NCBI GenBank assembly: GCA_900763875.1
Contig: CAAFLX010000021.1
Location: 962-64,961, forward strand
From: Clostridia bacterium
Lineage (GTDB): Bacteria > Bacillota > Clostridia > Christensenellales > CAG-917
Length of the DNA: 64,000 nt
Direction: 5' to 3'
The notes beneath the pieces were generated by a model. The model ran no database searches, had not been told where the DNA came from, and worked only from the letters and a program-made list of their open reading frames with translations. The position numbers were made by a program, and so were the translations under genes. Positions within the stretch are counted from its first letter, which is position 1; each line of letters begins with the position of its first letter. Below, piece after piece: positions 1 to 64,000 of the stretch.

Positions 1-1241
1 GTGACGTCGAGATTTTCAATTTGCAAAAGCGTGTTTTTCATATTGCTTTCGCTTGTTTTGTCGGTGACAAACACCAAGCAATCGCTCCCGTCCTTGGCTG
101 TTTTTTGCAAAACCGATTGTATAGATACACGGTTTTTTGCAAATGCCGCCGAGATTTTGGCAAGCGAATCTTTGCTTTTTTCAACGCGTATGCGCACGTA
201 GTATTTTGTTGCGAAGTCGGGAGCAAAATCGCCCTCGTCAACAAGTTCGCAATCCATAAAATCAAATCGTCTATGCACACTGTTGCTTGCTGCAAACACG
301 ATGTCGCTCACGATTGCGCTGCCCGTGGGAAACGCGCCTGCGCCCCTGCCGTACAACATAACGTCGTCAACGCTGTCGCCGTGGATATAAAGCGCGTTGA
401 ACGAGCCTTTGACGGTTGCAAGAGGGTGCGTTTGAGGCAAAAACGCAGGGTGTACTCTCGCCTCGATTTTGCCGTCCGTGACGTTTGAAATCGCAAGCAA
501 TTTGATTGCGTAGCCAAGCTCTTTGCCGATTGCGATGTCATCGACGGATATGCCCGATATGCCCTCGCGATAAATCTTGTCGATCGGCACTCTCTTTTTG
601 TAGGCGAGCGAGGACAAAATGCTGTTTTTGTAGGTTGAATCGAATCCCTCAACGTCCGCTGTGGGGTTTGCCTCGGCATAGCCTAGTTTTTGCGCCTCTT
701 TGAGGCAGGTTTGATAGTCCACGCCCTCGTCGCTCATCTTTGACAAGATATAGTTGGTCGTGCCGTTGACGATGCCTTTGAGCGAGGTTATGCGGTTTGC
801 CTGCATGCTGTCCGTGAGCGTGCGAATGACGGGTACGCCGCCAACGCAACTTGCCTCGAAATACAAGCCTGCTCCGCTCTTTTTTGCGGCGCGCTCAAGC
901 TCGCTCCAGCTCTTTGAAAACATCTCCTTGTTGGCGGTGACTATGCTCTTTCCTCTCTCCAATGCCTTGATGAGAAAGGTTTTTGCAGGCTCTACGCCGC
1001 CAAAAAACTCGGCAACGATTTGCACGTCGTCGTCGCTTAAAATATCGTCGATATTTTGCGTGACTATGTTAGGGTCAACCCCAAGTTCATTGCATCTGTC
1101 GAGGTTTCTTTCAAGAACGCGCTTGACTTCGATGTCAAGTCCCTCGTTTGCCTTTATCATTTCGCGCTTATCTTTCAAAATCTCGTACGTGCCGCCGCCG
1201 ACAACGCCTAAGCCCAAAAGCGCAACTCCGATTTTCTTCAT
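1..1241 (-). CDS. hom: homoserine dehydrogenase (C-terminus cut by window edge)
   Basis: Absent from the ORF track because there is no stop inside the window. The reverse-strand frame is open from the ATG at 1241-1239 to position 1. My translation reads MKKIGVALLGLGVVGGGTYEILKDKREMIK...SELERAAKKSGAGLYFEASCVGG...NGTTNYILSKM...ANPTADVEGFDS, plus an ACT-like tail YYVRIRVEKSKDSLAKISAAFAKNRVSIQSVLQ. Confidence 0.85.
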   Translation of the reverse strand, partial: MKKIGVALLGLGVVGGGTYEILKDKREMIKANEGLDIEVKRVLERNLDRCNELGVDPNIVTQNIDDILSDDDVQIVAEFFGGVEPAKTFLIKALERGKSIVTANKEMFSKSWSELERAAKKSGAGLYFEASCVGGVPVIRTLTDSMQANRITSLKGIVNGTTNYILSKMSDEGVDYQTCLKEAQKLGYAEANPTADVEGFDSTYKNSILSSLAYKKRVPIDKIYREGISGISVDDIAIGKELGYAIKLLAISNVTDGKIEARVHPAFLPQTHPLATVKGSFNALYIHGDSVDDVMLYGRGAGAFPTGSAIVSDIVFAASNSVHRRFDFMDCELVDEGDFAPDFATKYYVRIRVEKSKDSLAKISAAFAKNRVSIQSVLQKTAKDGSDCLVFVTDKTSESNMKNTLLQIENLDV

Positions 1242-1336
1242 ATTTTTACCTTACGCCTCGCAACACCCATCGTTTGAGCTTTGCGAATGCAATTTTTTGT
1301 GTGTTTTTCTGCCGCAATAAAAGTGCGGCTTCTAGA

Positions 1337-2110
1337 TTATTTTGTGTTCCTGTCGTAGATGTATTTCAAACCTTTGAGCGCAAGCGCGCGGTCGGTGACA
1401 TCGATAAGATTTGGCTCGACGTTCTCAACAAGCTCGCTGAGTCCGCCCGTCGCAACGACTTTTGCGCCCCTCATCTCGTCAAGTTCTTTGTACTTGTCAA
1501 CAAGGTATTTCACAAGCCCCGTATAGCCGTAAACGATGCCGCTTTGCATACAACTTTTTGTGTCCTTGCCGACGATATTTTGGGGCTTTTCAAGCTCGAT
1601 TCTCGGAAGTTTTGCCGCAGTCGTGACAAGAGATTCGGTTGCCGTCTTGATGCCGGGCGCAATCGCTCCGCCAAGGTACACGCCGTCTTTTGTGACAAGA
1701 TTGAACGTCGTTGCCGAGCCGAAATCCACCACGATGACAGGCCCGCCGTAAAATTTGTATGCCGCCGCCGCACCGACGATTCTGTCCGTGCCGAGTTGCG
1801 TTGGGTGCGTGTAGGCAATCTTCAAGCCCGTGTCGGTTGACGCCGACACCAAAAGCGGCTCTTTGCCGATGTAGTCGCGGCACATATGGTCAATCGTATA
1901 GTTGAGCGCAGGCGCAACCGAGGACATAACGCACGCGTCTATGTCGCCAAAACGCACGCCGCTTTGGTTGAGCAAATCGTACAGAACCATTCCGTACTCG
2001 TCCGCAGTGCGCGACGCCATCGTGGAAACCCTCCACGACGCAATCAAATCGTCGCCGTCAAAAACGCCGTATTTGACGTTGGTGTTGCCGATGTCCATTG
2101 TAAGAATCAT
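1337..2110 (-). CDS. coaX: type III pantothenate kinase
   Basis: 257 aa. MILTMDIGNTNVKYG, VVDFGSATTF and VVATGG are ASKHA-fold CoaX motifs. An AGGAG RBS lies upstream. Confidence 0.9.
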   Translation of the reverse strand: MILTMDIGNTNVKYGVFDGDDLIASWRVSTMASRTADEYGMVLYDLLNQSGVRFGDIDACVMSSVAPALNYTIDHMCRDYIGKEPLLVSASTDTGLKIAYTHPTQLGTDRIVGAAAAYKFYGGPVIVVDFGSATTFNLVTKDGVYLGGAIAPGIKTATESLVTTAAKLPRIELEKPQNIVGKDTKSCMQSGIVYGYTGLVKYLVDKYKELDEMRGAKVVATGGLSELVENVEPNLIDVTDRALALKGLKYIYDRNTK

Positions 2111-2156
2111 ACGCCACTCCTCTCGCGCCCGTGCGCGAAAAATACTTTACCGACAC

Positions 2157-2185
2157 ATTATAGCAAATCCCCCGCGGATTATCAA
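2157..2185 (-). promoter_or_regulatory. sigma-A-type promoter of coaX
   Basis: Minus strand: TTGATA-17 nt-(TGc)TATAAT. Confidence 0.5.
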
Positions 2186-2186
2186 C

Positions 2187-2218
2187 AAGAAAAATCGACA
2201 GCCGCAATGACCGTCGAT
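2187..2218 (-). terminator. rho-independent terminator of the two-component operon
   Basis: Minus strand: ATCGACGG-tcattgcgg-CTGTCGAT (one G-U pair) followed by TTTTTCTTG. Confidence 0.7.
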
Positions 2219-2246
2219 TGGATTTGTTTTTGCAATATATTACCTG

Positions 2247-3422
2247 TCATTTTGCAGAGGGTTTGAGGTGGGGCAAGACAACCTCGAACACCGCGCCGTT
2301 GTGGTTGTAGGCTTTCACGTCGCCGCCGTGGAGCTTGACTATCTCTTTGGTGAGCGCAAGTCCTATGCCCGTATTGCCGTTTTTGCCGGTGTAGAATCTG
2401 TCGAAAATGTGCATAACGTCCTCTTTGGCTATGCCCTCGCCGTCATCGGATATTGTCAAAACGACCTTGTGATTTTCAACGGCGCATTTGCATAGCACCA
2501 CGCTTTTGCAAAACTTGAACGCATTTGCTATGAGGTTGGATATTGCTTTTCGCATTTGCTTTTCGTCACAAGACACCATAGCCTCGTCGCAAAGCTCGGT
2601 TGCAAGCTGCTTTTGGCTGTTTTCAAAGGTGGGAGCAAGCGAGCATACGACGCTACGCACGATATCGACAAGGTTTGTCGGCTTGAAGTCGGACTTTGTT
2701 TGCGCCGAATCTATCTTTGAAAGTGCAAGCAACTCCTCGATGAGCGTTGTCATACGGTCACTCTCCTCAAGGATAATCCCCGCCGATTCCTTGGTTGGCA
2801 ACACACCGGTTTGTATGCCCTCGGCATAGCCCTGAATCGCCATAAGCGGCGTTTTTAGCTCGTGCGAGGCGTTTTGAAAAAACGACTGTCTTATCTCTTG
2901 GGCGGACTCGATTGTTTTGCCAAGTTTCAATCCTATTGCGCACACCACCGCGCCAACTACGATTATCGCGCCGCCAAACATAAGATTGAGCCATTTGACG
3001 TAGCTTACAATCGCACTGATGTCAACGTAGAGTGCATAAACAAATTTCTCCGACAAGTCGGCGTCCGAGGCGAACGTTGCCAAAATGATATCTCTGTTTT
3101 TGCCTTTCAAGCGATAAAACTCGCCTCGCTTGATTTGCTTGCCCGAACAAAACGCCAGCACCGCTCTTTCGGTTTCGGTCAGATAATAAAAATCGTCGCT
3201 CGTGTTGTTGATTTCCAAATATCCGACGCTCGCGCTCAAAAAGTTAATCCCTCCCGAATCGTCGGAAGGGTCGTATTCGCCGTACTCGTGCTGTATTGCA
3301 ATCTCCGCTTGCCTCTCAAGGTCTTTGGGAATTGCGACGTTGACAACAAGCAAAAGCGCGCAAAGTATGAGCGCAACCGAGCAAAGACACGCAAGCAAAA
3401 TTTTGAACTTAATTTTCGTCAT
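2247..3422 (-). CDS. sensor histidine kinase (HisKA + HATPase_c, two-TM extracytoplasmic sensor)
   Basis: 391 aa. H-box FFQNASHELKTPLMAIQGYAEG, N-box NLIANAFKF and G-box DDGEGI..GIGLAL. The ATG overlaps the response regulator stop by 14 nt. Confidence 0.9.
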   Translation of the reverse strand: MTKIKFKILLACLCSVALILCALLLVVNVAIPKDLERQAEIAIQHEYGEYDPSDDSGGINFLSASVGYLEINNTSDDFYYLTETERAVLAFCSGKQIKRGEFYRLKGKNRDIILATFASDADLSEKFVYALYVDISAIVSYVKWLNLMFGGAIIVVGAVVCAIGLKLGKTIESAQEIRQSFFQNASHELKTPLMAIQGYAEGIQTGVLPTKESAGIILEESDRMTTLIEELLALSKIDSAQTKSDFKPTNLVDIVRSVVCSLAPTFENSQKQLATELCDEAMVSCDEKQMRKAISNLIANAFKFCKSVVLCKCAVENHKVVLTISDDGEGIAKEDVMHIFDRFYTGKNGNTGIGLALTKEIVKLHGGDVKAYNHNGAVFEVVLPHLKPSAK

Positions 3423-4119
3423 TAGATTTCTCCGTCGCGCTTAGTTTGTAGCCGTAGCCCCAAACGGTTTCGATTGTCATGGCGCTGTTTGCGGCGGACA
3501 ATTTTTTTCTGATTCGTCTTATGGTTTCATCTATGGCGCGTGTTTCGGTGTCCTCGCTAAATCCCCAAATCTCGTCCAAAAGGCTGTCGCGAGAGTGAGT
3601 TTTTTGCGGTTCGTTCATCATAAACGCCAAGACGCTCATTTCGGTTTTTGTCAACGGAACGGCGGTTTTATCTGCCAAAACAGAGTGTTCATCTTCCGAA
3701 TACGTCAAATCGGCATATTTCAGCACTTTGCCTTTATCCTTTTTCGCTCCGCTCATTTCCGCCCTTCTCAAAAGAGCTTTCACACGCATCAATAGCATTG
3801 TCGGACGGAAGGGTTTTGTCAAATAATCGTCGCCGCCCAAGGTGATGCCGTTGACATAATCAAGCTCGCCGTCCTTGGCTGTGAGCAAAATTATAGGCAC
3901 GCACGAATAGCGTCTTAACTCCTTGACGCACTCGATTCCGTCCCTTCCCGGCATCATAATGTCCAAAATGACAAGGTCGGACGGTTCTTTTTCAAACGCG
4001 CAAAGGAGCAAGTCACCCGTTTCAAACGCACTCACTTCGTAGCCGTCGCTTTGCAAAAAGTTTTTCAAAAGCTCTCGTATGTTTTTTTCGTCGTCGGCAA
4101 TGTAAATTTTGTATGCCAT
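3409..4119 (-). CDS. OmpR-family response regulator
   Basis: Receiver domain (IYIADDE...ILDIMMPG...LTAK) plus a winged-helix C-terminus (ETVWGYGYKL). I prefer the ATG at 4119, which has a GAGAGGG RBS at 4123-4129. The ORF track starts at 4131. Confidence 0.9.
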   Translation of the reverse strand: MAYKIYIADDEKNIRELLKNFLQSDGYEVSAFETGDLLLCAFEKEPSDLVILDIMMPGRDGIECVKELRRYSCVPIILLTAKDGELDYVNGITLGGDDYLTKPFRPTMLLMRVKALLRRAEMSGAKKDKGKVLKYADLTYSEDEHSVLADKTAVPLTKTEMSVLAFMMNEPQKTHSRDSLLDEIWGFSEDTETRAIDETIRRIRKKLSAANSAMTIETVWGYGYKLSATEKSNDEN

Positions 4120-4160
4120 AAGCCCTCTCACGGCAATCGGCGCTGCGATGTCGCAACGCC

Positions 4161-4287
4161 TTTTGTCGGTTTTCGGTTTTGTGGTTTTTTTTGGTTTTTG
4201 TAGTATTGTGGTTTTTTTGTAGTATTTGTTTGTGGTATTTTTTAGGGTTTTGTGATTTGTTTTTGTTGTTTCATTTCCGATTGCATA
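4161..4287 (-). repeat. G-depleted A/C-rich imperfect tandem-repeat spacer
   Basis: Minus strand: ...AACAAAAACAAATCACAAAACCCTAAAAAATACCACAAACAAATACTACAAAAAAACCACAATACTACAAAAACCAAAAAAAACCACAAAACCGAAAACCGACAAAAGG. There are almost no G residues over about 110 nt. Confidence 0.8.
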
Positions 4288-5130
4288 TTATCTGCCGCAA
4301 TTTGCACCGCAAAGCGCAGTGAGTTTGTTTGCAATCTCGTCAAGTTTTGCAATGTCTTTGAGCAAAACGTCTTTCTCGTCCGCCGTCAGAACGTCAAGGG
4401 ACGAAATGTAGGTTGCCTCGTCAAAGTTTGCATAATCAAAGTTTTCGTCAAGATTGTCGTATGACGCATACACCTTGTCCCAAAGGTCGGCGCGAGCGTT
4501 CACAACGTCGTCAAACTCTTTTCTGAGGGCTTGGACTTGACCGTTTGCAAGCTCTGCCTCGTCGCACAATTTGCCAAAGTCGTCGCCGAAAAAGTTTTCG
4601 TCGTTCTCGATGAAGAGCAAGTCGCCGCCGCAAGAGTTGTCCGTATCGCATTTGCCATCGGCGCAAGAGTCGTCTGAATCGCACTTGCCGTCGGTGCAAT
4701 CGCCGTAGAGCATATCTTCATTGACGTCAAACAATTCGCCATAGAGTTTGTCGAGTTTTGCGTCAAGCTCGTCAAGCACGTCAACGTTTTTCAAAAGCGT
4801 TGCCTTTTCATCGTCGGTCAAGGTGGTCAAGCCGCCGATGTACGCCTTTTCGTCAAAGTTGTCGGGAAGTTCGTCGAGCTTTTGAAGTTCGGCAAAATAC
4901 TTTTCCCAAAGCTCTGCGTTGTCGTCAAAAGCCTTTTGATACTCCGCTTCCAAACTCTCGATTTGCGACATCGTTTGGCTGACTTGAGTTGTGGTTTCGC
5001 TCTTGTCGTTGGTGGCGTTTGCAATACGCTTGGGCAAGAACACTGCCAAGAGCGTGATTGCGGCGATTGCCAACGCTGTTAAGACAGCCACTGCCGTTAT
5101 CTTGATTTTCAAAGATTTGTCGGTTTTCAT
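4288..5130 (-). CDS. membrane-anchored acidic protein with internal duplication and Cys-rich DGKCD.D.SC repeats (hypothetical)
   Basis: 280 aa with a strong RBS (GAAAGGAG). It has an N-terminal TM helix (res 10-32). Two roughly 60-aa repeats are present (res 72-133 and 215-273; LW.K....L.....FD......Y......LT.DEK..LLK....LDE...KL). The Cys cluster spans res 145-167. Confidence 0.7.
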   Translation of the reverse strand: MKTDKSLKIKITAVAVLTALAIAAITLLAVFLPKRIANATNDKSETTTQVSQTMSQIESLEAEYQKAFDDNAELWEKYFAELQKLDELPDNFDEKAYIGGLTTLTDDEKATLLKNVDVLDELDAKLDKLYGELFDVNEDMLYGDCTDGKCDSDDSCADGKCDTDNSCGGDLLFIENDENFFGDDFGKLCDEAELANGQVQALRKEFDDVVNARADLWDKVYASYDNLDENFDYANFDEATYISSLDVLTADEKDVLLKDIAKLDEIANKLTALCGANCGR

Positions 5131-5219
5131 AGTTCACTCCTTTCGTTTATTGCAAGCCTTAGCTTACGATTGAAGTTTAACAAACCGAGCAAACAAAATC
5201 CCCGAAAAACTGCTAGACG

Positions 5220-5242
5220 TTTGCAACAAATTTGCAACAAAA
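5220..5242. repeat. tandem 11-nt direct repeat TTTGCAACAAA x2
   Basis: tTTGCAACAAAtTTGCAACAAAa lies about 90-110 nt upstream of the ATG at 5130. Related CCGCAAATTTTGCAAAAAC follows at 5252-5270. Confidence 0.8.
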
Positions 5243-5359
5243 TAATATTTTCCGCAAATTTTGCAAAAACAAAAACGCATATACGCGCACGCTGCGCGCT
5301 ATTATGTTTTTATCATACTAAACAATTTGTATCGTGTCAATAAATGATATTTGGCGTTG

Positions 5360-5830
5360 TCAGTTGTTCATAAAGATGCAAAGCACGCACAAAAAACCGT
5401 AGACGTTGAAAAGAAAAGTCGGCAAAAATTCGAGTGCGATTTTCACTTCTTTGGTGAGAAAGCGTATGAAAAGCATATAGGACGTGGCAAGAACCACCCC
5501 CATTGACAACAGCGCGAAAAGAAGATTTTTCAGGGTGAAAAACGCAAATACGAAAAGTATGCAAAATACGCCCAAAATCACAAAATACATCATTGACGGA
5601 AAAATATGTTTGAACTCTACAAGCCGAGATATTGCCAAAATCGATGATAGATAACTTGCGCCGACAAACACCGAGAACCAACCGCCGCTCAACACAAACG
5701 AGGGTTTATTGAGCGCAATCCACCACTTTAAGTCTATGTTGAAACAAACCGAGCATAGCCCCGACACCACCAGCGTGAGTAACAACCCCGCAACCAAACC
5801 TATCATTCGCTTTAATTGGCTCACAACCAA
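5360..5830 (-). CDS. TspO/MBR-like five-TM membrane protein (divergent)
   Basis: 156 aa, hydrophobic. KWWIALNKPSFVLSGGWFSVF resembles the TspO WY..L.KPsW.PP..F..vW motif. The start is uncertain: TTG at 5830 or ATG at 5806. Confidence 0.55.
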   Translation of the reverse strand: MVVSQLKRMIGLVAGLLLTLVVSGLCSVCFNIDLKWWIALNKPSFVLSGGWFSVFVGASYLSSILAISRLVEFKHIFPSMMYFVILGVFCILFVFAFFTLKNLLFALLSMGVVLATSYMLFIRFLTKEVKIALEFLPTFLFNVYGFLCVLCIFMNN

Positions 5831-5931
5831 TTATATTTTATTCGCCTCGTTTCAATGCCTCTGTAACACAAATTTCCTAGGTTGCGTAAGGTAATGTAGG
5901 AGCAATCCAAAATTTTCAAGGAGGTACATAT

Positions 5932-6126
5932 ATGAACGGATTTTTCACAAACGGCGCAAACGGATGCGGCTGCAACACTTGCGACCTCGTTCTGCTTTTG
6001 ATGCTCTTGTCGGGCTGCGGCTGCGGCGGCAATATGGGCGGAATGGGCAGTTGCGATCTGGTGTGGCTCATTCTCATCCTCTCCTGCGTATGCGGCGGAT
6101 CGGGCGGCATTGGATGCTGCAAATAA
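5932..6126 (+). CDS. Cys/Gly-rich hydrophobic micropeptide (64 aa, two internal repeats)
   Basis: AAGGAGG RBS at 5918-5924, 7 nt before the ATG, and a hairpin after the stop. It has 10 Cys, 16 Gly and two Leu/Ile-rich TM-like cores. Confidence 0.6.
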   Translation: MNGFFTNGANGCGCNTCDLVLLLMLLSGCGCGGNMGGMGSCDLVWLILILSCVCGGSGGIGCCK

Positions 6127-6133
6127 AACGTTT

Positions 6134-6162
6134 GAGGGCATAAAAAGCCCTTTGCGTTTTTC
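6134..6162 (+). terminator. weak rho-independent terminator after the micropeptide
   Basis: GAGGGC-ataaaaa-GCCCTT stem-loop followed by tgcgTTTTTcTc. Confidence 0.45.
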
Positions 6163-6394
6163 TCAAACACGTCATCTCGAGTAGGTGGCGCGTTTGTCTT
6201 TTTGCAAGCGGCAAAGCGCAAGTCGCTTGCTCCGACGTTTTGCGCCGCCGTTTGGAATGGTTGAGCGCGGTGAAATAATGACGCAAAATCAACTAATTCT
6301 GCCGTCCGTTTGACTTTTTCTTGCCTATATCTTATTATTTAGTCACAATATTTATCGGCTCATCATCCGGATGAGTGCGAAAGGAGTTATTTTT

Positions 6395-7780
6395 ATGGCA
6401 CAACTAACTATGGACAAACTTGTTGCCCTTGCAAAAAACCGCGGATTCGTGTATCCCGGCAGTGAAATCTACGGCGGACTTTCCAACTCTTGGGACTACG
6501 GCCCTCTCGGCGTTCAACTCAAGAACAACATCAAGCAGGCTTGGTGGAAAAAATTTGTTGTCGAAAACCCCTACAACGTCGGTCTTGACAGCGCAATCAT
6601 TATGAACCCGACCACCTGGCAAGCAAGCGGTCATATCGGAGGCTTTTCCGACCCCTTGATGGATTGCAAATCCTGCAAATCCCGTCACCGCGCCGACGAC
6701 CTCATCGAGGACTACAACCAAAAACATAATCTCGACGTCAACATCTCCGGCTGGACGAACGAGCAAATGGAACAATACATCATCGAACACAAAATCCCCT
6801 GCCCCGTTTGCGGCAACAGCAACTTCACGGGCGTGAGAAAATTCAACCTTATGTTCAAGACGTTCATCGGCGTCACGGAAGATTCCACTTCCACCGTATA
6901 TCTCCGCCCCGAAACGGCGCAAGGCATTTTTGTCAACTTCAAGAACGTGCAACGCACAACGCGCAAAAAAGTGCCTTTCGGCATCGGTCAAATCGGCAAG
7001 AGTTTCCGCAACGAAATCACCCCCGGCAACTTCATTTTCCGTATTCGCGAGTTCGAGCAAATGGAGCTTGAATTCTTCTGCAAGCCCGGCACTGACCTTG
7101 AATGGTTTGCATATTGGAAAAACTATTGCCATCAATGGTTGCTCGATCTCGGTATGAAAGACGAAAACCTCAAACTCCGCGACCACGACAAAGAAGAGCT
7201 TTGTTTCTATTCAAAAGCAACCACCGACTTCGAATACAAATTCCCCTTCGGTTGGGGCGAGCTTTGGGGCGTTGCAGACCGCACCGACTACGACCTCAAT
7301 CAACATATGAAGACATCGGGCAAAGACCTTTCCTACATCGACCCCGTCACCAACGAAAAGTATGTGCCCTACGTTGTCGAGCCGTCCCTCGGCGCAGACC
7401 GCGTGTTCCTCGCATTCCTTTGCGACGCATACGACGAGGAGCAAGTCGGTGAAAACGACACCCGTGTCGTGCTCCACTTGCACCACGCTCTCGCACCCGT
7501 CAAAGTGGCCGTTCTCCCCTTGCAAAAGCAACTCAACGACAAGGCGGAAGAATTGTTTGTCGAGCTGTCCAAACACTTTGCTTGCGACTTCGACACTTCG
7601 GCTTCGATCGGCAAGAGATATCGCCGTCAAGACGAAATCGGCACTCCCTACTGCGTCACCGTTGACTTCGACACCCTCGAAGACGGCTGTGTGACCGTCC
7701 GTGAGCGCGACACAATGGCGCAAGTGCGTCTGCCCATCGACAGCCTTGTTGCCTACTTCACCGAGCAATTCCAATACTGA
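6395..7780 (+). CDS. glyQS: glycine--tRNA ligase (alpha2 type)
   Basis: [39 protein letters not shown] is a typical GlyQS N-terminus. The ATG at 6395 is preceded by AAAGGAG. The ORF track start at 6371 includes that RBS. Confidence 0.95.
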
Positions 7781-7809
7781 TTTTCTCGGCACGCTTCAAT
7801 GCACACATC

Positions 7810-7839
7810 AAAAAAGCACCGCTTTCCACGGTGCTTTTT
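7810..7839. terminator. bidirectional rho-independent terminator (glyQS / convergent kinase gene)
   Basis: AAAAAA-GCACCG-ctttcca-CGGTGC-TTTTT. Confidence 0.85.
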
Positions 7840-7847
7840 GTGTGCTT

Positions 7848-7870
7848 GTTTCAATCGTTTGTTTCAATCG
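7848..7870. repeat. tandem GTTTCAATCG x2 (13-nt period)
   Basis: gtttcaatcg occurs at 7848-7857 and 7861-7870. The second copy can pair with gaaatcgaaac downstream. Confidence 0.8.
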
Positions 7871-7914
7871 CCTTGAAATCGAAACGCTCGAAATTCGGTT
7901 GCCCAAATTGCTTT

Positions 7915-9573
7915 TTACACTCTAAAACAACTTCCGCCTATAAATTCTCTCAAAAGCGAATTGCAGGGTATCAAATGTTCGTCCTCGATGGTTTTGAAAT
8001 ATTTGAGGTATTTGATGAGCCTGTTTGCCACAAGAAATTGCGGATCGGTGTCCTTAATCTCTTTGAGCGCGGGCAGAGCGAGTTTTTTCAGCACGCAAAG
8101 CTCGTACGCAAGCGCGGAATTGAACACGAAATCCACCCCTTCTTGCCACGGATATATCCATCTAAATTCACCGCTACGCACGCTTTGCCACATATCTATG
8201 GTGTTTTTTGCAGGATAATTTCTAAACTGCATATCTCGCACGATACGGCGAATTAGGCGCAAATCGGTGGTGCTGAGCGGCGAGTGGTCGTCAACGTTGA
8301 TTGCAAGTTGCGGCGCGATGTAAATCTTGAATTTTTGGTGTTTGGGTATGGATGCGGTGAGCTTTTCGTTGAGAGCATGTATCCCCTCGATCATAATCGG
8401 ACTGTGCTCGTCAACCCTGATTGTGCGCCCTTTTTCTTTCTGCCCTTTTGAGAAATTGAAGCACGGCAAGGTCACTTCTTCGCCGTTTATGAGGTCGAAA
8501 AGATCCTTGTTGAACTGCTCTATATCAAGGCAATTTACGTGTTCTAGGTCAACCTCGTTGGCGGCTTTTCCCTGCATTTTGCATATCTTTTCGCGCTCCA
8601 AATAGTAGTCGTCCATTGATATCATCACGGGATTTATGCCCCTCGACATCAATTCGATACGCACCCTGTTGCAGAAAGTCGTTTTGCCGCTCGAACTCGG
8701 GCCTGCAATGCAAATAAGGCGGATATTTTCGATATCTCGCTCGATTTTGTCGCCAAGCTCGGACAGCATACTGTTTTGGCGCGCCTCGCACATTTGCACA
8801 AAATCAAGCTCGTTGCCGTGCTCCACTTTGTCGTTTATGTCGGCAACCGTGCCCGTCCTCGTCTTGCTCGCCCACGTCGTGGCGCGTTGCAGCGTGCGCC
8901 CGTAGGTGCTTTCTTCAACAAATTCGGGAATTTCGGCGTTCAGCTCGGAGCGAGGATACTGAATGATGATGCCGGGGCTGTACGGCATAAGATTGTAGCT
9001 GAATATGCACCCCGTTGACGGCACCATATACGCGTGCAAATAGTCGTAATAATCGCCGCAAGCGTAGATGTTTACAAGGCTTTCGGGGCGATAGGACAAA
9101 ATGCGCAACTTGTCGTCTCTGCCCATTCTTTCAAAAATGTCGCGCGCCTCGTCGGTGGTCACCGTGATACGCTCGATTGGCATATCCGCTTTGATGATTC
9201 TGTCCACCTCTTGGCGAATCTCGTCGGCGGCTTTCGACACGTTGAATCCTCTTGTGAGAATCTGCAAAAATATCGAGCGCGACGCATTATATCCAAAGCG
9301 AATACGCACGTTTGGATAGAGATTGTGAAATGCCATCGCCACAATATAGCGCAAACTTGCCTCGTACGCTTTCACCGCCTCTTGATTGTCAATACCCAAA
9401 AACTCAACGGTTTTCCCATCATCTTTGCTCGACAACTTGCGGTTCAACTCCTTGATTTGCGAGCCGAGCTTGCACACGACGTACTTGCGCCTGTCTTCGC
9501 CCGCAAGCAAATCCAGCACTCTAGTGCCTTCTTTTACTTCTCTTTCAATTCCGTCAATAAATATCTTAATCAT
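7915..9573 (-). CDS. uridine kinase-family nucleoside kinase with N-terminal TGS/ThrRS-like domains
   Basis: 552 aa. N-terminus MIKIFIDGIEREVKEGTRVLDLL is TGS-like. P-loop CIAGPSSSGKTTF. GAGGG RBS. Confidence 0.8.
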   Translation of the reverse strand: MIKIFIDGIEREVKEGTRVLDLLAGEDRRKYVVCKLGSQIKELNRKLSSKDDGKTVEFLGIDNQEAVKAYEASLRYIVAMAFHNLYPNVRIRFGYNASRSIFLQILTRGFNVSKAADEIRQEVDRIIKADMPIERITVTTDEARDIFERMGRDDKLRILSYRPESLVNIYACGDYYDYLHAYMVPSTGCIFSYNLMPYSPGIIIQYPRSELNAEIPEFVEESTYGRTLQRATTWASKTRTGTVADINDKVEHGNELDFVQMCEARQNSMLSELGDKIERDIENIRLICIAGPSSSGKTTFCNRVRIELMSRGINPVMISMDDYYLEREKICKMQGKAANEVDLEHVNCLDIEQFNKDLFDLINGEEVTLPCFNFSKGQKEKGRTIRVDEHSPIMIEGIHALNEKLTASIPKHQKFKIYIAPQLAINVDDHSPLSTTDLRLIRRIVRDMQFRNYPAKNTIDMWQSVRSGEFRWIYPWQEGVDFVFNSALAYELCVLKKLALPALKEIKDTDPQFLVANRLIKYLKYFKTIEDEHLIPCNSLLREFIGGSCFRV

Positions 9574-9609
9574 AATTTTCCCTCGTCAATTATATTCTTG
9601 CACCTACAT

Positions 9610-9638
9610 ATTTTACCACACCGATTCTCTCATTTCAA
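9610..9638 (-). promoter_or_regulatory. sigma-A-type promoter for the kinase gene
   Basis: Minus strand: TTGAAA-17 nt-(TGg)TAAAAT. Confidence 0.5.
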
Positions 9639-9707
9639 GATGTGATTTTTTTGCACGCATTTCGAGCTTCTAATCGCCCCGACTCGGCGCGCAATCTCAT
9701 TTTGACA

Positions 9708-9734
9708 ATAAAAAATACACCTCGAAAGGTGTAT
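9708..9734 (-). terminator. rho-independent terminator
   Basis: Minus strand: ATACACC-tttcga-GGTGTAT followed by TTTTTTATTG. It lies about 200 nt downstream of the sugar-transferase stop. Confidence 0.7.
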
Positions 9735-9933
9735 GCTTATAATGTTCGGATTCTTTACCATATACAATTAAATAATATTTAGATGTTTAGACGATGCAAC
9801 AAGCATATTTTCATATCTATCATTTTGGCTATGCAACATTGTCCAAGGCGCAACCGTTTGCAGTATGTTTGAAATATCGTCTAAAATCAACTCTTGTGCC
9901 GCTCGATTTCACTGCGCGGCACATATTGCCAAA

Positions 9934-10668
9934 TCACTCTGCGCCTTCTTGACTGAAGGCTACGCCGATGGTTTTGAAAATGAGATAGAGGTCATAAAAG
10001 AAACCGCGCTTGTGCTGAATGTAGTCGAGATCCATATCTATGCGTTGCTCGATTGTGGTGTTGCTTCTGCCGTGCGTTTGCCACTCTCCCGTCAAGCCTT
10101 GCGGTACGCTTAAACGGAGCATTTCTTTTTGAGAATAAGTGTACATTTCTCTCGGAGAGCAGGGACGCGGCCCGACAAAGGACATATCGCCTTTGAGGAT
10201 ATTGATGAGTTGCGGAAGTTCGTCAATAGAGGTTTTGCGCAAAAACTTGCCGACTTTGGTGATACGCGGGTCGTCTTTGAGCTTGAAGTTGACTTCCCAC
10301 TCTTGCTTATGCTCTTTCAAAAGCTCGTCGAGTTTCTCGTCGGCATGCTCTTCCATAGAGCGAAATTTGTAGAGTTTGAAGATTTTGCCGCCTTTGCCCA
10401 CTCTTTCGGAGGCGTAAAAAGCGTGTCCTTTCGAGTCGATTTTGATTGCGATAACCACAAAAAGCATCGGTATTGCCAATATAATTATGGCAAGCAGGGA
10501 CGCAACGATGTCGAACGCTCTTTTGAAAAACGGGTATGCAAATATCTTTCTGACCTTGAAGTCGTTGAGAAATTGCTCGTCGTCAACTTTTTGCGTCGCT
10601 TGTTGGTTATCCTTGCAATTCGGTGCGGATTTTGTGTTTGTATTCAGTTTTTCGTCGTGTTTTTTCAA
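9934..10668 (-). CDS. polyprenyl-phosphate sugar-1-phosphate transferase (bacterial sugar transferase family, small monotopic type)
   Basis: 244 aa. FKRAFDIVASLL..., KFRSM, DELPQLINILKGDMSFVGPRP. Apparent TTG start with a GAGGA RBS. Confidence 0.9.
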   Translation of the reverse strand: MKKHDEKLNTNTKSAPNCKDNQQATQKVDDEQFLNDFKVRKIFAYPFFKRAFDIVASLLAIIILAIPMLFVVIAIKIDSKGHAFYASERVGKGGKIFKLYKFRSMEEHADEKLDELLKEHKQEWEVNFKLKDDPRITKVGKFLRKTSIDELPQLINILKGDMSFVGPRPCSPREMYTYSQKEMLRLSVPQGLTGEWQTHGRSNTTIEQRIDMDLDYIQHKRGFFYDLYLIFKTIGVAFSQEGAE

Positions 10669-10807
10669 TAGTTTTGTCCTCGTGCGCTATGCGCGCTTAC
10701 ACTATTTTATATCATTATTATATTTTCGCATAGAGTTTAGCCGATTGCGGCGAAAAAGGCAAGCAAATTGCACCAAATACCCTTTCTCGGCAAATATCGA
10801 CAGAAGA

Positions 10808-10836
10808 TTGCAAAATGTTTGCAAATATATTATAAT
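10808..10836 (+). promoter_or_regulatory. sigma-A-type promoter placed 8 nt from the ATG (possible leaderless mRNA)
   Basis: TTGCAA (10808-10813), 17 nt, TATAAT (10831-10836), then atataatt and the ATG at 10845. No SD is present. Confidence 0.5.
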
Positions 10837-10844
10837 ATATAATT

Positions 10845-11765
10845 ATGAGAAAGAATACCGATAAAAACAGGAGGAGCGCAAAGCGTCAACCTCGTTGCGT
10901 AATCGTGATAAACAGGCTGTCGGGCAACGGCAATCGCGCCGATGAAAAGACGCTCAAAAGAGCGTTAGGACGCGGCTATTCGGTGGATAGTTACTATATC
11001 ACGAAAAAGCATACGTTGAAAGATTTTTCGGCGTACGAGCGCATCGTGGTGTGCGGCGGCGACGGCACTCTCAACGGCATACTCAACTCCAAAATCCGCG
11101 ACGACGTGGAAATTATCTATATGCCCTACGGCACTCTCAACGAGTTCTACCACGGCGGAGTCAAGAACAATCATTTCCTAAAAGACATCTGTTTTGCCAA
11201 CAATCTCTACTTCTCATACGTTATGGCGGCAGGCATATTCACTCCGATAGGCTACTGCGTAAACGACAAGAAAAAGCGCAAATACAAGGCTTTTGCCTAC
11301 ATCGCGCAGGTTGTGAAAGAATACAAAATCCACCGCATCAAAGCAAAAATCACCGCCAGCGACTATCGGGACGAGGGCGAATATTCCCTCATTATGGCAA
11401 TCGATTCGCCGCGCTGTTTCGGGTTTAGATTCAACCGCCTTTTCAACGCCGACGACGGAATTATGCACCTTTTGACCATAAAAGCCCCCAAAAGCAGCGG
11501 CTTGCTTGGCAAAATCAAGATATTCTTCCCTCTTTTCAGAGCGTTTTTCATAGGTTTTCGCAAGCCCTATCACTCAAAGAATATGGAATTCAGACCTTTT
11601 GACACTCTGCAAATCTCTTTGAGCGAGAATGTGGACTTTGACGTGGACGGCGAGAAAAAGACGCTTGGCGGCGACGTCAACCTCGGCATAACCTGCTTTG
11701 CAAAACCCATCCAAATCCTCGGAAAAGCCGACCTCAAAGCCCTCGACGACGACACTGACAAATAG
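10845..11765 (+). CDS. diacylglycerol-kinase-fold lipid kinase (YegS/BmrU/DgkB-like)
   Basis: 306 aa. VIVINRLSGNG and VVCGGDGTLNGILN are DAGK catalytic-domain motifs. Confidence 0.8.
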   Translation: MRKNTDKNRRSAKRQPRCVIVINRLSGNGNRADEKTLKRALGRGYSVDSYYITKKHTLKDFSAYERIVVCGGDGTLNGILNSKIRDDVEIIYMPYGTLNEFYHGGVKNNHFLKDICFANNLYFSYVMAAGIFTPIGYCVNDKKKRKYKAFAYIAQVVKEYKIHRIKAKITASDYRDEGEYSLIMAIDSPRCFGFRFNRLFNADDGIMHLLTIKAPKSSGLLGKIKIFFPLFRAFFIGFRKPYHSKNMEFRPFDTLQISLSENVDFDVDGEKKTLGGDVNLGITCFAKPIQILGKADLKALDDDTDK

Positions 11766-11803
11766 CGTCCCGTCATTTAATATTGCCACAATCTCGCACA
11801 GGG

Positions 11804-11832
11804 TTGACTTGAAGGCGAGTTTTGGGTATAAT
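11804..11832 (+). promoter_or_regulatory. sigma-A-type promoter for the ABC-2 exporter genes
   Basis: TTGACT-17 nt-TATAAT. Confidence 0.55.
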
Positions 11833-11893
11833 AAAAGTTGTTGTGGCTGAAAACCGGTGAAAAATTTTTGATTTCGACCACACTAAATAGCAA

Positions 11894-12724
11894 ATGACAA
11901 CACAACTTAAATTCCCTAAAAAGAGAGTTCGTGCAAACGAGTTGCAGTTCAAGAAATCCATGGTGGTGCTTGCCTCTCTTGTGGGTAAAAACATCAAAAA
12001 TCAATACAGACGCTCCGTTCTCGGCATATTGTGGACGGTTTTGAATCCGCTGCTCAACATGCTGGTTATGTCGTTTGTATTCAGCAAAATTTTCGGCAGA
12101 AATTCCATCAATATGGATTATCCCGTGTACGTCCTTTCGGGCAATATCGTTTTCTCTCTCATGCGCGCGGCAACAACGTCTTCGCTCACCTGCATGGTAA
12201 ACAACTACGATTTGCTCTCAAAAACGAGGATTCCTTACGCGGTATTCCCACTTTCAAACGTTTTGTCGTCAACGGTCAACTTCTTCTTCTCGCTTATCGC
12301 ACTTGTCATCGTAATGCTTGTCAGAATGAGCGCGGGCGTGACTTTCCATTGGGAGATGTTGCTCATCATCTTTGCGTGGCTGCCGTCAATCCTGTTCTTT
12401 TCAACCGGCATATCATTCGTGTTGTCCGTGGTCTATGTCAGATTCAGGGACATCAAGCACCTTTACGGCGTATTATTGACGCTTTGGATGTACCTCACCC
12501 CCGTGTTCTATTCAATCGAATCGCTCAAACTCGACAGCAAATATTTGGCTGTAATGCAATTCAACCCGATGTTGCACTATTTGACGAGTTTTAGAGATTT
12601 GGTCAACGGCACGATTCCGAGCGGAAAATCGTTCTTGATTTGCTATGGCGTCGGGCTAGGCTTCTTGGCGGTCGGCTACCTCATTTTCAGGCTGTCGAGA
12701 AAGAAACTCCTTTTGTACATTTGA
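11894..12724 (+). CDS. ABC-2 type polysaccharide/teichoic-acid exporter permease (TagG/Wzm-like)
   Basis: 276 aa with six hydrophobic segments. KNQYRRSVLGILWTVLNPLL is the typical ABC-2 N-terminal motif. Confidence 0.85.
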   Translation: MTTQLKFPKKRVRANELQFKKSMVVLASLVGKNIKNQYRRSVLGILWTVLNPLLNMLVMSFVFSKIFGRNSINMDYPVYVLSGNIVFSLMRAATTSSLTCMVNNYDLLSKTRIPYAVFPLSNVLSSTVNFFFSLIALVIVMLVRMSAGVTFHWEMLLIIFAWLPSILFFSTGISFVLSVVYVRFRDIKHLYGVLLTLWMYLTPVFYSIESLKLDSKYLAVMQFNPMLHYLTSFRDLVNGTIPSGKSFLICYGVGLGFLAVGYLIFRLSRKKLLLYI

Positions 12725-12736
12725 TATTTGACGATT

Positions 12737-13618
12737 ATGGAAGAGATAAAAGAACAAAACACCCAAACTGTGACAACCGAGCAAACCGAGTCCTCGGCTC
12801 AAACCGATTTGACCGAGTTCGACGCATTCGAACATCTCGGTGACTTCGCCACTGACAAGGATATTTTGCTTGACGTATGCCATGTCGGCATGAAGTTCAA
12901 GCTCCCCACCGAGCGCATTGACAACATCAAAGAGTTTTGCATCAAACTTGTCAAAGGGCAACTGCGCTATCAAAGTTTTGTTGCGCTCAAAGATATCACT
13001 TTCCAAGTGCGCAGAGGACAAAGCATCGGGCTTATCGGCAGAAACGGCGCAGGCAAATCCACCCTGCTCAAAATCATTTCGGGCATCATCGAACCGACTG
13101 CAGGATATGTGCAAACAAGAGGAAACATCGTCCCCCTTCTCAAACTCGGCGCAGGTTTTGACTTCAACGCAACCGGGAAAGAAAACGTATATCTAAACGG
13201 CGCAATGCTCGGATTTTCAAAGCGTGAAATGAAACAAAAATACGATAGTATCGTTGAGTTTGCAGAGCTTGAAAAGTTTATGAACGTTCCGCTCAAAAAC
13301 TATTCTCAAGGTATGATTTCAAGGCTTGGTTTTGCAATCGCAGTTGACGTCAACCCCGACATTCTTCTCATCGACGAAATACTTGCAGTCGGCGACGCTG
13401 TTTTTCAAAAGAAATGCGCGGAAAAAATCGACGAACTGCGCAAAAACGGCACAACCTTTATCGTTGTTTCACACAGCGCGTCGCAAATACTTCGTCTTTG
13501 CCAAAACGCTATCTACCTCAAAGACGGCAATGCCGTTCAATACGGCACGGCACAAGAAGTCGTTGCCGCATACCAGCAGGACTGCGCCCTTGCAGAGCAA
13601 GAACAAAAAAAGAAATAA
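12737..13618 (+). CDS. ABC exporter ATP-binding protein (TagH/Wzt-like) with acidic N-terminal extension
   Basis: Walker A GLIGRNGAGKST, signature YSQGMISRL, Walker B LLIDEILAVGD. The ATG is at 12737; the ORF track uses TTG at 12728. Confidence 0.9.
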   Translation: MEEIKEQNTQTVTTEQTESSAQTDLTEFDAFEHLGDFATDKDILLDVCHVGMKFKLPTERIDNIKEFCIKLVKGQLRYQSFVALKDITFQVRRGQSIGLIGRNGAGKSTLLKIISGIIEPTAGYVQTRGNIVPLLKLGAGFDFNATGKENVYLNGAMLGFSKREMKQKYDSIVEFAELEKFMNVPLKNYSQGMISRLGFAIAVDVNPDILLIDEILAVGDAVFQKKCAEKIDELRKNGTTFIVVSHSASQILRLCQNAIYLKDGNAVQYGTAQEVVAAYQQDCALAEQEQKKK

Positions 13619-13645
13619 TTGCTATATTTTCCAACTTGAGATATT

Positions 13646-13670
13646 AAAAAACTGCCGCACGGCAATTTTT
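13646..13670. terminator. bidirectional terminator between convergent genes
   Basis: AAAAAAC-TGCC-gcac-GGCA-ATTTTT. Confidence 0.55.
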
Positions 13671-13694
13671 CTTTTGCAAAATTTAAGTCAAAAA

Positions 13695-14603
13695 TCAATA
13701 TAATTTCTTTCGCAAACCTTTATACTTGTCGTATTTTCTTTGCCGATATTTCAGCATAGCACACCTTGGCGTAAACCATTCGACAAGCGGTTTTACACAA
13801 TAGACAAAGGACATCTTTTTGCCTCGATTCTCTTTTGCCTTCTTCACCGCCGCGCCAAAACTCCCTTTTTCAATCACGCACGTTACGGGAAGAAACAAAC
13901 CTTTTTGCCCCTCGCTTTCCAAAAGCGTGATAAACGCTCCCGTAAGCCTTTCGGACACAAACATTCTATCATTTCTGTTTGGCGTTCTTTTTTTAATCTC
14001 GAACAAAATCGGAAAAATCATTTTGCAATACCTTTCAAACGTATCTCTTTTGAAAACGAAAGTATTGAAAAAATACGCTTTATCGCCTGCAAAATAACAG
14101 TTTTTTGCACGCACAAAGTCGGGATATTCTTCGTCGATAATCTCGCTTGCAATATCCAAATCGTCGCCGTGCGCTTTTTTGAAATTGTCCTCGACGGACT
14201 GTCTATACGCAGGCAACGGCGCGATAAAATCATGCTTTGAAAATATCTCGTCAAGCCTACCGTCCGAAATTTTTATTTCGTCAAAAAACTTGTCCGAGAA
14301 CTTTGTGCGTTCGTTATAAATCTTCGCCCCCTCCGAAAAGGCAAGAAACCTACGGTAATGCACAAAGCCTATGACGTCGGGATTGCCAAGCTCGATTAGG
14401 TGCTTATAAACCCAATATATTGCCGTCATCTCGTTGAAAACACCGTTTTTGTCCGCAATATTGTCACCCTCGTCATCGCGCAAAAAATAGGACGGGAACT
14501 CGTCTTTCCTATTTCCTACGCAAATAGGCACATACGGCGGTACAAAAAGTCGCTCGTCGATTTTGTCGGGGTCGTGGCATACGACAAAAATTTTCGCATT
14601 CAT
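13695..14603 (-). CDS. DUF4422-type putative glycosyltransferase
   Basis: 302 aa. KIFVVCHDP...DNIADKNGVFNEMTAIYWVYKH...GFVHYRRFL matches the DUF4422 pattern seen in glycan loci. An ATGA overlap joins it to the upstream GT4. Confidence 0.7.
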   Translation of the reverse strand: MNAKIFVVCHDPDKIDERLFVPPYVPICVGNRKDEFPSYFLRDDEGDNIADKNGVFNEMTAIYWVYKHLIELGNPDVIGFVHYRRFLAFSEGAKIYNERTKFSDKFFDEIKISDGRLDEIFSKHDFIAPLPAYRQSVEDNFKKAHGDDLDIASEIIDEEYPDFVRAKNCYFAGDKAYFFNTFVFKRDTFERYCKMIFPILFEIKKRTPNRNDRMFVSERLTGAFITLLESEGQKGLFLPVTCVIEKGSFGAAVKKAKENRGKKMSFVYCVKPLVEWFTPRCAMLKYRQRKYDKYKGLRKKLY

Positions 14604-15709
14604 TTTTTGCTCACTCTCTGATAATAGTTCAACAGTTTTTGAGCCTCTACTCGTATGTCATAGCCGTGCTCGGCAACTGCTTTTACGCCGTCGAAACGCA
14701 CTTTTGTGTCAACCGCTTTTTCAAGCTCGTTAGCCCAAAAATTCGCGCTCAATATCGGCAAATATTCAACGTGTCCCGTCACGTCAGCCTCTTTTGTTAT
14801 GCAGTCGGACAAAAGACAGGGAATCCCCATTGCCTGCGCCTCGATTGCAACGAGCGGAAGCCCCTCGAATCTTGAGGGCAACGCAAACACGTCAAACAGC
14901 GCATAGTAGTCCTCAACGTTGCGCTTTTCGGTCATAAACAGCACTTTATCTGCGATTTTGAGTTTGTCAACAAGCTGTTTTACGTTTTCAAGCTCAGATC
15001 CGCCACCGACAAGCACAAGCCGTAAATCATCTCTCGACTTGCACGCAAGCGCAAACGCTTTGACCAAAAACGGGATGTTTTTTTGAAATTCAAACCTGCC
15101 GATATGCCCTATGACGCGGCAGTTTTCAAGCCCGTATTGCGCCCGTAATTCCTGTTTCTTTTCACCGGCCACCAAAAACTTTTCAAGGTCAATTGCGTTG
15201 TGCATAAGGTATGCTTTTTTAGCCGCTTTTTTGCCGTATAGCCAGTCTATGCTCAACTTGCTGCACCCTGCAAGGTCGGTTGCATACCAAGTCGAAACAT
15301 GCTTTAAGCATGACTTGACAAGATAGACAAATTTTTCTTCCTTATTGGTTGTGGAATGCGCGTGGCAGATGCGATGTTTTACGCCCGCTTGCTTTGCGGC
15401 AAGCAAACTCACAAATGACAGCGACGTCATATGCGCGTGCACGATGTCGTATTGTTCTTTTTTGAATTGCCTACGCAAAGAGCGCACGCATTTGAAAAAC
15501 GCAAATACGGACGGAAAATGAAACACCCTGCCGCCACGCGCGATAATTTCCTCGTCAAACGGCGATGGCGCATAGGTGTAAAAATCAAACTGCACCTTGT
15601 CGGTGTCGATATGTCTGAAATAATTCATAACGCAGTTTATGACGCCGCCCGTCGTTGCGTCGCCTATAACTTGCGCTATTTTGATTTTTTTCATTTCACT
15701 ATCAGCCAT
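14600..15709 (-). CDS. glycosyltransferase family 4 (GT-B)
   Basis: 369 aa. The C-terminal PSRFEGLPLVAIEAQAMGIPCL is an E-x7-E-type motif. Confidence 0.85.
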   Translation of the reverse strand: MADSEMKKIKIAQVIGDATTGGVINCVMNYFRHIDTDKVQFDFYTYAPSPFDEEIIARGGRVFHFPSVFAFFKCVRSLRRQFKKEQYDIVHAHMTSLSFVSLLAAKQAGVKHRICHAHSTTNKEEKFVYLVKSCLKHVSTWYATDLAGCSKLSIDWLYGKKAAKKAYLMHNAIDLEKFLVAGEKKQELRAQYGLENCRVIGHIGRFEFQKNIPFLVKAFALACKSRDDLRLVLVGGGSELENVKQLVDKLKIADKVLFMTEKRNVEDYYALFDVFALPSRFEGLPLVAIEAQAMGIPCLLSDCITKEADVTGHVEYLPILSANFWANELEKAVDTKVRFDGVKAVAEHGYDIRVEAQKLLNYYQRVSKK

Positions 15710-17443
15710 TTAGCCCTCAAGTCCAAGCGTTTTCGTCCAAAACTGAAAGGACGTAAGATATTTTTGTTCTTTCAAAAAAGACCTCTTTGCCGCGCCGAAT
15801 TTAAAAAGCATCTTGAAAGCCTTTCCCAAAAGCAAAAATCCCGTTTTGACAACTTCGCCAAACTTTTCTTGCGTAAAAAATCCTGTCTCGGAAAGCGGAT
15901 TATATTGCAAAACTTTTTTCGACAAAAAGAAGTCACGCGGCTTGCAAGTTGTGCTGTCAATCACTCGCACGTTTCTTGAATCTTTTTTGCAAAGGCATTT
16001 CGGAATCAAATATCCGTTTAGCGTAATCGTTTGCAAAAACACCGAGCGCGGTTTACTTGAGTAGAGGTTGCTCAAATCGTATCCCATTTGTTCAAGCTCG
16101 GCTTTTGAGTAGGTTTTGGGCATACCCTTGCGCAATTCAGAATTGAGCTTTTCGGCGTCGAGAGAGGCAAGATAGTTTGCTCCCTTCAAAAAGTCGTCGT
16201 ATCCCTTCATAGCATACGGAATTGCAAAATATCTTTGTGCGACAAGCTGATACGCAACGCTGCGCACAAGTTTGAAATAGAACTTAAATCCGCTCTTCTT
16301 CGAGGTGAAACAGTTGCTCACAAGCTCGTTGCGGCGGATATAGTATTCAAGCGAGGCGTTGTATTTTGCCTCAAACGGAGAGTGGTACACCCCAACTCCG
16401 TTCAAAAAAGTCCAATCAAGTTCCTTGCAACGCATACCGTACTCAACGTCGTCGTTCTTGATGAACAGCGCAAGCGGAAGACCGTGCCTATCAATGACGC
16501 CAATCGGCATACAGCAATACCACCAAGCGCAATAATCGGGCTTATCCTGTCTGTCAAAGAGCAAGTTTTCTTTTTGCGAAACGTCTAGGTCGTCATAGAA
16601 AGCGTGAAGTCTATCCCCGTTCCACAGTCCGCCAAGTTCGTACAAAATCTCGGGCTTATCTTCGCGGAGCATACCTCCGCCTATAGCCGCGTTTTCGCAA
16701 TTTGCATATTCCAAAAACCGTATCGTGCGCGCGACAATCTCGGGAGAAAAAGAGATGTCGTCATCCATAAGCAATATATGCGTATGCTTTTGCGCCCTAT
16801 ATGCCTCAATCATACCCCTTGTAAAACCGCCGCTGCCGCCGAGGTTTTTGTTTTTGAAAAGGAGTGCGCCCTCAACGTCTTCGCTTTTGAGCGTTTGTCC
16901 GTTGTCGATGACATATACGGTTATATCTTCCTGATTGCGCTTTGCAAAATCACAAAGTGACTTGACGTTGCTCTTGACATACTCTTCGCGCTTGAAAGTG
17001 CAAATCACAACGGCAAGGCTCACGCTTCTTTTTTTCTCTTGTTGCGTTGCATAGCCGCCCTCAAAAAGTTTTGCATTATCGGACAACGCAATCACTTTGC
17101 ACCAAACAAAGCTCCCGTCAGTTAGCGCAAACGGCACTTCAACCGTGCGGTTTTGAGTGTTTAAGTCCTCTTTTTGGCAAATAAGCGTATCTTTTACCCC
17201 GCCTCCGACACGGCTTGACGAATACACTTCGATTCTCACCGCGCCCTCGACTTTTGCAAAAGCAATCATTGTTTTTAAGTCGGTTTTGTTTTTGAATACG
17301 TGCTCGGACAAGCTGTTGAAGTACGTGTCGAAAGCGACGCTGCCGCCTTTTTGCATCGTCGCTATATTGTCCGACACGGTTGCGTTGTCCAACCGCGTTT
17401 TCAGATTTTCTTCGCCGATTTGCCAGCGTGATAATATCGTCAT
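15710..17443 (-). CDS. large family-2 glycosyltransferase, GlfT2-like putative galactofuranosyltransferase
   Basis: 577 aa. VVICTFKREEYV, VIDNGQT, NLGGSGGFTRGM, LLMDDDI. It lies immediately downstream of glf. Confidence 0.7.
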   Translation of the reverse strand: MTILSRWQIGEENLKTRLDNATVSDNIATMQKGGSVAFDTYFNSLSEHVFKNKTDLKTMIAFAKVEGAVRIEVYSSSRVGGGVKDTLICQKEDLNTQNRTVEVPFALTDGSFVWCKVIALSDNAKLFEGGYATQQEKKRSVSLAVVICTFKREEYVKSNVKSLCDFAKRNQEDITVYVIDNGQTLKSEDVEGALLFKNKNLGGSGGFTRGMIEAYRAQKHTHILLMDDDISFSPEIVARTIRFLEYANCENAAIGGGMLREDKPEILYELGGLWNGDRLHAFYDDLDVSQKENLLFDRQDKPDYCAWWYCCMPIGVIDRHGLPLALFIKNDDVEYGMRCKELDWTFLNGVGVYHSPFEAKYNASLEYYIRRNELVSNCFTSKKSGFKFYFKLVRSVAYQLVAQRYFAIPYAMKGYDDFLKGANYLASLDAEKLNSELRKGMPKTYSKAELEQMGYDLSNLYSSKPRSVFLQTITLNGYLIPKCLCKKDSRNVRVIDSTTCKPRDFFLSKKVLQYNPLSETGFFTQEKFGEVVKTGFLLLGKAFKMLFKFGAAKRSFLKEQKYLTSFQFWTKTLGLEG

Positions 17444-17447
17444 TAAA

Positions 17448-18554
17448 TCACCAAAGACCTTGCTCTTTCACAATGTCCAAAGCCGAACGAATCACTTTGT
17501 CCATATCGTAATATTTGTACTGACCGAGCCTGCCTCCAAAGATGACGTCGGTACGAGTTTGAGCAAGCTGGAAATAGCGCGCGTAAAGTGCGGAGTTTGC
17601 CTCATCATTGACGGGATAGTACGGCTCCATACCCTCTTGCCACTCGGTCGGATATTCATAGCTTATCACGCTCTTGGGTTGCGTGCCAAACTCGAAATGT
17701 TTATGCTCGATGATACGCGTGTAGGGCGTTTGTCTGTCGGTATAATTCATAACCGCAACGCCTTGGTAGTTGGGTGTGTCAAGCACCTTGGTGTCAAATC
17801 TAACGGTGCGATATTGGAGCTTGCCAAACTTAAAGCCGAAGAACTCGTCGATCATACCCGTATAAACCGTCTTGTTTGCAATGTCGGGATTTGATTTGAC
17901 AAACTCGAAATAGTCGGTGTTTGTCTTTACGTCCGCGCCATCAAGCATCTTTTCAATCATGGGCGTGTAGCCCCCGATCGGTATACCCTGATAGCGGTCA
18001 TTGAAATAGTTGTTGTCAAAGGTGAAACGGCAAGGCAAGCGTTTGATGATAAAAGCGGGCAAATCCTTGCAATCCCTGCCCCATTGTTTTTCGGTGTAGC
18101 CTTTCACGAGTTTGACGTAAACGTCCTCTCCGACAAGACTCAACGCCTGCTCTTCGAGGTTTTTCGGCTCGCCGATATTGAGTTGTGCCACCTGTTCGGC
18201 GATTTTGGCGCGCGCCTCATCGGGAGTCACAACGCCCCACAACTTGCTGAACGTGTTCATATTGAAGGGCAAATTGTACAGCTCGCCGTTGAAGTTGGCA
18301 ACGGGTGAGTTGATATAGTTGTTGAACTCGGCAAATTGGCACGCAAAATCCCAAACTTCCTTGTCCGAAGTGTGGAAAATATGCGCGCCGTAGCGATGCA
18401 CGTTGATGCCCTCGACGCTCTCGGTATAGACGTTGCCACCGATATGCTCGCGCTTTTCAAGCACCAAAACGCTCTTGCCTGCTTTGATTGCAAAGTGCGT
18501 AAACACCGCACCGAACAAACCGCTGCCCACCACCAAATAATCGTATTTTTTCAT
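17448..18554 (-). CDS. glf: UDP-galactopyranose mutase
   Basis: MKKYDYLVVGSGLFGAVF FAD fold, then HRYGAHIFHT...YTEKQWG...GRLGQYKYYDMD. ATG at 18554 with a GGAG RBS; the ORF track start is 18587. Confidence 0.95.
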   Translation of the reverse strand: MKKYDYLVVGSGLFGAVFTHFAIKAGKSVLVLEKREHIGGNVYTESVEGINVHRYGAHIFHTSDKEVWDFACQFAEFNNYINSPVANFNGELYNLPFNMNTFSKLWGVVTPDEARAKIAEQVAQLNIGEPKNLEEQALSLVGEDVYVKLVKGYTEKQWGRDCKDLPAFIIKRLPCRFTFDNNYFNDRYQGIPIGGYTPMIEKMLDGADVKTNTDYFEFVKSNPDIANKTVYTGMIDEFFGFKFGKLQYRTVRFDTKVLDTPNYQGVAVMNYTDRQTPYTRIIEHKHFEFGTQPKSVISYEYPTEWQEGMEPYYPVNDEANSALYARYFQLAQTRTDVIFGGRLGQYKYYDMDKVIRSALDIVKEQGLW

Positions 18555-18702
18555 TATTTCTCCGTGTTTTGAAAAAGCTCCCCGCACTGCCCGAAATGAT
18601 TATTCCCATTCAAGACAGCCTTTTATGCGCCATAAGCAAACGAGGCAAAATGACGTTGCGCAGGGCTATAACGCAGAGTTTTTCTGCAATCTATTATAAA
18701 TC

Positions 18703-18731
18703 ATTTTACCATAGCGGGATATACAATGCAA
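18703..18731 (-). promoter_or_regulatory. sigma-A-type promoter for the glf glycan operon
   Basis: Minus strand: TTGCAT-17 nt-(TGg)TAAAAT, leaving a leader of about 145 nt. Confidence 0.45.
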
Positions 18732-18841
18732 GGTATTTTGCCCAAATTCGCCCCCTCTCCCACTTCAGTTGCAATATGTCGCACACTTTTCACCGTCTTT
18801 CCAATGGCACACCTATGTCCTCTCTCACCCAACGCCCCCAC

Positions 18842-18873
18842 AAAAAAAGCAATGCGTTGCCACATTGCTTTTT
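18842..18873 (-). terminator. rho-independent terminator of the xpt / nucleoside ABC operon
   Basis: Minus strand: GCAATG-tggcaacg-CATTGC followed by TTTTTTT. Confidence 0.75.
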
Positions 18874-18954
18874 CAAAACGTAATTTGCGTTTGAGTTTCA
18901 AAACCGCTTTTAATTCGCTGAAATCGTTATACGATTTTACTTGCGATTTTTTTG

Positions 18955-19920
18955 CTATCTATCCTCACGGAAATAAGGCACACCGAGAGCCGCCGGCGGT
19001 TGCGTCTCGCGCTTGTTGATCATACTTGTGATAATGAGCACGACGATTGTGACGATGTACGGAAGAAGTTTGATAAACTCTTTCATTGCCATACTCGACA
19101 CAGAGAAGAAACTCGGCACAAAGTAGAGGATACTGAACAAAATCGAGCCGAGAATGCCCCAACTCGGTTTCCACACCGAGAAGATGACAAGCGCGACGGC
19201 GAGCCAGCCGTAGGATTCGATTGTGAGTGCAATGTTGCCGATACTGCCGCCGTTGCTGTCCATAATGTAGAACAAACCGCCGAGTGCCGATATTGCGCAA
19301 CCTATAATGGTTGAAACGTATCTATATTTTGTGACGTTGATACCTGCCGCGTCCGCGGTTGCGGGGTTTTCGCCGACAGCGCGGAGAGTCAAACCTACCC
19401 TAGTCTTTTTGAGCACAATCGTGACGATGATTGCCAAAATCACCGACAAATAAACAAGCGTACCATAGGAGAAGAACAGTTGAGTAAACCAGTTGTCATT
19501 GGCACACGGGAACGTCTTGATGAAATGCGTTGCGGCGTCGCTGAACCCGGTATTGTCCATTGCGCCGAGCACGTACTTATTCAAGCCAACGCCGAACGTG
19601 GTGATTGTCAAGCCCACGACGTTTTGGTTGCATCTTAACGTAACCGTGAAGAAACTGAACAACAAACCTGCAAGTCCGCCAAACAGCAAAGCTGTCAAAA
19701 TGGGGATAAACACTGCAAGAAAGCCATTCATTTGGCTGACGTCCGCAAGGGATTTGAGATACCAAAGCTCGCCCAAACTTCCGCCGATTGCGCCGATACA
19801 CATAACGCCGGGAGTGCCGAGGTTGAGGTGCCCGCCCTTTTGGGTTATGGTTTCGCCGGTAGAGCCGTAAAGGAAAATCGCACTGAATCTAATTGAATTT
19901 CTTAACAACGTGAGAAACAT
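18955..19920 (-). CDS. ABC transporter permease (BMP/nucleoside-type, second permease)
   Basis: 321 aa, polytopic. Its start shares nt 19920 with the upstream stop (TGATG). Confidence 0.85.
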   Translation of the reverse strand: MFLTLLRNSIRFSAIFLYGSTGETITQKGGHLNLGTPGVMCIGAIGGSLGELWYLKSLADVSQMNGFLAVFIPILTALLFGGLAGLLFSFFTVTLRCNQNVVGLTITTFGVGLNKYVLGAMDNTGFSDAATHFIKTFPCANDNWFTQLFFSYGTLVYLSVILAIIVTIVLKKTRVGLTLRAVGENPATADAAGINVTKYRYVSTIIGCAISALGGLFYIMDSNGGSIGNIALTIESYGWLAVALVIFSVWKPSWGILGSILFSILYFVPSFFSVSSMAMKEFIKLLPYIVTIVVLIITSMINKRETQPPAALGVPYFREDR

Positions 19921-21191
19921 CAGTCATTTACCTCCTTTTCGGAATTGTCCGCAACGCTATCGTTATTTGCGGCGTTATCGTCCTTGACGTCGTTCATTTC
20001 GACTTGTTGATTTGAGTTGTCGTCACAACACTTGCATTGAGCGTCGGCGCAATCGTTTTGTTGATTGCTTGAATTGTCACTCTCGTCCTTGTCTTTTTTC
20101 CTCTTGAGCTTTGCCGCCAAAGCAGGGCTGAGTTTGACTCTGTAGCCTACAAGAAATTCGCTTGCTATAACCACGAAGAAGAACACGCCCGTGATAATTT
20201 CGGGGAAAGCCGTGCCGAAACCGAAACTCGAACCTGCGTACGCCGCGCCGATGTTGAAAAACTGCACAAGCACCGAAGTAAGCACCATTGCAATGGGGTT
20301 AAGCCCGCCGAGCCACGCAACGAGAATAGCCGTAAATCCCATACCGCCTGCGGTGTCGGTGGAGATTGTGTAAGACGTGCCGGCAACGAGCAGCCAACCT
20401 GCCACACCCGACAACGCGCCCGAAAGCAACATCGTTCTGATGATAACCTTGGGGACGCTTATGCCGATATATTTTGCCGTGTTTTGACTCTCTCCGACAA
20501 CAGACAATTCATAGCCGTGTTTGCTGAATTTGAGGTAGATTGACACGACAATGGTTATCACGGCAACGATAATCACGTTGAGGATATAGTTGTAACCGCC
20601 GATTTTTGGAAGACGTCCGAACTTCAAAACACCCAAGGTTTGCGAGCCGCTCGTGACCCACACCGCGATACAAATGGAGATAAGCCCCATTGCGATGTAG
20701 TTCATCATAAGGGTGAAGAGCGTTTCGTTGGTGTTCCACTTTGCTTTGAATATGGCAGGAATGACCGCCCATACCGCTCCGCCGATGACAGCCATAACGA
20801 ACATAAGAATCAACAAAACCGAATTGTTGACCTTGCCGCCCAAATACTGAATCATAACGACGCTCATCAAGCCGCCCATAAGCACTTGACCTTCCGCGCC
20901 GATGTTCCAAAACTTCATTCTGAAAGCAGGCGTAAGCGCAAGCGCGATGAGCAAAAGAATTGCGGAGTTTTGCAAGAGTTTGATAAATCTCGTTACAGTC
21001 CCGAAGTTGCCTACAAACAGGTTTTGTATAAACGCACCGAAAGTGCCGGGTTTCAAAATACTGCTTGCAATCGCACTCACGATGAGAGCAACGACAACCG
21101 CGCCCACTCTCACAAGCCATGCTTGCCACTTGGGAGTGTCCGTGCGTTTTGTGATATGAATGAAGGAGTTGTGCATAAGTTTATTCAACAT
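19920..21191 (-). CDS. ABC transporter permease (BMP/nucleoside-type) with 62-aa acidic Cys-containing C-terminal tail
   Basis: 423 aa, polytopic core. The tail is KRKKDKDESDNSSNQQNDCADAQCKCCDDNSNQQ.... Confidence 0.85.
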   Translation of the reverse strand: MLNKLMHNSFIHITKRTDTPKWQAWLVRVGAVVVALIVSAIASSILKPGTFGAFIQNLFVGNFGTVTRFIKLLQNSAILLLIALALTPAFRMKFWNIGAEGQVLMGGLMSVVMIQYLGGKVNNSVLLILMFVMAVIGGAVWAVIPAIFKAKWNTNETLFTLMMNYIAMGLISICIAVWVTSGSQTLGVLKFGRLPKIGGYNYILNVIIVAVITIVVSIYLKFSKHGYELSVVGESQNTAKYIGISVPKVIIRTMLLSGALSGVAGWLLVAGTSYTISTDTAGGMGFTAILVAWLGGLNPIAMVLTSVLVQFFNIGAAYAGSSFGFGTAFPEIITGVFFFVVIASEFLVGYRVKLSPALAAKLKRKKDKDESDNSSNQQNDCADAQCKCCDDNSNQQVEMNDVKDDNAANNDSVADNSEKEVND

Positions 21192-22935
21192 TGTCGTCTG
21201 CCTCCTTTTGTTCGTCCTCGTGTTTTGTCATAAGCAAACCGATTTGCTCTTTGACCGCGTGTCTGCCGTCCACGATGCCCGTGACCTTGCCGCCGCAAAG
21301 CACCATAATTCTGTCGCAAAGCTCGATGAGCACGTCGAGATCCTCGCCGACGAATATAACCGCCACGCCCTTCTCTTTTTGCTCGTTGAGAAGATTGTAA
21401 ATCATATACGACGAGTTGATGTCCAAGCCTCTGACGGGATACGCCGCCATAAGCACGGTCGGCGACGCTGCGATTTCACGTCCGACAAGCACCTTTTGCA
21501 CGTTGCCGCCCGACAAACGTCTGACTGGAGTGTGCGTGCTGGGGGTTGCAACTTCCAAATCGTGCACGATTGTTTCTGCCAAATCTTTTGGTTTTTTTCT
21601 ATCAACGAAGAAAGGAATGCCCTTTCTATACGAGCGGAGCATCATATTGTCAACAAGGTCCATATTGCCCACAAGCCCCATGCCGAGTCTGTCCTCGGGG
21701 ACGAATGACAATCTCACGCCCAACTCTCTGATTTGAACGGGTGTTTTGGAGCGCAAATCGACTTTTTCATTATCCTTCGATGGGTCGAAGTAAGCAATTT
21801 CGCCCTCGTTGAGCTTTTGAAGACCTGCGATTGCCTCGAGCAATTCCTTTTGACCGCTACCCGCGATACCTGCAATGCCGAGAATTTCGCCCGAGCGCGC
21901 GGCAAACGACACGTCGTCAAGCACCTTGATTCCGTCGTGATTGAGTGCGGACAAGTGATTTACGACAAGTCTGTCAACGCTATCATGCGGCTCGGTTCTG
22001 TCGATATTGAGGCTTATTTTTTCACCCACCATCATTTCGGTGAGTTGTTGTGCGCTCGTTTCAGAGGTGTTTACGGTTGCAATATGCTCGCCCTTGCGCA
22101 GCACCGCCACCCTGTCGCTTATCTCCATAACCTCGTTGAGTTTGTGCGTGATGATGATGATGGACTTGCCGTCCTCTCTCATCTTGCGCAAAACGTCAAA
22201 GAGTTTTTTGATTTCTTGAGGCGTCAAAACGGCGGTAGGCTCGTCGAGGATAAGGATATCCGCGCCTCTATACAAAACTTTTATAATCTCAACCGTCTGT
22301 TTTTCAGAAACGGACATGTTGTAAATTTTCTCGTTTAAGTTTATTTCGAATCCGTATTTATCGGCAATTTTTTGAAGTTCTGCGCCGTGGTTTTTGGAAA
22401 GCCAACCAAACTTCACCGATTTTGCAAACTTCACAAAAGGCAAAGCGGCAATCTTCATCGCCGTTTGAAATTTGGATTGTTTTTTGGGTGCGTCAAGATA
22501 TGCAAGCACGCCCGTATGTTCGTCGGGATTGTAGGCGGCAAACTCGGCGTTGTTTTTTTCAGCCTCTTCTTTTATGCGATTTGCCTCGTCCTTGATTGAG
22601 AACGGCGGCTCTTTTTCGCCGAGAATTATGTTGTCGGTGGCGGTAAAGACGTCAACAAGTTTGAAGTGCTGGTGCACCATACCGATTTTATACTTGTATG
22701 CGTCTTTCGGGGAGAGAATGTTTACTTCCTCGCCATTGATGAAAATGCTTCCCTCGTCTTGGCGATAGATGCCGATAATCATATTCATCAGCGTGGTTTT
22801 ACCGCTCCCGTTTTCGCCCAAAATAGACAAAATTTCACCTTTGCGCAAATCGAGATCAACGTTGTTGTTTGCAACAACTTTCGTCCCGAATCGCTTGGTG
22901 ATTCCTTTCAACTGTAAAACAATGGGTCTATCCAT
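21181..22935 (-). CDS. ABC transporter ATP-binding protein (duplicated ATPase, sugar/nucleoside importer type)
   Basis: Two Walker A sites (GENGSGKTT; GIAGSGQKE) and two signature motifs. ATG at 22935 (MDRPIVLQLKGITKRFG); the ORF track start is 23010. Confidence 0.9.
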   Translation of the reverse strand: MDRPIVLQLKGITKRFGTKVVANNNVDLDLRKGEILSILGENGSGKTTLMNMIIGIYRQDEGSIFINGEEVNILSPKDAYKYKIGMVHQHFKLVDVFTATDNIILGEKEPPFSIKDEANRIKEEAEKNNAEFAAYNPDEHTGVLAYLDAPKKQSKFQTAMKIAALPFVKFAKSVKFGWLSKNHGAELQKIADKYGFEINLNEKIYNMSVSEKQTVEIIKVLYRGADILILDEPTAVLTPQEIKKLFDVLRKMREDGKSIIIITHKLNEVMEISDRVAVLRKGEHIATVNTSETSAQQLTEMMVGEKISLNIDRTEPHDSVDRLVVNHLSALNHDGIKVLDDVSFAARSGEILGIAGIAGSGQKELLEAIAGLQKLNEGEIAYFDPSKDNEKVDLRSKTPVQIRELGVRLSFVPEDRLGMGLVGNMDLVDNMMLRSYRKGIPFFVDRKKPKDLAETIVHDLEVATPSTHTPVRRLSGGNVQKVLVGREIAASPTVLMAAYPVRGLDINSSYMIYNLLNEQKEKGVAVIFVGEDLDVLIELCDRIMVLCGGKVTGIVDGRHAVKEQIGLLMTKHEDEQKEADDNVE

Positions 22936-23021
22936 ATTTTCCTTGATTTTTTTACGATTGTAATAACTCGATTTGGCGGAGCAGATGCTCCGCCAAATCA
23001 TTTGATACAAGTTGCAACCAA

Positions 23022-24254
23022 TTAGTTAAGGGTCGTGATTCCGTCGATATCGAGAGTGAAGTAAGGTGCAGAACGGAATTTGGATTCCCAAAGAACGCCG
23101 TCCTTGATAACTTCGGTATCTGCAGAGAACGTACCGTCATCGTCAACGTCTGCCATAAAGGACTCAACTTTTTTGCCTTTAACGGTAAAGCTGTTGGTGT
23201 CAAACACGTTGAGAGTGCCTGCTTTGAGTTTCGCAGCAACTTCGTCAAGTTTTGCTTGCGTGCCTGCTGCAGCTGCAGAGCCGAGTTCGAGAAGTTCAAC
23301 GGATTTCGTGTCAACCGTGCCGGTCCAGTCATAAGGAATTTCGGTGTTGTTGATTGCGCTGTTCACCATAAACTCGAAGTAAGGAGCCCAGTTGATTCTA
23401 GAACCGACGATATAAGTGCCTTTGCAATCTTTCTCGGTGCTGACGTTGTAGGTGACGTTGGGGATTTTTGCCTCTTTGCAAGCGGTGGGTGCGCCCATAG
23501 AGTCTGCGTGTTGGCTGATGAGCTTGCAGCCGCCTTTGATGAGAGCCTCTGCGGTTGCTTTCTCCGTTGCTTCGTCATACCAGCTGCCGGTGAACTTCAC
23601 GTCCATGGTTGCTGCGGGGACGACAGAGCGTACGCCGAGGAAGAAAGCGGTGTAACCGGATTTGACTTCTGCGTAGGGGAATGCGCCGACATAACCGATT
23701 TTTGCGTTTTCAACAGAAACTTTTGCGCCGTCGCCGTTGCCGTAAAGCTCTGCAAGTTTCATGCCTGCCGCAACGCCTGCAAGATATCTGCCTTCATAGA
23801 TGGATGCAAATGCGTTGAAGTAGTTGCCGAGTTTTTCGGTGTGAGCTTTCGTGCCGGTTGCGTGGAAGAAACGCACGTTGGTGAATTCTTCAGCAGCTCT
23901 CATAAGGTGAGTTTCGTGTCCGAAAGAGTCTCCGAAGATGATGTTGCAGCCTTTTTCAACGAGTTCAGCTGCAGCGTCATAACATTCAGCCGTTTCAGGG
24001 ATGCCGGTTTTGATAATAAGTTGGCTATCCTTAAGACCGAGAGTCTTCACAGCTTCCTTCATTGCGTCAATGAAGTTTTTGTCGTAAGTAGATTTGTCGT
24101 CGTGCAAGCAGATGAGACCGATTTTGATGTCATCTTTTGCGATTGGTTGGAATTCGACCTTTCTTTCCGTTTCGGGGTTGCAAGCAACCAAGCCAATAAC
24201 CAATGCGGTTACGAGAGCCAAGCAAAGCACGAGTGCCAATACTTTCTTTTTCAT
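23022..24254 (-). CDS. BMP-family (PnrA/Med-like) substrate-binding lipoprotein
   Basis: Lipobox MKKKVLALVLCLALVTALVIGLVAC after an AAAGGAG RBS. The BMP-family body includes GFIGG-like GYVGAFPYAEV. Confidence 0.9.
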   Translation of the reverse strand: MKKKVLALVLCLALVTALVIGLVACNPETERKVEFQPIAKDDIKIGLICLHDDKSTYDKNFIDAMKEAVKTLGLKDSQLIIKTGIPETAECYDAAAELVEKGCNIIFGDSFGHETHLMRAAEEFTNVRFFHATGTKAHTEKLGNYFNAFASIYEGRYLAGVAAGMKLAELYGNGDGAKVSVENAKIGYVGAFPYAEVKSGYTAFFLGVRSVVPAATMDVKFTGSWYDEATEKATAEALIKGGCKLISQHADSMGAPTACKEAKIPNVTYNVSTEKDCKGTYIVGSRINWAPYFEFMVNSAINNTEIPYDWTGTVDTKSVELLELGSAAAAGTQAKLDEVAAKLKAGTLNVFDTNSFTVKGKKVESFMADVDDDGTFSADTEVIKDGVLWESKFRSAPYFTLDIDGITTLN

Positions 24255-24337
24255 GCGTTTCTCCTTTAATTTTGCCATTTCGGCATTGTTTTTTGTTGTT
24301 GTTTTTGCTATATTCACGCCCTAGGGCGCAAACGTCG

Positions 24338-24910
24338 TTAGTGCCTGAACACGATGTGTCCGTCGTCCATACTGTCGATGAGCGCGAGGCTTTGCACGTT
24401 TATGCCGCTGTTTCTGAGCGCGTCGCCGCCGCCTTGAAAGCCCTTTTCGATTGCCACAGCGCAGCCGACGAGAGTTGCGCCCGCCTGCTCGACAATGCTC
24501 ATAAGCCCGTTGATTGCCGCTCCGTTTGCGAGGAAATCGTCCACGATAAGCACTCTATCGTCCTTTGAGATGAAATCCTTTTCGACCATAATAACCTTGC
24601 TGACCTTATGAGTAAAAGAATAAACCTCGGCGCAATAGCAGTCCGAGGATATATTTATAGTCTTACTTTTCTTAGCAAAAAGCACCGGAGCTTGCACATA
24701 GTGCGCGGCTGCGCAAGCTATGGCTATTCCCGATGCCTCGATGGTTAGAATTTTGGTGATATTTTGTCCGCAAAAGAGCGCAGAAATTTCCTTGCCAATC
24801 TCGTCCAACAGTTGTTGATCAATAAGATGATTGAGAAATCCGCCGACCTTGAGAACGTTGCCACTCTTGACCTTTCCGTCCTTCAAGATGCGCTCCTCCA
24901 AAATCTTCAT
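24338..24910 (-). CDS. xpt: xanthine phosphoribosyltransferase
   Basis: MKILEERILKDGKVKSGNVLKVGGFLNH...VLIVDDFLANGAA. ATG at 24910 after AAAGGAG. The ORF track start (25060) runs through the promoter. Confidence 0.9.
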   Translation of the reverse strand: MKILEERILKDGKVKSGNVLKVGGFLNHLIDQQLLDEIGKEISALFCGQNITKILTIEASGIAIACAAAHYVQAPVLFAKKSKTINISSDCYCAEVYSFTHKVSKVIMVEKDFISKDDRVLIVDDFLANGAAINGLMSIVEQAGATLVGCAVAIEKGFQGGGDALRNSGINVQSLALIDSMDDGHIVFRH

Positions 24911-25000
24911 AGCGCGCTCCTTTACACAATATATTGTGGTGTGTGCGAAATACGAACTCCGTAAGTTGTGCGTTGCGATTTGGTTGCTCTTTATGCGGGC

Positions 25001-25030
25001 ATTATATCCAAAACGAATCGACAATGTCAA
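25001..25030 (-). promoter_or_regulatory. near-consensus sigma-A promoter of xpt
   Basis: Minus strand: TTGACA (25025-25030), 18 nt, TATAAT (25001-25006). Confidence 0.65.
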
Positions 25031-25187
25031 ACGAAAAGCACCACTATTTTGCATTTTCATTAAAAAATTTTAATTTGATACACGAAGGGTATTTTTTTGC
25101 CGACATAACTGACAAAAAGTCGTTTTTGTCGCAAGCGTTTTTTTATACTCGCACTCACTCGCGTGTGTACGCCCACGCGCACGCTTG

Positions 25188-25215
25188 CCCACGCTCGTAT
25201 ACCCACGCTCGTATG
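25188..25215. repeat. tandem 14-nt repeat CCCACGCTCGTAT(A/G) x2 inside a CG/CA-rich tract
   Basis: The two units are 25188-25201 and 25202-25215. Confidence 0.85.
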
Positions 25216-25341
25216 CACGCACCTGACGCGCGTTTCAATAATATTGCACCTTGTTTCAATATCCCTTCGATTTTGCGTCAATCGCCTTGTTGAAAGCAAA
25301 CTGTGCCGCTAAAAAAATAGCAATGGTCACACTTTGACATC

Positions 25342-25369
25342 AAAAAAGCAGGATTTACACCTGCTTTTT
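25342..25369 (-). terminator. rho-independent terminator of pepP (bidirectional shape)
   Basis: AAAAAA-GCAGG-atttaca-CCTGC-TTTTT. Confidence 0.8.
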
Positions 25370-25404
25370 GTTGTTAAATTTAATTTTTGTTGTTCAAAGC
25401 AAAA

Positions 25405-27162
25405 TCAAATTGCTCTCGTTGCTTTTTCAAGGAATTTCAAATCCTTGCCGTCAAGGTGCTTGCCGATGACCTTGCGCACTTGCTTGTGGTAGTCGTTGAG
25501 CCACTTCTTTTCATCCTCGTCGAGCATAGCGACATCGATAGCGTCGAGGTCGAAAGGCACGAGCGTTATTGTTTCAAACTTGCAAAATACTCCGAATTCC
25601 GTCTTTTCGTTTTCAACGCAGAGGACGAGGTTTTCGTGTCTTACGCCAAACTTGCCTTCCGCATAGTAGCCCGGTTCGTTTGAAGTTATCATACCGGGCA
25701 AGATGGCAAACTTTTGCGCATTTGCTCTCGGAGAGATGTTTTGCGGCCCTTCGTGAACGTTGAGCAGATACCCCACGCCGTGTCCCGTGCCGTGACGATA
25801 GTCCAAGCCGAGCTTGTACATAGGCAATCTTGACAGCAAGTCGAGGCGCGCGCCGACCGTTCCTTTGGGGAACACCGCTCTTGCAAGCGCGATATGCGAT
25901 TTTAGCACGATAGTAAACGCCTCTTTTTCCTCTTTTGTTGTCTTGCCCATTGCAAAAGTACGAGTAATATCAGTCGTGCCGAAGCGGTATTGTCCGCCGC
26001 TGTCCACAAGCAAAAGCCCCTTGTTTTCCACTTTTTTGTTGGTTTCGGGAGTTGCCGAATAGTGCACGATTGCGCCGTTTGAGGCGTATCCGCAAATGGT
26101 GTCAAAACTCAAATCTATGCAATTTTTGCACTCTCGTCTGAACGCTTCGAGCTTGTCGGCAAGCGAGATTTCGCTCATATCTTCCTTGCCCGCGCGCTCT
26201 TTGAGATAGCGCATAAACTTGAGCATAGCCACGCCGTCAAGGACGTGCGCTTTTTTCATATTGCTGATTTCAACCTTGTTTTTGATTGCTTTGCGAGCGG
26301 TTGTAGGAAAAACTTCCGCCTCGATAGCGTTGCCGATGCGAGAAAAGAGCGCGTAGTTGGTCTTTTCCTTGTCGATAAGCACGTTGCCTTGCAATCCGCT
26401 TGCAACATTGTACACTTCGTTGTAGGGCAACAAACAAACGCCGTTGTCGGCAAGAACTCTCTTCCCTTTTTCGTCGAGTTTTCTCTCGTCCATAAACAGG
26501 GTTGCTTCGCCGCCCGACACGATTGCGTACGCATAATTGACGGGGTTGTATTCGATGTCGCTACCGCGCATATTGAAAAGCCAAGCGATGTCATCGAGCG
26601 AGGACACCAACGCCGCATCGCAGTCTTGCTTTTTGACATCGTTTTGCAAAGTTTCAATCTTGCTCTTTACGCTCTCGCCTGCCGCTTTATCCGTCAAAAA
26701 CCACGCATTTGTCGCCTCGACTTCGGGACGATTTGTCCAAATATGGTCAATTATATCGTCGCAATCCACAATCTCAACGCCCTTCACCGCGCGTTTCAAC
26801 GCCTCTACAAATCCAACCGTCGCCGTCTTGAAATCGAAAGCGAGCCTCGGTCTGTTCGACAGTGTTTTGACAAACTCGAAAATGGTGGGAACACCTTCTT
26901 CGCCTGCCTTCATAAGCACGGTGTCGGTTGCTTTGAGCTGCTCTGCTGCTTGCAGAAAATATCTTCCGTCCGTCCAAAGATACGCGTTGTCTTTGGTCAC
27001 GACAAGCGTGCCTGCGCTACCCGTAAAACCGCACAAAAACGCGCGCGTCTTGAAGTGGTCAACGATATATTCGCTGCCGTGGTCGTCGCTTGTAAACACA
27101 ACGTAAGCGTCAAGGTTGCTCTCTTTGACAAATTCTTGCAATTTGATGATGTCTTGTTTCAT
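25405..27162 (-). CDS. pepP: Xaa-Pro aminopeptidase (M24B, with creatinase-like N-domains)
   Basis: About 585 aa. HGTGHGVGYLLNVHE, SNEPGYY and RHENLV are metal-ligand motifs. ATG at 27162; the ORF track uses TTG at 27168. Confidence 0.9.
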   Translation of the reverse strand: MKQDIIKLQEFVKESNLDAYVVFTSDDHGSEYIVDHFKTRAFLCGFTGSAGTLVVTKDNAYLWTDGRYFLQAAEQLKATDTVLMKAGEEGVPTIFEFVKTLSNRPRLAFDFKTATVGFVEALKRAVKGVEIVDCDDIIDHIWTNRPEVEATNAWFLTDKAAGESVKSKIETLQNDVKKQDCDAALVSSLDDIAWLFNMRGSDIEYNPVNYAYAIVSGGEATLFMDERKLDEKGKRVLADNGVCLLPYNEVYNVASGLQGNVLIDKEKTNYALFSRIGNAIEAEVFPTTARKAIKNKVEISNMKKAHVLDGVAMLKFMRYLKERAGKEDMSEISLADKLEAFRRECKNCIDLSFDTICGYASNGAIVHYSATPETNKKVENKGLLLVDSGGQYRFGTTDITRTFAMGKTTKEEKEAFTIVLKSHIALARAVFPKGTVGARLDLLSRLPMYKLGLDYRHGTGHGVGYLLNVHEGPQNISPRANAQKFAILPGMITSNEPGYYAEGKFGVRHENLVLCVENEKTEFGVFCKFETITLVPFDLDAIDVAMLDEDEKKWLNDYHKQVRKVIGKHLDGKDLKFLEKATRAI

Positions 27163-27192
27163 AACCAACCTGAATAGTTTTATTTGAAACCA

Positions 27193-27221
27193 ATTATACC
27201 ACCAACAATTTGCAATGGCAA
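27193..27221 (-). promoter_or_regulatory. sigma-A-type promoter of pepP
   Basis: Minus strand: TTGCCA-17 nt-(TGg)TATAAT. Confidence 0.55.
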
Positions 27222-27343
27222 TATATTATGTCAAACAAAAAACGGAAGATAGGCCTAGAGCAAACCGCATTTATTATACGCCAACTACGTCTTGCGGCAA
27301 CTATGGTTGAACGGAACAAGTCGAGACGGAACGAGTTTTTGAA

Positions 27344-28027
27344 TTATTTGCCGCCGAGGACAAAAATCTCATTGCCGTTGTATACGCCAAAAGTTTTTGC
27401 ACCGTCCGTTTGCCCTTCATATAATTGAACGGGTGACGTGCCTTTTTCAATAACGGGCTTGCCCTGCGCGTCTTTTATCAAATAGTATCCTATCATGCTT
27501 GCACTCTTCTCGGTATATTTGTAGCCGACACGAAATACGTTTATGGTATCTCCGACGTTTGCCTCGTCCAGTTCTTTTTTGTTTGCCATATACAAATACA
27601 CGACAGTATCCTCCCCGATTTTCACCGCATAGCGCATAACAACCGCAATGCTGTCTGCCGCGTTGAAGAATGTCCCATACGCGCTATCCATACTCCCGAC
27701 ATAACCGTAGGTTTTTCTAGGAACAACTGTTTGCGCATATGCGTGCATAACGCCGTCCTCGATTTTCGGTGCGCTCGGATCATAAAGATGTGCATAATAT
27801 GCGGTGACGTTTAAGCCATGAGTGTTTGTGCCGTCCGCATAATTCATCATATTCACCATATCTTGCGTGAAAGACGGATACTCAAAAGCGGCAATATCCT
27901 TGTTTAGCACTTCGGATTTAGGCTCGGCGGCGGCTTGAGCATAGGCAAACACGGCAAACACTCCTCCGACGCACAAAACGACGGCAATCAACGCAACGGC
28001 GCAAAAAAACGTAAAAGTCTTAGCCAT
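27344..28027 (-). CDS. secreted Tyr-rich protein with SipW-cognate-like signal (VGGVFAVFAYAQ), hypothetical
   Basis: I start it at the ATG at 28027 (MAKTFTFFCAVALIAVVLCVGGVFAVFAYAQ), behind an AAGGAG RBS. It overlaps the upstream stop (ATGGCTAA). The ORF track start at 28162 lies inside the peptidase gene. Confidence 0.65.
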   Translation of the reverse strand: MAKTFTFFCAVALIAVVLCVGGVFAVFAYAQAAAEPKSEVLNKDIAAFEYPSFTQDMVNMMNYADGTNTHGLNVTAYYAHLYDPSAPKIEDGVMHAYAQTVVPRKTYGYVGSMDSAYGTFFNAADSIAVVMRYAVKIGEDTVVYLYMANKKELDEANVGDTINVFRVGYKYTEKSASMIGYYLIKDAQGKPVIEKGTSPVQLYEGQTDGAKTFGVYNGNEIFVLGGK

Positions 28028-29318
28028 TTTCGCTCCTTTCGCCTGTGTTTTTGCGGTTTTGACGGCGCAATTTGGCTTGCTCTTTTTTGTAAGACTTTTC
28101 GTCCTCGATGATTTTGTTTGCGATATCCACGCTGTCTTTTGCCGCCTGCATAGCCTTTTCATCGGTGATTTTCAAGGTTATAGGCGCACTTTTTACACGC
28201 ACCTTGTTGCCTGCAACATACCTTTTGAAATTGTCGTTTGGCATAAGATATTCGCAAGTGACAATGCCTCGCTTTATCAAAACGCGCACCAAACGACCGC
28301 TTCCCGACTTGTATTCCTCAAACCTGTCGTTTGCAATTTTGCGACTACCCTCAATCGCCGCGGCGTGCGCAACGATTTCGTCGTAAAAGCGTTTTTGCTC
28401 ATCGGACAACTCCGCATATTTTTCGCTTAGCGTTTGCGTTTTCGGCTTGTCAAAATTAAGCGTTTGCGTGCTCGAATCGTCGTTTTCGACGTCTTGAACA
28501 CTCTCGTTGACAGCGGACGTTGCGGCGTTGCTTTTCTCTTTTTCGCTTTGCAATTCGCCGTTTATAGCCGCCATACGCAACGCAGATTCTTTTTTCAGCT
28601 TTCGTTCAGTAAGCAGATACGCCGCCACCGCGCACACAAACAAGACGATGCACAAATACCCTGCCGGTGAATTCATAAACACTACGAAACTGCCTATATA
28701 CGGCACTTTTTCGCCTTGATAAATTCCCCTCATTTGAGAGTATAAAACGGGGAATTTGTCCGAATATCTGTTGGCGTCGCCTTGCAAAACAAATCTCCTG
28801 TACGGGTGCGTGGCGTCGGGTTCTTTGATGTCAACTATGCGGTGAACGACCATTTTTCCGTCCACCTCGTAAACGACTATATCAAAGAGTTTGAGTTCGC
28901 TCTCTTTTGGGAGCGGCGCAACCTTTATAAGATCGAACATCTGAATTTGGTTGTCCAACTTGTTGTCGAAAAGATACTTGTTCGTCTCGTCTTTTTTTGC
29001 CATAGACTGGCTTTTCACCACCTTGACAACGGTATGTTCGATGGGTTTGTTCTCGTTGATTTTCACGCTCAACGACAGCGCAAAAACGACAATCGCGCAC
29101 ACCAAAAACAGTGCCGACACAATCTTTTCAGCCCAATATGCGGCGTTGCGCTTTGCGCCCTTTGCCTGAGCTTTTTTGATTTCATCGTCGGCAAGGCCAC
29201 CCCGTATGAGCTTTAATTGCATCTTTGCATAAACGGTTATCATCGTGGCAAAGAACGCCGTCAATGCCACGAACACAACCAAACATAGGACGAAAATATA
29301 AATCTCGTAACCCGTCAT
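28020..29318 (-). CDS. SipW-like (S26B, ER/archaeal-type) signal peptidase I with extra N-terminal TM pair and ~190-aa C-terminal domain
   Basis: KSQSM (Ser box), VVHRIV (His box) and LQGDANRYSD (GDAN..D box) appear in the canonical order, flanked by TM helices. ATG at 29318 with a GGAG RBS; TTG at 29333 is an alternative start. Confidence 0.7.
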   Translation of the reverse strand: MTGYEIYIFVLCLVVFVALTAFFATMITVYAKMQLKLIRGGLADDEIKKAQAKGAKRNAAYWAEKIVSALFLVCAIVVFALSLSVKINENKPIEHTVVKVVKSQSMAKKDETNKYLFDNKLDNQIQMFDLIKVAPLPKESELKLFDIVVYEVDGKMVVHRIVDIKEPDATHPYRRFVLQGDANRYSDKFPVLYSQMRGIYQGEKVPYIGSFVVFMNSPAGYLCIVLFVCAVAAYLLTERKLKKESALRMAAINGELQSEKEKSNAATSAVNESVQDVENDDSSTQTLNFDKPKTQTLSEKYAELSDEQKRFYDEIVAHAAAIEGSRKIANDRFEEYKSGSGRLVRVLIKRGIVTCEYLMPNDNFKRYVAGNKVRVKSAPITLKITDEKAMQAAKDSVDIANKIIEDEKSYKKEQAKLRRQNRKNTGERSENG

Positions 29319-29329
29319 AACCCACTCCG

Positions 29330-29905
29330 TCAATTTGTCTCGCTCACGGTGATTGTGATTGTCGCCAAGTCAAAAGCACTCTTGAAATCGTTGTAGTCCG
29401 CAAGAGTCGGCAACGAAATCTCGTTCATTGCAAGATAAGGCGCAAGGTCAACCGTGTATTCAAACACCGAGCCGTTTTTTGTGCCCTTGCCGAGCGCAAT
29501 GCCCGTTGTCGGATAAGCGGAGGTTGTTTTGAAAATCGCCGTACCTTTGTATTCGTTGTTTGCAAAAGCGATTTCCATTTTGAGGTTCACGCCGTTGTCA
29601 ACAACGTCTTTGTCCGCGCCTTGCGCAGGGGAAAAGGTCAATTTCACGTTGTTTTGAGTTTTGAGTCCCGTCACAAGCGTTCCGCTTCCGCCCTCTAGTT
29701 TGCCTTTGTCGTCAACTTCGATCTTAAACGTACTTGCGTCGATTGCAATAGTTCCTTTTTTTGCTTCGGTTGTGCTGTTTGCAATCTCTTTATTGAGCGT
29801 TGCATTTGCAGGAGCGACATCTTGTTGCGCATAGCTGAACGTCGCATACACGCCGCCCACGATAAGCACGAAAGCCAAGGCAAAAATAATTCCCAATCTT
29901 TTCAT
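29330..29905 (-). CDS. secreted beta-rich protein with SipW-cognate-like signal (VGGVYATFSYAQ), camelysin/TasA-sized, hypothetical
   Basis: 191 aa. N-terminus MKRLGIIFALAFVLIVGGVYATFSYAQ. AGGAG RBS. Confidence 0.65.
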   Translation of the reverse strand: MKRLGIIFALAFVLIVGGVYATFSYAQQDVAPANATLNKEIANSTTEAKKGTIAIDASTFKIEVDDKGKLEGGSGTLVTGLKTQNNVKLTFSPAQGADKDVVDNGVNLKMEIAFANNEYKGTAIFKTTSAYPTTGIALGKGTKNGSVFEYTVDLAPYLAMNEISLPTLADYNDFKSAFDLATITITVSETN

Positions 29906-29967
29906 TTGTTTGTCTCCTAAATCTTTATTTTTTTACTTTAAGTTTGTTTTATACAAAAAACGAAAGC

Positions 29968-29996
29968 ATTATATTCACGCACCCTATTTGAGTAAA
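29968..29996 (-). promoter_or_regulatory. sigma-A-type promoter of the SipW-like operon
   Basis: Minus strand: TTTACT-17 nt-TATAAT, about 60 nt upstream of the first ATG. Confidence 0.5.
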
Positions 29997-30039
29997 GAGA
30001 CTTGGTCTCGTTTCTCGGCTTTTTCACAAAGTTATTCAT

Positions 30040-30074
30040 AAAAAAGCAAAAATGCACACCATAAAGGCGCACAT
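30040..30074 (-). terminator. rho-independent terminator of trxA
   Basis: Minus strand: ATGTGCGCC-tttat-GGTGTGCAT, in which 3 G-U pairs are valid only on this strand, followed by TTTTTGCTTTTTT. Confidence 0.65.
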
Positions 30075-30095
30075 TTTGTGCCAAAAGTTGTGTGA

Positions 30096-30413
30096 TTATA
30101 AGTTTTTCTCGATGATTTTTTCGATTTCCGAGGCGCGCCTCACGCCCAAAAACGAAGCGACCGTCTTGCCGTTTTTGTAGAATATGACGGTGGGAATGCT
30201 CGATATACCCAGTTTTGCCGCAATGCTTTCTTCCTCGTCAACGTTTATCTTGACAACCTTGATTTTGCCCTCGTATTTTTTTTGAATCTCTTCCAAAATC
30301 GGCGCAAGTGCCTTGCAAGGGCCGCACCAAGTTGCGTACAAGTCCACAAGCACAAGTTTGTCGGACAAAATCACTTCTTGTTGAAAATTGCTTCTTCCTA
30401 CTTCCAAAACCAT
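30096..30413 (-). CDS. trxA: thioredoxin
   Basis: 105 aa with WCGPC. Confidence 0.9.
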   Translation of the reverse strand: MVLEVGRSNFQQEVILSDKLVLVDLYATWCGPCKALAPILEEIQKKYEGKIKVVKINVDEEESIAAKLGISSIPTVIFYKNGKTVASFLGVRRASEIEKIIEKNL

Positions 30414-30416
30414 ATT

Positions 30417-30968
30417 TTATTCTCCTTTTTGCAATAATTGCGAAATATAACTTCTGAGCGTCGCCTCGCTCATCGCGCCCGTGCGTTGCGCTCCGATATT
30501 GCCTTGCGCGGTGATAAACACCGTCACGGGAATGGACGAAACCGAATAGGCATTTCTGCCGCCGTCCTTATCGTCGAAATAAAGGGGGAACTTGTAGCCG
30601 TTACTCTCGACAAATCTTTTGACGGCTTGTTTGTCCTCGCCCGACAGATTCACCATCAAAAAGTGAACCTTGCCCTCATACTCTTTTGCAAGTTTGTCAA
30701 AGTGCGGCAGCTCGGCTTTGCAAGGCGGACACCACGACGCCCAAAAATTGATGACGACGGGCTTGCCGATGAACTGCGACAATGTGACCTCTTTGCCGTC
30801 CTTGTCGGTGACGGTAAAGTCCTTGTAGTTGCCCTTGTCTTGTATCGTGGGATTTTGACCTTGCGGGTCAACCTTTCCCGACAATTTTTTATAGCCGAAA
30901 TACGCGCCTACGACTACGCCTGCAAACAGCGCAACGATGAGTATTATCAAACTTATTTTTTTAACCAT
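30417..30968 (-). CDS. membrane-anchored TlpA/ResA/StoA-like thiol-disulfide oxidoreductase
   Basis: 183 aa with an N-terminal TM helix and WASWCPPC. AGGAGGT RBS. Confidence 0.85.
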   Translation of the reverse strand: MVKKISLIILIVALFAGVVVGAYFGYKKLSGKVDPQGQNPTIQDKGNYKDFTVTDKDGKEVTLSQFIGKPVVINFWASWCPPCKAELPHFDKLAKEYEGKVHFLMVNLSGEDKQAVKRFVESNGYKFPLYFDDKDGGRNAYSVSSIPVTVFITAQGNIGAQRTGAMSEATLRSYISQLLQKGE

Positions 30969-30981
30969 ACTTTTTTACCTC

Positions 30982-31980
30982 CTATCTCAAAAGCGCGCCT
31001 AGCTTGTCCATAACGCCTGTTGCCATCAGCACGCCCATCACGACAAGCAAACTTCCGCTTATGATTTTTATCACTTTAAAATGCCGCTTTATAAAGCCGA
31101 ACAACTTCTTTGTTTTGTCTGTCAAAACCGCCGTGACGATAAACGGAATGCCTATGCCTAGCGAATAACAAAGCAACAACACTATGCCCTTGACAACCGT
31201 CCCCGACGTTGAGGCAAGCGCGAGTGCCGAGCCCAAAAACGCGCCTGTACACGGGCCTACGCCCACCGCAAACACTATGCCGAACAAGAATGCCGACCAC
31301 ACGCTTTTTATCTTGTACGTCTTTCTGATTCCTTTGAAAAACGGCAATCTAAACAGCCCGATGTACGACAATCCGAATATTATGACAATGACGCCGGCAA
31401 CGATGTTTATGATTTTTTTGTACTTGGCGATATATCCGCTGACAAGCCCCACAAGTCCGCCGAACACGATAAACATCAACGTGAACCCAAGCACGAAAAA
31501 CAGCGACATCACAAGCACGCGATACTTTTTCTTGCTCGCTTTCTTTTTCTCGGCGTTTGGCAAAGCGATTTCGCCTGCCGCCGCTTTGTCCGATACGATT
31601 TCGTCGCCCCCGCCTACGTTTGAAATGTCGGCAACGGCTGTTTGTTTTTCGTTGTTAGTCGCTGTAGCGTCGGCAACGACTTGCTCGATTGCAGCTACGC
31701 TATCCGCATTTGCATGGGCAACGAGGCTGTTTTCATCATCGGTTTCGAGTGCCAAATCTTTGTCGGCAAGAATCGTTTCGGCATCGGAGTTTGAAACGGT
31801 TTCGTTTACACCGCCTTGCTCAAACGCCGTTTCAACGTTCGCATCGGCAAGCGGCGGTTGAGACTCGCTCTCCGATTCGTCGTCGCCTGCAAAATAGGAA
31901 AGATACAGCGGTATCATCGGCAGCATACACGGCGATACAAACGACGCAAGCCCTTCAAGAAACGTCAGCAAAAAGTCCAT
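30982..31980 (-). CDS. ccdA: CcdA/DsbD-core thiol-disulfide transporter with ~120-aa acidic insertion after TM1
   Basis: LASFVSPCMLPMIPLYLSYFAG (TM1 Cys-Pro motif) and VGPCTGAFLG (second Cys motif). The insertion spans res 33-152. Confidence 0.8.
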   Translation of the reverse strand: MDFLLTFLEGLASFVSPCMLPMIPLYLSYFAGDDESESESQPPLADANVETAFEQGGVNETVSNSDAETILADKDLALETDDENSLVAHANADSVAAIEQVVADATATNNEKQTAVADISNVGGGDEIVSDKAAAGEIALPNAEKKKASKKKYRVLVMSLFFVLGFTLMFIVFGGLVGLVSGYIAKYKKIINIVAGVIVIIFGLSYIGLFRLPFFKGIRKTYKIKSVWSAFLFGIVFAVGVGPCTGAFLGSALALASTSGTVVKGIVLLLCYSLGIGIPFIVTAVLTDKTKKLFGFIKRHFKVIKIISGSLLVVMGVLMATGVMDKLGALLR

Positions 31981-32108
31981 ACCAAACCCTCCTTTTTTGC
32001 ACCATTATAGCCGCCCTATTCGAGCAAATAAAGAGAGTTGCTCTCACAAGAAAAAGACCGAGCGTTTTTACACTCGGTCGGTTGCGGAAAATATTATTTT
32101 ACGATGTA

Positions 32109-32774
32109 TTACATTAAATCTTTTAGTTTTTGCATGTCGAGAATTTTGATTTTGCCTCGTCCGTATTCGACAATGCCGTCCTTTGCAAATTGCCGTATGG
32201 TTTTGCCTGCCACCTCTCGTGCGGAACTGGTCATTTTGGCAATCTCCTCTTGGGTGATATGAAACTCGGTTTCGCCCGTGTAGACGTATCTTTCAACCAA
32301 AAACGCCGCCATTCTCCTCTCGTAGCGAGTGAACAAAAGGCTGTGCAACGTCGTCATACACATCGAAAACCTGTCCGCCAGCGTTTCAAAAATCACGCAG
32401 CGCACCTGCACGTTCTCGTCCATAATCTTCTTGATTGCGCACGACTTGACCGCCAAAAGCACACTGTCCGTTTCAACGACAAACTTTGCGTCAAACGTGA
32501 TATGCTCCAATATGCAAGCCGCCGACAACAACCCCATTTCGTTTGCGCGCAACTCAAACAGCGTGATTTCTCTGAAATTTTCATCATCGATTATCGCCCT
32601 AACTTCGCCGTCAAGAATCAAAAACGGGCCGATGCAGTGATTGATAAGCCCCGTGATGACTTCCCCCTTTTTGCACACCACGATTTCGGAATCATTCAGC
32701 ACGATATCCTTTTGCTCGTCAGTCAAATATTCATAAAATGGCAAATCTTGAATTGCCGTCGATTTTTCAAACAT
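32109..32774 (-). CDS. Crp/Fnr-family transcriptional regulator
   Basis: 221 aa with an N-terminal cNMP-binding-like barrel and a C-terminal HTH (TQEEIAKMTSSAREVAGKTIRQF). AAAAGGAG RBS. Confidence 0.85.
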   Translation of the reverse strand: MFEKSTAIQDLPFYEYLTDEQKDIVLNDSEIVVCKKGEVITGLINHCIGPFLILDGEVRAIIDDENFREITLFELRANEMGLLSAACILEHITFDAKFVVETDSVLLAVKSCAIKKIMDENVQVRCVIFETLADRFSMCMTTLHSLLFTRYERRMAAFLVERYVYTGETEFHITQEEIAKMTSSAREVAGKTIRQFAKDGIVEYGRGKIKILDMQKLKDLM

Positions 32775-32989
32775 ATTATTCTCCTTTTACGCCTCCAAAA
32801 AGTTGCCACTCCCCTCGAGAACAAATACCGATTTCTTTCTTTTGCTCACTCATAATCAACCTAAAAACCAATTATTATGCAATAAGTGTATCATTTCCGA
32901 CGGCTTTTGTAAAGAAAGAAGAATACACGCAGTTTTCACGGCGATTTATGCACTTGCTATTGAATGGGTGAAAAGTTTCTTCTATAAGG

Positions 32990-33125
32990 GTTTGAGAGTA
33001 AAAAGCGCAAAAAGCCATCTGGGTTGAGTTAGTGGCTGTGTCATTGCATTTCAATGGTATGTCCCGCGTACAAGCAAGCCCAATTCTTTACAGTGGACTG
33101 TTTGATGGGGGATAGCACCTTATCA
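32990..33125 (+). ncRNA. candidate structured small RNA (family unknown)
   Basis: There are nested helices whose G-U pairs exist only on the plus strand. The hairpin 33034-33046/33052-33064 has 13 positions: 8 Watson-Crick pairs, 4 G-U and 1 mismatch. It is enclosed by the helix 33020-33025/33077-33082. A possible TTGAAT-17-TATAAG promoter lies at 32960-32988. No ORF is present. Confidence 0.3.
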
Positions 33126-33151
33126 AGAGTCTAAAACGGATGAAGAGCGCG

Positions 33152-33215
33152 AAAAAGCCCTTTTGACACTCGCCTAACGTACTTGCGTGTACGTGACGAG
33201 CGACAAAAGGGCTTT
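33152..33215 (-). terminator. efp terminator (long hairpin + T-run)
   Basis: Minus strand: AAAGCCCTTTTG...CAAAAGGGCTTT stem around a GTAC-containing inner stem, followed by TTCGCG (run of 5 T). Confidence 0.6.
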
Positions 33216-33234
33216 GACAAAGCTATTCGCCGTT

Positions 33235-33798
33235 TTAGACTCTTGACATATATTCGCCGGTGCGAGTATCAATACGAATCGTATCACCCTCGTTGACAAA
33301 CATAGGCACTTGAAGTTCGTAGCCTGTTTCAACGGTGGCGGGCTTGGTGGCGTTGGTGGCGGTGTTGCCTGCAACTGCCGGCTCGCAAAGAGTGATGAGA
33401 AGCTCGACGAAGTTTGGCGGTTCAACGGAGAACGGTGCGCCTTGGAAGAACTTCATGGTGACGTTCATATTCTCTTTGACAAAGTTGAGTGCGTCCTCGA
33501 CTTGTCCCTTGTTGAGGGGGATTTGCTCATAGGTGTCGGAATCCATGAAATAGTAGAACTCTCCGTCATTGTAGAGGTATTCCATAGTTTTTGTTTCGAT
33601 GTGAGCGAGGTCGAACTTTTCGGTGGGGTTGAAGGTTTGTTCAAGCACTGCGCCGGTGACGACGTTTTTCATTTTTGTACGAACGAAAGCAGCGCCTTTG
33701 CCGGGTTTGACGTGCAAGAAGTCTACTACGGTCATGATTTTGTTGTCGTAAAGGAACGTAACGCCCTTTCTCAAATCGCCTGCCATAATTTGTGCCAT
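33235..33798 (-). CDS. efp: elongation factor P
   Basis: 187 aa. [43 protein letters not shown]...GEYMSRV. Confidence 0.95.
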
Positions 33799-33929
33799 AA
33801 TGATATTCTCCTAAATGTGTATGTTTTGTGTTTAACTAAAAGCCTATAAAGGTATTTTAGCACCATAATCGCCTCAATGCAAGTTTTACGCCGATTTTGC
33901 GAGTTTTGCATAGAGGCGGTTGGATTTTC

Positions 33930-35549
33930 TTATTTTGCGTACTCCACGCTGCGAACTTCCCTGATGACGTTGACTTTGATTTGTCCGGGGTATTCAAGCT
34001 CGTTTTCGAGTTTTTGCGCGATTTCTCTTGCAAGGAAAACGGTGTTTGCGTCGTTGACCTGCTCGGGTTTGACCATAACGCGGATTTCTCTGCCTGCTTG
34101 CACTGCAAACGTTTGGTCAACTCCGGCGAACGACTTTGCGATGTCCTCGAGCTTTTCGATACGCTTGACGTAGGTTTCAACAGATTCACGTCTTGCGCCC
34201 GGTCTTGCGCTCGAAATTGCGTCGGCGGCTTGGACGAGCACTGCGTCGATAGTTTGCGGCTCGATGTCGTTGTGGTGAGCGGCGATTGCGTGAATTACGT
34301 CGTTGCTCTCGCGGTATTTCTTGGCAATTTCCACACCCAACTGAATGTGAGTGCCCTCAAACTCGTGGTCGATTGCCTTGCCGATGTCGTGGAGCAAGCC
34401 TGCCCTCTTTGCAATGCGCGGATCGATGCCGAGTTCTGCCGCCATAATCGACGCGACGGATGCGACTTCGATTGAGTGTTTCAGCACGTTTTGACCGTAG
34501 CTGGTGCGGTATTTGAGTCTGCCGAGAATTTTGATAAGCTCGGGATGCAAACCGTGTACGCCCACTTCAAACGCCGCTTCCTCGCCTGCCTCTTTGATGC
34601 CTGCCTCGACTTCCTTTCTGACCTTGTCCACCATCTCTTCGATACGAGCGGGATGGATGCGTCCGTCGGTGATGAGTTTTTCAAGCGTGAGCCTTGCAAC
34701 TTCCCTTCTGACGGGGTCGAAACTCGAAAGCGTGATGACGTCGGGGGTGTCGTCGATGATGAGGTCAACGCCCGTCGCGCTTTCAAGCGCGCGAATGTTT
34801 CTGCCCATACGACCGATGATTCTGCCCTTCATCTCGTCGTTTGGCAAAGCCACGACGGATACGGTATTTTCGGTTGCGGTGTCTGCGGCGCAGCGTTGAA
34901 TGGCTTGCGAGATGATGTTTTGCGCCTCTTTGACCGCGTTGTCTTTTGCCTCTTGAATGAGTTGTTTTGCCTCGTTGGCACTGCTCTTTTTCACGCTGTC
35001 GAGGAGCGCGTCTTTCAACTCTTGCGACGCCTCTTCCTTTGTCATGCCGGCAACTCTTTCAAGCTCCTTTTGCATGGTTTCTTGCGCGTTGTTGAGTTCG
35101 TTTTCAATGCCCTTCAAGCGTTCTTTTGTTTCTTCGATTTGCTTTTGCGACTTTTCCACGTCCTCGATTTTCTTGTCGAGCACGGCGTCTTTTTTGTCAA
35201 GAGCGTCCTCTTTCTTGTCGAGGGTTGCCTCTTTTTGAGCGAGGCGATTTTCAGTGCGTTGCCAGTCTTGCTTGCGCTCCTTTGTTTCGTTTTCGAAATC
35301 AACGCGCATTCTGTTCATTTGTTCTTTTGCCTCGAGCAAACCGTCCTTGCGAATGGTCTTTGCTTCGAGATTTGCTTCTTCGATAATTCTTGCCGCTTCG
35401 CGTTTGGCGTTGCCGATTTTGTTTTGAGAATAGACTCTATAAACGATGAAACCGATCAATGCGCCGACGACAACCGCACAAGCCGCCGCGATACCCGCAG
35501 CTCCGCCCGGGGTGAGAGCAGCAATCAGAAAATTGAAATTCCCGGTCAT
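33930..35549 (-). CDS. rny: ribonuclease Y
   Basis: 539 aa with an N-terminal TM helix, a coiled coil, a KH domain ([17 protein letters not shown]) and an HD domain ([12 protein letters not shown]). Confidence 0.95.
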
Positions 35550-35765
35550 ATTCGACCTCCAATATATATAATCAAAACCACAAGAGAAAGCAAAAACAAG
35601 GCTCTACGAAAAGTTTTTTCAAAACGGCAAATGCCCCTTTTTTCGGACTGCAAGTGCCCAAATTTATATAACCAAACTTTGTATCTATACCAAATATTGT
35701 TTTCAATATATAGTTTTGTCAAGTATAGTATATACTATTTGTAGTATTTCGTCAATGCACACTCC

Positions 35766-35805
35766 AAAAAAAATCGCTTTTCGACAAAGGAAAAACGACT
35801 TTTTT
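35766..35805 (-). terminator. rho-independent terminator of recA
   Basis: Minus strand: GTCGTTTTT-cctttgtcg-AAAAGCGAT-type stem followed by TTTTTTTT. Confidence 0.7.
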
Positions 35806-35834
35806 GTTCGATTTGGGAGTTTAAGTTGTTCAAA

Positions 35835-36854
35835 TCACTTGTTCATCTCGTATTTTTCGCGGATTTTCGCGTCGAGGTCCTTGAAGACTTCGGGATTAGA
35901 CTTCAAAAATTCCATAGCTTTTTCTCTGCCCTGTCCGATTTTTTCGTCGTTGTAGCTGAACCAACTTCCGCTCTTTTGCACGAATCCGTTTTCGACGGCG
36001 AGATCGAGCACGCAACCCATATTCGAGATGCCCGTGCCGTACATAATGTCGAACTCTGCAACCTTGAATGGGGGTGCGACCTTGTTTTTGACAACCTTGG
36101 CTTTGACGTGGTTGCCAACGATGTCGCTGCCGTCTTTGAGGGTGTCGGCTTTTCTTATCTCGATACGCACGGAGGAGTAGAATTTGAGAGCCTTGCCGCC
36201 CGTGGTGGTTTCGGGATTGCCGTACATAACGCCGATTTTTTCTCTCAACTGGTTGATGAAAATGATTGTGCATTTGCTCTTTGAGGAAGCGGCGGTGATT
36301 TTGCGCAGAGCTTGCGACATAAGGCGAGCTTGCATACCGACGTGGCTGTCGCCCATATCGCCGTCAAGCTCGGCTTGCGGAGTGAGCGCGGCAACGGAGT
36401 CGATGACAATGATGTCGATTGCGCCGCTTCTGATGAGCGTTTCGGTGATTTCGAGAGCTTGCTCGCCGCTGTCGGGTTGAGAGATGTAGAGGTCGTCGAG
36501 GTTTACGCCTAGTTTTGCGGCATAAACGGGGTCGAGCGCGTGCTCTGCGTCAACGAACGCCGCCGTACCGCCCTCCTTTTGCACCTCGGCAACGCAGTGG
36601 AGCGCAACCGTGGTTTTGCCCGAGGATTCCGGCCCGTAAATCTCGATGATTCTTCCCTTGGGAATACCGCCGATGCCGAGTGCGACGTCAAGCGTCAAAC
36701 AGCCGGTGGAAATCGCTTCCACTTTGGGGATTTCGGTTTCGCCAAGGCGCATAATCGCTCCCTTGCCGAAGTCCTTTTCTATCTTTGCAAGAGCGAGTTG
36801 CAAATTGCGTTCCTTATCGTTGAGTGCGGACTTATCTTGAGTTTTGTCTGCCAT
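35835..36854 (-). CDS. recA: recombinase A
   Basis: 339 aa. GPESSGKTT Walker [12 protein letters not shown]1/L2 loops. Confidence 0.97.
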
Positions 36855-36943
36855 AGTTTTTCTCCTTTATATCCTTTCGCCGATGACGGCAAATGTTTTC
36901 TTCATTTATATTATGCCACGAGCGATGTCCCGAAATCGGTACA

Positions 36944-37639
36944 TCACAAGCGCAAAATATCTCCTTTCAAATATCTAATGAGATAAAACAGCGCGACGTT
37001 TGAGGTTGCGCGCCGAATCTCGTTGCGACTGCCAAAAAACCTGCGTTCGAATACGGTGATAAAATCGCCGCCACCGACGCCTATGTAAACAAGCCCCACG
37101 GGCTTTCCCTCGTCCCCTGTCGGGCCTGCAAGACCGGTGGTTGCAAGCGCGATGTCAACGGGGCGCTTGCAAAGCCCTTTGACCATTGCGTAAGCGGTTT
37201 CTCTGCTCACCGCGCCATAGTCGGCAAGCACGGCTTTGGGCACGCCCAAACGCTCGACTTTCGAGGCGCGATTGTAGCACACGATACCCTCAAAAAAGTT
37301 TGCGCTTATGCCTGCGACGCTCGTAAGGCGAGAGCATATTTCGCCGCCCGTCAAACTTTCGCCCACCGCAAGCGTGCGATTGTTCATACGCAGAAGTCTT
37401 GCGGCAATGTCCTCCAAAGAGCCTTCCGTTGCCGAATACACTTCCTCTTCAAAGGCGTTGTATACCCTGCTTTTGACGGTTTCAAAAACCTCGCGTTTTA
37501 TGGCGCTTGTCATTGTTATCGTTGCGTCAAGACAATCTTCTTCAACCGAAAAATCCACGCCGAAACCCTCAAAAATTTTGAGTTTTGAAAGGATTTCTTC
37601 CCTGTTAAGACCGCAGATTTTTACAATTTCTTTTGTCAT
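36944..37639 (-). CDS. cinA: CinA-family nicotinamide-nucleotide amidohydrolase (PncC domain)
   Basis: 231 aa. LAVGESLTGGEICSRLTSVAGISANFFEGIVCYN...GLAGPTGDEGKPVGLVYIGV. Confidence 0.8.
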   Translation of the reverse strand: MTKEIVKICGLNREEILSKLKIFEGFGVDFSVEEDCLDATITMTSAIKREVFETVKSRVYNAFEEEVYSATEGSLEDIAARLLRMNNRTLAVGESLTGGEICSRLTSVAGISANFFEGIVCYNRASKVERLGVPKAVLADYGAVSRETAYAMVKGLCKRPVDIALATTGLAGPTGDEGKPVGLVYIGVGGGDFITVFERRFFGSRNEIRRATSNVALFYLIRYLKGDILRL

Positions 37640-37671
37640 TTTTCAACTATCTAATCGGCTCAATCGCCAAA

Positions 37672-38403
37672 TTATTGCGCTTTTGCCTCGGCATCGCTCG
37701 CATCTGCTTTGCTTTTGTTTGCATCTGTTGAATCGACATTGGTTTCAGCCTCGGTCGCACCGCTCGATTGATTGTCGGAGTTACCGTCCGTTTCGTCGTC
37801 GGATTGGCGAAGAACGTGCTTGTTTTTAAGCACGTAATTGAGTCCGCTGTACACTGCAAAGAACGAGCCGATATAGAATGTGATCGTGCCAAGCCCGCCA
37901 AGCACGGGGTGTAGACCTGCAAGCATAAGCAAGGTCACGCCGACGTCGAGAAATACGGTTTTGATTTTGCCGAAGATGTCGGCGGCAAGCACCAAACCCC
38001 TAGACGCCGCAATGGAGCGAAACACGCCAATCATCAACTCTCTTGAGAGGATAAGCCCCGAAAGCAGAGCGATGACGAGGGTGTTGTGAGGATACACTCC
38101 CCCCATTGACAGCCCGTCGCCGAAGTAGACGACAAGAAAGAGCATCACCACGATTACAACCTTGTCGGCAAGAGGGTCTAGAAATTTGCCGAGCATAGAC
38201 ACCGTGTTGGTTTTTCTTGCGATGTGTCCGTCCACAAAGTCGGTTGCGCAGCAAATGGCAAACAGAGCCGCCGCAATGACAACAAGCGCAATGTGTGCGC
38301 CTTGCGATACTCTTGCAAGCTCCGCCGCAATGAACATTGCAATGGTGGGGATAATCAAAAATATGCGTGCTATCGTGATTTTTGTTGCGAGTGTGATTTT
38401 CAT
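37672..38403 (-). CDS. pgsA: CDP-diacylglycerol--glycerol-3-phosphate 3-phosphatidyltransferase with acidic C-terminal tail
   Basis: DFVDGHIARKTNTVSMLGKFLDPLADK is the CDP-alcohol phosphatidyltransferase motif. The roughly 50-aa tail is QSDDETDGNSDNQSSGATEAE.... Confidence 0.9.
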   Translation of the reverse strand: MKITLATKITIARIFLIIPTIAMFIAAELARVSQGAHIALVVIAAALFAICCATDFVDGHIARKTNTVSMLGKFLDPLADKVVIVVMLFLVVYFGDGLSMGGVYPHNTLVIALLSGLILSRELMIGVFRSIAASRGLVLAADIFGKIKTVFLDVGVTLLMLAGLHPVLGGLGTITFYIGSFFAVYSGLNYVLKNKHVLRQSDDETDGNSDNQSSGATEAETNVDSTDANKSKADASDAEAKAQ

Positions 38404-39707
38404 TTTACCACCTTTCCTACAAGGTCGATTCCGTCCGCGCCCGTGATTTCAACGTCGTAAAACTCGCCGATTTTCACTTCATCGCTTGCGCTAAACAACG
38501 TCAAATTGTCGATGTCGGGGGCTTGATTTTGACTTCTGCCCACAAACAACTGTTTGTCGTAGTCGATGTCGTCGTAGATGACCTTAACCTTTTTTCCAAT
38601 CAATTCTTTATTGCGATTTTTGATGATTTTTTGCTGTATTGCCGCAAGTCTGTTTGCCCTATCTTCCTTGACTTTTTCATCGAGGTGTCCGCCGAGCCTG
38701 TCGGCAGGAGTGCCTTCTTCCCTCGAATAGGCAAAAAAGCCCGCATAGTCGAATTTGACTTCTTTTATAAAACTTTCGAGCTTTTCAAATTGCGCTTGAC
38801 TCTCGCCGGGGAAACCGCAAATAAAGGTGGTTCTCACCGCAATACCGGCGTTTTTGAGCTTTGCAATGAGTTCCCTCACGCTCTTTTCGTCCGTGCGTCG
38901 ATTCATACGTTTCAGCACCGCGTCGTCGATATGTTGGAGCGGAATATCCATATATTTTGCGATTTTCGGATTGTTTTTCACATAGTCGATGAGCGTATCG
39001 TCCACCATTTCGGGATAGAGATACAGCAATCTAATCCACTCGAAATCAAGTTTTGAAAGTTCGTCAAGCAGTTCGATTAGGTGAGATTTTCCGTCAAAAT
39101 CCATTCCGTATCTCGTCACGTCCTGCGCAACCAAAATAAGTTCTTTCACGCCGTCGTCCGAAAGCGTTTTTGCCTCGCGAAGCAAGTCCTCGATTTTTTC
39201 CGAGCGATACTTGCCGCGTATTGACGGAATTGCGCAATAGGTGCAATGATTGCTGCACCCGTCGGCGATTTTGAGATATGCGTAATGATAAGGCGTTGTC
39301 AGCACCCTGCCCTCGTAAAACTCGTCCAAATTGGCGCAATTAAGCACTCTCAGTCCGTCCTCGACTTGCTCGATAGTTTTCAAAATCTCGTCATAGTCGG
39401 CAATACCCAAAATTGCGTCCACTTCGGGAAATTCCTCTTTGAGCGTGTCGGCGTACCTTTGCGCAAGACAGCCCGTCACCACAACTTTTTTGCCCTTGCC
39501 TGCGGCTTTTGCGGCAACGGCGTTCAAAATTTCGTCAATGGATTCCTCTTTTGCCTTGTCGATAAAAGCGCAGGTGTTGACGATGATTACGTCCGCCTCC
39601 TCCTCGCTCCCGACAAGGGTATGCCCTCCGCCGACAAGGCGAGAGAGCATCTTTTCGGTGTCCACTCTATTTTTGTCGCATCCAAGCGATATTGCTCCGA
39701 TTTTCAT
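38400..39707 (-). CDS. rimO: ribosomal protein S12 methylthiotransferase
   Basis: 435 aa. UPF0004 N-domain (LGCDKNRVDTE), radical SAM CSNHCTYC, TRAM C-terminus. Confidence 0.9.
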   Translation of the reverse strand: MKIGAISLGCDKNRVDTEKMLSRLVGGGHTLVGSEEEADVIIVNTCAFIDKAKEESIDEILNAVAAKAAGKGKKVVVTGCLAQRYADTLKEEFPEVDAILGIADYDEILKTIEQVEDGLRVLNCANLDEFYEGRVLTTPYHYAYLKIADGCSNHCTYCAIPSIRGKYRSEKIEDLLREAKTLSDDGVKELILVAQDVTRYGMDFDGKSHLIELLDELSKLDFEWIRLLYLYPEMVDDTLIDYVKNNPKIAKYMDIPLQHIDDAVLKRMNRRTDEKSVRELIAKLKNAGIAVRTTFICGFPGESQAQFEKLESFIKEVKFDYAGFFAYSREEGTPADRLGGHLDEKVKEDRANRLAAIQQKIIKNRNKELIGKKVKVIYDDIDYDKQLFVGRSQNQAPDIDNLTLFSASDEVKIGEFYDVEITGADGIDLVGKVVK

Positions 39708-42700
39708 TCGTCCTCGTCCTCGCTTTGAGCGGAGGCTCTAAGCTCTTCCAGCTCCTCGTAAGTGATGTTGACTTTCTTCTTTTTGGGGTCGTGCTCGTCG
39801 GGAGTGAGATAGCCCATAAGATCCATTTTGTCGAATATCTTTGCGGCTTTCGGCCAGCCAAGACCAAGACGGCGTTGCATAAAGGATATGCTGATAGGCG
39901 CGTCCTGTTCCTCTCTAAGTTCTATGCCCAGTTGGAGCGCGTCAAACAATTCGGGCGGAATTTTGTCCTTGTCGTTTGACCTTGCGTCCTTGGATTGCGC
40001 AGGCTTTTCTTCCTCTTTGTCCTTGAAGATTGCGTCCTTGATGTTGTTGTCGAAATAGGCGTCGTTTTTGGCTTTGACAAAATCAACCACCTTTTTGACT
40101 TCCTCGTTGGATATGAAAGCACCCTGCATACGTTCGAGGTCGCTTGCGCCGGGCATCATATACAGCAAATCGCCGTAGCCTAGGAGCTTGTCCGCGCCCA
40201 CGGTGTCGAGAATGGTTTTACTGTCAAAACTCGACGTAACTTTGAATGCCACACGGCTTGGGAAGTTGTTTTTTATCGTGCCGCTGATGACGTCAACCGA
40301 CGGTCTTTGCGTTGCGAGCATAAGGTGGATACCCACCGCACGCGCAAGCCTTGCAATGCGGTTTACGGTGTCCTCGACAGCCTTTTTGCCTGTGGACATA
40401 AGGTCTGCAAATTCGTCAACGATAATGACGATTCTCGGCATCTTTTCATAGCCGTTTCTTTGGCAATCGGCGTTGTACTCGTCTATATCGCGATAGTTGA
40501 CCTCGGCAAGGAACTTGATGCGGCGTTCCATTTCGCTTATCGCCCAGTTGAGCGCGCGAATCGCCTTGTCCGTGTCGCAAATAATCTCGTCCATAAGAAG
40601 ATGAGGAATGCCTGCGTACACGCTCATTTCTATGCGTTTGGGGTCAATCAAAATGAGTCGCACGTCGTCGGGTGACGCCTTGTAGAGCAAACTGACGATG
40701 ATTGAGTTGATACAACAGCTCTTGCCTGCGCCCGTCGCGCCTGCGATGAGAACGTGCGGAAGTTTTTTGATTTCAACCACCCTCGATTGTCCGTACAGGT
40801 TTTTGCCGAGGGCAAAGGTTGCGGGAGCTTTTGCGTTGTTAAATTCGGGCGATTGAATGATTTCGCTTAGGTTGACGTTTCTTCTATGCTTGTTGGGCAC
40901 TTCTATGCCGACTGCGTTTTCGCCGGGGATAGGCGCGATAATACGCACGCTGCCTGCCTCCATCTTCATTGCGATGTCGCTCTCAAGAGTGGAGATATAT
41001 CCGATTGTCCTGCCCCTTGGCATCTCAACGCGCAACTTGTACATCGTAAACGTCGGGCCGACCATAATGTCGATGACCTCGCCCGTAATGGAGAAGAACG
41101 CAAGCGTGTTGATGATTTGCTCTTTCTTTTGCTCGTAGTCCTCGTTTTGGTCGATTTCGGGAGCGGGCGGATTGAGCAGAGCAAGCGGCGGCGCAACGTA
41201 GGGACGTTTCGGCGTGGCTTGAGATATGGCTTGCTCCATATTCACCTGCGTGAGGCGTTCGCCCTCTTTATTCTTGGGAGAGTCCGACTTTTGAATGCCG
41301 CGCGATTGCGACGCTTTCATCTTTTCCTCTCTCATCAGAGCCTCTCGCTCGTACTGTCCCATTTGCGGAGTTTCTTTGATTGCTTGTTTGATGTTTTGAA
41401 TACGCGCTTTCATCTCGGCGTTTTCGATGTCTTTTGCCGAGTTTTTGGCGATTGCGGTCGTGGATTGAATTGCCGCGCGCGACATATCGCCGCCCGTCAC
41501 TTGTTGCCGAACGGGAGCAGGCGCAACGGGATTGTCGCCGCCCACGGTCGCGTCGTTGTCAACGTACTTGGGACGTTGATTTTCAAGCGTTGCTTTGCTC
41601 ATCTCATACGTCTTGACGGGCTTTGTTTTGCCTATGCCGCCAAAGAAATTGGTTTCGGTCTTTTCTTCCTCAACCGCGGTTTGCGCAAAGGCTCTTGGCA
41701 ACTTCGCCTCGCCCTGCACGGGCTTGTAACCGCTCCTGTCAAGCTCGTCGATGCTTGCGGCTTTCTTTGGTTGTACGATTGGCGTTTGTTGAGCATATTG
41801 CGCATTTGCGCCCACGCTTTTTGCACTGTCGGCATTGCTGTTTGTGCCGTTATTAGTGCCGTTTTGTGCAGTATTTTGCTTGGTGTTTTGCAGATTTTTC
41901 GCACTGTTTTGCGATGGGTTAGAGGCGGAATCTTGCGCCGATTTTTCATCGTCTTTTGCAATGAACACCATATCCGTTTTCGGCTTTTCATACGCCTCGG
42001 ACACAATCTCCTCTTTGACGACGGGTTTTTGTTCTTCCTCACCCGAAATTGCTCTATTGAGCGCGCCGAGCATACCGACGTTCACCTGCTGTTTGCTCGT
42101 GGCGTCGTTGGCTTTTTGAATGGTGGAGTTGATTGCGTCCGCTCCGTCATAAGTTTTGGTGGGTTTGACAACCTCTTTTTTGAGCGGCTCTGCGATGAGG
42201 CATGCCTCGTCTTGTTGCTCCATATGCACGCCTGCCTCGAATTCGGGCTTGGCGTACATTTGCCCAAAGCGTTGAGTTTGCTCTTGTTTGAGTGCGCCGA
42301 AATCGCGTTTGAAGTCGAGCGGAGTTTCGATTTTGCCGATGACAGAGGCTTTTTCGTCCGCTTTTGCAGGAGCGGGAGCTTGTCTTTCGGGTTCGGAGGC
42401 TCTGTATCTCGACATAAAGTCCTCGCGAATTGCCGATTGAGTTGCGTCCACGCCGAGCTTTGATTTAAGCTCGTTTCTTCTGACTTGGCTGTATGGCGCG
42501 CTGACGCTTGAAAGCGCGTTGTTTGGGTCTTTTACGGTGTCGAATTTGGCGAGGTTGTCACTGCTAGGCCCTGAACCGAACAAAATATCTCTTGCAATGC
42601 CTCTTGCCGAAAACCTTTCCGCCCCGACTTGTGGCATGGGACGAGTAACTTCGTCTTCGAGAGCGCCTTGTGCGTTTGGATAGAGCGGATTGAACGAATC

Positions 42701-43462
42701 AAGCGGACTATACCCCTCTGCGCCGAGAGCCTTTTTGTTGATTTTGGGTTGCAACGGGTCGCCGGGGACGTCCACGATATAGAGTCCTTTGCCCGTGCCT
42801 GCCGTGTTGAAATCGGTGATTGTAGGTGCGTTTTGAGCCTCGATAACAGGCGAATTTTGAGCATTTTGCCCACCCTTTTTCGAGGAGCGAGAGCGTTTTG
42901 CTTTCGGCTCGCGCATTTGTCTTTCACGCTCGCCTTTTGTCGCAACCGTATAGGTGACGTTGCGCTTGATTGACGGGAATATCGCAAAAAACGCAAGAAT
43001 GAAAAACGCCACGCAAGCCGCAATCAGCGCGCCCACGGACGTGATGACTTTCATAAGCGGATAAGCGGGTATGCCCAAAAGCATACCGCCTGCCGTGTTG
43101 GTGTTGTTGTAGCACAAAAGCAAGTATTCGCCATAATCCGCGCCGACGATATGAGTGCTTGACGTGTAGATTTGAAGGGCGAAAATGCCGAGAATAAGCA
43201 GTCCGAAATAGGTCAACGCCTTTGAAACGCGCATCTTCGGGCGCACGTTGAAAGTGACGGCAATGCCGATGATAAGCCCCATGAGCGAATAGGCGTAAGC
43301 GGCAAGCCCGAAAAATCCGCATAGGAAAGAATACACCATCTTCCCCACTCCGCCGAGCGCGCCGACCAATGAAAGAAAACAAAACAGCGACACGATGATG
43401 ACCAGCACACCTGCCGCGATTCTGTTGCCTTTGTTTGCTTTTGCTTGTCTTGTATCTGCCAA
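39704..43462 (-). CDS. ftsK: DNA translocase FtsK/SpoIIIE with very long low-complexity linker
   Basis: 1252 aa. N-terminal TM domain, linker of about 600 aa, motor with GATGAGKSCC Walker A and IVIIVDEFADL, and a gamma winged-helix domain. Apparent TTG start with a GGAAGG RBS. Confidence 0.9.
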   Translation of the reverse strand: MADTRQAKANKGNRIAAGVLVIIVSLFCFLSLVGALGGVGKMVYSFLCGFFGLAAYAYSLMGLIIGIAVTFNVRPKMRVSKALTYFGLLILGIFALQIYTSSTHIVGADYGEYLLLCYNNTNTAGGMLLGIPAYPLMKVITSVGALIAACVAFFILAFFAIFPSIKRNVTYTVATKGERERQMREPKAKRSRSSKKGGQNAQNSPVIEAQNAPTITDFNTAGTGKGLYIVDVPGDPLQPKINKKALGAEGYSPLDSFNPLYPNAQGALEDEVTRPMPQVGAERFSARGIARDILFGSGPSSDNLAKFDTVKDPNNALSSVSAPYSQVRRNELKSKLGVDATQSAIREDFMSRYRASEPERQAPAPAKADEKASVIGKIETPLDFKRDFGALKQEQTQRFGQMYAKPEFEAGVHMEQQDEACLIAEPLKKEVVKPTKTYDGADAINSTIQKANDATSKQQVNVGMLGALNRAISGEEEQKPVVKEEIVSEAYEKPKTDMVFIAKDDEKSAQDSASNPSQNSAKNLQNTKQNTAQNGTNNGTNSNADSAKSVGANAQYAQQTPIVQPKKAASIDELDRSGYKPVQGEAKLPRAFAQTAVEEEKTETNFFGGIGKTKPVKTYEMSKATLENQRPKYVDNDATVGGDNPVAPAPVRQQVTGGDMSRAAIQSTTAIAKNSAKDIENAEMKARIQNIKQAIKETPQMGQYEREALMREEKMKASQSRGIQKSDSPKNKEGERLTQVNMEQAISQATPKRPYVAPPLALLNPPAPEIDQNEDYEQKKEQIINTLAFFSITGEVIDIMVGPTFTMYKLRVEMPRGRTIGYISTLESDIAMKMEAGSVRIIAPIPGENAVGIEVPNKHRRNVNLSEIIQSPEFNNAKAPATFALGKNLYGQSRVVEIKKLPHVLIAGATGAGKSCCINSIIVSLLYKASPDDVRLILIDPKRIEMSVYAGIPHLLMDEIICDTDKAIRALNWAISEMERRIKFLAEVNYRDIDEYNADCQRNGYEKMPRIVIIVDEFADLMSTGKKAVEDTVNRIARLARAVGIHLMLATQRPSVDVISGTIKNNFPSRVAFKVTSSFDSKTILDTVGADKLLGYGDLLYMMPGASDLERMQGAFISNEEVKKVVDFVKAKNDAYFDNNIKDAIFKDKEEEKPAQSKDARSNDKDKIPPELFDALQLGIELREEQDAPISISFMQRRLGLGWPKAAKIFDKMDLMGYLTPDEHDPKKKKVNITYEELEELRASAQSEDEDE

Positions 43463-43500
43463 GGTAAACCTTCCCGATATTATATAATATTAGTAAAAAA

Positions 43501-43529
43501 ATTATACCATATGAACGCGCGATATACAA
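43501..43529 (-). promoter_or_regulatory. sigma-A-type promoter of ftsK
   Basis: Minus strand: TTGTAT-17 nt-(TGg)TATAAT. Confidence 0.5.
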
Positions 43530-43596
43530 GAGAAAATGTCAAACGAGCGTGAAGTTTTTTTTATCGGACAAATAATATATTATTTGAAAAAAGAAA

Positions 43597-43673
43597 TTCA
43601 AAGAGATTTCAAAGAGATTTTGCAAAAAAATCAAAGCGTTTGCGTCTGTAAAAATCAAAACGTTTGCTCCTGC
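43597..43673. repeat. two adjacent tandem repeats (11 nt x2, 24 nt x2)
   Basis: TTCAAAGAGAT x2 at 43597-43618. AAAAATCAAAGCGTTTGCGTCTGT / AAAAATCAAAACGTTTGCTCCTGC at 43626-43673. Confidence 0.85.
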
Positions 43674-43738
43674 GAAATTCAAAATTTCGGCGCGCTATTC
43701 GGCGTATTTTGCAAGTGCGAAAACCAAGTTTCGAGCAT

Positions 43739-43779
43739 AAAAAAACCGCCGTTTCAAACTCTTGTAAAACAGCGGTTTT
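43739..43779 (-). terminator. rho-independent terminator of the M16 peptidase gene
   Basis: Minus strand: AACCGCtGTTT-loop-AAACgGCGGTT followed by TTTTTTT. Confidence 0.75.
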
Positions 43780-43786
43780 CAAACAT

Positions 43787-45055
43787 CTAATCGGCTCTTT
43801 TCATAATTTTGAGAATGTCAACATCATCGGAGGGCGCAACTATGGACGAACACACTTGATTGAAGTCGAATATCTCTTTCGCGCTTTTCAAAACGTCCTC
43901 TTTGGTGATTGCATCAATGCTCTTTATGCGCTTGTCAAAGTCGTAAAGTTCACCCGTTTGCAGCGCGTGTCCACCAAAGGTGCGCATCATTGCCGAGGTG
44001 CTTTCCTGCCCCAAAACAAGAGAGGTTTTGAGCTGTTCTTTGCCCTTGTTAAGCTCATCGTCACTCACTCCTTTTTCAAGAAGAAGGTCGATTTCTTCCC
44101 TTATTGCCTCAACCGCTTTTTCGGCGTTTTTAGGGCTTGTGGCGGTGTAAATCACAAACGCACCGTTGTTTTGATAAGAGGACGGATAGCCGTAAATCGT
44201 GTAGCAAAGCCCCAGTTTTTCACGCACGCTTTGAAAAAGTCGAGAGGACATTTCCATGCTGAAAATGATGCTCATAAGTTGCATCGGAATGCAACGAGGG
44301 TCGTTATAGGGATAGGACGGAAAAGCAAACGCGACGTGCGCTTGTTCGATATTCTTTTTACGCTTGCACGAGCTTGAATGAGACGGGCGCGCGTTGATGG
44401 GCGTTTGAGCGTATTGCACGTCCTTTGCAAACTTGTCCTCAAAGAATTTTTTTGCGATTGCAATCGCTTGCTCCTCTGTGAGGTTGCCGGCAATGGACAG
44501 TACGGTGTTTTTGGCGACGTAGTGCTTGTCGTGATAGGCTTTGAGGGTGTCGCTCGTCATATCTTTGAGGGTTTTCTTTGTGCCGAGAATGGCTTTTTCA
44601 AGCGGACAGCCCTTGAAGTAGAGGCACAAAAGTCGCTCTAAACAGAGGTCGTCGGGCGTGTCCTCACTTTCGTTTATCTCCTCGATGACAACTCTGCGCT
44701 CCTTGTCCAACTCAACGGGGTCGAAGGCAGGGTTGAAGTACATATCCGACAGCACGTCGGCGCACTTTTCGGCGTTGGTATCGATGGATACCGTGTGGAA
44801 ACAGGTGTAACTTTTTGCGGTGAATGCGTTGATTTGCGCGCCTATGGAATCGATTTCGTTTACGATGTCAAACGCACTTCTCTTGGTCGTGCCCTTGAAC
44901 ACCATATGCTCGATGAAGTGAGAAATGCCCGCAATTTCAGGCGTTTCTTTCACCACACCCGCTCCGACGAATACGCCGATAGCCACCGACCTTACGGCGG
45001 TGTTTTGAACAAACACAAGTTTCATTCCGCTTTCAAATTCAATCATTTTTTGCAT
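43787..45055 (-). CDS. M16-family zinc peptidase (MlpA/YmxG-like)
   Basis: HFIEHMVFKGT is the inverted HxxEH zinc motif. I start at the ATG at 45055 (MQKMIEFESGMKLVFV). The 148 extra N-terminal codons in the ORF track are antisense to the deacetylase gene. Confidence 0.85.
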   Translation of the reverse strand: MQKMIEFESGMKLVFVQNTAVRSVAIGVFVGAGVVKETPEIAGISHFIEHMVFKGTTKRSAFDIVNEIDSIGAQINAFTAKSYTCFHTVSIDTNAEKCADVLSDMYFNPAFDPVELDKERRVVIEEINESEDTPDDLCLERLLCLYFKGCPLEKAILGTKKTLKDMTSDTLKAYHDKHYVAKNTVLSIAGNLTEEQAIAIAKKFFEDKFAKDVQYAQTPINARPSHSSSCKRKKNIEQAHVAFAFPSYPYNDPRCIPMQLMSIIFSMEMSSRLFQSVREKLGLCYTIYGYPSSYQNNGAFVIYTATSPKNAEKAVEAIREEIDLLLEKGVSDDELNKGKEQLKTSLVLGQESTSAMMRTFGGHALQTGELYDFDKRIKSIDAITKEDVLKSAKEIFDFNQVCSSIVAPSDDVDILKIMKRAD

Positions 45056-45061
45056 AACGCT

Positions 45062-45089
45062 ATTATACCACATAGTTTGAAAGTAGCAA
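45062..45089 (-). promoter_or_regulatory. extended -10 promoter 6 nt from the M16 ATG (possible leaderless mRNA)
   Basis: Minus strand: TTGCTA-16 nt-(TGg)TATAAT-agcgtt-ATG. No SD is present. Confidence 0.45.
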
Positions 45090-45103
45090 TCATATTTTAT
45101 GGT

Positions 45104-45820
45104 ATGAACGAAACGAGATTCCGCAATTTTTGTGCAAATTTTGTCATAGCGTCGATTCTTTTGATTGTTTTCGGCGTATCTTTCGCGGCGGCGTATCAAA
45201 AACCGCCCGAAACTCAACAGGTCAACGTGGCAATTTACAGCGGTAAATCGACAGATAGCGTCGCGCTGACTTTCAACGTGTACGAGCGCGCCGACAACGT
45301 TGCCAAAATCGCCGAAATACTTGACGAATACTCTTTCAAAGCCACCTTTTTCGTGGGCGGTTGCTGGGCTGGCAAAAACGGCGATACTATCCTCAAACTC
45401 GCTTCGGCAGGTCACGAGATAGGCAATCACGGCTATTCGCATCAAAATCACGCAAAACTCAACGAACAGCGCAACAACGAAGAAATACGCATAACCCAAA
45501 AAATTATAGATTCCTCTTTGTCCGCCCTGCCAAACTACAAAAACTCAAAACTCTTTGCACCGCCGAGCGGAAGTATGGGCAGCGCAATGTTTGCCGCTTG
45601 CAAAGACCTCGGCTACACCGTCATAATGTGGACTCGCGACACGATAGACTGGCGCGACCACAATCCGAACGTCATTTACGAGCGCGCAACAAAAAACATA
45701 AAATCGGGCGATATTATCCTTATGCACCCCACCGATGCAACCGTCGCCGCTCTCCCAAAAATCCTAGACTATGTCAAGTCCCAAAACCTCAAAGCGGACG
45801 TTGTAAGCAATGTTATATAA
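45104..45820 (+). CDS. NodB-fold polysaccharide deacetylase, YlxY/PdaB-like
   Basis: 238 aa from the ATG at 45104, with an N-terminal TM helix. TFNVYE..., TFFVGGCW, GHEIGNHGYSH, IILMHP. Synteny with pnp and the M16 peptidase matches B. subtilis ylxY. Confidence 0.8.
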   Translation: MNETRFRNFCANFVIASILLIVFGVSFAAAYQKPPETQQVNVAIYSGKSTDSVALTFNVYERADNVAKIAEILDEYSFKATFFVGGCWAGKNGDTILKLASAGHEIGNHGYSHQNHAKLNEQRNNEEIRITQKIIDSSLSALPNYKNSKLFAPPSGSMGSAMFAACKDLGYTVIMWTRDTIDWRDHNPNVIYERATKNIKSGDIILMHPTDATVAALPKILDYVKSQNLKADVVSNVI

Positions 45821-45878
45821 ACAATATGCCGCCACACATCAAGCGTGTAGCGGCATATTGTTTATCTTGTTTTTTTTA
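45821..45878. terminator. strong bidirectional terminator between convergent deacetylase and pnp
   Basis: CAATATGCCGC...GCGGCATATTG is an 11-bp perfect stem with an inner ACAC/GTGT stem, followed by TTTATCTTGTTTTTTTT. Confidence 0.85.
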
Positions 45879-45910
45879 TTTGGTATGGCAGTTATTGCCA
45901 AACTTTGCGC

Positions 45911-48025
45911 TTAGGCTTTTGCGATGATTTCTTTGAGGCGCAAATCAACTCTGTGTTTCTCGTCAATCTTGATGACCTTGACAAGAACGATGTCGCCGAC
46001 ATTTACAACGTCGGTGACTTTGTCAACGCGTTGGTCGGAGAGTTTGGAGATGTGAATCATGCCGTCTTTGCCGGGAGCAAAGTTGACTGACGCACCGAAT
46101 TGACCCTTGTCGTTTTCCATAATCTTGGTGACTTTGCCTTCGTACACGTCGCCCACTTCAACGTCGCGGACGATGTTTTCGATGATGGTGCGAGCCTTTT
46201 TGATTGCTGCGTCGTCGCTCGATGCGATGAAGATTGTGCCTTCGTCGTTGATGTCGATTTTGACGCCGGTATCTTCGATGATCTTGTTAATGGTCTTGCC
46301 GCCCGTGCCGATGACGTCGCGGATCTTGTCGGGATCGATTGCAAAGGACACGATCTTGGGAGCAAACTTGCTCAAATCCGCTCTAGGTCCGGGAAGAGTT
46401 GAGAGCATCTTGCCGAGGATTTCGAGTCTGCCGATTCTTGCTTGTTCAAGAGCGCGAGTGAGGATTTCCTCATCGATGCCTTTGATTTTGATGTCCATTT
46501 GGATTGCGGTGATACCTTCTGTCGTGCCTGCAACTTTGAAGTCCATATCGCCGAGGAAGTCTTCAAGACCTTGAATATCGGTGAGCACTGCGACTTTGTG
46601 GCTCTCCTCGTTTTTGATAAGACCCATTGCGATGCCCGCCACGGGTGCTTTGATGGGGACGCCTGCGTCCATAAGAGCGAGCGTGCTGCCGCAAACGGAT
46701 GCTTGAGAAGTAGAACCGTTGGAGCTCAAAATGTCGGATACCGTGCGGATTGCATAGGGGAATTCTTCTTCGGAAGGAAGAACGGGTTCGAGAGCGCGCT
46801 CTGCAAGTGCGCCGTGACCGATTTCACGACGACCGGGGCTCTTGAGTGCCTTTGCCTCGCCTGTGGAGTAGCCGGGCATATTGTATTGATGCATATATCT
46901 CTTGTAGTAGTCGTCGTCAAGACCTTCGAGCTTTTGAGCCTCGCTTATCGTGCCGAGAGTGCAAGTGGTGAGGGCTTGAGTTTGACCTCTTGTGAACACT
47001 GCGCTGCCGTGAACGCGCGGGAGCATACCGACTTCGCACCAGATGGGACGAATCTCGGTGAGGGCTCTTCCGTCGGGACGTACTCCGCCGTCGAGAATCT
47101 TTGCGCGGACTTTCTCTTTCTTGAGATAGTAGAGGCTGTCGAGAATGAATTTGGTTCTCTTTGGCTCATCGCTCCAATCGTCTGCAAAGTGAGCAAGCAC
47201 GTCAACGTTGAGCGCGTCCTCTCTCTCCTCTCTTTCATAGCGGTCGAACGCTTCGAGAACGTAGTCCATTTTCTCGTTTGCATAAGCTCTGACTGCCTCG
47301 TTGATGTTGTCGGGGATATGTTCGAGATCCATATCGAGTTTGGGCTTGCCGACTTCTTTTTGAATCTCCTCGATGAAAGTCACGATTTTTTTGATTTCTT
47401 CGTGACCGAACATAATTGCGCCGAGCATTTCTTTTTCGGTGATGACGTCTGCGCCTGCTTCAACCATCATAATTGCGTCTTTCGTGCCGCTGAGGTTGAG
47501 GGTAAGACGAGATTTTGCGCGTTGTGCGCTATCGGGGTTGATGACGTACTCTCCGTCCACCATCCCGACTACAACCGAGCCTGTCGGGCCTGCCCAAGGA
47601 ATGTCGCTTATCGAAAGCGCGACGGATGAGCCTATCATGCCGAAAACTTCGGGGGGAATGTTGGTGTCAACAGACAAAACCGTTGCGATGACTGTGACGT
47701 CGTTGTAAAGTCCCTTGGGGAAAAGCGGACGAATGGGTCTGTCGATAAGACGCGAGGTGAGAATTGCTTTGTCGCTTGCTCTACCCTCTCTCTTTTTGAA
47801 TCCGCCGGGGATTTTGCCGATTGCGTACATTTTCTCTTCGTAGTCAACGCTCAAAGGGAAAAAGTCCATACCGTCACGGGGTGCTTTGCTCATAGTCGCA
47901 TTGACCATAACCACCGTGTCGCCGCAACGCACGATGCAAGAGCCGTTGGATTGCGAGCAGTATGCGCCTGTTTCGACGGTCATTTCTCTGCCGCCTATCG
48001 TTGTCTTGAAAATTCTTCTTTCCAT
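45911..48025 (-). CDS. pnp: polyribonucleotide nucleotidyltransferase (PNPase)
   Basis: 704 aa with two RNase PH domains, a KH domain (GTGGKTINKIIEDTG) and an S1 domain. AAGGAG RBS. Confidence 0.97.
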   Translation of the reverse strand: MERRIFKTTIGGREMTVETGAYCSQSNGSCIVRCGDTVVMVNATMSKAPRDGMDFFPLSVDYEEKMYAIGKIPGGFKKREGRASDKAILTSRLIDRPIRPLFPKGLYNDVTVIATVLSVDTNIPPEVFGMIGSSVALSISDIPWAGPTGSVVVGMVDGEYVINPDSAQRAKSRLTLNLSGTKDAIMMVEAGADVITEKEMLGAIMFGHEEIKKIVTFIEEIQKEVGKPKLDMDLEHIPDNINEAVRAYANEKMDYVLEAFDRYEREEREDALNVDVLAHFADDWSDEPKRTKFILDSLYYLKKEKVRAKILDGGVRPDGRALTEIRPIWCEVGMLPRVHGSAVFTRGQTQALTTCTLGTISEAQKLEGLDDDYYKRYMHQYNMPGYSTGEAKALKSPGRREIGHGALAERALEPVLPSEEEFPYAIRTVSDILSSNGSTSQASVCGSTLALMDAGVPIKAPVAGIAMGLIKNEESHKVAVLTDIQGLEDFLGDMDFKVAGTTEGITAIQMDIKIKGIDEEILTRALEQARIGRLEILGKMLSTLPGPRADLSKFAPKIVSFAIDPDKIRDVIGTGGKTINKIIEDTGVKIDINDEGTIFIASSDDAAIKKARTIIENIVRDVEVGDVYEGKVTKIMENDKGQFGASVNFAPGKDGMIHISKLSDQRVDKVTDVVNVGDIVLVKVIKIDEKHRVDLRLKEIIAKA

Positions 48026-48118
48026 AAATTGTCTCCTTCTGGGAATTCCGTCATTCCCGTTTTATCCGCAAAAAGCGGTTTATTTTTTATTTTTTCCGCA
48101 CCGAGATGCGTTTATTCC

Positions 48119-48149
48119 AAAAAAAACGGGTGCAGTAAAACCACACCCG
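48119..48149 (-). terminator. rpsO terminator / attenuator upstream of pnp
   Basis: Minus strand: CGGGTG-tggttttact-GCACCCG followed by TTTTTTTT. Confidence 0.8.
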
Positions 48150-48157
48150 AACGTTTG

Positions 48158-48421
48158 TTACTTTCTCAAACCAAGAGCAGATACGATTGCACGGTATCTC
48201 TCGATGTCCATCTCTTTGAGATAGTTGAGAAGGTTTCTTCTGTGACCAACCATCATAAGAAGTCCGCGACGGCTGTGATGATCCTTTGGGTGATTCTTAA
48301 GATGCTCGGTGAGCTCTGCAATGCGCGCAGTCAAAAGTGCGATTTGAACTTCGGGAGAACCCGTGTCGCCTTCCTTGCGAGCATACTTTGCGATGATTTC
48401 TTGCTTTGTTGTTTTATCCAT
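48158..48421 (-). CDS. rpsO: 30S ribosomal protein S15
   Basis: 87 aa. [34 protein letters not shown]...[19 protein letters not shown]. The ORF track start is at 48520. Confidence 0.95.
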
Positions 48422-48505
48422 TGTTTTGCCTCCTTCGTTGGATAAATAATACGCTTTCAACCAAGTAGCGACTCGGAGATTTGTCGCAACCTCGTCGAAA
48501 GTACG
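48422..48505 (-). promoter_or_regulatory. structured rpsO 5' leader (candidate S15 autoregulatory element)
   Basis: There are two hairpins on the minus strand, CTCGT-actttcg-ACGAG and GCGAC-aaatctccga-GTCGC, between the predicted TSS and the RBS. Confidence 0.35.
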
Positions 48506-48510
48506 AGAAG

Positions 48511-48539
48511 ATACTACCACATAAAAACGCCGATGTAAA
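48511..48539 (-). promoter_or_regulatory. sigma-A-type promoter of rpsO
   Basis: Minus strand: TTTACA-17 nt-(TGg)TAGTAT. Confidence 0.5.
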
Positions 48540-48647
48540 TTGTTTTTGCCAATTTGAGGAAAAATAATTACACAATGACAATTATAATATATTAATACCC
48601 TCCGTTCGCCGCTTTCGCTCGCCGCCCAAAGGGAAAAATCAAAACCC

Positions 48648-50057
48648 TCAAATATGAAAATTCTTTTGCCTATCCAACATCTCGTCGATGTGTTTTATGT
48701 ATTCGATTGGCTCTTTATAGTTGGCGCAACGAGTGATAAGATTGCGCTTTTTGTCCCATTTTTTTGAGATGGCGTTTGCGCCGTTTGCGATAATGGACGT
48801 GTCCTCTTCCATAATGTCAACGTTATATATGCAGGCTTTTCTAGGCTTGGCATAGCCGACGTTTTCGAGGTTGCCGCTGGTGTATTTTTGGCGATACATA
48901 TAGTATGGCTCATACCCCGATGAGGTGAGTTTTTGATAGGCGTAATCAACCATTTGCGATGCGGTTTCAAAGTCGGTGTTGTCGTAGCCCGCTTGTTTGA
49001 GCGCAGAACCTTTTTTCATATAGAGCGTATGCACGGTGACGTTTGCAGGGTTGAGCGCAACGGCAATATCCACGCTCCGCTTGAAGTCGTCAATGCTTTC
49101 GCCCGGCAGACACGCAATCAAATCCATATTGACGTCAAATTTGTCCTTGACGAGCATATATGCGTTGTAGGTGTCCGCGCTCTTGTGCTTGCGCCCTATG
49201 ATTTCGAGGGTTTTGTCGTTGAAAGTTTGAGGATTTACCGAAACTCTCGTCACGCCGTGTTTTTGCAAAACGCGAACGATATCCTCGTTTATAGTGTCGG
49301 GACGACCTGCCTCGACGGTAAATTCCTTTGCGCCGAAGTGACACCCTTCGAGCACCCTGTCGAGCAATTCCGCTCCGATGGAAGTAGGAGTGCCTCCGCC
49401 GACGTACACCGCCCGAATTTTGAGGCGTTTTTTCTCGATGATTTGCTTTGTTTGTTCAAGCTCGCGCACAAGGCAATCGACGTATGGAGCAACCAGTTTC
49501 TTCTGTTTGTCTATGGGCAGACTCACAAAGGAGCAATATGCGCATCTAGTGGGGCAAAACGGTATGAAAACAAACACGTCGTACTGCCTTGACGACTTGT
49601 TGCGAATGGGCTTTTGCACCTCGACAATCTTTTCGATAAGCTCGACTTTGCCCTCGCTCACGCTATAATCGTTCAAAAAGGTATCGCGTGCAGATTTCAA
49701 GTATCTATCCGCCTCGTTTTCAATTTCACAATATAGTTTCGTTGGACGAATACCCGTAAGACAGCCGTAGGGCAAATTTACGTTCAAAAGAAAACTCAAA
49801 GTGCGATAAATTGCGATTTTAAGGTATCTTTTTTCAACTCTTTTGCGCTCCAATTCGCCCTCGGTTTCAATCTTGAAAACATAGTTTTTGACAAAGCCGT
49901 CAAACTTGTCCGAGGTGATTTTCACCTTGAAAACGCCATCGAAATTCGCATATTCGACGGCAAGCGAAATATTCTCGTTAGAGCGAGATTCAAACGGCCT
50001 TACAAGCTCCATAAGGTCATTGAGGTATTCTTCATTGGAAATGGAAAAATCAATCAT
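48648..50057 (-). CDS. HemN-like radical SAM protein, HemZ-type coproporphyrinogen dehydrogenase family
   Basis: 469 aa. [10 protein letters not shown] is a CxxxCxxC radical SAM motif. Confidence 0.75.
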
Positions 50058-50066
50058 CTATTCGGG

Positions 50067-50747
50067 TCAATCCGCAGTTATACGCGGCGCGTCATCAAGT
50101 ATGGGGTTGTTGATTCTCTCAAAATCGAGGGTTGTCGGCTCGCCGTGACCGGGCAAAACCGTGTAGTTGCCATCAAGGGAAAAGAGCTTGTTTACGATGG
50201 AATTTTTGATTTCTTTTTCGCTCCCGTCGTAAAAGTCAGTGCGCCCGAACGAGGTGAAAAACAGCGTGTCGCCTGCAAAAATCTTGTTGCCGACAACATA
50301 GCAAACGCTGCCTTTTGAGTGCCCCGGGGTGTGAATCACTTTGACTTCAAGCCCTGCGATATTCAATTTTTCACCGCCTTTTAGGAGTATATCGGGGGTG
50401 AAATTCTCAACCATTACACCCATTGCAAAGCCCATATTTTTGTATGACGATATTTTTTCAAGTTCGTCCGAGTGCAAAAACACGGCGGGCACGTCGGCAA
50501 GATTTTCTTTTCCGTCCTCTCCTTTCGAGCATAGACGGCAAAGCTCTGCAACGCCTGCGATATGGTCAAAATGCGCGTGCGTGAGCAAAATCGCCTCTAT
50601 TTTGGCTTTGTTTTGCTTGAATTTTGCAAAAATATCATCTGCGTCGCCGCCCGGATCGATCACGAATCCCCTATCGCCGTTTATAACGATATAGGTGTTC
50701 ACGTCAAGCGGGCCTGTGTACAGATGCAAAAATTTTACGTCCGTCAT
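50067..50747 (-). CDS. MBL-fold metallo-hydrolase (glyoxalase II-like)
   Basis: 226 aa. THAHFDHIAG, HTPGHS. Confidence 0.85.
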   Translation of the reverse strand: MTDVKFLHLYTGPLDVNTYIVINGDRGFVIDPGGDADDIFAKFKQNKAKIEAILLTHAHFDHIAGVAELCRLCSKGEDGKENLADVPAVFLHSDELEKISSYKNMGFAMGVMVENFTPDILLKGGEKLNIAGLEVKVIHTPGHSKGSVCYVVGNKIFAGDTLFFTSFGRTDFYDGSEKEIKNSIVNKLFSLDGNYTVLPGHGEPTTLDFERINNPILDDAPRITAD

Positions 50748-52885
50748 CTTCTCACCTCTATAACGCCGTCGATATTGCGGATTTGTCTGACAAGTTCCTC
50801 AAGTTCGCTTGCCTTGGATATTTGGACGGTTACGATAATCTCGGCTATGCCTGCTTTTTCGTCCACGCGGACGTTTGCGGCGGATATACCAAGCCTTGCG
50901 TTTGCGATGTGCGTGGTGATTGCCGCAAGCAAACCGCCCTTATTTTCGCAAACAATGGTGAGAGAGGCATTGAATCTCTCCTCGCCGTCGCTGTCCCAAC
51001 TTGCCTGAATGAGTCTTTCGTCCTCCATACCCTTGACGTTGGGGCAATCTTTTCTGTGAATTGAAACGCCTCTGCCGCGGGAGATATATCCGACTATATC
51101 GTCGCCCGGCACGGGGGAACAGCACTGTGCCATACGCACGGTGAAGTTCGCGTTGCCGTTGACCAACACGCCGCTCTTGGAGTGCTTTCTGGGCTTTTGC
51201 TCGGTGATGGGTATGCCCGCTTCGGTGACTGGCAGAGTGTGGTCTTCCTTTTTGAAGTCCTGAATGATTTTTGTCAGGACTTGGCTTGTGGTAAGTCCGC
51301 CGAATCCGACCGCCGCGTACAAATCGTCCTCGCTGCTCATTGCATGGCGTTGAAGTATGCTTGAAAGAATGTCGGGCGTGAATATATCCGCAAGTGCATA
51401 TCCTCTGCGTTTCGCCTCTTTTTCGAGCATTTCCTTGCCGCGAGTGATGTTTTCGTCCTTCTTTTCCTTCTTAAAGTACGCGCGAATCTTGGAGCGCGCA
51501 GACGCCGTATGCACGTATTTGAGCCAGTCGAGGCTAGGCCCTTTCGAGGCATTTGAGGTGATAATCTCAACGATATCGCCGTTTTGGAGCTTTGTCGAGA
51601 GCGGCACCATACGCTTGTTTATCTTTGCGCCGATGCACTTGTTTCCGATTGCGGAGTGGATTTTGTACGCCAAATCGAGGGGGGTTGAGCCGACGGGCAA
51701 GTCGAAAACGTCGCCCTTCGGAGTGAAAACGAACACCTCATCGTCAAAGACGTTGATTTTGACGGCGTCCATAAACTCTTTTGCGCCGTCGATGTCCTTT
51801 TGCGCGTCCATAACCTCGCGCAGCCAGCGGACTTTGCTGTCGAGTTCGCTGTCCTTGCCCGTTGTGCCTTCCTTATACTTCCAATGCGCGGCAACGCCGT
51901 ACTCTGCAATCTTGTGCATTTCGTAAGTTCGGATTTGAATCTCGAACGTCTCGTTGTACTGCGTCATAACGGTGGTGTGCAACGACTGATAGTTGTTGGC
52001 TTTGGGCATTGCGATATAGTCCTTAAACCGCCCCGGCATCGGCTTCCACATCGTGTGAATTTCGCCGAGCATCGTATAGCAATCCTTGACGCTGTCCACG
52101 ATGATTCTCACCGCAAGCAAGTCGTAGATTTGGTCTATATCGATATGCAGATTGTGCATTTTTTTGTAGACGGAATAGAAGTGTTTCGGACGTCCGTTCA
52201 CCTCGCCGTGTACGCCCATTTCTTTGAGTTTGCCCTCGATTTGCTTGCAAATGGCGTTCAAAAAACCTTGCCTTTCCGTCTTCTTTTTGGCAACGTTTTC
52301 GGCGATATATTTGTACTCTGCAGGCAACAAATACTTCATCGCCAAGTCTTCGAGTTCACACTTGAAGAAGGAGATACCCAGTCTGCCTGCAAGTGGCGCA
52401 TAAATGTCGAGCGTCTCTTTTGCGATGCGTTTTTGCTTTTCGACGGGAAGATATTGCAAAGAGCGCATATTGTGCAAACGGTCGGCAAGTTTGATGATGA
52501 TAACCCTCAAATCCTTTGCCATCGCAACGAAAATCTTTCTGAAATTTTCCGCTTGCGCCTCTTCCCTATTGACAAATTGCAGTTTGTCGAGTTTTGTCAC
52601 GCCCTCGACAAGTTCGACAATCTCGTCGCCGAATTGCTCGCGAAGTTCGTCGTAAGTGACGGCGGTATCCTCCAAAACGTCATGCAAAAACGCGGCTATG
52701 ACCGTTGATGAGTCAAAGCCGAAATCCGCAAGGATTTCCACCACGGCGCAGGGGTGAATGAAATAGTCTTCTCCCGAGCTTCTTTTTTGTCCGCGGTGAG
52801 CCTCCTCGGCAAAATCATGCGCTTTTTTGATTTCCGCATAATTCGTCGGATAGGTTTTTCTGAGTTTTACAAGCAATTCGTCCAT
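50744..52885 (-). CDS. relA: bifunctional (p)ppGpp synthetase/hydrolase
   Basis: HD domain (HRGQKRSSGEDYFIHP), RelA/SpoT synthetase (YQSLHTTV), TGS and ACT domains. I prefer the ATG at 52885 (MDELLVKLRK); the ORF track uses GTG at 52918. Confidence 0.93.
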   Translation of the reverse strand: MDELLVKLRKTYPTNYAEIKKAHDFAEEAHRGQKRSSGEDYFIHPCAVVEILADFGFDSSTVIAAFLHDVLEDTAVTYDELREQFGDEIVELVEGVTKLDKLQFVNREEAQAENFRKIFVAMAKDLRVIIIKLADRLHNMRSLQYLPVEKQKRIAKETLDIYAPLAGRLGISFFKCELEDLAMKYLLPAEYKYIAENVAKKKTERQGFLNAICKQIEGKLKEMGVHGEVNGRPKHFYSVYKKMHNLHIDIDQIYDLLAVRIIVDSVKDCYTMLGEIHTMWKPMPGRFKDYIAMPKANNYQSLHTTVMTQYNETFEIQIRTYEMHKIAEYGVAAHWKYKEGTTGKDSELDSKVRWLREVMDAQKDIDGAKEFMDAVKINVFDDEVFVFTPKGDVFDLPVGSTPLDLAYKIHSAIGNKCIGAKINKRMVPLSTKLQNGDIVEIITSNASKGPSLDWLKYVHTASARSKIRAYFKKEKKDENITRGKEMLEKEAKRRGYALADIFTPDILSSILQRHAMSSEDDLYAAVGFGGLTTSQVLTKIIQDFKKEDHTLPVTEAGIPITEQKPRKHSKSGVLVNGNANFTVRMAQCCSPVPGDDIVGYISRGRGVSIHRKDCPNVKGMEDERLIQASWDSDGEERFNASLTIVCENKGGLLAAITTHIANARLGISAANVRVDEKAGIAEIIVTVQISKASELEELVRQIRNIDGVIEVRR

Positions 52886-52962
52886 ATATTTTGTTTGTAG
52901 TTGTGCGCCTATGCGCACGGTTTTGTGCGATTTTGCGCACTTTTTTGCTTTGATAATACAAT

Positions 52963-52991
52963 ATTATACTTTATAAAACAAAACATTGCAA
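52963..52991 (-). promoter_or_regulatory. sigma-A-type promoter of relA
   Basis: Minus strand: TTGCAA-17 nt-TATAAT. The leader holds two GTGCG(C)...CGCAC hairpins. Confidence 0.55.
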
Positions 52992-53031
52992 TACGGCAAA
53001 AAGGCGAAAACGCAAAAAATTGAGTCAAATT

Positions 53032-55326
53032 TTAGGCGTGGTCGCTGTTGCGGTATGCAATGCTGTCTTCCAAATTGACGGATTTTGCCGAGATTTGCGC
53101 AAAACCCTTGTCGTTGATTTTGACAAGCCCCACCTCGTCGAAGATTTTGAGAGCGAGCATAAACGTGCTTTGGCTCACCTTACACCCCGAGCAAACCGCA
53201 ACGTACAGTTTGTGCGGACTTGCAAATTTGTTTGAGCGGCGAGAAACGTTGACAATCTCCTTGTACACTTTGCGCAAGGAATCTTTGCTCACCGAAATTC
53301 TTTTTTCCGAGCAATCTCCGAGGGCGTACAACGCCTTCGTTTCCTTTTGAAGTTTGGCAAGATACCCCTCGCAAAGCGGATGTCCGAACACGACAACTCT
53401 GTTGAAAAACGAGAAATCGAAACACTGAGCAGGACACACCACCACGCAGTTTTCGGGGTTTAGACAACGTGGAGTCGCAATCAGTACGGGCAACTTTTTT
53501 ATGCCCTCGTTTTGCTTGCAAAGCTCCTCGTATTCTTGCTTTGAAAAACACACGATTGCAGTCCCAAACGGCTCTTTAAGCCACTCTTTTACGCTGTTAA
53601 AGTCTGTTTTTTGCAAATCTGCACGTCCGCTCTCCGAGAGTTGGTGCAGGTTCATGCACTTTGCCTCGTCCTCGTCAAGCTCTATGTCCTCAAACTGCAA
53701 GGTTTGAATTATACCTTGCGCGGATTGCCTGTTTTGAAAGGTGTTTACGCCAAGCGAAATCTCAAAGCCCACCTTGCCCGTTCTTGCCGAAAGGCAGGGC
53801 GCGAATTTTGAAAAGCCCATAAGCTCCAAGTTTGGCGAATAATATTTGACGTGTTGCGAAAAGCCTATTCTGTCAAATCTCATTCCCTGCCCTTTCACAA
53901 GAAAAGTGGGGCGAGGATTTTGATAGCCCGTCGGCTCCATAAGTTCGAGTTCCTTGGCAAACGTCAAGAAGTCCATATCGATGGGAAGCTCCATCTCGCA
54001 ACTTATCTCGTGGGTGAAATCTTGCTTGTCGTGCGTTGTCAAAATCAAGTCGTTTGCGGCTTTGACAAAGTCGTCAAACTTGCTCTCGTGCATTGACAAT
54101 CCCGCCGCCTGCGCGTGACCGCCAAAGCCCGTAAAGTATTCGGACAACGAGCAAAGAGTTTCAAAAATGTTGACTTGAGGAATCGAGCGTGCCGAACCGC
54201 GAAGTTCGCCGTCCTCGGTGGCCGCAAACAAAATCGCAGGTCGTTTGAACTCCTCGACCAGTCGCGCGCACGCGATACCCAATATACCGGGCTCCCAATC
54301 CTTGTTTTTAAGCACGATTATTCCGACGTCGTTGAAATTTGTACCTGCAAGCTGCTCCTTGGCTCTGTCAACCGCCTTTTCGCAAAGCTCTTGACGAGCG
54401 GAGTTATCTCTTGCAAGTTCGTCCGTGAGCGTCCTCAAAAGGAAGTAGTCGTTTTCAAGGAAGAGTCCGACGACTTTCATTGCGGAGTTGAGTCTGCCTG
54501 CGGCGTTCATTCTCGGCGCAAGGCGGAACATAACGTCGGTTGCGGACACGCTCTCTTGATTGAGGAGCATTTTTACGCCCTTTCTCGGGGACGTGGTGAT
54601 TTGTTTAAGCCCGAAATAGGCGATGATACGGTTGTCGTCTTTGAGAGGAACAACGTCTGCAATGGTTGCAATTGCAACGATGTCGAGATACTTTTTCGCC
54701 TCTTCCCTGCCGCCAAGAGCCTCGACAAGTTTGAGCGCAACGCCTGCGCCGCACAGGTCGAAGAATCCTTTTCTTGCAACTTTTGGGTCAACGACGATGC
54801 AATCGGGGATGCTCTCTTGCGGTTCGTGGTGGTCGGTGACGATAGTTTCGATGCCTCTTGACTTCAAATACTCCACTTCCTCGATTGCGGTGATGCCCGT
54901 GTCCACTGTGATGACGAGAGTCGGCGAGTGGTATGCGAGGATTTTTTCAAGTGCGTCAACGCTTATTCCGTAGCCGTCCTTGTTGCGGTCGGGAATGAAG
55001 TAGAACACGTCGAGTTTGTCACGCAAATACAGCATAAGCGTTGAAATGGCGCAAATACCGTCGCAGTCGTAATCGCCGTAAATAAGCACTTTTTCCTTGT
55101 TTTTTATGGCTTTTTGAATGCGAGCGACAGCCTCTTTCATACCGTCGATTTCATACGGGGACGAGAGTTTGTCAAGAGACGGGTGCAGATAGTCGTAAAG
55201 CGAATCCTCGCTCATACCCCGTCCCAAGAGCAAACGCAAAAAGTCTTGGGAAATTCCAAGACGCTTTGCAAGAGCGACTCTGTCGCCGCTCAACGGAAAT
55301 CGGGGTGTTTTTACAACGTATCTCAT
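53032..55326 (-). CDS. recJ: single-stranded-DNA-specific exonuclease RecJ (long form)
   Basis: 764 aa. DHH motifs (IYGDYDCDGI, TVDTGI, VTDHH) and a DHHA1 motif (GGHAQAAG). Confidence 0.9.
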   Translation of the reverse strand: MRYVVKTPRFPLSGDRVALAKRLGISQDFLRLLLGRGMSEDSLYDYLHPSLDKLSSPYEIDGMKEAVARIQKAIKNKEKVLIYGDYDCDGICAISTLMLYLRDKLDVFYFIPDRNKDGYGISVDALEKILAYHSPTLVITVDTGITAIEEVEYLKSRGIETIVTDHHEPQESIPDCIVVDPKVARKGFFDLCGAGVALKLVEALGGREEAKKYLDIVAIATIADVVPLKDDNRIIAYFGLKQITTSPRKGVKMLLNQESVSATDVMFRLAPRMNAAGRLNSAMKVVGLFLENDYFLLRTLTDELARDNSARQELCEKAVDRAKEQLAGTNFNDVGIIVLKNKDWEPGILGIACARLVEEFKRPAILFAATEDGELRGSARSIPQVNIFETLCSLSEYFTGFGGHAQAAGLSMHESKFDDFVKAANDLILTTHDKQDFTHEISCEMELPIDMDFLTFAKELELMEPTGYQNPRPTFLVKGQGMRFDRIGFSQHVKYYSPNLELMGFSKFAPCLSARTGKVGFEISLGVNTFQNRQSAQGIIQTLQFEDIELDEDEAKCMNLHQLSESGRADLQKTDFNSVKEWLKEPFGTAIVCFSKQEYEELCKQNEGIKKLPVLIATPRCLNPENCVVVCPAQCFDFSFFNRVVVFGHPLCEGYLAKLQKETKALYALGDCSEKRISVSKDSLRKVYKEIVNVSRRSNKFASPHKLYVAVCSGCKVSQSTFMLALKIFDEVGLVKINDKGFAQISAKSVNLEDSIAYRNSDHA

Positions 55327-55373
55327 AAAATCATAAAACTACGCCCTCACCTTTGTGAGGGCGCAATCCTTTG

Positions 55374-56579
55374 TTATTTTTTCTTTTTGAACGTCGTGTT
55401 CTTCTTTGAATACTTGTAGACGACGTTTTGTTTTTGCTTTTGTTGACCTGCTTGTTTGACTTGCGGTCTGACTTCGCGTTCGTCGTCGTTCGCGACGGTG
55501 ACGTCACTGTCTTCTTCGTCGTCCTTCTTGTCGTAGGTCACTGCGTTGCGCTTTGCATACTTTGCCTTTGTCTTGTCAAAGGAGATGCTCAAGGCCGCCC
55601 AGAGCGGAGTTGCAAGGCAGGTTGCCGAGAACAAACCTGAGAGCAAGCCGAGAATGATAGGCACGCAGAACTCTCTTATGGTGTCGCTTCCGAGGATTGC
55701 AAGGAAGATGATTGTAACCATTGTCGTCAACGTGGAGTAGACGGTACGAGTGAGCGAGGCGCGCACGGCGGTGTCGCCGATGCCCTTATAGTCGATGTCC
55801 TTTTGACCTTTGAGAGGCTTGATGGTTTCACGGCAACGGTCGAAGATGACGATTGTGTTGTTGATCGAGTATGCAACGATTGTAATCATAGCCGCAACGT
55901 AGGAGCTGTTGATTTGCACTCTGCAAATGACGGTGAGAGCAAACATAATAACCACGTCGTGCAAGAGAGCGACGACAGCGGCGATAGCACTCGTAAACGT
56001 AAAGCGGATCATGATGTAGACGAGAATCAACGCAATGGACACCGCAAGAGCAATGCCTGCCTTGGAGAGCAAGTCGGCAGCGGCGGTTGCACCGATTGAT
56101 TGATAGGTGATCTTGTTTTGGTCGGTGAGCGAAACGTCGGGATTGACGGCGTCGTCAACGGCTTTTCTGATCGCCTTGTTCATTTCCTCGATTTTGGCGT
56201 CGTCCTTGAACACGTTTTTGTATCTGAAAACGATTGCGGTTTTGTCTTTGTCGTTTGCCTCTTGGCGTTGCATATAGCTTACAACGACGCGTTGACCGTC
56301 AATTTCGACCTTTTCAATCTCGGATTTGAGCTTTTTGCTTTGCTCCTCATAGACGTTTTGGTCGAGCAATTTTTCGCCGACGGTGACGGTGAGAATAGTA
56401 CCGCCCTCGAAGTCGATGCCGATGCCGACCGCGTCGGAGTAGCTGCCCGTCGACGCGCCGAGCGACACAATCAAGATGACTGCCGCAAGCACGATGACAA
56501 AGGGCACGATTGCCATATATTTTGCATTTTTGCAAACGCTGTAGTTGTTGCAAAGATTGCGGAAGTTGCTGTTTTTCAT
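55374..56579 (-). CDS. secF: protein translocase subunit SecF (with Lys/acidic C-terminal tail)
   Basis: ATG at 56579, one nt after the secD stop, behind GGAGGAGG. It has a polytopic SecF core. Confidence 0.9.
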   Translation of the reverse strand: MKNSNFRNLCNNYSVCKNAKYMAIVPFVIVLAAVILIVSLGASTGSYSDAVGIGIDFEGGTILTVTVGEKLLDQNVYEEQSKKLKSEIEKVEIDGQRVVVSYMQRQEANDKDKTAIVFRYKNVFKDDAKIEEMNKAIRKAVDDAVNPDVSLTDQNKITYQSIGATAAADLLSKAGIALAVSIALILVYIMIRFTFTSAIAAVVALLHDVVIMFALTVICRVQINSSYVAAMITIVAYSINNTIVIFDRCRETIKPLKGQKDIDYKGIGDTAVRASLTRTVYSTLTTMVTIIFLAILGSDTIREFCVPIILGLLSGLFSATCLATPLWAALSISFDKTKAKYAKRNAVTYDKKDDEEDSDVTVANDDEREVRPQVKQAGQQKQKQNVVYKYSKKNTTFKKKK

Positions 56580-56580
56580 A

Positions 56581-57945
56581 TTACGCCTCCTCCTTTGCAA
56601 GTTTTGTGGATACGCTCTTTGCGTCCTCTTCTTTTTCGTCTTCATTGATGCGTTTCAAGCCGTAGAACTTCTCGCTTGTGCTGTTGAGAGGCATAAACGC
56701 TTTGAGTATGAGCCTTGTGACAACCAGCGAGCAGAAAAGCGAGAGCAAGATACCGATGAAGAGCGTGACCGCAAAGCCGACGATTGACGCAGAACCGAGC
56801 ACCCAAAGCACGATTGCACCGATAAGGGTTGTGATTTGTCCGTCGACGATTGCGCCTGCAGAACGTTTGAAACCGATCTTTATGCAAGTCGAAATGGGCT
56901 TTGAGGAGTGCTTGTACTCGTCCTTGACTCTCTCGAAGATGATGACGTTTGCGTCAACAGCCATACCGATTGAGAGCAAGATACCTGCAATGCCGGGGAG
57001 AGTGAGTTGCACCCACGGGAGCACTGCGCAGAACCAAATGAGAAGCACGATGTACACGCAAAGGGAGAGGTCTGCCGCGATGCCGAGCCCGCGATATACG
57101 CACGCCATAAAGATGAAGATGAGCGCGACGCCCACAGCACCTGCGATGAGTGCGGTGCGAATGGAGTTTTCACCAAGCGTTGCCGAGATGTTTCTGATTT
57201 CGGCAAGTTGGAGAGTGACGCCAAACGTGCCCGATTGGAGCTTTGTTGCATAATCGTATGCCGATTGATAGGTGTAGTTGCCGGTGATGATTGCCGAACC
57301 GTTGGTGATTGCCGCATTGATTGACGGCTCCATAATCTTTTGACCGCCAACGTAGATGTAGGTCTTTTTACCGACGTTTGCGGAAGTGATTTCACCAAAC
57401 TTCTTTGCACCCTTGTCGTTGAACTTCAAACCGATTGCGTATTGACCGTTGTCGGAAGTTGTGACGTATGCGTTTTCAAGGTGTTCGCGTCCGTTGAGGA
57501 ACGCTTTCTTTTCAAGGTCGGTGTTGCTTGCCTCGTTGCCGAGATCTTCGAGGGTGAAGTAGAGCGACGCGGGACGTCCGATAAGGTCGAGCACTTTTTC
57601 GGGATCGTCAACGTCGGGAATCTCGACGCGGATTGTCGTGGTGTCGCCCGACGAGCCTTTTGTCACCGTCGCTTCAGTGTAACCCTTTGATACGAGCAGG
57701 CTTTGAAGAGAGCTGATCGTGCCGCTGACGCGCGTGTCGAAATCGCCGTGTTCGTCGTTTGCAACGTTAAAGACTGCGGACACACCGCCCGACATATCTA
57801 AACCAAGTTTGATTGTCCTTGCGTAACCGGTGTAATCATAAATGGAATTGCCGATTTGATGAGTCGGCAACACGGCGAACACCGCCATGAGAATGATGAA
57901 TACACTCACTATACACAAGATGACTATTGATTTCTTCTTGTTCAC
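56581..57945 (-). CDS. secD: protein translocase subunit SecD
   Basis: 454 aa. GTG start with a GGAGG RBS. LGLDMSGG and a C-terminal six-TM domain. Confidence 0.9.
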   Translation of the reverse strand: MNKKKSIVILCIVSVFIILMAVFAVLPTHQIGNSIYDYTGYARTIKLGLDMSGGVSAVFNVANDEHGDFDTRVSGTISSLQSLLVSKGYTEATVTKGSSGDTTTIRVEIPDVDDPEKVLDLIGRPASLYFTLEDLGNEASNTDLEKKAFLNGREHLENAYVTTSDNGQYAIGLKFNDKGAKKFGEITSANVGKKTYIYVGGQKIMEPSINAAITNGSAIITGNYTYQSAYDYATKLQSGTFGVTLQLAEIRNISATLGENSIRTALIAGAVGVALIFIFMACVYRGLGIAADLSLCVYIVLLIWFCAVLPWVQLTLPGIAGILLSIGMAVDANVIIFERVKDEYKHSSKPISTCIKIGFKRSAGAIVDGQITTLIGAIVLWVLGSASIVGFAVTLFIGILLSLFCSLVVTRLILKAFMPLNSTSEKFYGLKRINEDEKEEDAKSVSTKLAKEEA

Positions 57946-58091
57946 AGGACTAGTCCTCCATATAGTAAAACATAAATATTATAACTATAACATCTTGTCA
58001 AGTCAAGAAAATATGACTCGTTTGCTTGCATTTAAGGGGTATTTTTTGCACAAAACGGCATATATTTCCGTCGACGTTCATACTTTGTTGT

Positions 58092-58490
58092 ATGGAAAAA
58101 GCAAAAAATATCAAAACCGACGTCACCGACGTGCTAAAAGCCGTGCTGTTTGCAACCCTGATATCCCTCGCTTTGGTGCTGATTTTTGCAATCGTCATTC
58201 GCTTTGCAAACGTGCAAAACAAGGTGATTATGCCCGTAAATATAGCAATTAAAATCCTTTCTCTGCTGTTTGGGGTTATGATTGCGTTCAAAAATCCGCA
58301 AAACGGACTCGTAAAAGGCGCGATAAGCGGACTTGTGTATATGCTTTTCACATTCCTCATCTTCTCCGCCCTCAACTCGTTCAAAGACGTGTCTTTCAGT
58401 TGGATAGATCTCATCACCCTACCCTTTGCCGGTGCGGTCAGCGGAATAATCGCCGTAAACGTAAAATCCAAAACGCACAAAGCAAAATGA
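58092..58490 (+). CDS. small four-TM membrane protein, YrzE-like (TIGR04086-type, assignment from memory)
   Basis: 132 aa from the ATG at 58092. It sits between secDF and yajC, as yrzE does in B. subtilis. Confidence 0.5.
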   Translation: MEKAKNIKTDVTDVLKAVLFATLISLALVLIFAIVIRFANVQNKVIMPVNIAIKILSLLFGVMIAFKNPQNGLVKGAISGLVYMLFTFLIFSALNSFKDVSFSWIDLITLPFAGAVSGIIAVNVKSKTHKAK

Positions 58491-58524
58491 CGTCGCGCAT
58501 TGCGACGTCAAAACACGTTTTCGC

Positions 58525-58558
58525 AAAAAAAGCCATCGAACTATTCGGTGGCTTTCTC
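58525..58558 (+). terminator. plus-strand terminator
   Basis: GCCATCG-aactatt-CGGTGGC (its U-G pair is valid only on the plus strand) followed by TTTCTC. It is preceded by another perfect 8-bp hairpin, GACGTCGC-gcatt-GCGACGTC, at 58489-58509. Confidence 0.5.
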
Positions 58559-58561
58559 AAC

Positions 58562-58589
58562 AAAAAAAGCACGCGGCGCGTGCTTTTTT
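58562..58589. terminator. bidirectional terminator (yajC / YrzE-like)
   Basis: AAAAAAA-GCACGC-ggc-GCGTGC-TTTTTT. Confidence 0.8.
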
Positions 58590-58604
58590 ATGGTTTTGAA
58601 AAAC

Positions 58605-59156
58605 TTATTTTTCTTCAACGGGTGCATCCGCTGCATCGTCTGCAAGTGCGTCTTCAACAACGTCGCCGCTCACTGCTTTGTCGCAATCTGCTTTGTCCGC
58701 GCAAGCGTCGCAGTTGTTGTCGCAAGCATTGTCTGCTTGAGCGTCTTGTGCAGGTGCGTCTTCCGTTGCAGGTGCGCTGTCCGTTGCGGGTGCTTCGGGA
58801 GCTGCGACTTTTTCAAGGACGTAACCGACTGCTTTCTTGTCGATGACAATCAAAGTGGGGTTGGTTTCAGTGCCGACGTTGACGATGAGAGTGTTGTCGG
58901 AATTGACTTGGGTAATCTTGCCCACAATGCCGCCCACGGTCATGAGCTTTGTGCCGACGCAAAGGCTGTTCATCATATTTTGTTGTTCTTTTTGGCGTTT
59001 CTTTTGAGGAACGATGGTGAGAACAATCATAAGAACGAGCACAACGCCGATGATGACGTACATAATCCAGCCTTTTTCGTTTTTTGCACCGGTTGTTGCG
59101 CCTGAGTTTTCACCTTCTGCCGCTGCAAGCAGCAAAGAATTGAAGAAATTTAACAT
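58605..59156 (-). CDS. yajC: preprotein translocase subunit YajC with acidic Cys-rich C-terminal tail
   Basis: ATG at 59156 behind AAAGGAG. YajC core IIGVVLVLMIVLTIVPQKKRQKE...GTKLMTVGGIVGKI. The tail is NACDNNCDACADKADCDKA.... Confidence 0.8.
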   Translation of the reverse strand: MLNFFNSLLLAAAEGENSGATTGAKNEKGWIMYVIIGVVLVLMIVLTIVPQKKRQKEQQNMMNSLCVGTKLMTVGGIVGKITQVNSDNTLIVNVGTETNPTLIVIDKKAVGYVLEKVAAPEAPATDSAPATEDAPAQDAQADNACDNNCDACADKADCDKAVSGDVVEDALADDAADAPVEEK

Positions 59157-59286
59157 ATTTGCTCCTTTATTCACCTATGCGGTAATTCTATTTTTGATAT
59201 TTTAATGTTACACGATTTAATATTGTTTTGCAACAAAAATCAAACATTTTGTGGCTTTATTAAAGCATTTTTAATGTTTTAGAGTC

Positions 59287-60432
<1,146 letters not shown>

Positions 60433-60504
60433 TTATTGTATTTGTATATTATTTTTATTGCAAAATTGTTTTCATCTGCGAGAGTAAGCGGCAAAAGCGC
60501 ACGT

Positions 60505-61548
60505 CTATTCAAAAAAGGACGAATCGCCAAACGAAAAGAATCTATACTTCTGCTTGACCGCCTCGTTGTAGATGTCCAGAGTCTTTTCTCTGCCCACAAA
60601 CGCCGAAACAAGCATAATCAACGTGCTTTCGGGCAAGTGGAAGTTGGTGATAAGCCCCTTTACGCACTTGAATTTGTAGCCCGGATAAATGAATATGCTC
60701 GTGTCGCCCTTTTGCGCGCGGACGTATCCGTTGTCGTCGGCAACCGTTTCTAGGGTGCGAACGCTCGTTGTGCCTACGCATATGACTCGCCTGCCCTCTC
60801 GTATGGCACAATTTATTTTTTCGGCGTTTTCCTCGTCGATTTCATAGTATTCGGTGTGCATCTCGTGCTTAAGGATATTGTCCTCTTTGACGGGACGGAA
60901 CGTGCCAAGCCCTATGTGCAAAAGCACGGTTGCAAAATCAACGCCCATATCCTTGATTTTTTGCATAAGTTCGGGCGTGAAATGCAAGCCTGCTGTGGGT
61001 GCGGCGGCAGAGCCTTCGATCTTGCTGTACACGGTTTGATACCTCTCCTTGTCGGCGAGTTTCTCCTTGATGTACGGCGGGAGAGGCATATTGCCCACCC
61101 TGTCGAGAATGTCCTCGAAAACGCCCTCGAATTGAAATTCTATCGTGCGCGCGCCGTAGTCGCCTATCTCGGTGACAACTGCGCTCAATTCGTCGCAAAA
61201 GTGAATCACCGAGCCGAGTTTTGCCTTGCGTGCAGGTTTCATTATGGTTTCCCAATGCGTGTAATCTCTGCGTTTCAAAAGCAAAACCTCAAGCACGCTC
61301 TCGTGATTTTCGATATGTCCGAAAATGCGAGCAGGGATAACCCTCGTGTTGTTAATCACAAGCAAATCGCCCTTTTTGAGGAAGGACGGCAAATCGTAAA
61401 AATGCTTATGCTCTATTTTGTCCGTTTGACGATTGTACACCAAAAGCCTCGAATGGTCGCGAGGCTCGATGGGAGTTTGTGCGATGAGTTCTTCGGGCAA
61501 ATCATAGAAGAAATCATGCGTTTTTAGAGTTTTATTTTCTTGTTCCAT
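60505..61548 (-). CDS. queA: S-adenosylmethionine:tRNA ribosyltransferase-isomerase
   Basis: FFYDLPEELIAQTP...SRLLV...GSAAAPTAGLHFT...TTSVRTLE. ATG at 61548; the ORF track uses TTG at 61554. Confidence 0.95.
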   Translation of the reverse strand: MEQENKTLKTHDFFYDLPEELIAQTPIEPRDHSRLLVYNRQTDKIEHKHFYDLPSFLKKGDLLVINNTRVIPARIFGHIENHESVLEVLLLKRRDYTHWETIMKPARKAKLGSVIHFCDELSAVVTEIGDYGARTIEFQFEGVFEDILDRVGNMPLPPYIKEKLADKERYQTVYSKIEGSAAAPTAGLHFTPELMQKIKDMGVDFATVLLHIGLGTFRPVKEDNILKHEMHTEYYEIDEENAEKINCAIREGRRVICVGTTSVRTLETVADDNGYVRAQKGDTSIFIYPGYKFKCVKGLITNFHLPESTLIMLVSAFVGREKTLDIYNEAVKQKYRFFSFGDSSFFE

Positions 61549-61572
61549 ATTCAAATTTTTCCGCGGATTGAT

Positions 61573-62607
61573 TTATTTAAACTCTCTGTTCATATGCTTA
61601 TATGCGTTTTCCGTGCAAACTCTCCCTCTCGGAGTTCTGCCGATAAAGCCGAGTTGAATGAGGAAAGGTTCGACAACGTCCTCAATGGTGCTTGCCTCCT
61701 CCCCTGTTGCGGCGGCGAGTGTTTCAAGTCCGACAGGCCCTCCGCCGAATTTGTCGATGATTGCCTCCAAGACGGTGCGGTCGGTGATATCCAAGCCAAG
61801 CTCGTCAACGTCCATAAGCGTGAGAGCCTTTTGGGTGATTTCAAGATTGATTCCGTCAAGTTTTTCATATTGCGCAAAGTCACGCACACGGCGCAAAAGC
61901 CTGTTGGCGATACGCGGAGTGCCGCGGGAACGTCTTGCAATTTCAAGAGCGGCGGTATCCTCGATTGCAATGCCCAAAATGTTGCTCGAACGCATAACTA
62001 TGCGTTTTAGTTGTTCATCGGAGTACATTTCAAGGCGCAAGGACATGCCGAAACGGTCACGCAACGGGCTTGAAAGCATGCCTGCCCTCGTCGTTGCGCC
62101 GATGAGCGTAAAGCGTTTGAGGGGTATGCGAATGCTTCTCGCCATAGGCCCTGTGCCGTTGACAAGGTCGAGAGAAAAATCTTCCATTGCAGGATAAAGC
62201 ACCTCTTCGATGTTGCGGTTGAGGCGATGTATCTCGTCAATGAAAAGCACGTCGCCCTTTTCAAGGTTGGTGAGCAAAGAGGCAAGGTCGGCTGCCTTTT
62301 CGATTGCAGGCCCGCTGGTGACTCTTATTTGCGCGCCAAGCTCGCTTGCAATGACGTGCGCAAGCGTGGTTTTGCCAAGTCCCGGAGGGCCGTAAAGCAA
62401 CACGTGGTCAAGAGCGTCATTCCTCTCCTTTGCCGCGGAAATGAACACTTCGAGATTCTGCTTGATTTTCTCTTGTCCGACGTACTCGTCCATATTGTGG
62501 GGACGGAGGCTATTTTCCTGCTCGTCGTCCTCGATGGTGAGCGAACTCACCACCCTATTTGTGACGTCGAAGTCCTGATTTTCTTTTGTAAATTGCGATT
62601 TGATCAT
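61573..62607 (-). CDS. ruvB: Holliday junction branch migration ATPase RuvB
   Basis: ATG at 62607 (MIKSQF...) after [23 protein letters not shown]. The ORF track start (62754) runs through the spacer. Confidence 0.95.
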
Positions 62608-62642
62608 ATTGTCACCTTTTCGGTGGTTATTTGCGATGTAAT

Positions 62643-62788
62643 GCCAAATAGTGCTGTTTGCAGCAAATTGCAATATTTGGATGAAGAACAAGGAAGGTTG
62701 CGACCAAACAGACAGGAGCGTACTGCTCGTACGTGACTGTTTGGGTGGTCGCACCTGACGACGTTATTCGCCAAATAGTGCTATTTGC
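62643..62788. repeat. 19-nt direct repeat pair (each a near-palindrome) flanking a ~60-nt hairpin in the ruvA-ruvB spacer
   Basis: GCCAAATAGTGCTGTTTGC at 62643-62661 and GCCAAATAGTGCTATTTGC at 62770-62788. The second copy contains the ruvA stop. The hairpin is at 62696-62755. Confidence 0.85.
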
Positions 62789-63365
62789 TAAGTTTTTGCA
62801 AACAAGTGCGTATGATATCCTCCGTCCCACTGCACGTCTTGCTTGCCTCGGTTGCCATACGCACGGCTTCGGTTTTGGAAATGCCGAGGCTTTCGAGGGC
62901 AAAGACCGCGTCGGCGATATCCTCGCCGGTGAGAGCGTCTTGGTGGTCGTTGAAGAGGGTTATGTCGTCGGCAACTTGGTCACGCAAACTCAAAATGATA
63001 AGTTCGGCGGTTTTTTTGCCAAGTCCTTTGATTTTGCAAAGAGTTTTGCTATCTCCGCTTGCGATTGCGACGGTGAGTGTTTTGAGGTCGTAACCGCCGA
63101 GAATTTGCATTGCCATTTTAGGCCCGATACCGCTGATGTCGATAAGGCGCAAAAACAGTTTTTTCTCTTCAAGACGAGAGAAACCATACAGGGACATTTC
63201 GTCCTCTCTGACGTACAGATAGGTGTAAATCTTGATGATTTCGCCCATATCGACGTCCATGAGCGTATTGCCGCTCACGCCGATTTCGTAGCCGATGCCG
63301 TTGTTGTCAACGACGATTGACGTGAACGTTTTGTCCACGATTTTGCCTTGAATGTAGTTGTACAT
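62781..63365 (-). CDS. ruvA: Holliday junction DNA helicase RuvA
   Basis: MYNYIQGKIVDK...LISVSGIGPK-like DISGIGPKMAMQIL, and a second HhH motif KIKGLGKKTAE. ATG at 63365; the ORF track uses GTG at 63371. Confidence 0.9.
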   Translation of the reverse strand: MYNYIQGKIVDKTFTSIVVDNNGIGYEIGVSGNTLMDVDMGEIIKIYTYLYVREDEMSLYGFSRLEEKKLFLRLIDISGIGPKMAMQILGGYDLKTLTVAIASGDSKTLCKIKGLGKKTAELIILSLRDQVADDITLFNDHQDALTGEDIADAVFALESLGISKTEAVRMATEASKTCSGTEDIIRTCLQKLSK

Positions 63366-63393
63366 ACCCACCTTTTATCGCATTGCGTTTGAG

Positions 63394-63891
63394 TTATTGT
63401 ATTTTGAAGTTGCCAACAAGACGGCTTGTTTGCGCATGGCAAATTGCAACCGCCAACGCGTCTGCGGCGTCGTCGGGACGAGGCACGCTCTTCAAGCGAA
63501 GCAACACTTGAATCATATGCTGCATTTGAATTTTATCCGCGCCGCCATAGCCCGTAACAGCCTGTTTGATTTGGTTTGGAGTGTACTCGTACACTTCCTT
63601 GCCAAGGCTCTTGACCGCCGTGAGCAGAATCACTCCCCTAGCCTCGGCAACGGGTATGCCCGTGGTGATATTCTTTGAGAAAAACAGCTCCTCAATGGAT
63701 ACGTTGTCGGGCTTGTAGGTGGCAATAAGCTCCTTTACTCCGTCTTCGAGCTGGAGCAATCTTTCGGGCAAAGTGCAGCCTTTGGGCGTAGTGACAACCC
63801 CGTAATCGATGACGGAGTAGTTACCTTTTTCGGAGTTTATAACGCCGTATCCCATAGTCGCAAGACCGGGATCTATGCCCAAAATAATCAT
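63394..63891 (-). CDS. ruvC: crossover junction endodeoxyribonuclease RuvC
   Basis: 165 aa. MIILGIDPGLATMGYG...EELFF...DAADALAVAICH. Confidence 0.9.
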   Translation of the reverse strand: MIILGIDPGLATMGYGVINSEKGNYSVIDYGVVTTPKGCTLPERLLQLEDGVKELIATYKPDNVSIEELFFSKNITTGIPVAEARGVILLTAVKSLGKEVYEYTPNQIKQAVTGYGGADKIQMQHMIQVLLRLKSVPRPDDAADALAVAICHAQTSRLVGNFKIQ

Positions 63892-64000
63892 ATTTGCACC
63901 TTATTGCGCCGCTCGATTCCTGCAAGCGGCGATATGTGATTTTGAGATAACGCTCAACCTCGGATATTGCAACACCGTATCAACGACGTTTTGCAAATGC

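Follow-up and report, generated by a model that had tools for sequence, protein, structure and literature searches.

The locus and its genes

Within the stretch of DNA that was analysed (64,000 nucleotides from an uncultured gut Clostridia bacterium, hereafter called the window), three genes on the minus strand, here named A, B and C, overlap and lie behind a promoter-like site of their own. The features of the locus are listed below.

32109..32774, minus strand: Crp/Fnr-family regulator (weak Crp/Fnr-family matches plus Pfam HTH_Crp_2)
30077..30049, minus strand: terminator-like hairpin from a consensus scan, ending the upstream thioredoxin unit
29968..29996, minus strand: promoter-like site of sigma-70 type (TTTACT-17-TATAAT), a pattern match only, with 10/12 matches in the consensus scan
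29330-29905, minus strand: gene A, ORF of 191 aa
28020-29318, minus strand: gene B, ORF of 432 aa counted from the ATG
27344-28027, minus strand: gene C, 227 aa, with a start that agrees with the public gene call

The promoter-like TTTACT-17-TATAAT is found about 60 nt 5' of gene A. At the A/B junction an alternative TTG at 29333 overlaps the TGA of A as TTGA; the ATG is preferred as the start of B since the homologues begin at MTGYE, and public gene calls agree. At the B/C junction the ATG of C overlaps the TAA of B within ATGGCTAA. The cassette is flanked on one side by DsbD/CcdA and two thioredoxins and on the other by an M24 aminopeptidase. The ORFs, gene junctions and sequence motifs agree with an earlier sequence-only reading of this DNA. 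None of the three proteins has a Pfam model and none reaches an NCBIfam cut-off; a search for literature on the protein family of the cassette returned no paper.

A Crp/Fnr homologue adjoins the cassette in nine related loci, and in the window ccdA-trx-trx stands between the Crp/Fnr-family gene and the cassette. We tentatively regard the Crp/Fnr-family protein as a possible regulator of the cassette. Rfam detected no cis-regulatory RNA in the window; among related loci, a GP20-a RNA upstream of the A-type gene was seen solely in two (L050 and L052). A phage or defence origin was rejected, as there was no meaningful PHROG match, no PADLOC match and no match to B in phage genomes (tblastn).

Gene B encodes a diverged S26B signal peptidase homologue

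B matched the SipW model NF046067 (E=7.5e-14, 51.7 bits, curated cut-off 190) and the archaeal SPase I model TIGR02228 (E=2e-10, 40.8 bits, cut-off 51.85), the latter match spanning aa 67-227. The same two models were matched by all 17 of 17 diverse B relatives, with best E-values of 1.6e-17 and 2.6e-15, respectively. Human SEC11A aligned with B over the His and GDxNxxxD boxes (E=3e-3), the match of the bacterial S26A model was marginal (E=0.034), and Pfam S24/S26 gave no match for B or for six B relatives. Since the scores are under the curated cut-offs and a Pfam S24/S26 match is missing, B is to be regarded as a member of the S26B superfamily and not as a SipW equivalog. The putative catalytic boxes and the C-terminal extension are located as follows.

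29001..29015, minus strand: Ser box KSQSM (aa 102-106), within the TIGR02228 match, with Ser105 as predicted nucleophile
28833..28850, minus strand: His box VVHRIV (aa 157-162), aligned with IVHRVL of SEC11A, with His159 as predicted general base
28758..28781, minus strand: Asp box GDANRYSD (aa 180-187), aligned with GDNNAVDD of SEC11A
28023..28598, minus strand: C-terminal extension of B (aa 241-432), a lineage-specific tail of about 190 aa

In the family alignment S105, M106, H159, R160, I161, G180, D181 and D187 are invariant. The B family thus pairs its catalytic Ser with a His where S26A has Lys, and the Asp residues are conserved. Judged by these profile matches and residues, B is a diverged ER/archaeal-type S26B (SipW/Sec11-type) signal peptidase homologue, in agreement with what had been proposed for the middle protein. 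The more specific label of a SipW-type peptidase was borne out as regards S26B homology, but B is unlike SipW in its length of 432 aa, its extra N-terminal membrane helix and its cytoplasmic tail, and it stays under every curated cut-off.

Hydropathy and charge analysis predicted three membrane helices in B, at approximately aa 5-30, 65-88 and 215-238. The last two bracket the catalytic domain, and the helix at aa 5-30 is an N-terminal extra. An orientation with the catalytic domain on the extracytoplasmic side is suggested by the charge bias. The number of helices, together with the positive charge of the loop at aa 30-66, would place the C-terminal tail in the cytoplasm. The tail has no Pfam or PDB match, is missing in family members of about 270 aa, and is duplicated in two others (P0091 and P0093). 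Through this tail the module may be connected with some process in the cytoplasm.

The archaeal and eukaryotic S26B enzymes (TIGR02228; SEC11A/C, PDB 7P2P and 7P2Q) have the Ser/His/Asp arrangement in common with B. In contrast to B, they are general signal peptidases without dedicated neighbouring substrates. Compared with them, B has added membrane and cytoplasmic parts, and its FDLI segment is separated from the Ser box by approximately 25 residues that by eye appear to be an insertion.

The partner proteins A and C

A, which contains VGGVYATFSYAQ, belongs to a family of 747 clusters at 50% identity, and an identical A protein is present on 12 public contigs. The 150 A-family clusters listed have lengths of 145-237 aa, and nearly all are matched over almost the full length. 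Pfam, NCBIfam, PHROG and PADLOC gave no match for A. In the AF2 model (pLDDT 77.5) disorder over residues 1-34 gives way to a beta domain modelled with confidence; residues 37-191 are rich in beta structure, with average pLDDT values of 83-95 for the blocks within 81-190. A Foldseek comparison of this model with the PDB gave a best match of E=0.14, the matches listed included no TasA entry, and comparison with BFVD gave no neighbour. A TasA-like jelly-roll for A was rejected on the grounds that Foldseek found neither TasA nor another neighbour.

C, which contains VGGVFAVFAYAQ, has just five close relatives by word search, yet hhalign relates its family by homology (97.7%, E=2e-12) to the general downstream family. 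The AF2 model of C was unusable (pLDDT 37, from an alignment of 5 sequences), and the C/F2 family profile had no match among PDB sequences. A C-type relative bears the public name "hypothetical protein".

A common tag at the predicted cleavage sites

Both A and C start with short Sec-type signal peptides, in which a basic start is followed by a hydrophobic helix. The two share the tag [TI][IV]-GGV[YF]A-[TAV][WF]xY, which fits a GG-x-aromatic-A-x-aromatic pattern at the end of the hydrophobic region. The positions of signal peptide and tags are given below, with a slash at the predicted cut.

29843-29905, minus strand: signal peptide of A, ending at the predicted cleavage site
29831..29857, minus strand: tag GGVYATFSY in A (aa 17-25), predicted cleavage after Ala21 (VYA/TF)
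27941..27967, minus strand: tag GGVFAVFAY in C (aa 21-29), predicted cleavage after Ala25 (VFA/VF)

In 66 A-type proteins GGV.A and the Tyr at +8 are invariant, and 52 of these proteins have the GG at a distance of 16 residues from the Met; the logo of the downstream genes reads GG[VA][FY]A[TVA][WF]xY. A six-frame translation of the 64-kb window contains exactly two copies of the pattern GG.[YFW]A.[FWY].[YFWD], one on either side of the peptidase, so that the pattern goes beyond chance. The likeness extends beyond the tag, as the first 21 residues past the predicted cuts are 48% identical between A and C (BLASTP E=0.001), with no likeness afterwards. The flanking proteins do share an N-terminal module, as the sequence-only reading had claimed.

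The same reading had likened the signal to that of SipW substrates, and this was supported in part. The tag follows the same pattern and is in register with the TasA signal (GGVYATFNY versus GGTWAAFND), albeit with an hhalign probability of 6%. On the other hand, TIGR04088, the model of the SipW-cognate signal, for which at least 19 bits are needed, matched neither the N-terminus of A nor that of C at E<=10, while TasA as positive control scored 38-42 bits (the control sequence was verified with 513.8 bits to NF046066). Membership of the tag in TIGR04088 was consequently rejected.

The predicted cleavage positions follow from the -3/-1 rule combined with the in-register hhalign alignment to the TasA signal. 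VYA/T and VFA/V obey this rule, so on sequence alone processing by an ordinary SPase I is possible, and the earlier statement that the signal is not an AxA SPase I site was wrong in spirit. At 39 of 40 loci the two partners agree in the residue at +2 from the predicted cut, which is either F or W. This covariation, though real, maps to one clade of the peptidase tree and hence to one evolutionary event; it was set aside as evidence of co-evolution.

The hydrophobic segment and tag could instead form an uncleaved signal anchor, with A and C tethered to the membrane and B having another target or acting in a conditional release. The conserved residues on both sides of the putative site could mark a membrane-interface motif, and the BsaA oligomers of Clostridium perfringens have been proposed to be membrane-anchored until the SipW cut (bioRxiv 10.1101/2024.11.04.621531). 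We consider such an anchor quite improbable, given that all catalytic residues of B are invariant across the family, that the small residues at -1 and -3 are likewise invariant, and that the tag sits exactly at the end of the c-region, where it is in register with the TasA signal.

Recurrence and linkage of the three genes

GTDB species genomes were scanned for relatives of the peptidase, which were found in 332 genomes, and 80 loci were kept; all carrier genomes among the 80 listed are MAGs. The tag was present in a flanking gene at 76 of these 80 loci. Within 75 related loci, an A-type gene stood directly upstream of the peptidase in 72 and a C-type gene directly downstream in 58. Gene overlaps of 3-15 nt are usual within the cassettes, and the A/B/C-type arrangement spans very different genomic contexts. 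A metagenome scan that started from the motif placed a peptidase next to 23 of 28 signal-type hits; four of the other five were at contig ends, and the remaining one was locus L120. The two scans show that the order of substrate, peptidase and substrate, noted earlier for this one locus, is strongly co-conserved. Clustering of the flanking ORFs, which were called by a crude greedy procedure that lost some genes (including C in the window), yielded no further universal partner. As the cassette recurs in hundreds of species we regard it as a real module. A, the universal upstream partner of the peptidase, is its candidate major substrate, and C, the downstream partner, is a candidate for an accessory or minor substrate.

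These results bear on whether B could simply be the housekeeping type I signal peptidase of the organism, with A and C as ordinary secreted neighbours. The two predicted sites conform to the generic -3/-1 rule and the signal peptides are otherwise canonical. Moreover, a regular-expression search of the 64-kb window, a small part of the genome, showed no further signal peptidase, nor any sortase or LPXTG protein. A housekeeping role does not, however, explain the near-obligatory adjacency to two protein families in varied contexts, the invariant GGV.A...Y tag, or the presence of the peptidase beside most of the tagged genes in the motif-first scan, and we judge it very improbable.

The genomic contexts also raise the question of whether the product of the cassette is a structure tied to sporulation (for example a component of the spore surface or coat, or an appendage) rather than a vegetative biofilm matrix. 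Locus L018 has the cassette downstream of a spoIIGA-like gene, with sigE (374.6 bits) and sigG (361 bits) on its two sides, and L022 and L034 share this arrangement. Eight of 82 loci have spoIIGA or genes for sporulation sigma factors in the vicinity, and TasA, too, was first described as a spore-associated protein (PMC9674648). This context was, however, seen in a minority of loci, and the cassette of the window has a sigma-A-like promoter-like site and housekeeping neighbours. A sporulation-associated structure is unlikely in our estimation.

Comparison with known systems

The tapA-sipW-tasA operon of Bacillus subtilis, the source of the TasA/TapA biofilm fibres, has the same gene order (substrate, peptidase, substrate) and likewise an ER/archaeal-type peptidase, a signal ending in GG-x-aromatic-A followed by x-aromatic, and two substrates with common N-terminal mature residues, which make up the donor strand in the case of TasA and TapA (PMC9674648). 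The differences lie in the proteins themselves. The TasA signal passes TIGR04088 while the cassette tag fails, and A and C are unlike TasA/Peptidase_M73 in sequence, A also in predicted fold. Membership in TasA and camelysin (Peptidase_M73, NF046066) or BsaA (TIGR04090, TIGR04089) was rejected since no HMM matched A or C, and ten diverse relatives had no match to TasA/BsaA-type models either. When the A family was aligned with TasA by hhalign, the signal peptide alone aligned. The sequence-only impression that the mature parts are not TasA thus proved right, for A and C by sequence models and for A by its predicted fold as well. The cassette is not a TasA system.

The sipW-bsaA-bsaB-bsaC operon of C. 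perfringens likewise belongs to the Clostridia and joins a SipW-type peptidase with secreted matrix proteins, which polymerise via an N-terminal strand (bioRxiv 10.1101/2024.11.04.621531). BsaA and BsaB are remote TasA homologues (TIGR04090), whereas A and C match neither TIGR04090 nor TIGR04089. In the C. perfringens operon the peptidase gene comes first, in the cassette it is in the middle, and neither a vWA protein nor a neighbouring sortase accompanies the cassette. The archaeal TasA-like filaments (the bundling pili AbpA and AbpX, and cannulae), which the literature treats alongside SipW and TasA, are extracellular, chaperone-free and built by donor-strand complementation from Sec-exported subunits. 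These subunits have TasA-like folds, in contrast to A, for which Foldseek gave no such similarity.

Proposed function of the cassette

We consider it probable that the three genes form a self-contained cassette for export and processing in which B acts on A and C, and the best reading is that of a variant of the SipW-plus-cognate-substrate theme. In the proposed sequence of events, A and C would be exported with Sec-type signal peptides whose helix ends in [TI][IV]-GGV[YF]A. B would then recognise the tag and cut after the Ala, using the predicted catalytic residues Ser105, His159 and Asp181/187. The predicted cut, in its position and its presumed dependence on B, would free mature proteins that start with [TAV][WF]xY[AT]Q and expose a common N-terminal strand.

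What the mature proteins do is a separate matter. It is possible, and we propose it tentatively, that the common and conserved N-terminal stretch, disordered in the AF2 model of A, serves as a donor strand by which uniform A subunits are joined in an extracellular fibre or matrix, with the variable C-type protein as nucleator, anchor or tip, in the way of TapA for TasA. The fibre or surface layer suggested by the sequence-only reading is likewise a tentative proposal. The strand shared by A and C has a parallel in TapA, whose N-terminus is reported to be similar to the donor strand of TasA (PMC9674648).

B might also process A and C if both were soluble or wall-associated proteins, for example adhesins or binding proteins, and not polymerising subunits. 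Foldseek and profile searches tie A to no TasA, pilin or donor-strand subunit, and neither the cassette nor the window holds an LPXTG motif, a sortase or a chaperone gene. We nevertheless find this somewhat unlikely. Peptidase recognition by itself hardly accounts for the 21-residue likeness between two otherwise unrelated mature proteins or for the strictly conserved post-cleavage motif [TAV][WF]xY, and both features have a counterpart in the TasA/TapA precedent.

A more far-reaching form of the polymerisation proposal, which is speculative and in our view doubtful, is that A and C are subunits of an as yet unseen class of extracellular filament or matrix in uncultured gut Clostridia, built from a fold that lacks known structural relatives. 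Polymerisation would proceed through the conserved [TAV][WF]xY strand at the N-terminus, exposed by a dedicated S26B peptidase of novel architecture, and the cytoplasmic tail of B would connect assembly with a signal from inside the cell. Some lineages would form the structure in the course of sporulation, as suggested by the cassettes placed between sigE and sigG there.

Significance

A few model systems, namely TasA in Bacillus and BsaA in C. perfringens, are known to have a dedicated SipW-type peptidase with substrates of its own. The cassette extends this principle of a dedicated peptidase to a large set of uncultured Clostridia from gut and rumen, and it departs from the known systems in three respects: the signal tag, substrates unrelated to TasA, and the unusual architecture of the peptidase. 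The cassette also offers a clean enzyme-substrate pair for work on the specificity of S26B peptidases. Even without polymerisation, the invariant tag is a simple sequence signature by which genes of the cassette can be annotated. If A does polymerise, the cassette would constitute a new matrix or fibre system in organisms such as Christensenellaceae, Oscillospiraceae and Acutalibacteraceae, which are prominent in host-associated microbiomes.

Layout of the cassette

The three minus-strand open reading frames of the sequence-only reading, two candidate secreted substrates (A and C) around a signal peptidase (B), were confirmed as described.

27344-28027 (-): gene C, ORF, 227 aa
28020-29318 (-): gene B, ORF, 432 aa counted from ATG
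28023-28598 (-): predicted cytoplasmic C-terminal domain of B
29330-29905 (-): gene A, ORF, 191 aa
29996..29968 (-): promoter-like TTTACT-17-TATAAT, predicted from the sequence pattern
30077..30049 (-): predicted terminator-like hairpin, end of the upstream thioredoxin unit

The ATG preferred as the start of B was borne out, with MTGYE opening the homologues and public gene calls in agreement. The alternative TTG of B at 29333 overlaps the stop of A as TTGA, and the ATG of C overlaps the TAA of B within ATGGCTAA. By their Pfam labels the flanks are housekeeping genes, a DsbD/CcdA-type protein and two thioredoxins on one side and an M24 aminopeptidase on the other. The CcdA/DsbD-type membrane protein (30982-31980, minus strand) has an insertion of about 120 aa behind its first hydrophobic segment; the inserted sequence is acidic and of low complexity (DDESESESQPPLADANVET...), an unusual feature for the family. 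A Crp/Fnr-family regulator gene (32109-32774, minus strand) is separated from the cassette by ccdA-trx-trx; such a gene adjoins the cassette in 9 related loci (including L004, at 4419-5081, and L006, L009, L012, L015, L016 and L017) and may encode its regulator.

B is a diverged S26B peptidase

B matched the SipW model NF046067 (E=7.5e-14, 51.7 bits; cut-off 190) and the archaeal-type signal peptidase I model TIGR02228 (E=2e-10, 40.8 bits; cut-off 51.85) of NCBIfam, the match to the bacterial S26A model in the same collection was marginal (E=0.034), and a Pfam search gave no match. Both S26B models were matched by 17 of 17 diverse relatives of B, at E-values down to 1.6e-17 and 2.6e-15. The sole matches among PDB sequences were the human SEC11A and SEC11C catalytic subunits, in which IVHRVL aligns to VVHRIV of B and GDNNAVDD to GDANRYSD. 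S105, M106, H159, R160, G180, D181 and D187 do not vary in the family alignment. B is accordingly a true S26B peptidase, if a divergent one, that has kept its full Ser/His/Asp set. The proposal of a SipW-type middle protein thus held for the S26B homology and the invariant Ser and His, and broke down at the SipW cut-off; since B falls below every curated cut-off, though within the S26B superfamily, it was rejected as a SipW equivalog.

Hydropathy predicts three membrane helices in B (approximately aa 5-30, 65-88 and 215-238). The loop at aa 30-66, which bears the invariant G41 and D44, is positively charged (9 K/R versus 4 D/E). From the helices and the loop charge we infer an extracytoplasmic catalytic domain and a cytoplasmic location for the C-terminal 190 residues. 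The overall architecture is unusual: the cytoplasmic-tail domain has no relative in Pfam or PDB, is absent in members of about 270 aa, and is tandemly duplicated in some 570-aa members (P0091 and P0093); the observation also draws on the relative P0002. SipW is called bifunctional in the title of a reference listed by PMC9674648, and a second, non-proteolytic role is conceivable for the tail of B.

A private tag on A and C

In a six-frame translation of the whole window, GG.[YFW]A.[FWY].[YFWD] gave just 2 matches, the N-termini of A and C. For 66 A-type proteins, encoded upstream of the peptidase, the N-terminal consensus is M-K-K-[LI]-S-(hydrophobic)x10-T-[IV]-G-G-V-Y-A-[TA]-[WF]-x-Y; GGV.A and the Tyr never vary, and in 52 of the proteins GG is 16 residues away from the Met. 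The tag of the downstream proteins is GG[VA][FY]A[TVA][WF]xY. The claim that this is not an AxA-type SPase I site fails, because the layout is that of a standard Sec signal, Val and Ala being the small residues at -3 and -1, and the -3/-1 rule predicts cleavage after the Ala.

By hhalign the tag and the TasA signal fall in the same register (KKLGLII---MALVLTVGGVYATFNY vs KKLSLGVASAALGLALVGGGTWAAFND), with a probability of just 6%; in TasA, the donor strand is made up of the residues from position 28 on (PMC9674648). The tag had been likened to signals of SipW substrates, and the SipW-cognate model TIGR04088 gave no match to it at E<=10 while a TasA positive control scored 38-42 bits (control sequence verified by a 513.8-bit full-length match to NF046066). 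Membership of this curated class was therefore rejected.

Two residues past the predicted cut, the partners agree (both F or both W) in 39 of 40 loci; the lone exception is a spurious distant match. The F state forms one clade in a neighbour-joining tree of the peptidases, and the covariation consequently counts as a single coordinated change.

Co-conservation of peptidase and candidate substrates

A peptidase-first scan, with one genome per GTDB species, found a relative of B in 332 genomes, for which 80 loci were listed. All carriers among these 80 are MAGs, and human and ruminant guts are the main source of the samples. The majority carry a Clostridia label (Christensenellaceae, Acutalibacteraceae, Oscillospiraceae, Faecousia and Ca. 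Scatosoma among others), and a few are labelled Bacilli, Erysipelotrichaceae, Staphylococcaceae or Anaeroplasmataceae. The tag occurs in a flanking gene in 76/80 loci. Clustering of flanking ORFs showed that the order substrate - peptidase - substrate is kept in relatives, with the A-type family (182-243 aa) immediately 5' of the peptidase in 72/75 loci and a second group, clusters F2 and F3 (C being in F3), immediately 3' in 58/75. F2 is a homologue of F3 (hhalign 97.7%, E=2e-12); neither is related to the A family past the first ~25 residues. Adjacent genes of the cassette mostly share 3-15 nt at their junctions. The genes around it vary from lineage to lineage, so the cassette travels as one unit.

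An independent, motif-first test scanned metagenome contigs for DNA coding GGVYATWxY and returned 40 matches, 12 unrelated and internal and 28 N-terminal and signal-type. A peptidase homologue adjoins 23 of the 28; of the remaining five, four are located at contig ends, and the fifth is L120, a downstream-type-like gene with no peptidase detected within 1.2 kb upstream. Taken together, these data show a near-obligatory linkage of an S26B-type peptidase, its catalytic residues intact, to two privately tagged, signal-bearing families.

Among the single loci, L012 (6730-8260) and L061 (5867-7300) are examples with two tandem C-type genes 3' of the peptidase, and the A-type gene of L018 is apparently frameshifted (MAG error or pseudogene). 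L087, L090, L101, L111, L117, L124 and L125 hold an unrelated conserved non-gut metagenome protein (ORF >800 codons), whose internal ...SVIGGVYATWMYEERMG... stretch was discarded as a chance tag match, not a signal peptide.

Properties of A and C

A, C and ten diverse relatives belong to no Pfam family (weak matches were all under cut-off), and A and C of the window to no NCBIfam, PHROG or PADLOC family. In public records one C-type relative is a 'hypothetical protein' and the others looked up are nameless. The A-family profile, searched exhaustively, gave 747 clusters at 50% identity, 620 with E<=1e-10; the best 150 of the 747 are 145-237 aa long, nearly all matched across almost the full length. 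The A proteins are uniform, and ten C-type examples range from 206 to 380 aa.

The AF2 model of A (mean pLDDT 77.5) is disordered over residues 1-34 and beta-rich over 37-191, with 10-residue blocks over 81-190 averaging pLDDT 83-95. A TasA-like jelly-roll was sought in it: there was no significant structural neighbour (best E=0.14 in PDB, 0.047 in BFVD), and TasA was absent among the matches listed. The model of C, built from a 5-sequence alignment, is too poor to use (pLDDT 37), and the C/F2 family profile found nothing among PDB sequences. The view that the mature parts are not TasA was thus upheld, and membership of TasA/BsaA was rejected, for A and C by the sequence models and for A by the predicted fold as well.

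Mature A and C are cysteine-free and mildly acidic. The first 21 residues past their predicted cuts are 48% identical (BLASTP E=0.001), with no BLASTP similarity beyond. This common stretch exceeds what a peptidase site needs, and it mirrors the reported similarity of the TapA N-terminus to the TasA donor strand (PMC9674648).

Proposed function and alternatives

We infer that B would cut A and C after GGV[YF]A and free proteins beginning [TAV][WF]xY, with Thr22 of A and Val26 of C as the predicted first residues; alternatively, A and C could be uncleaved anchors. The conserved N-terminal stretch that cleavage by B would expose, for which the model shows disorder, might speculatively act as a donor strand, with the uniform A as polymerising subunit and the size-variable C-type protein as nucleator, anchor or tip. 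Non-polymerising surface proteins are an alternative to such assembly.

Another alternative, a sporulation-linked structure, draws on gene placement. In L018 (2615-8217) the cassette lies between sigE (NF006158, 374.6 bits) and sigG (NF006071, 361 bits), 3' of a spoIIGA-like gene; L022 and L034 have the same sigE/sigG placement, and such MAGs include Christensenellaceae-labelled ones. Of 82 loci, 8 have a sporulation sigma factor gene or spoIIGA in the vicinity. This placement hints at sporulation-linked expression in those lineages. A GP20-a RNA (Rfam RF02991, 67.2 bits, above gathering) lies in L052 (3819-3915, plus strand) and L050 (3820-3915), roughly 300 nt 5' of the A-type gene; the search did not find it in 21 other loci or in the window.

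A cassette in which B processes A and C would be functionally like tapA-sipW-tasA and sipW-bsaABC. In contrast to those systems, B is under the curated cut-offs, the tag fails TIGR04088, A and C fail the TasA/BsaA sequence models, and A also lacks a TasA-like predicted fold. A literature search found no paper describing the cassette family. The principle of a peptidase with its own substrates is familiar; what is new is the variant signal, the families of the substrates and the architecture of the peptidase. The finding is solid, extends an existing concept and opens experiments on a cassette that is widespread in uncultured Clostridia.
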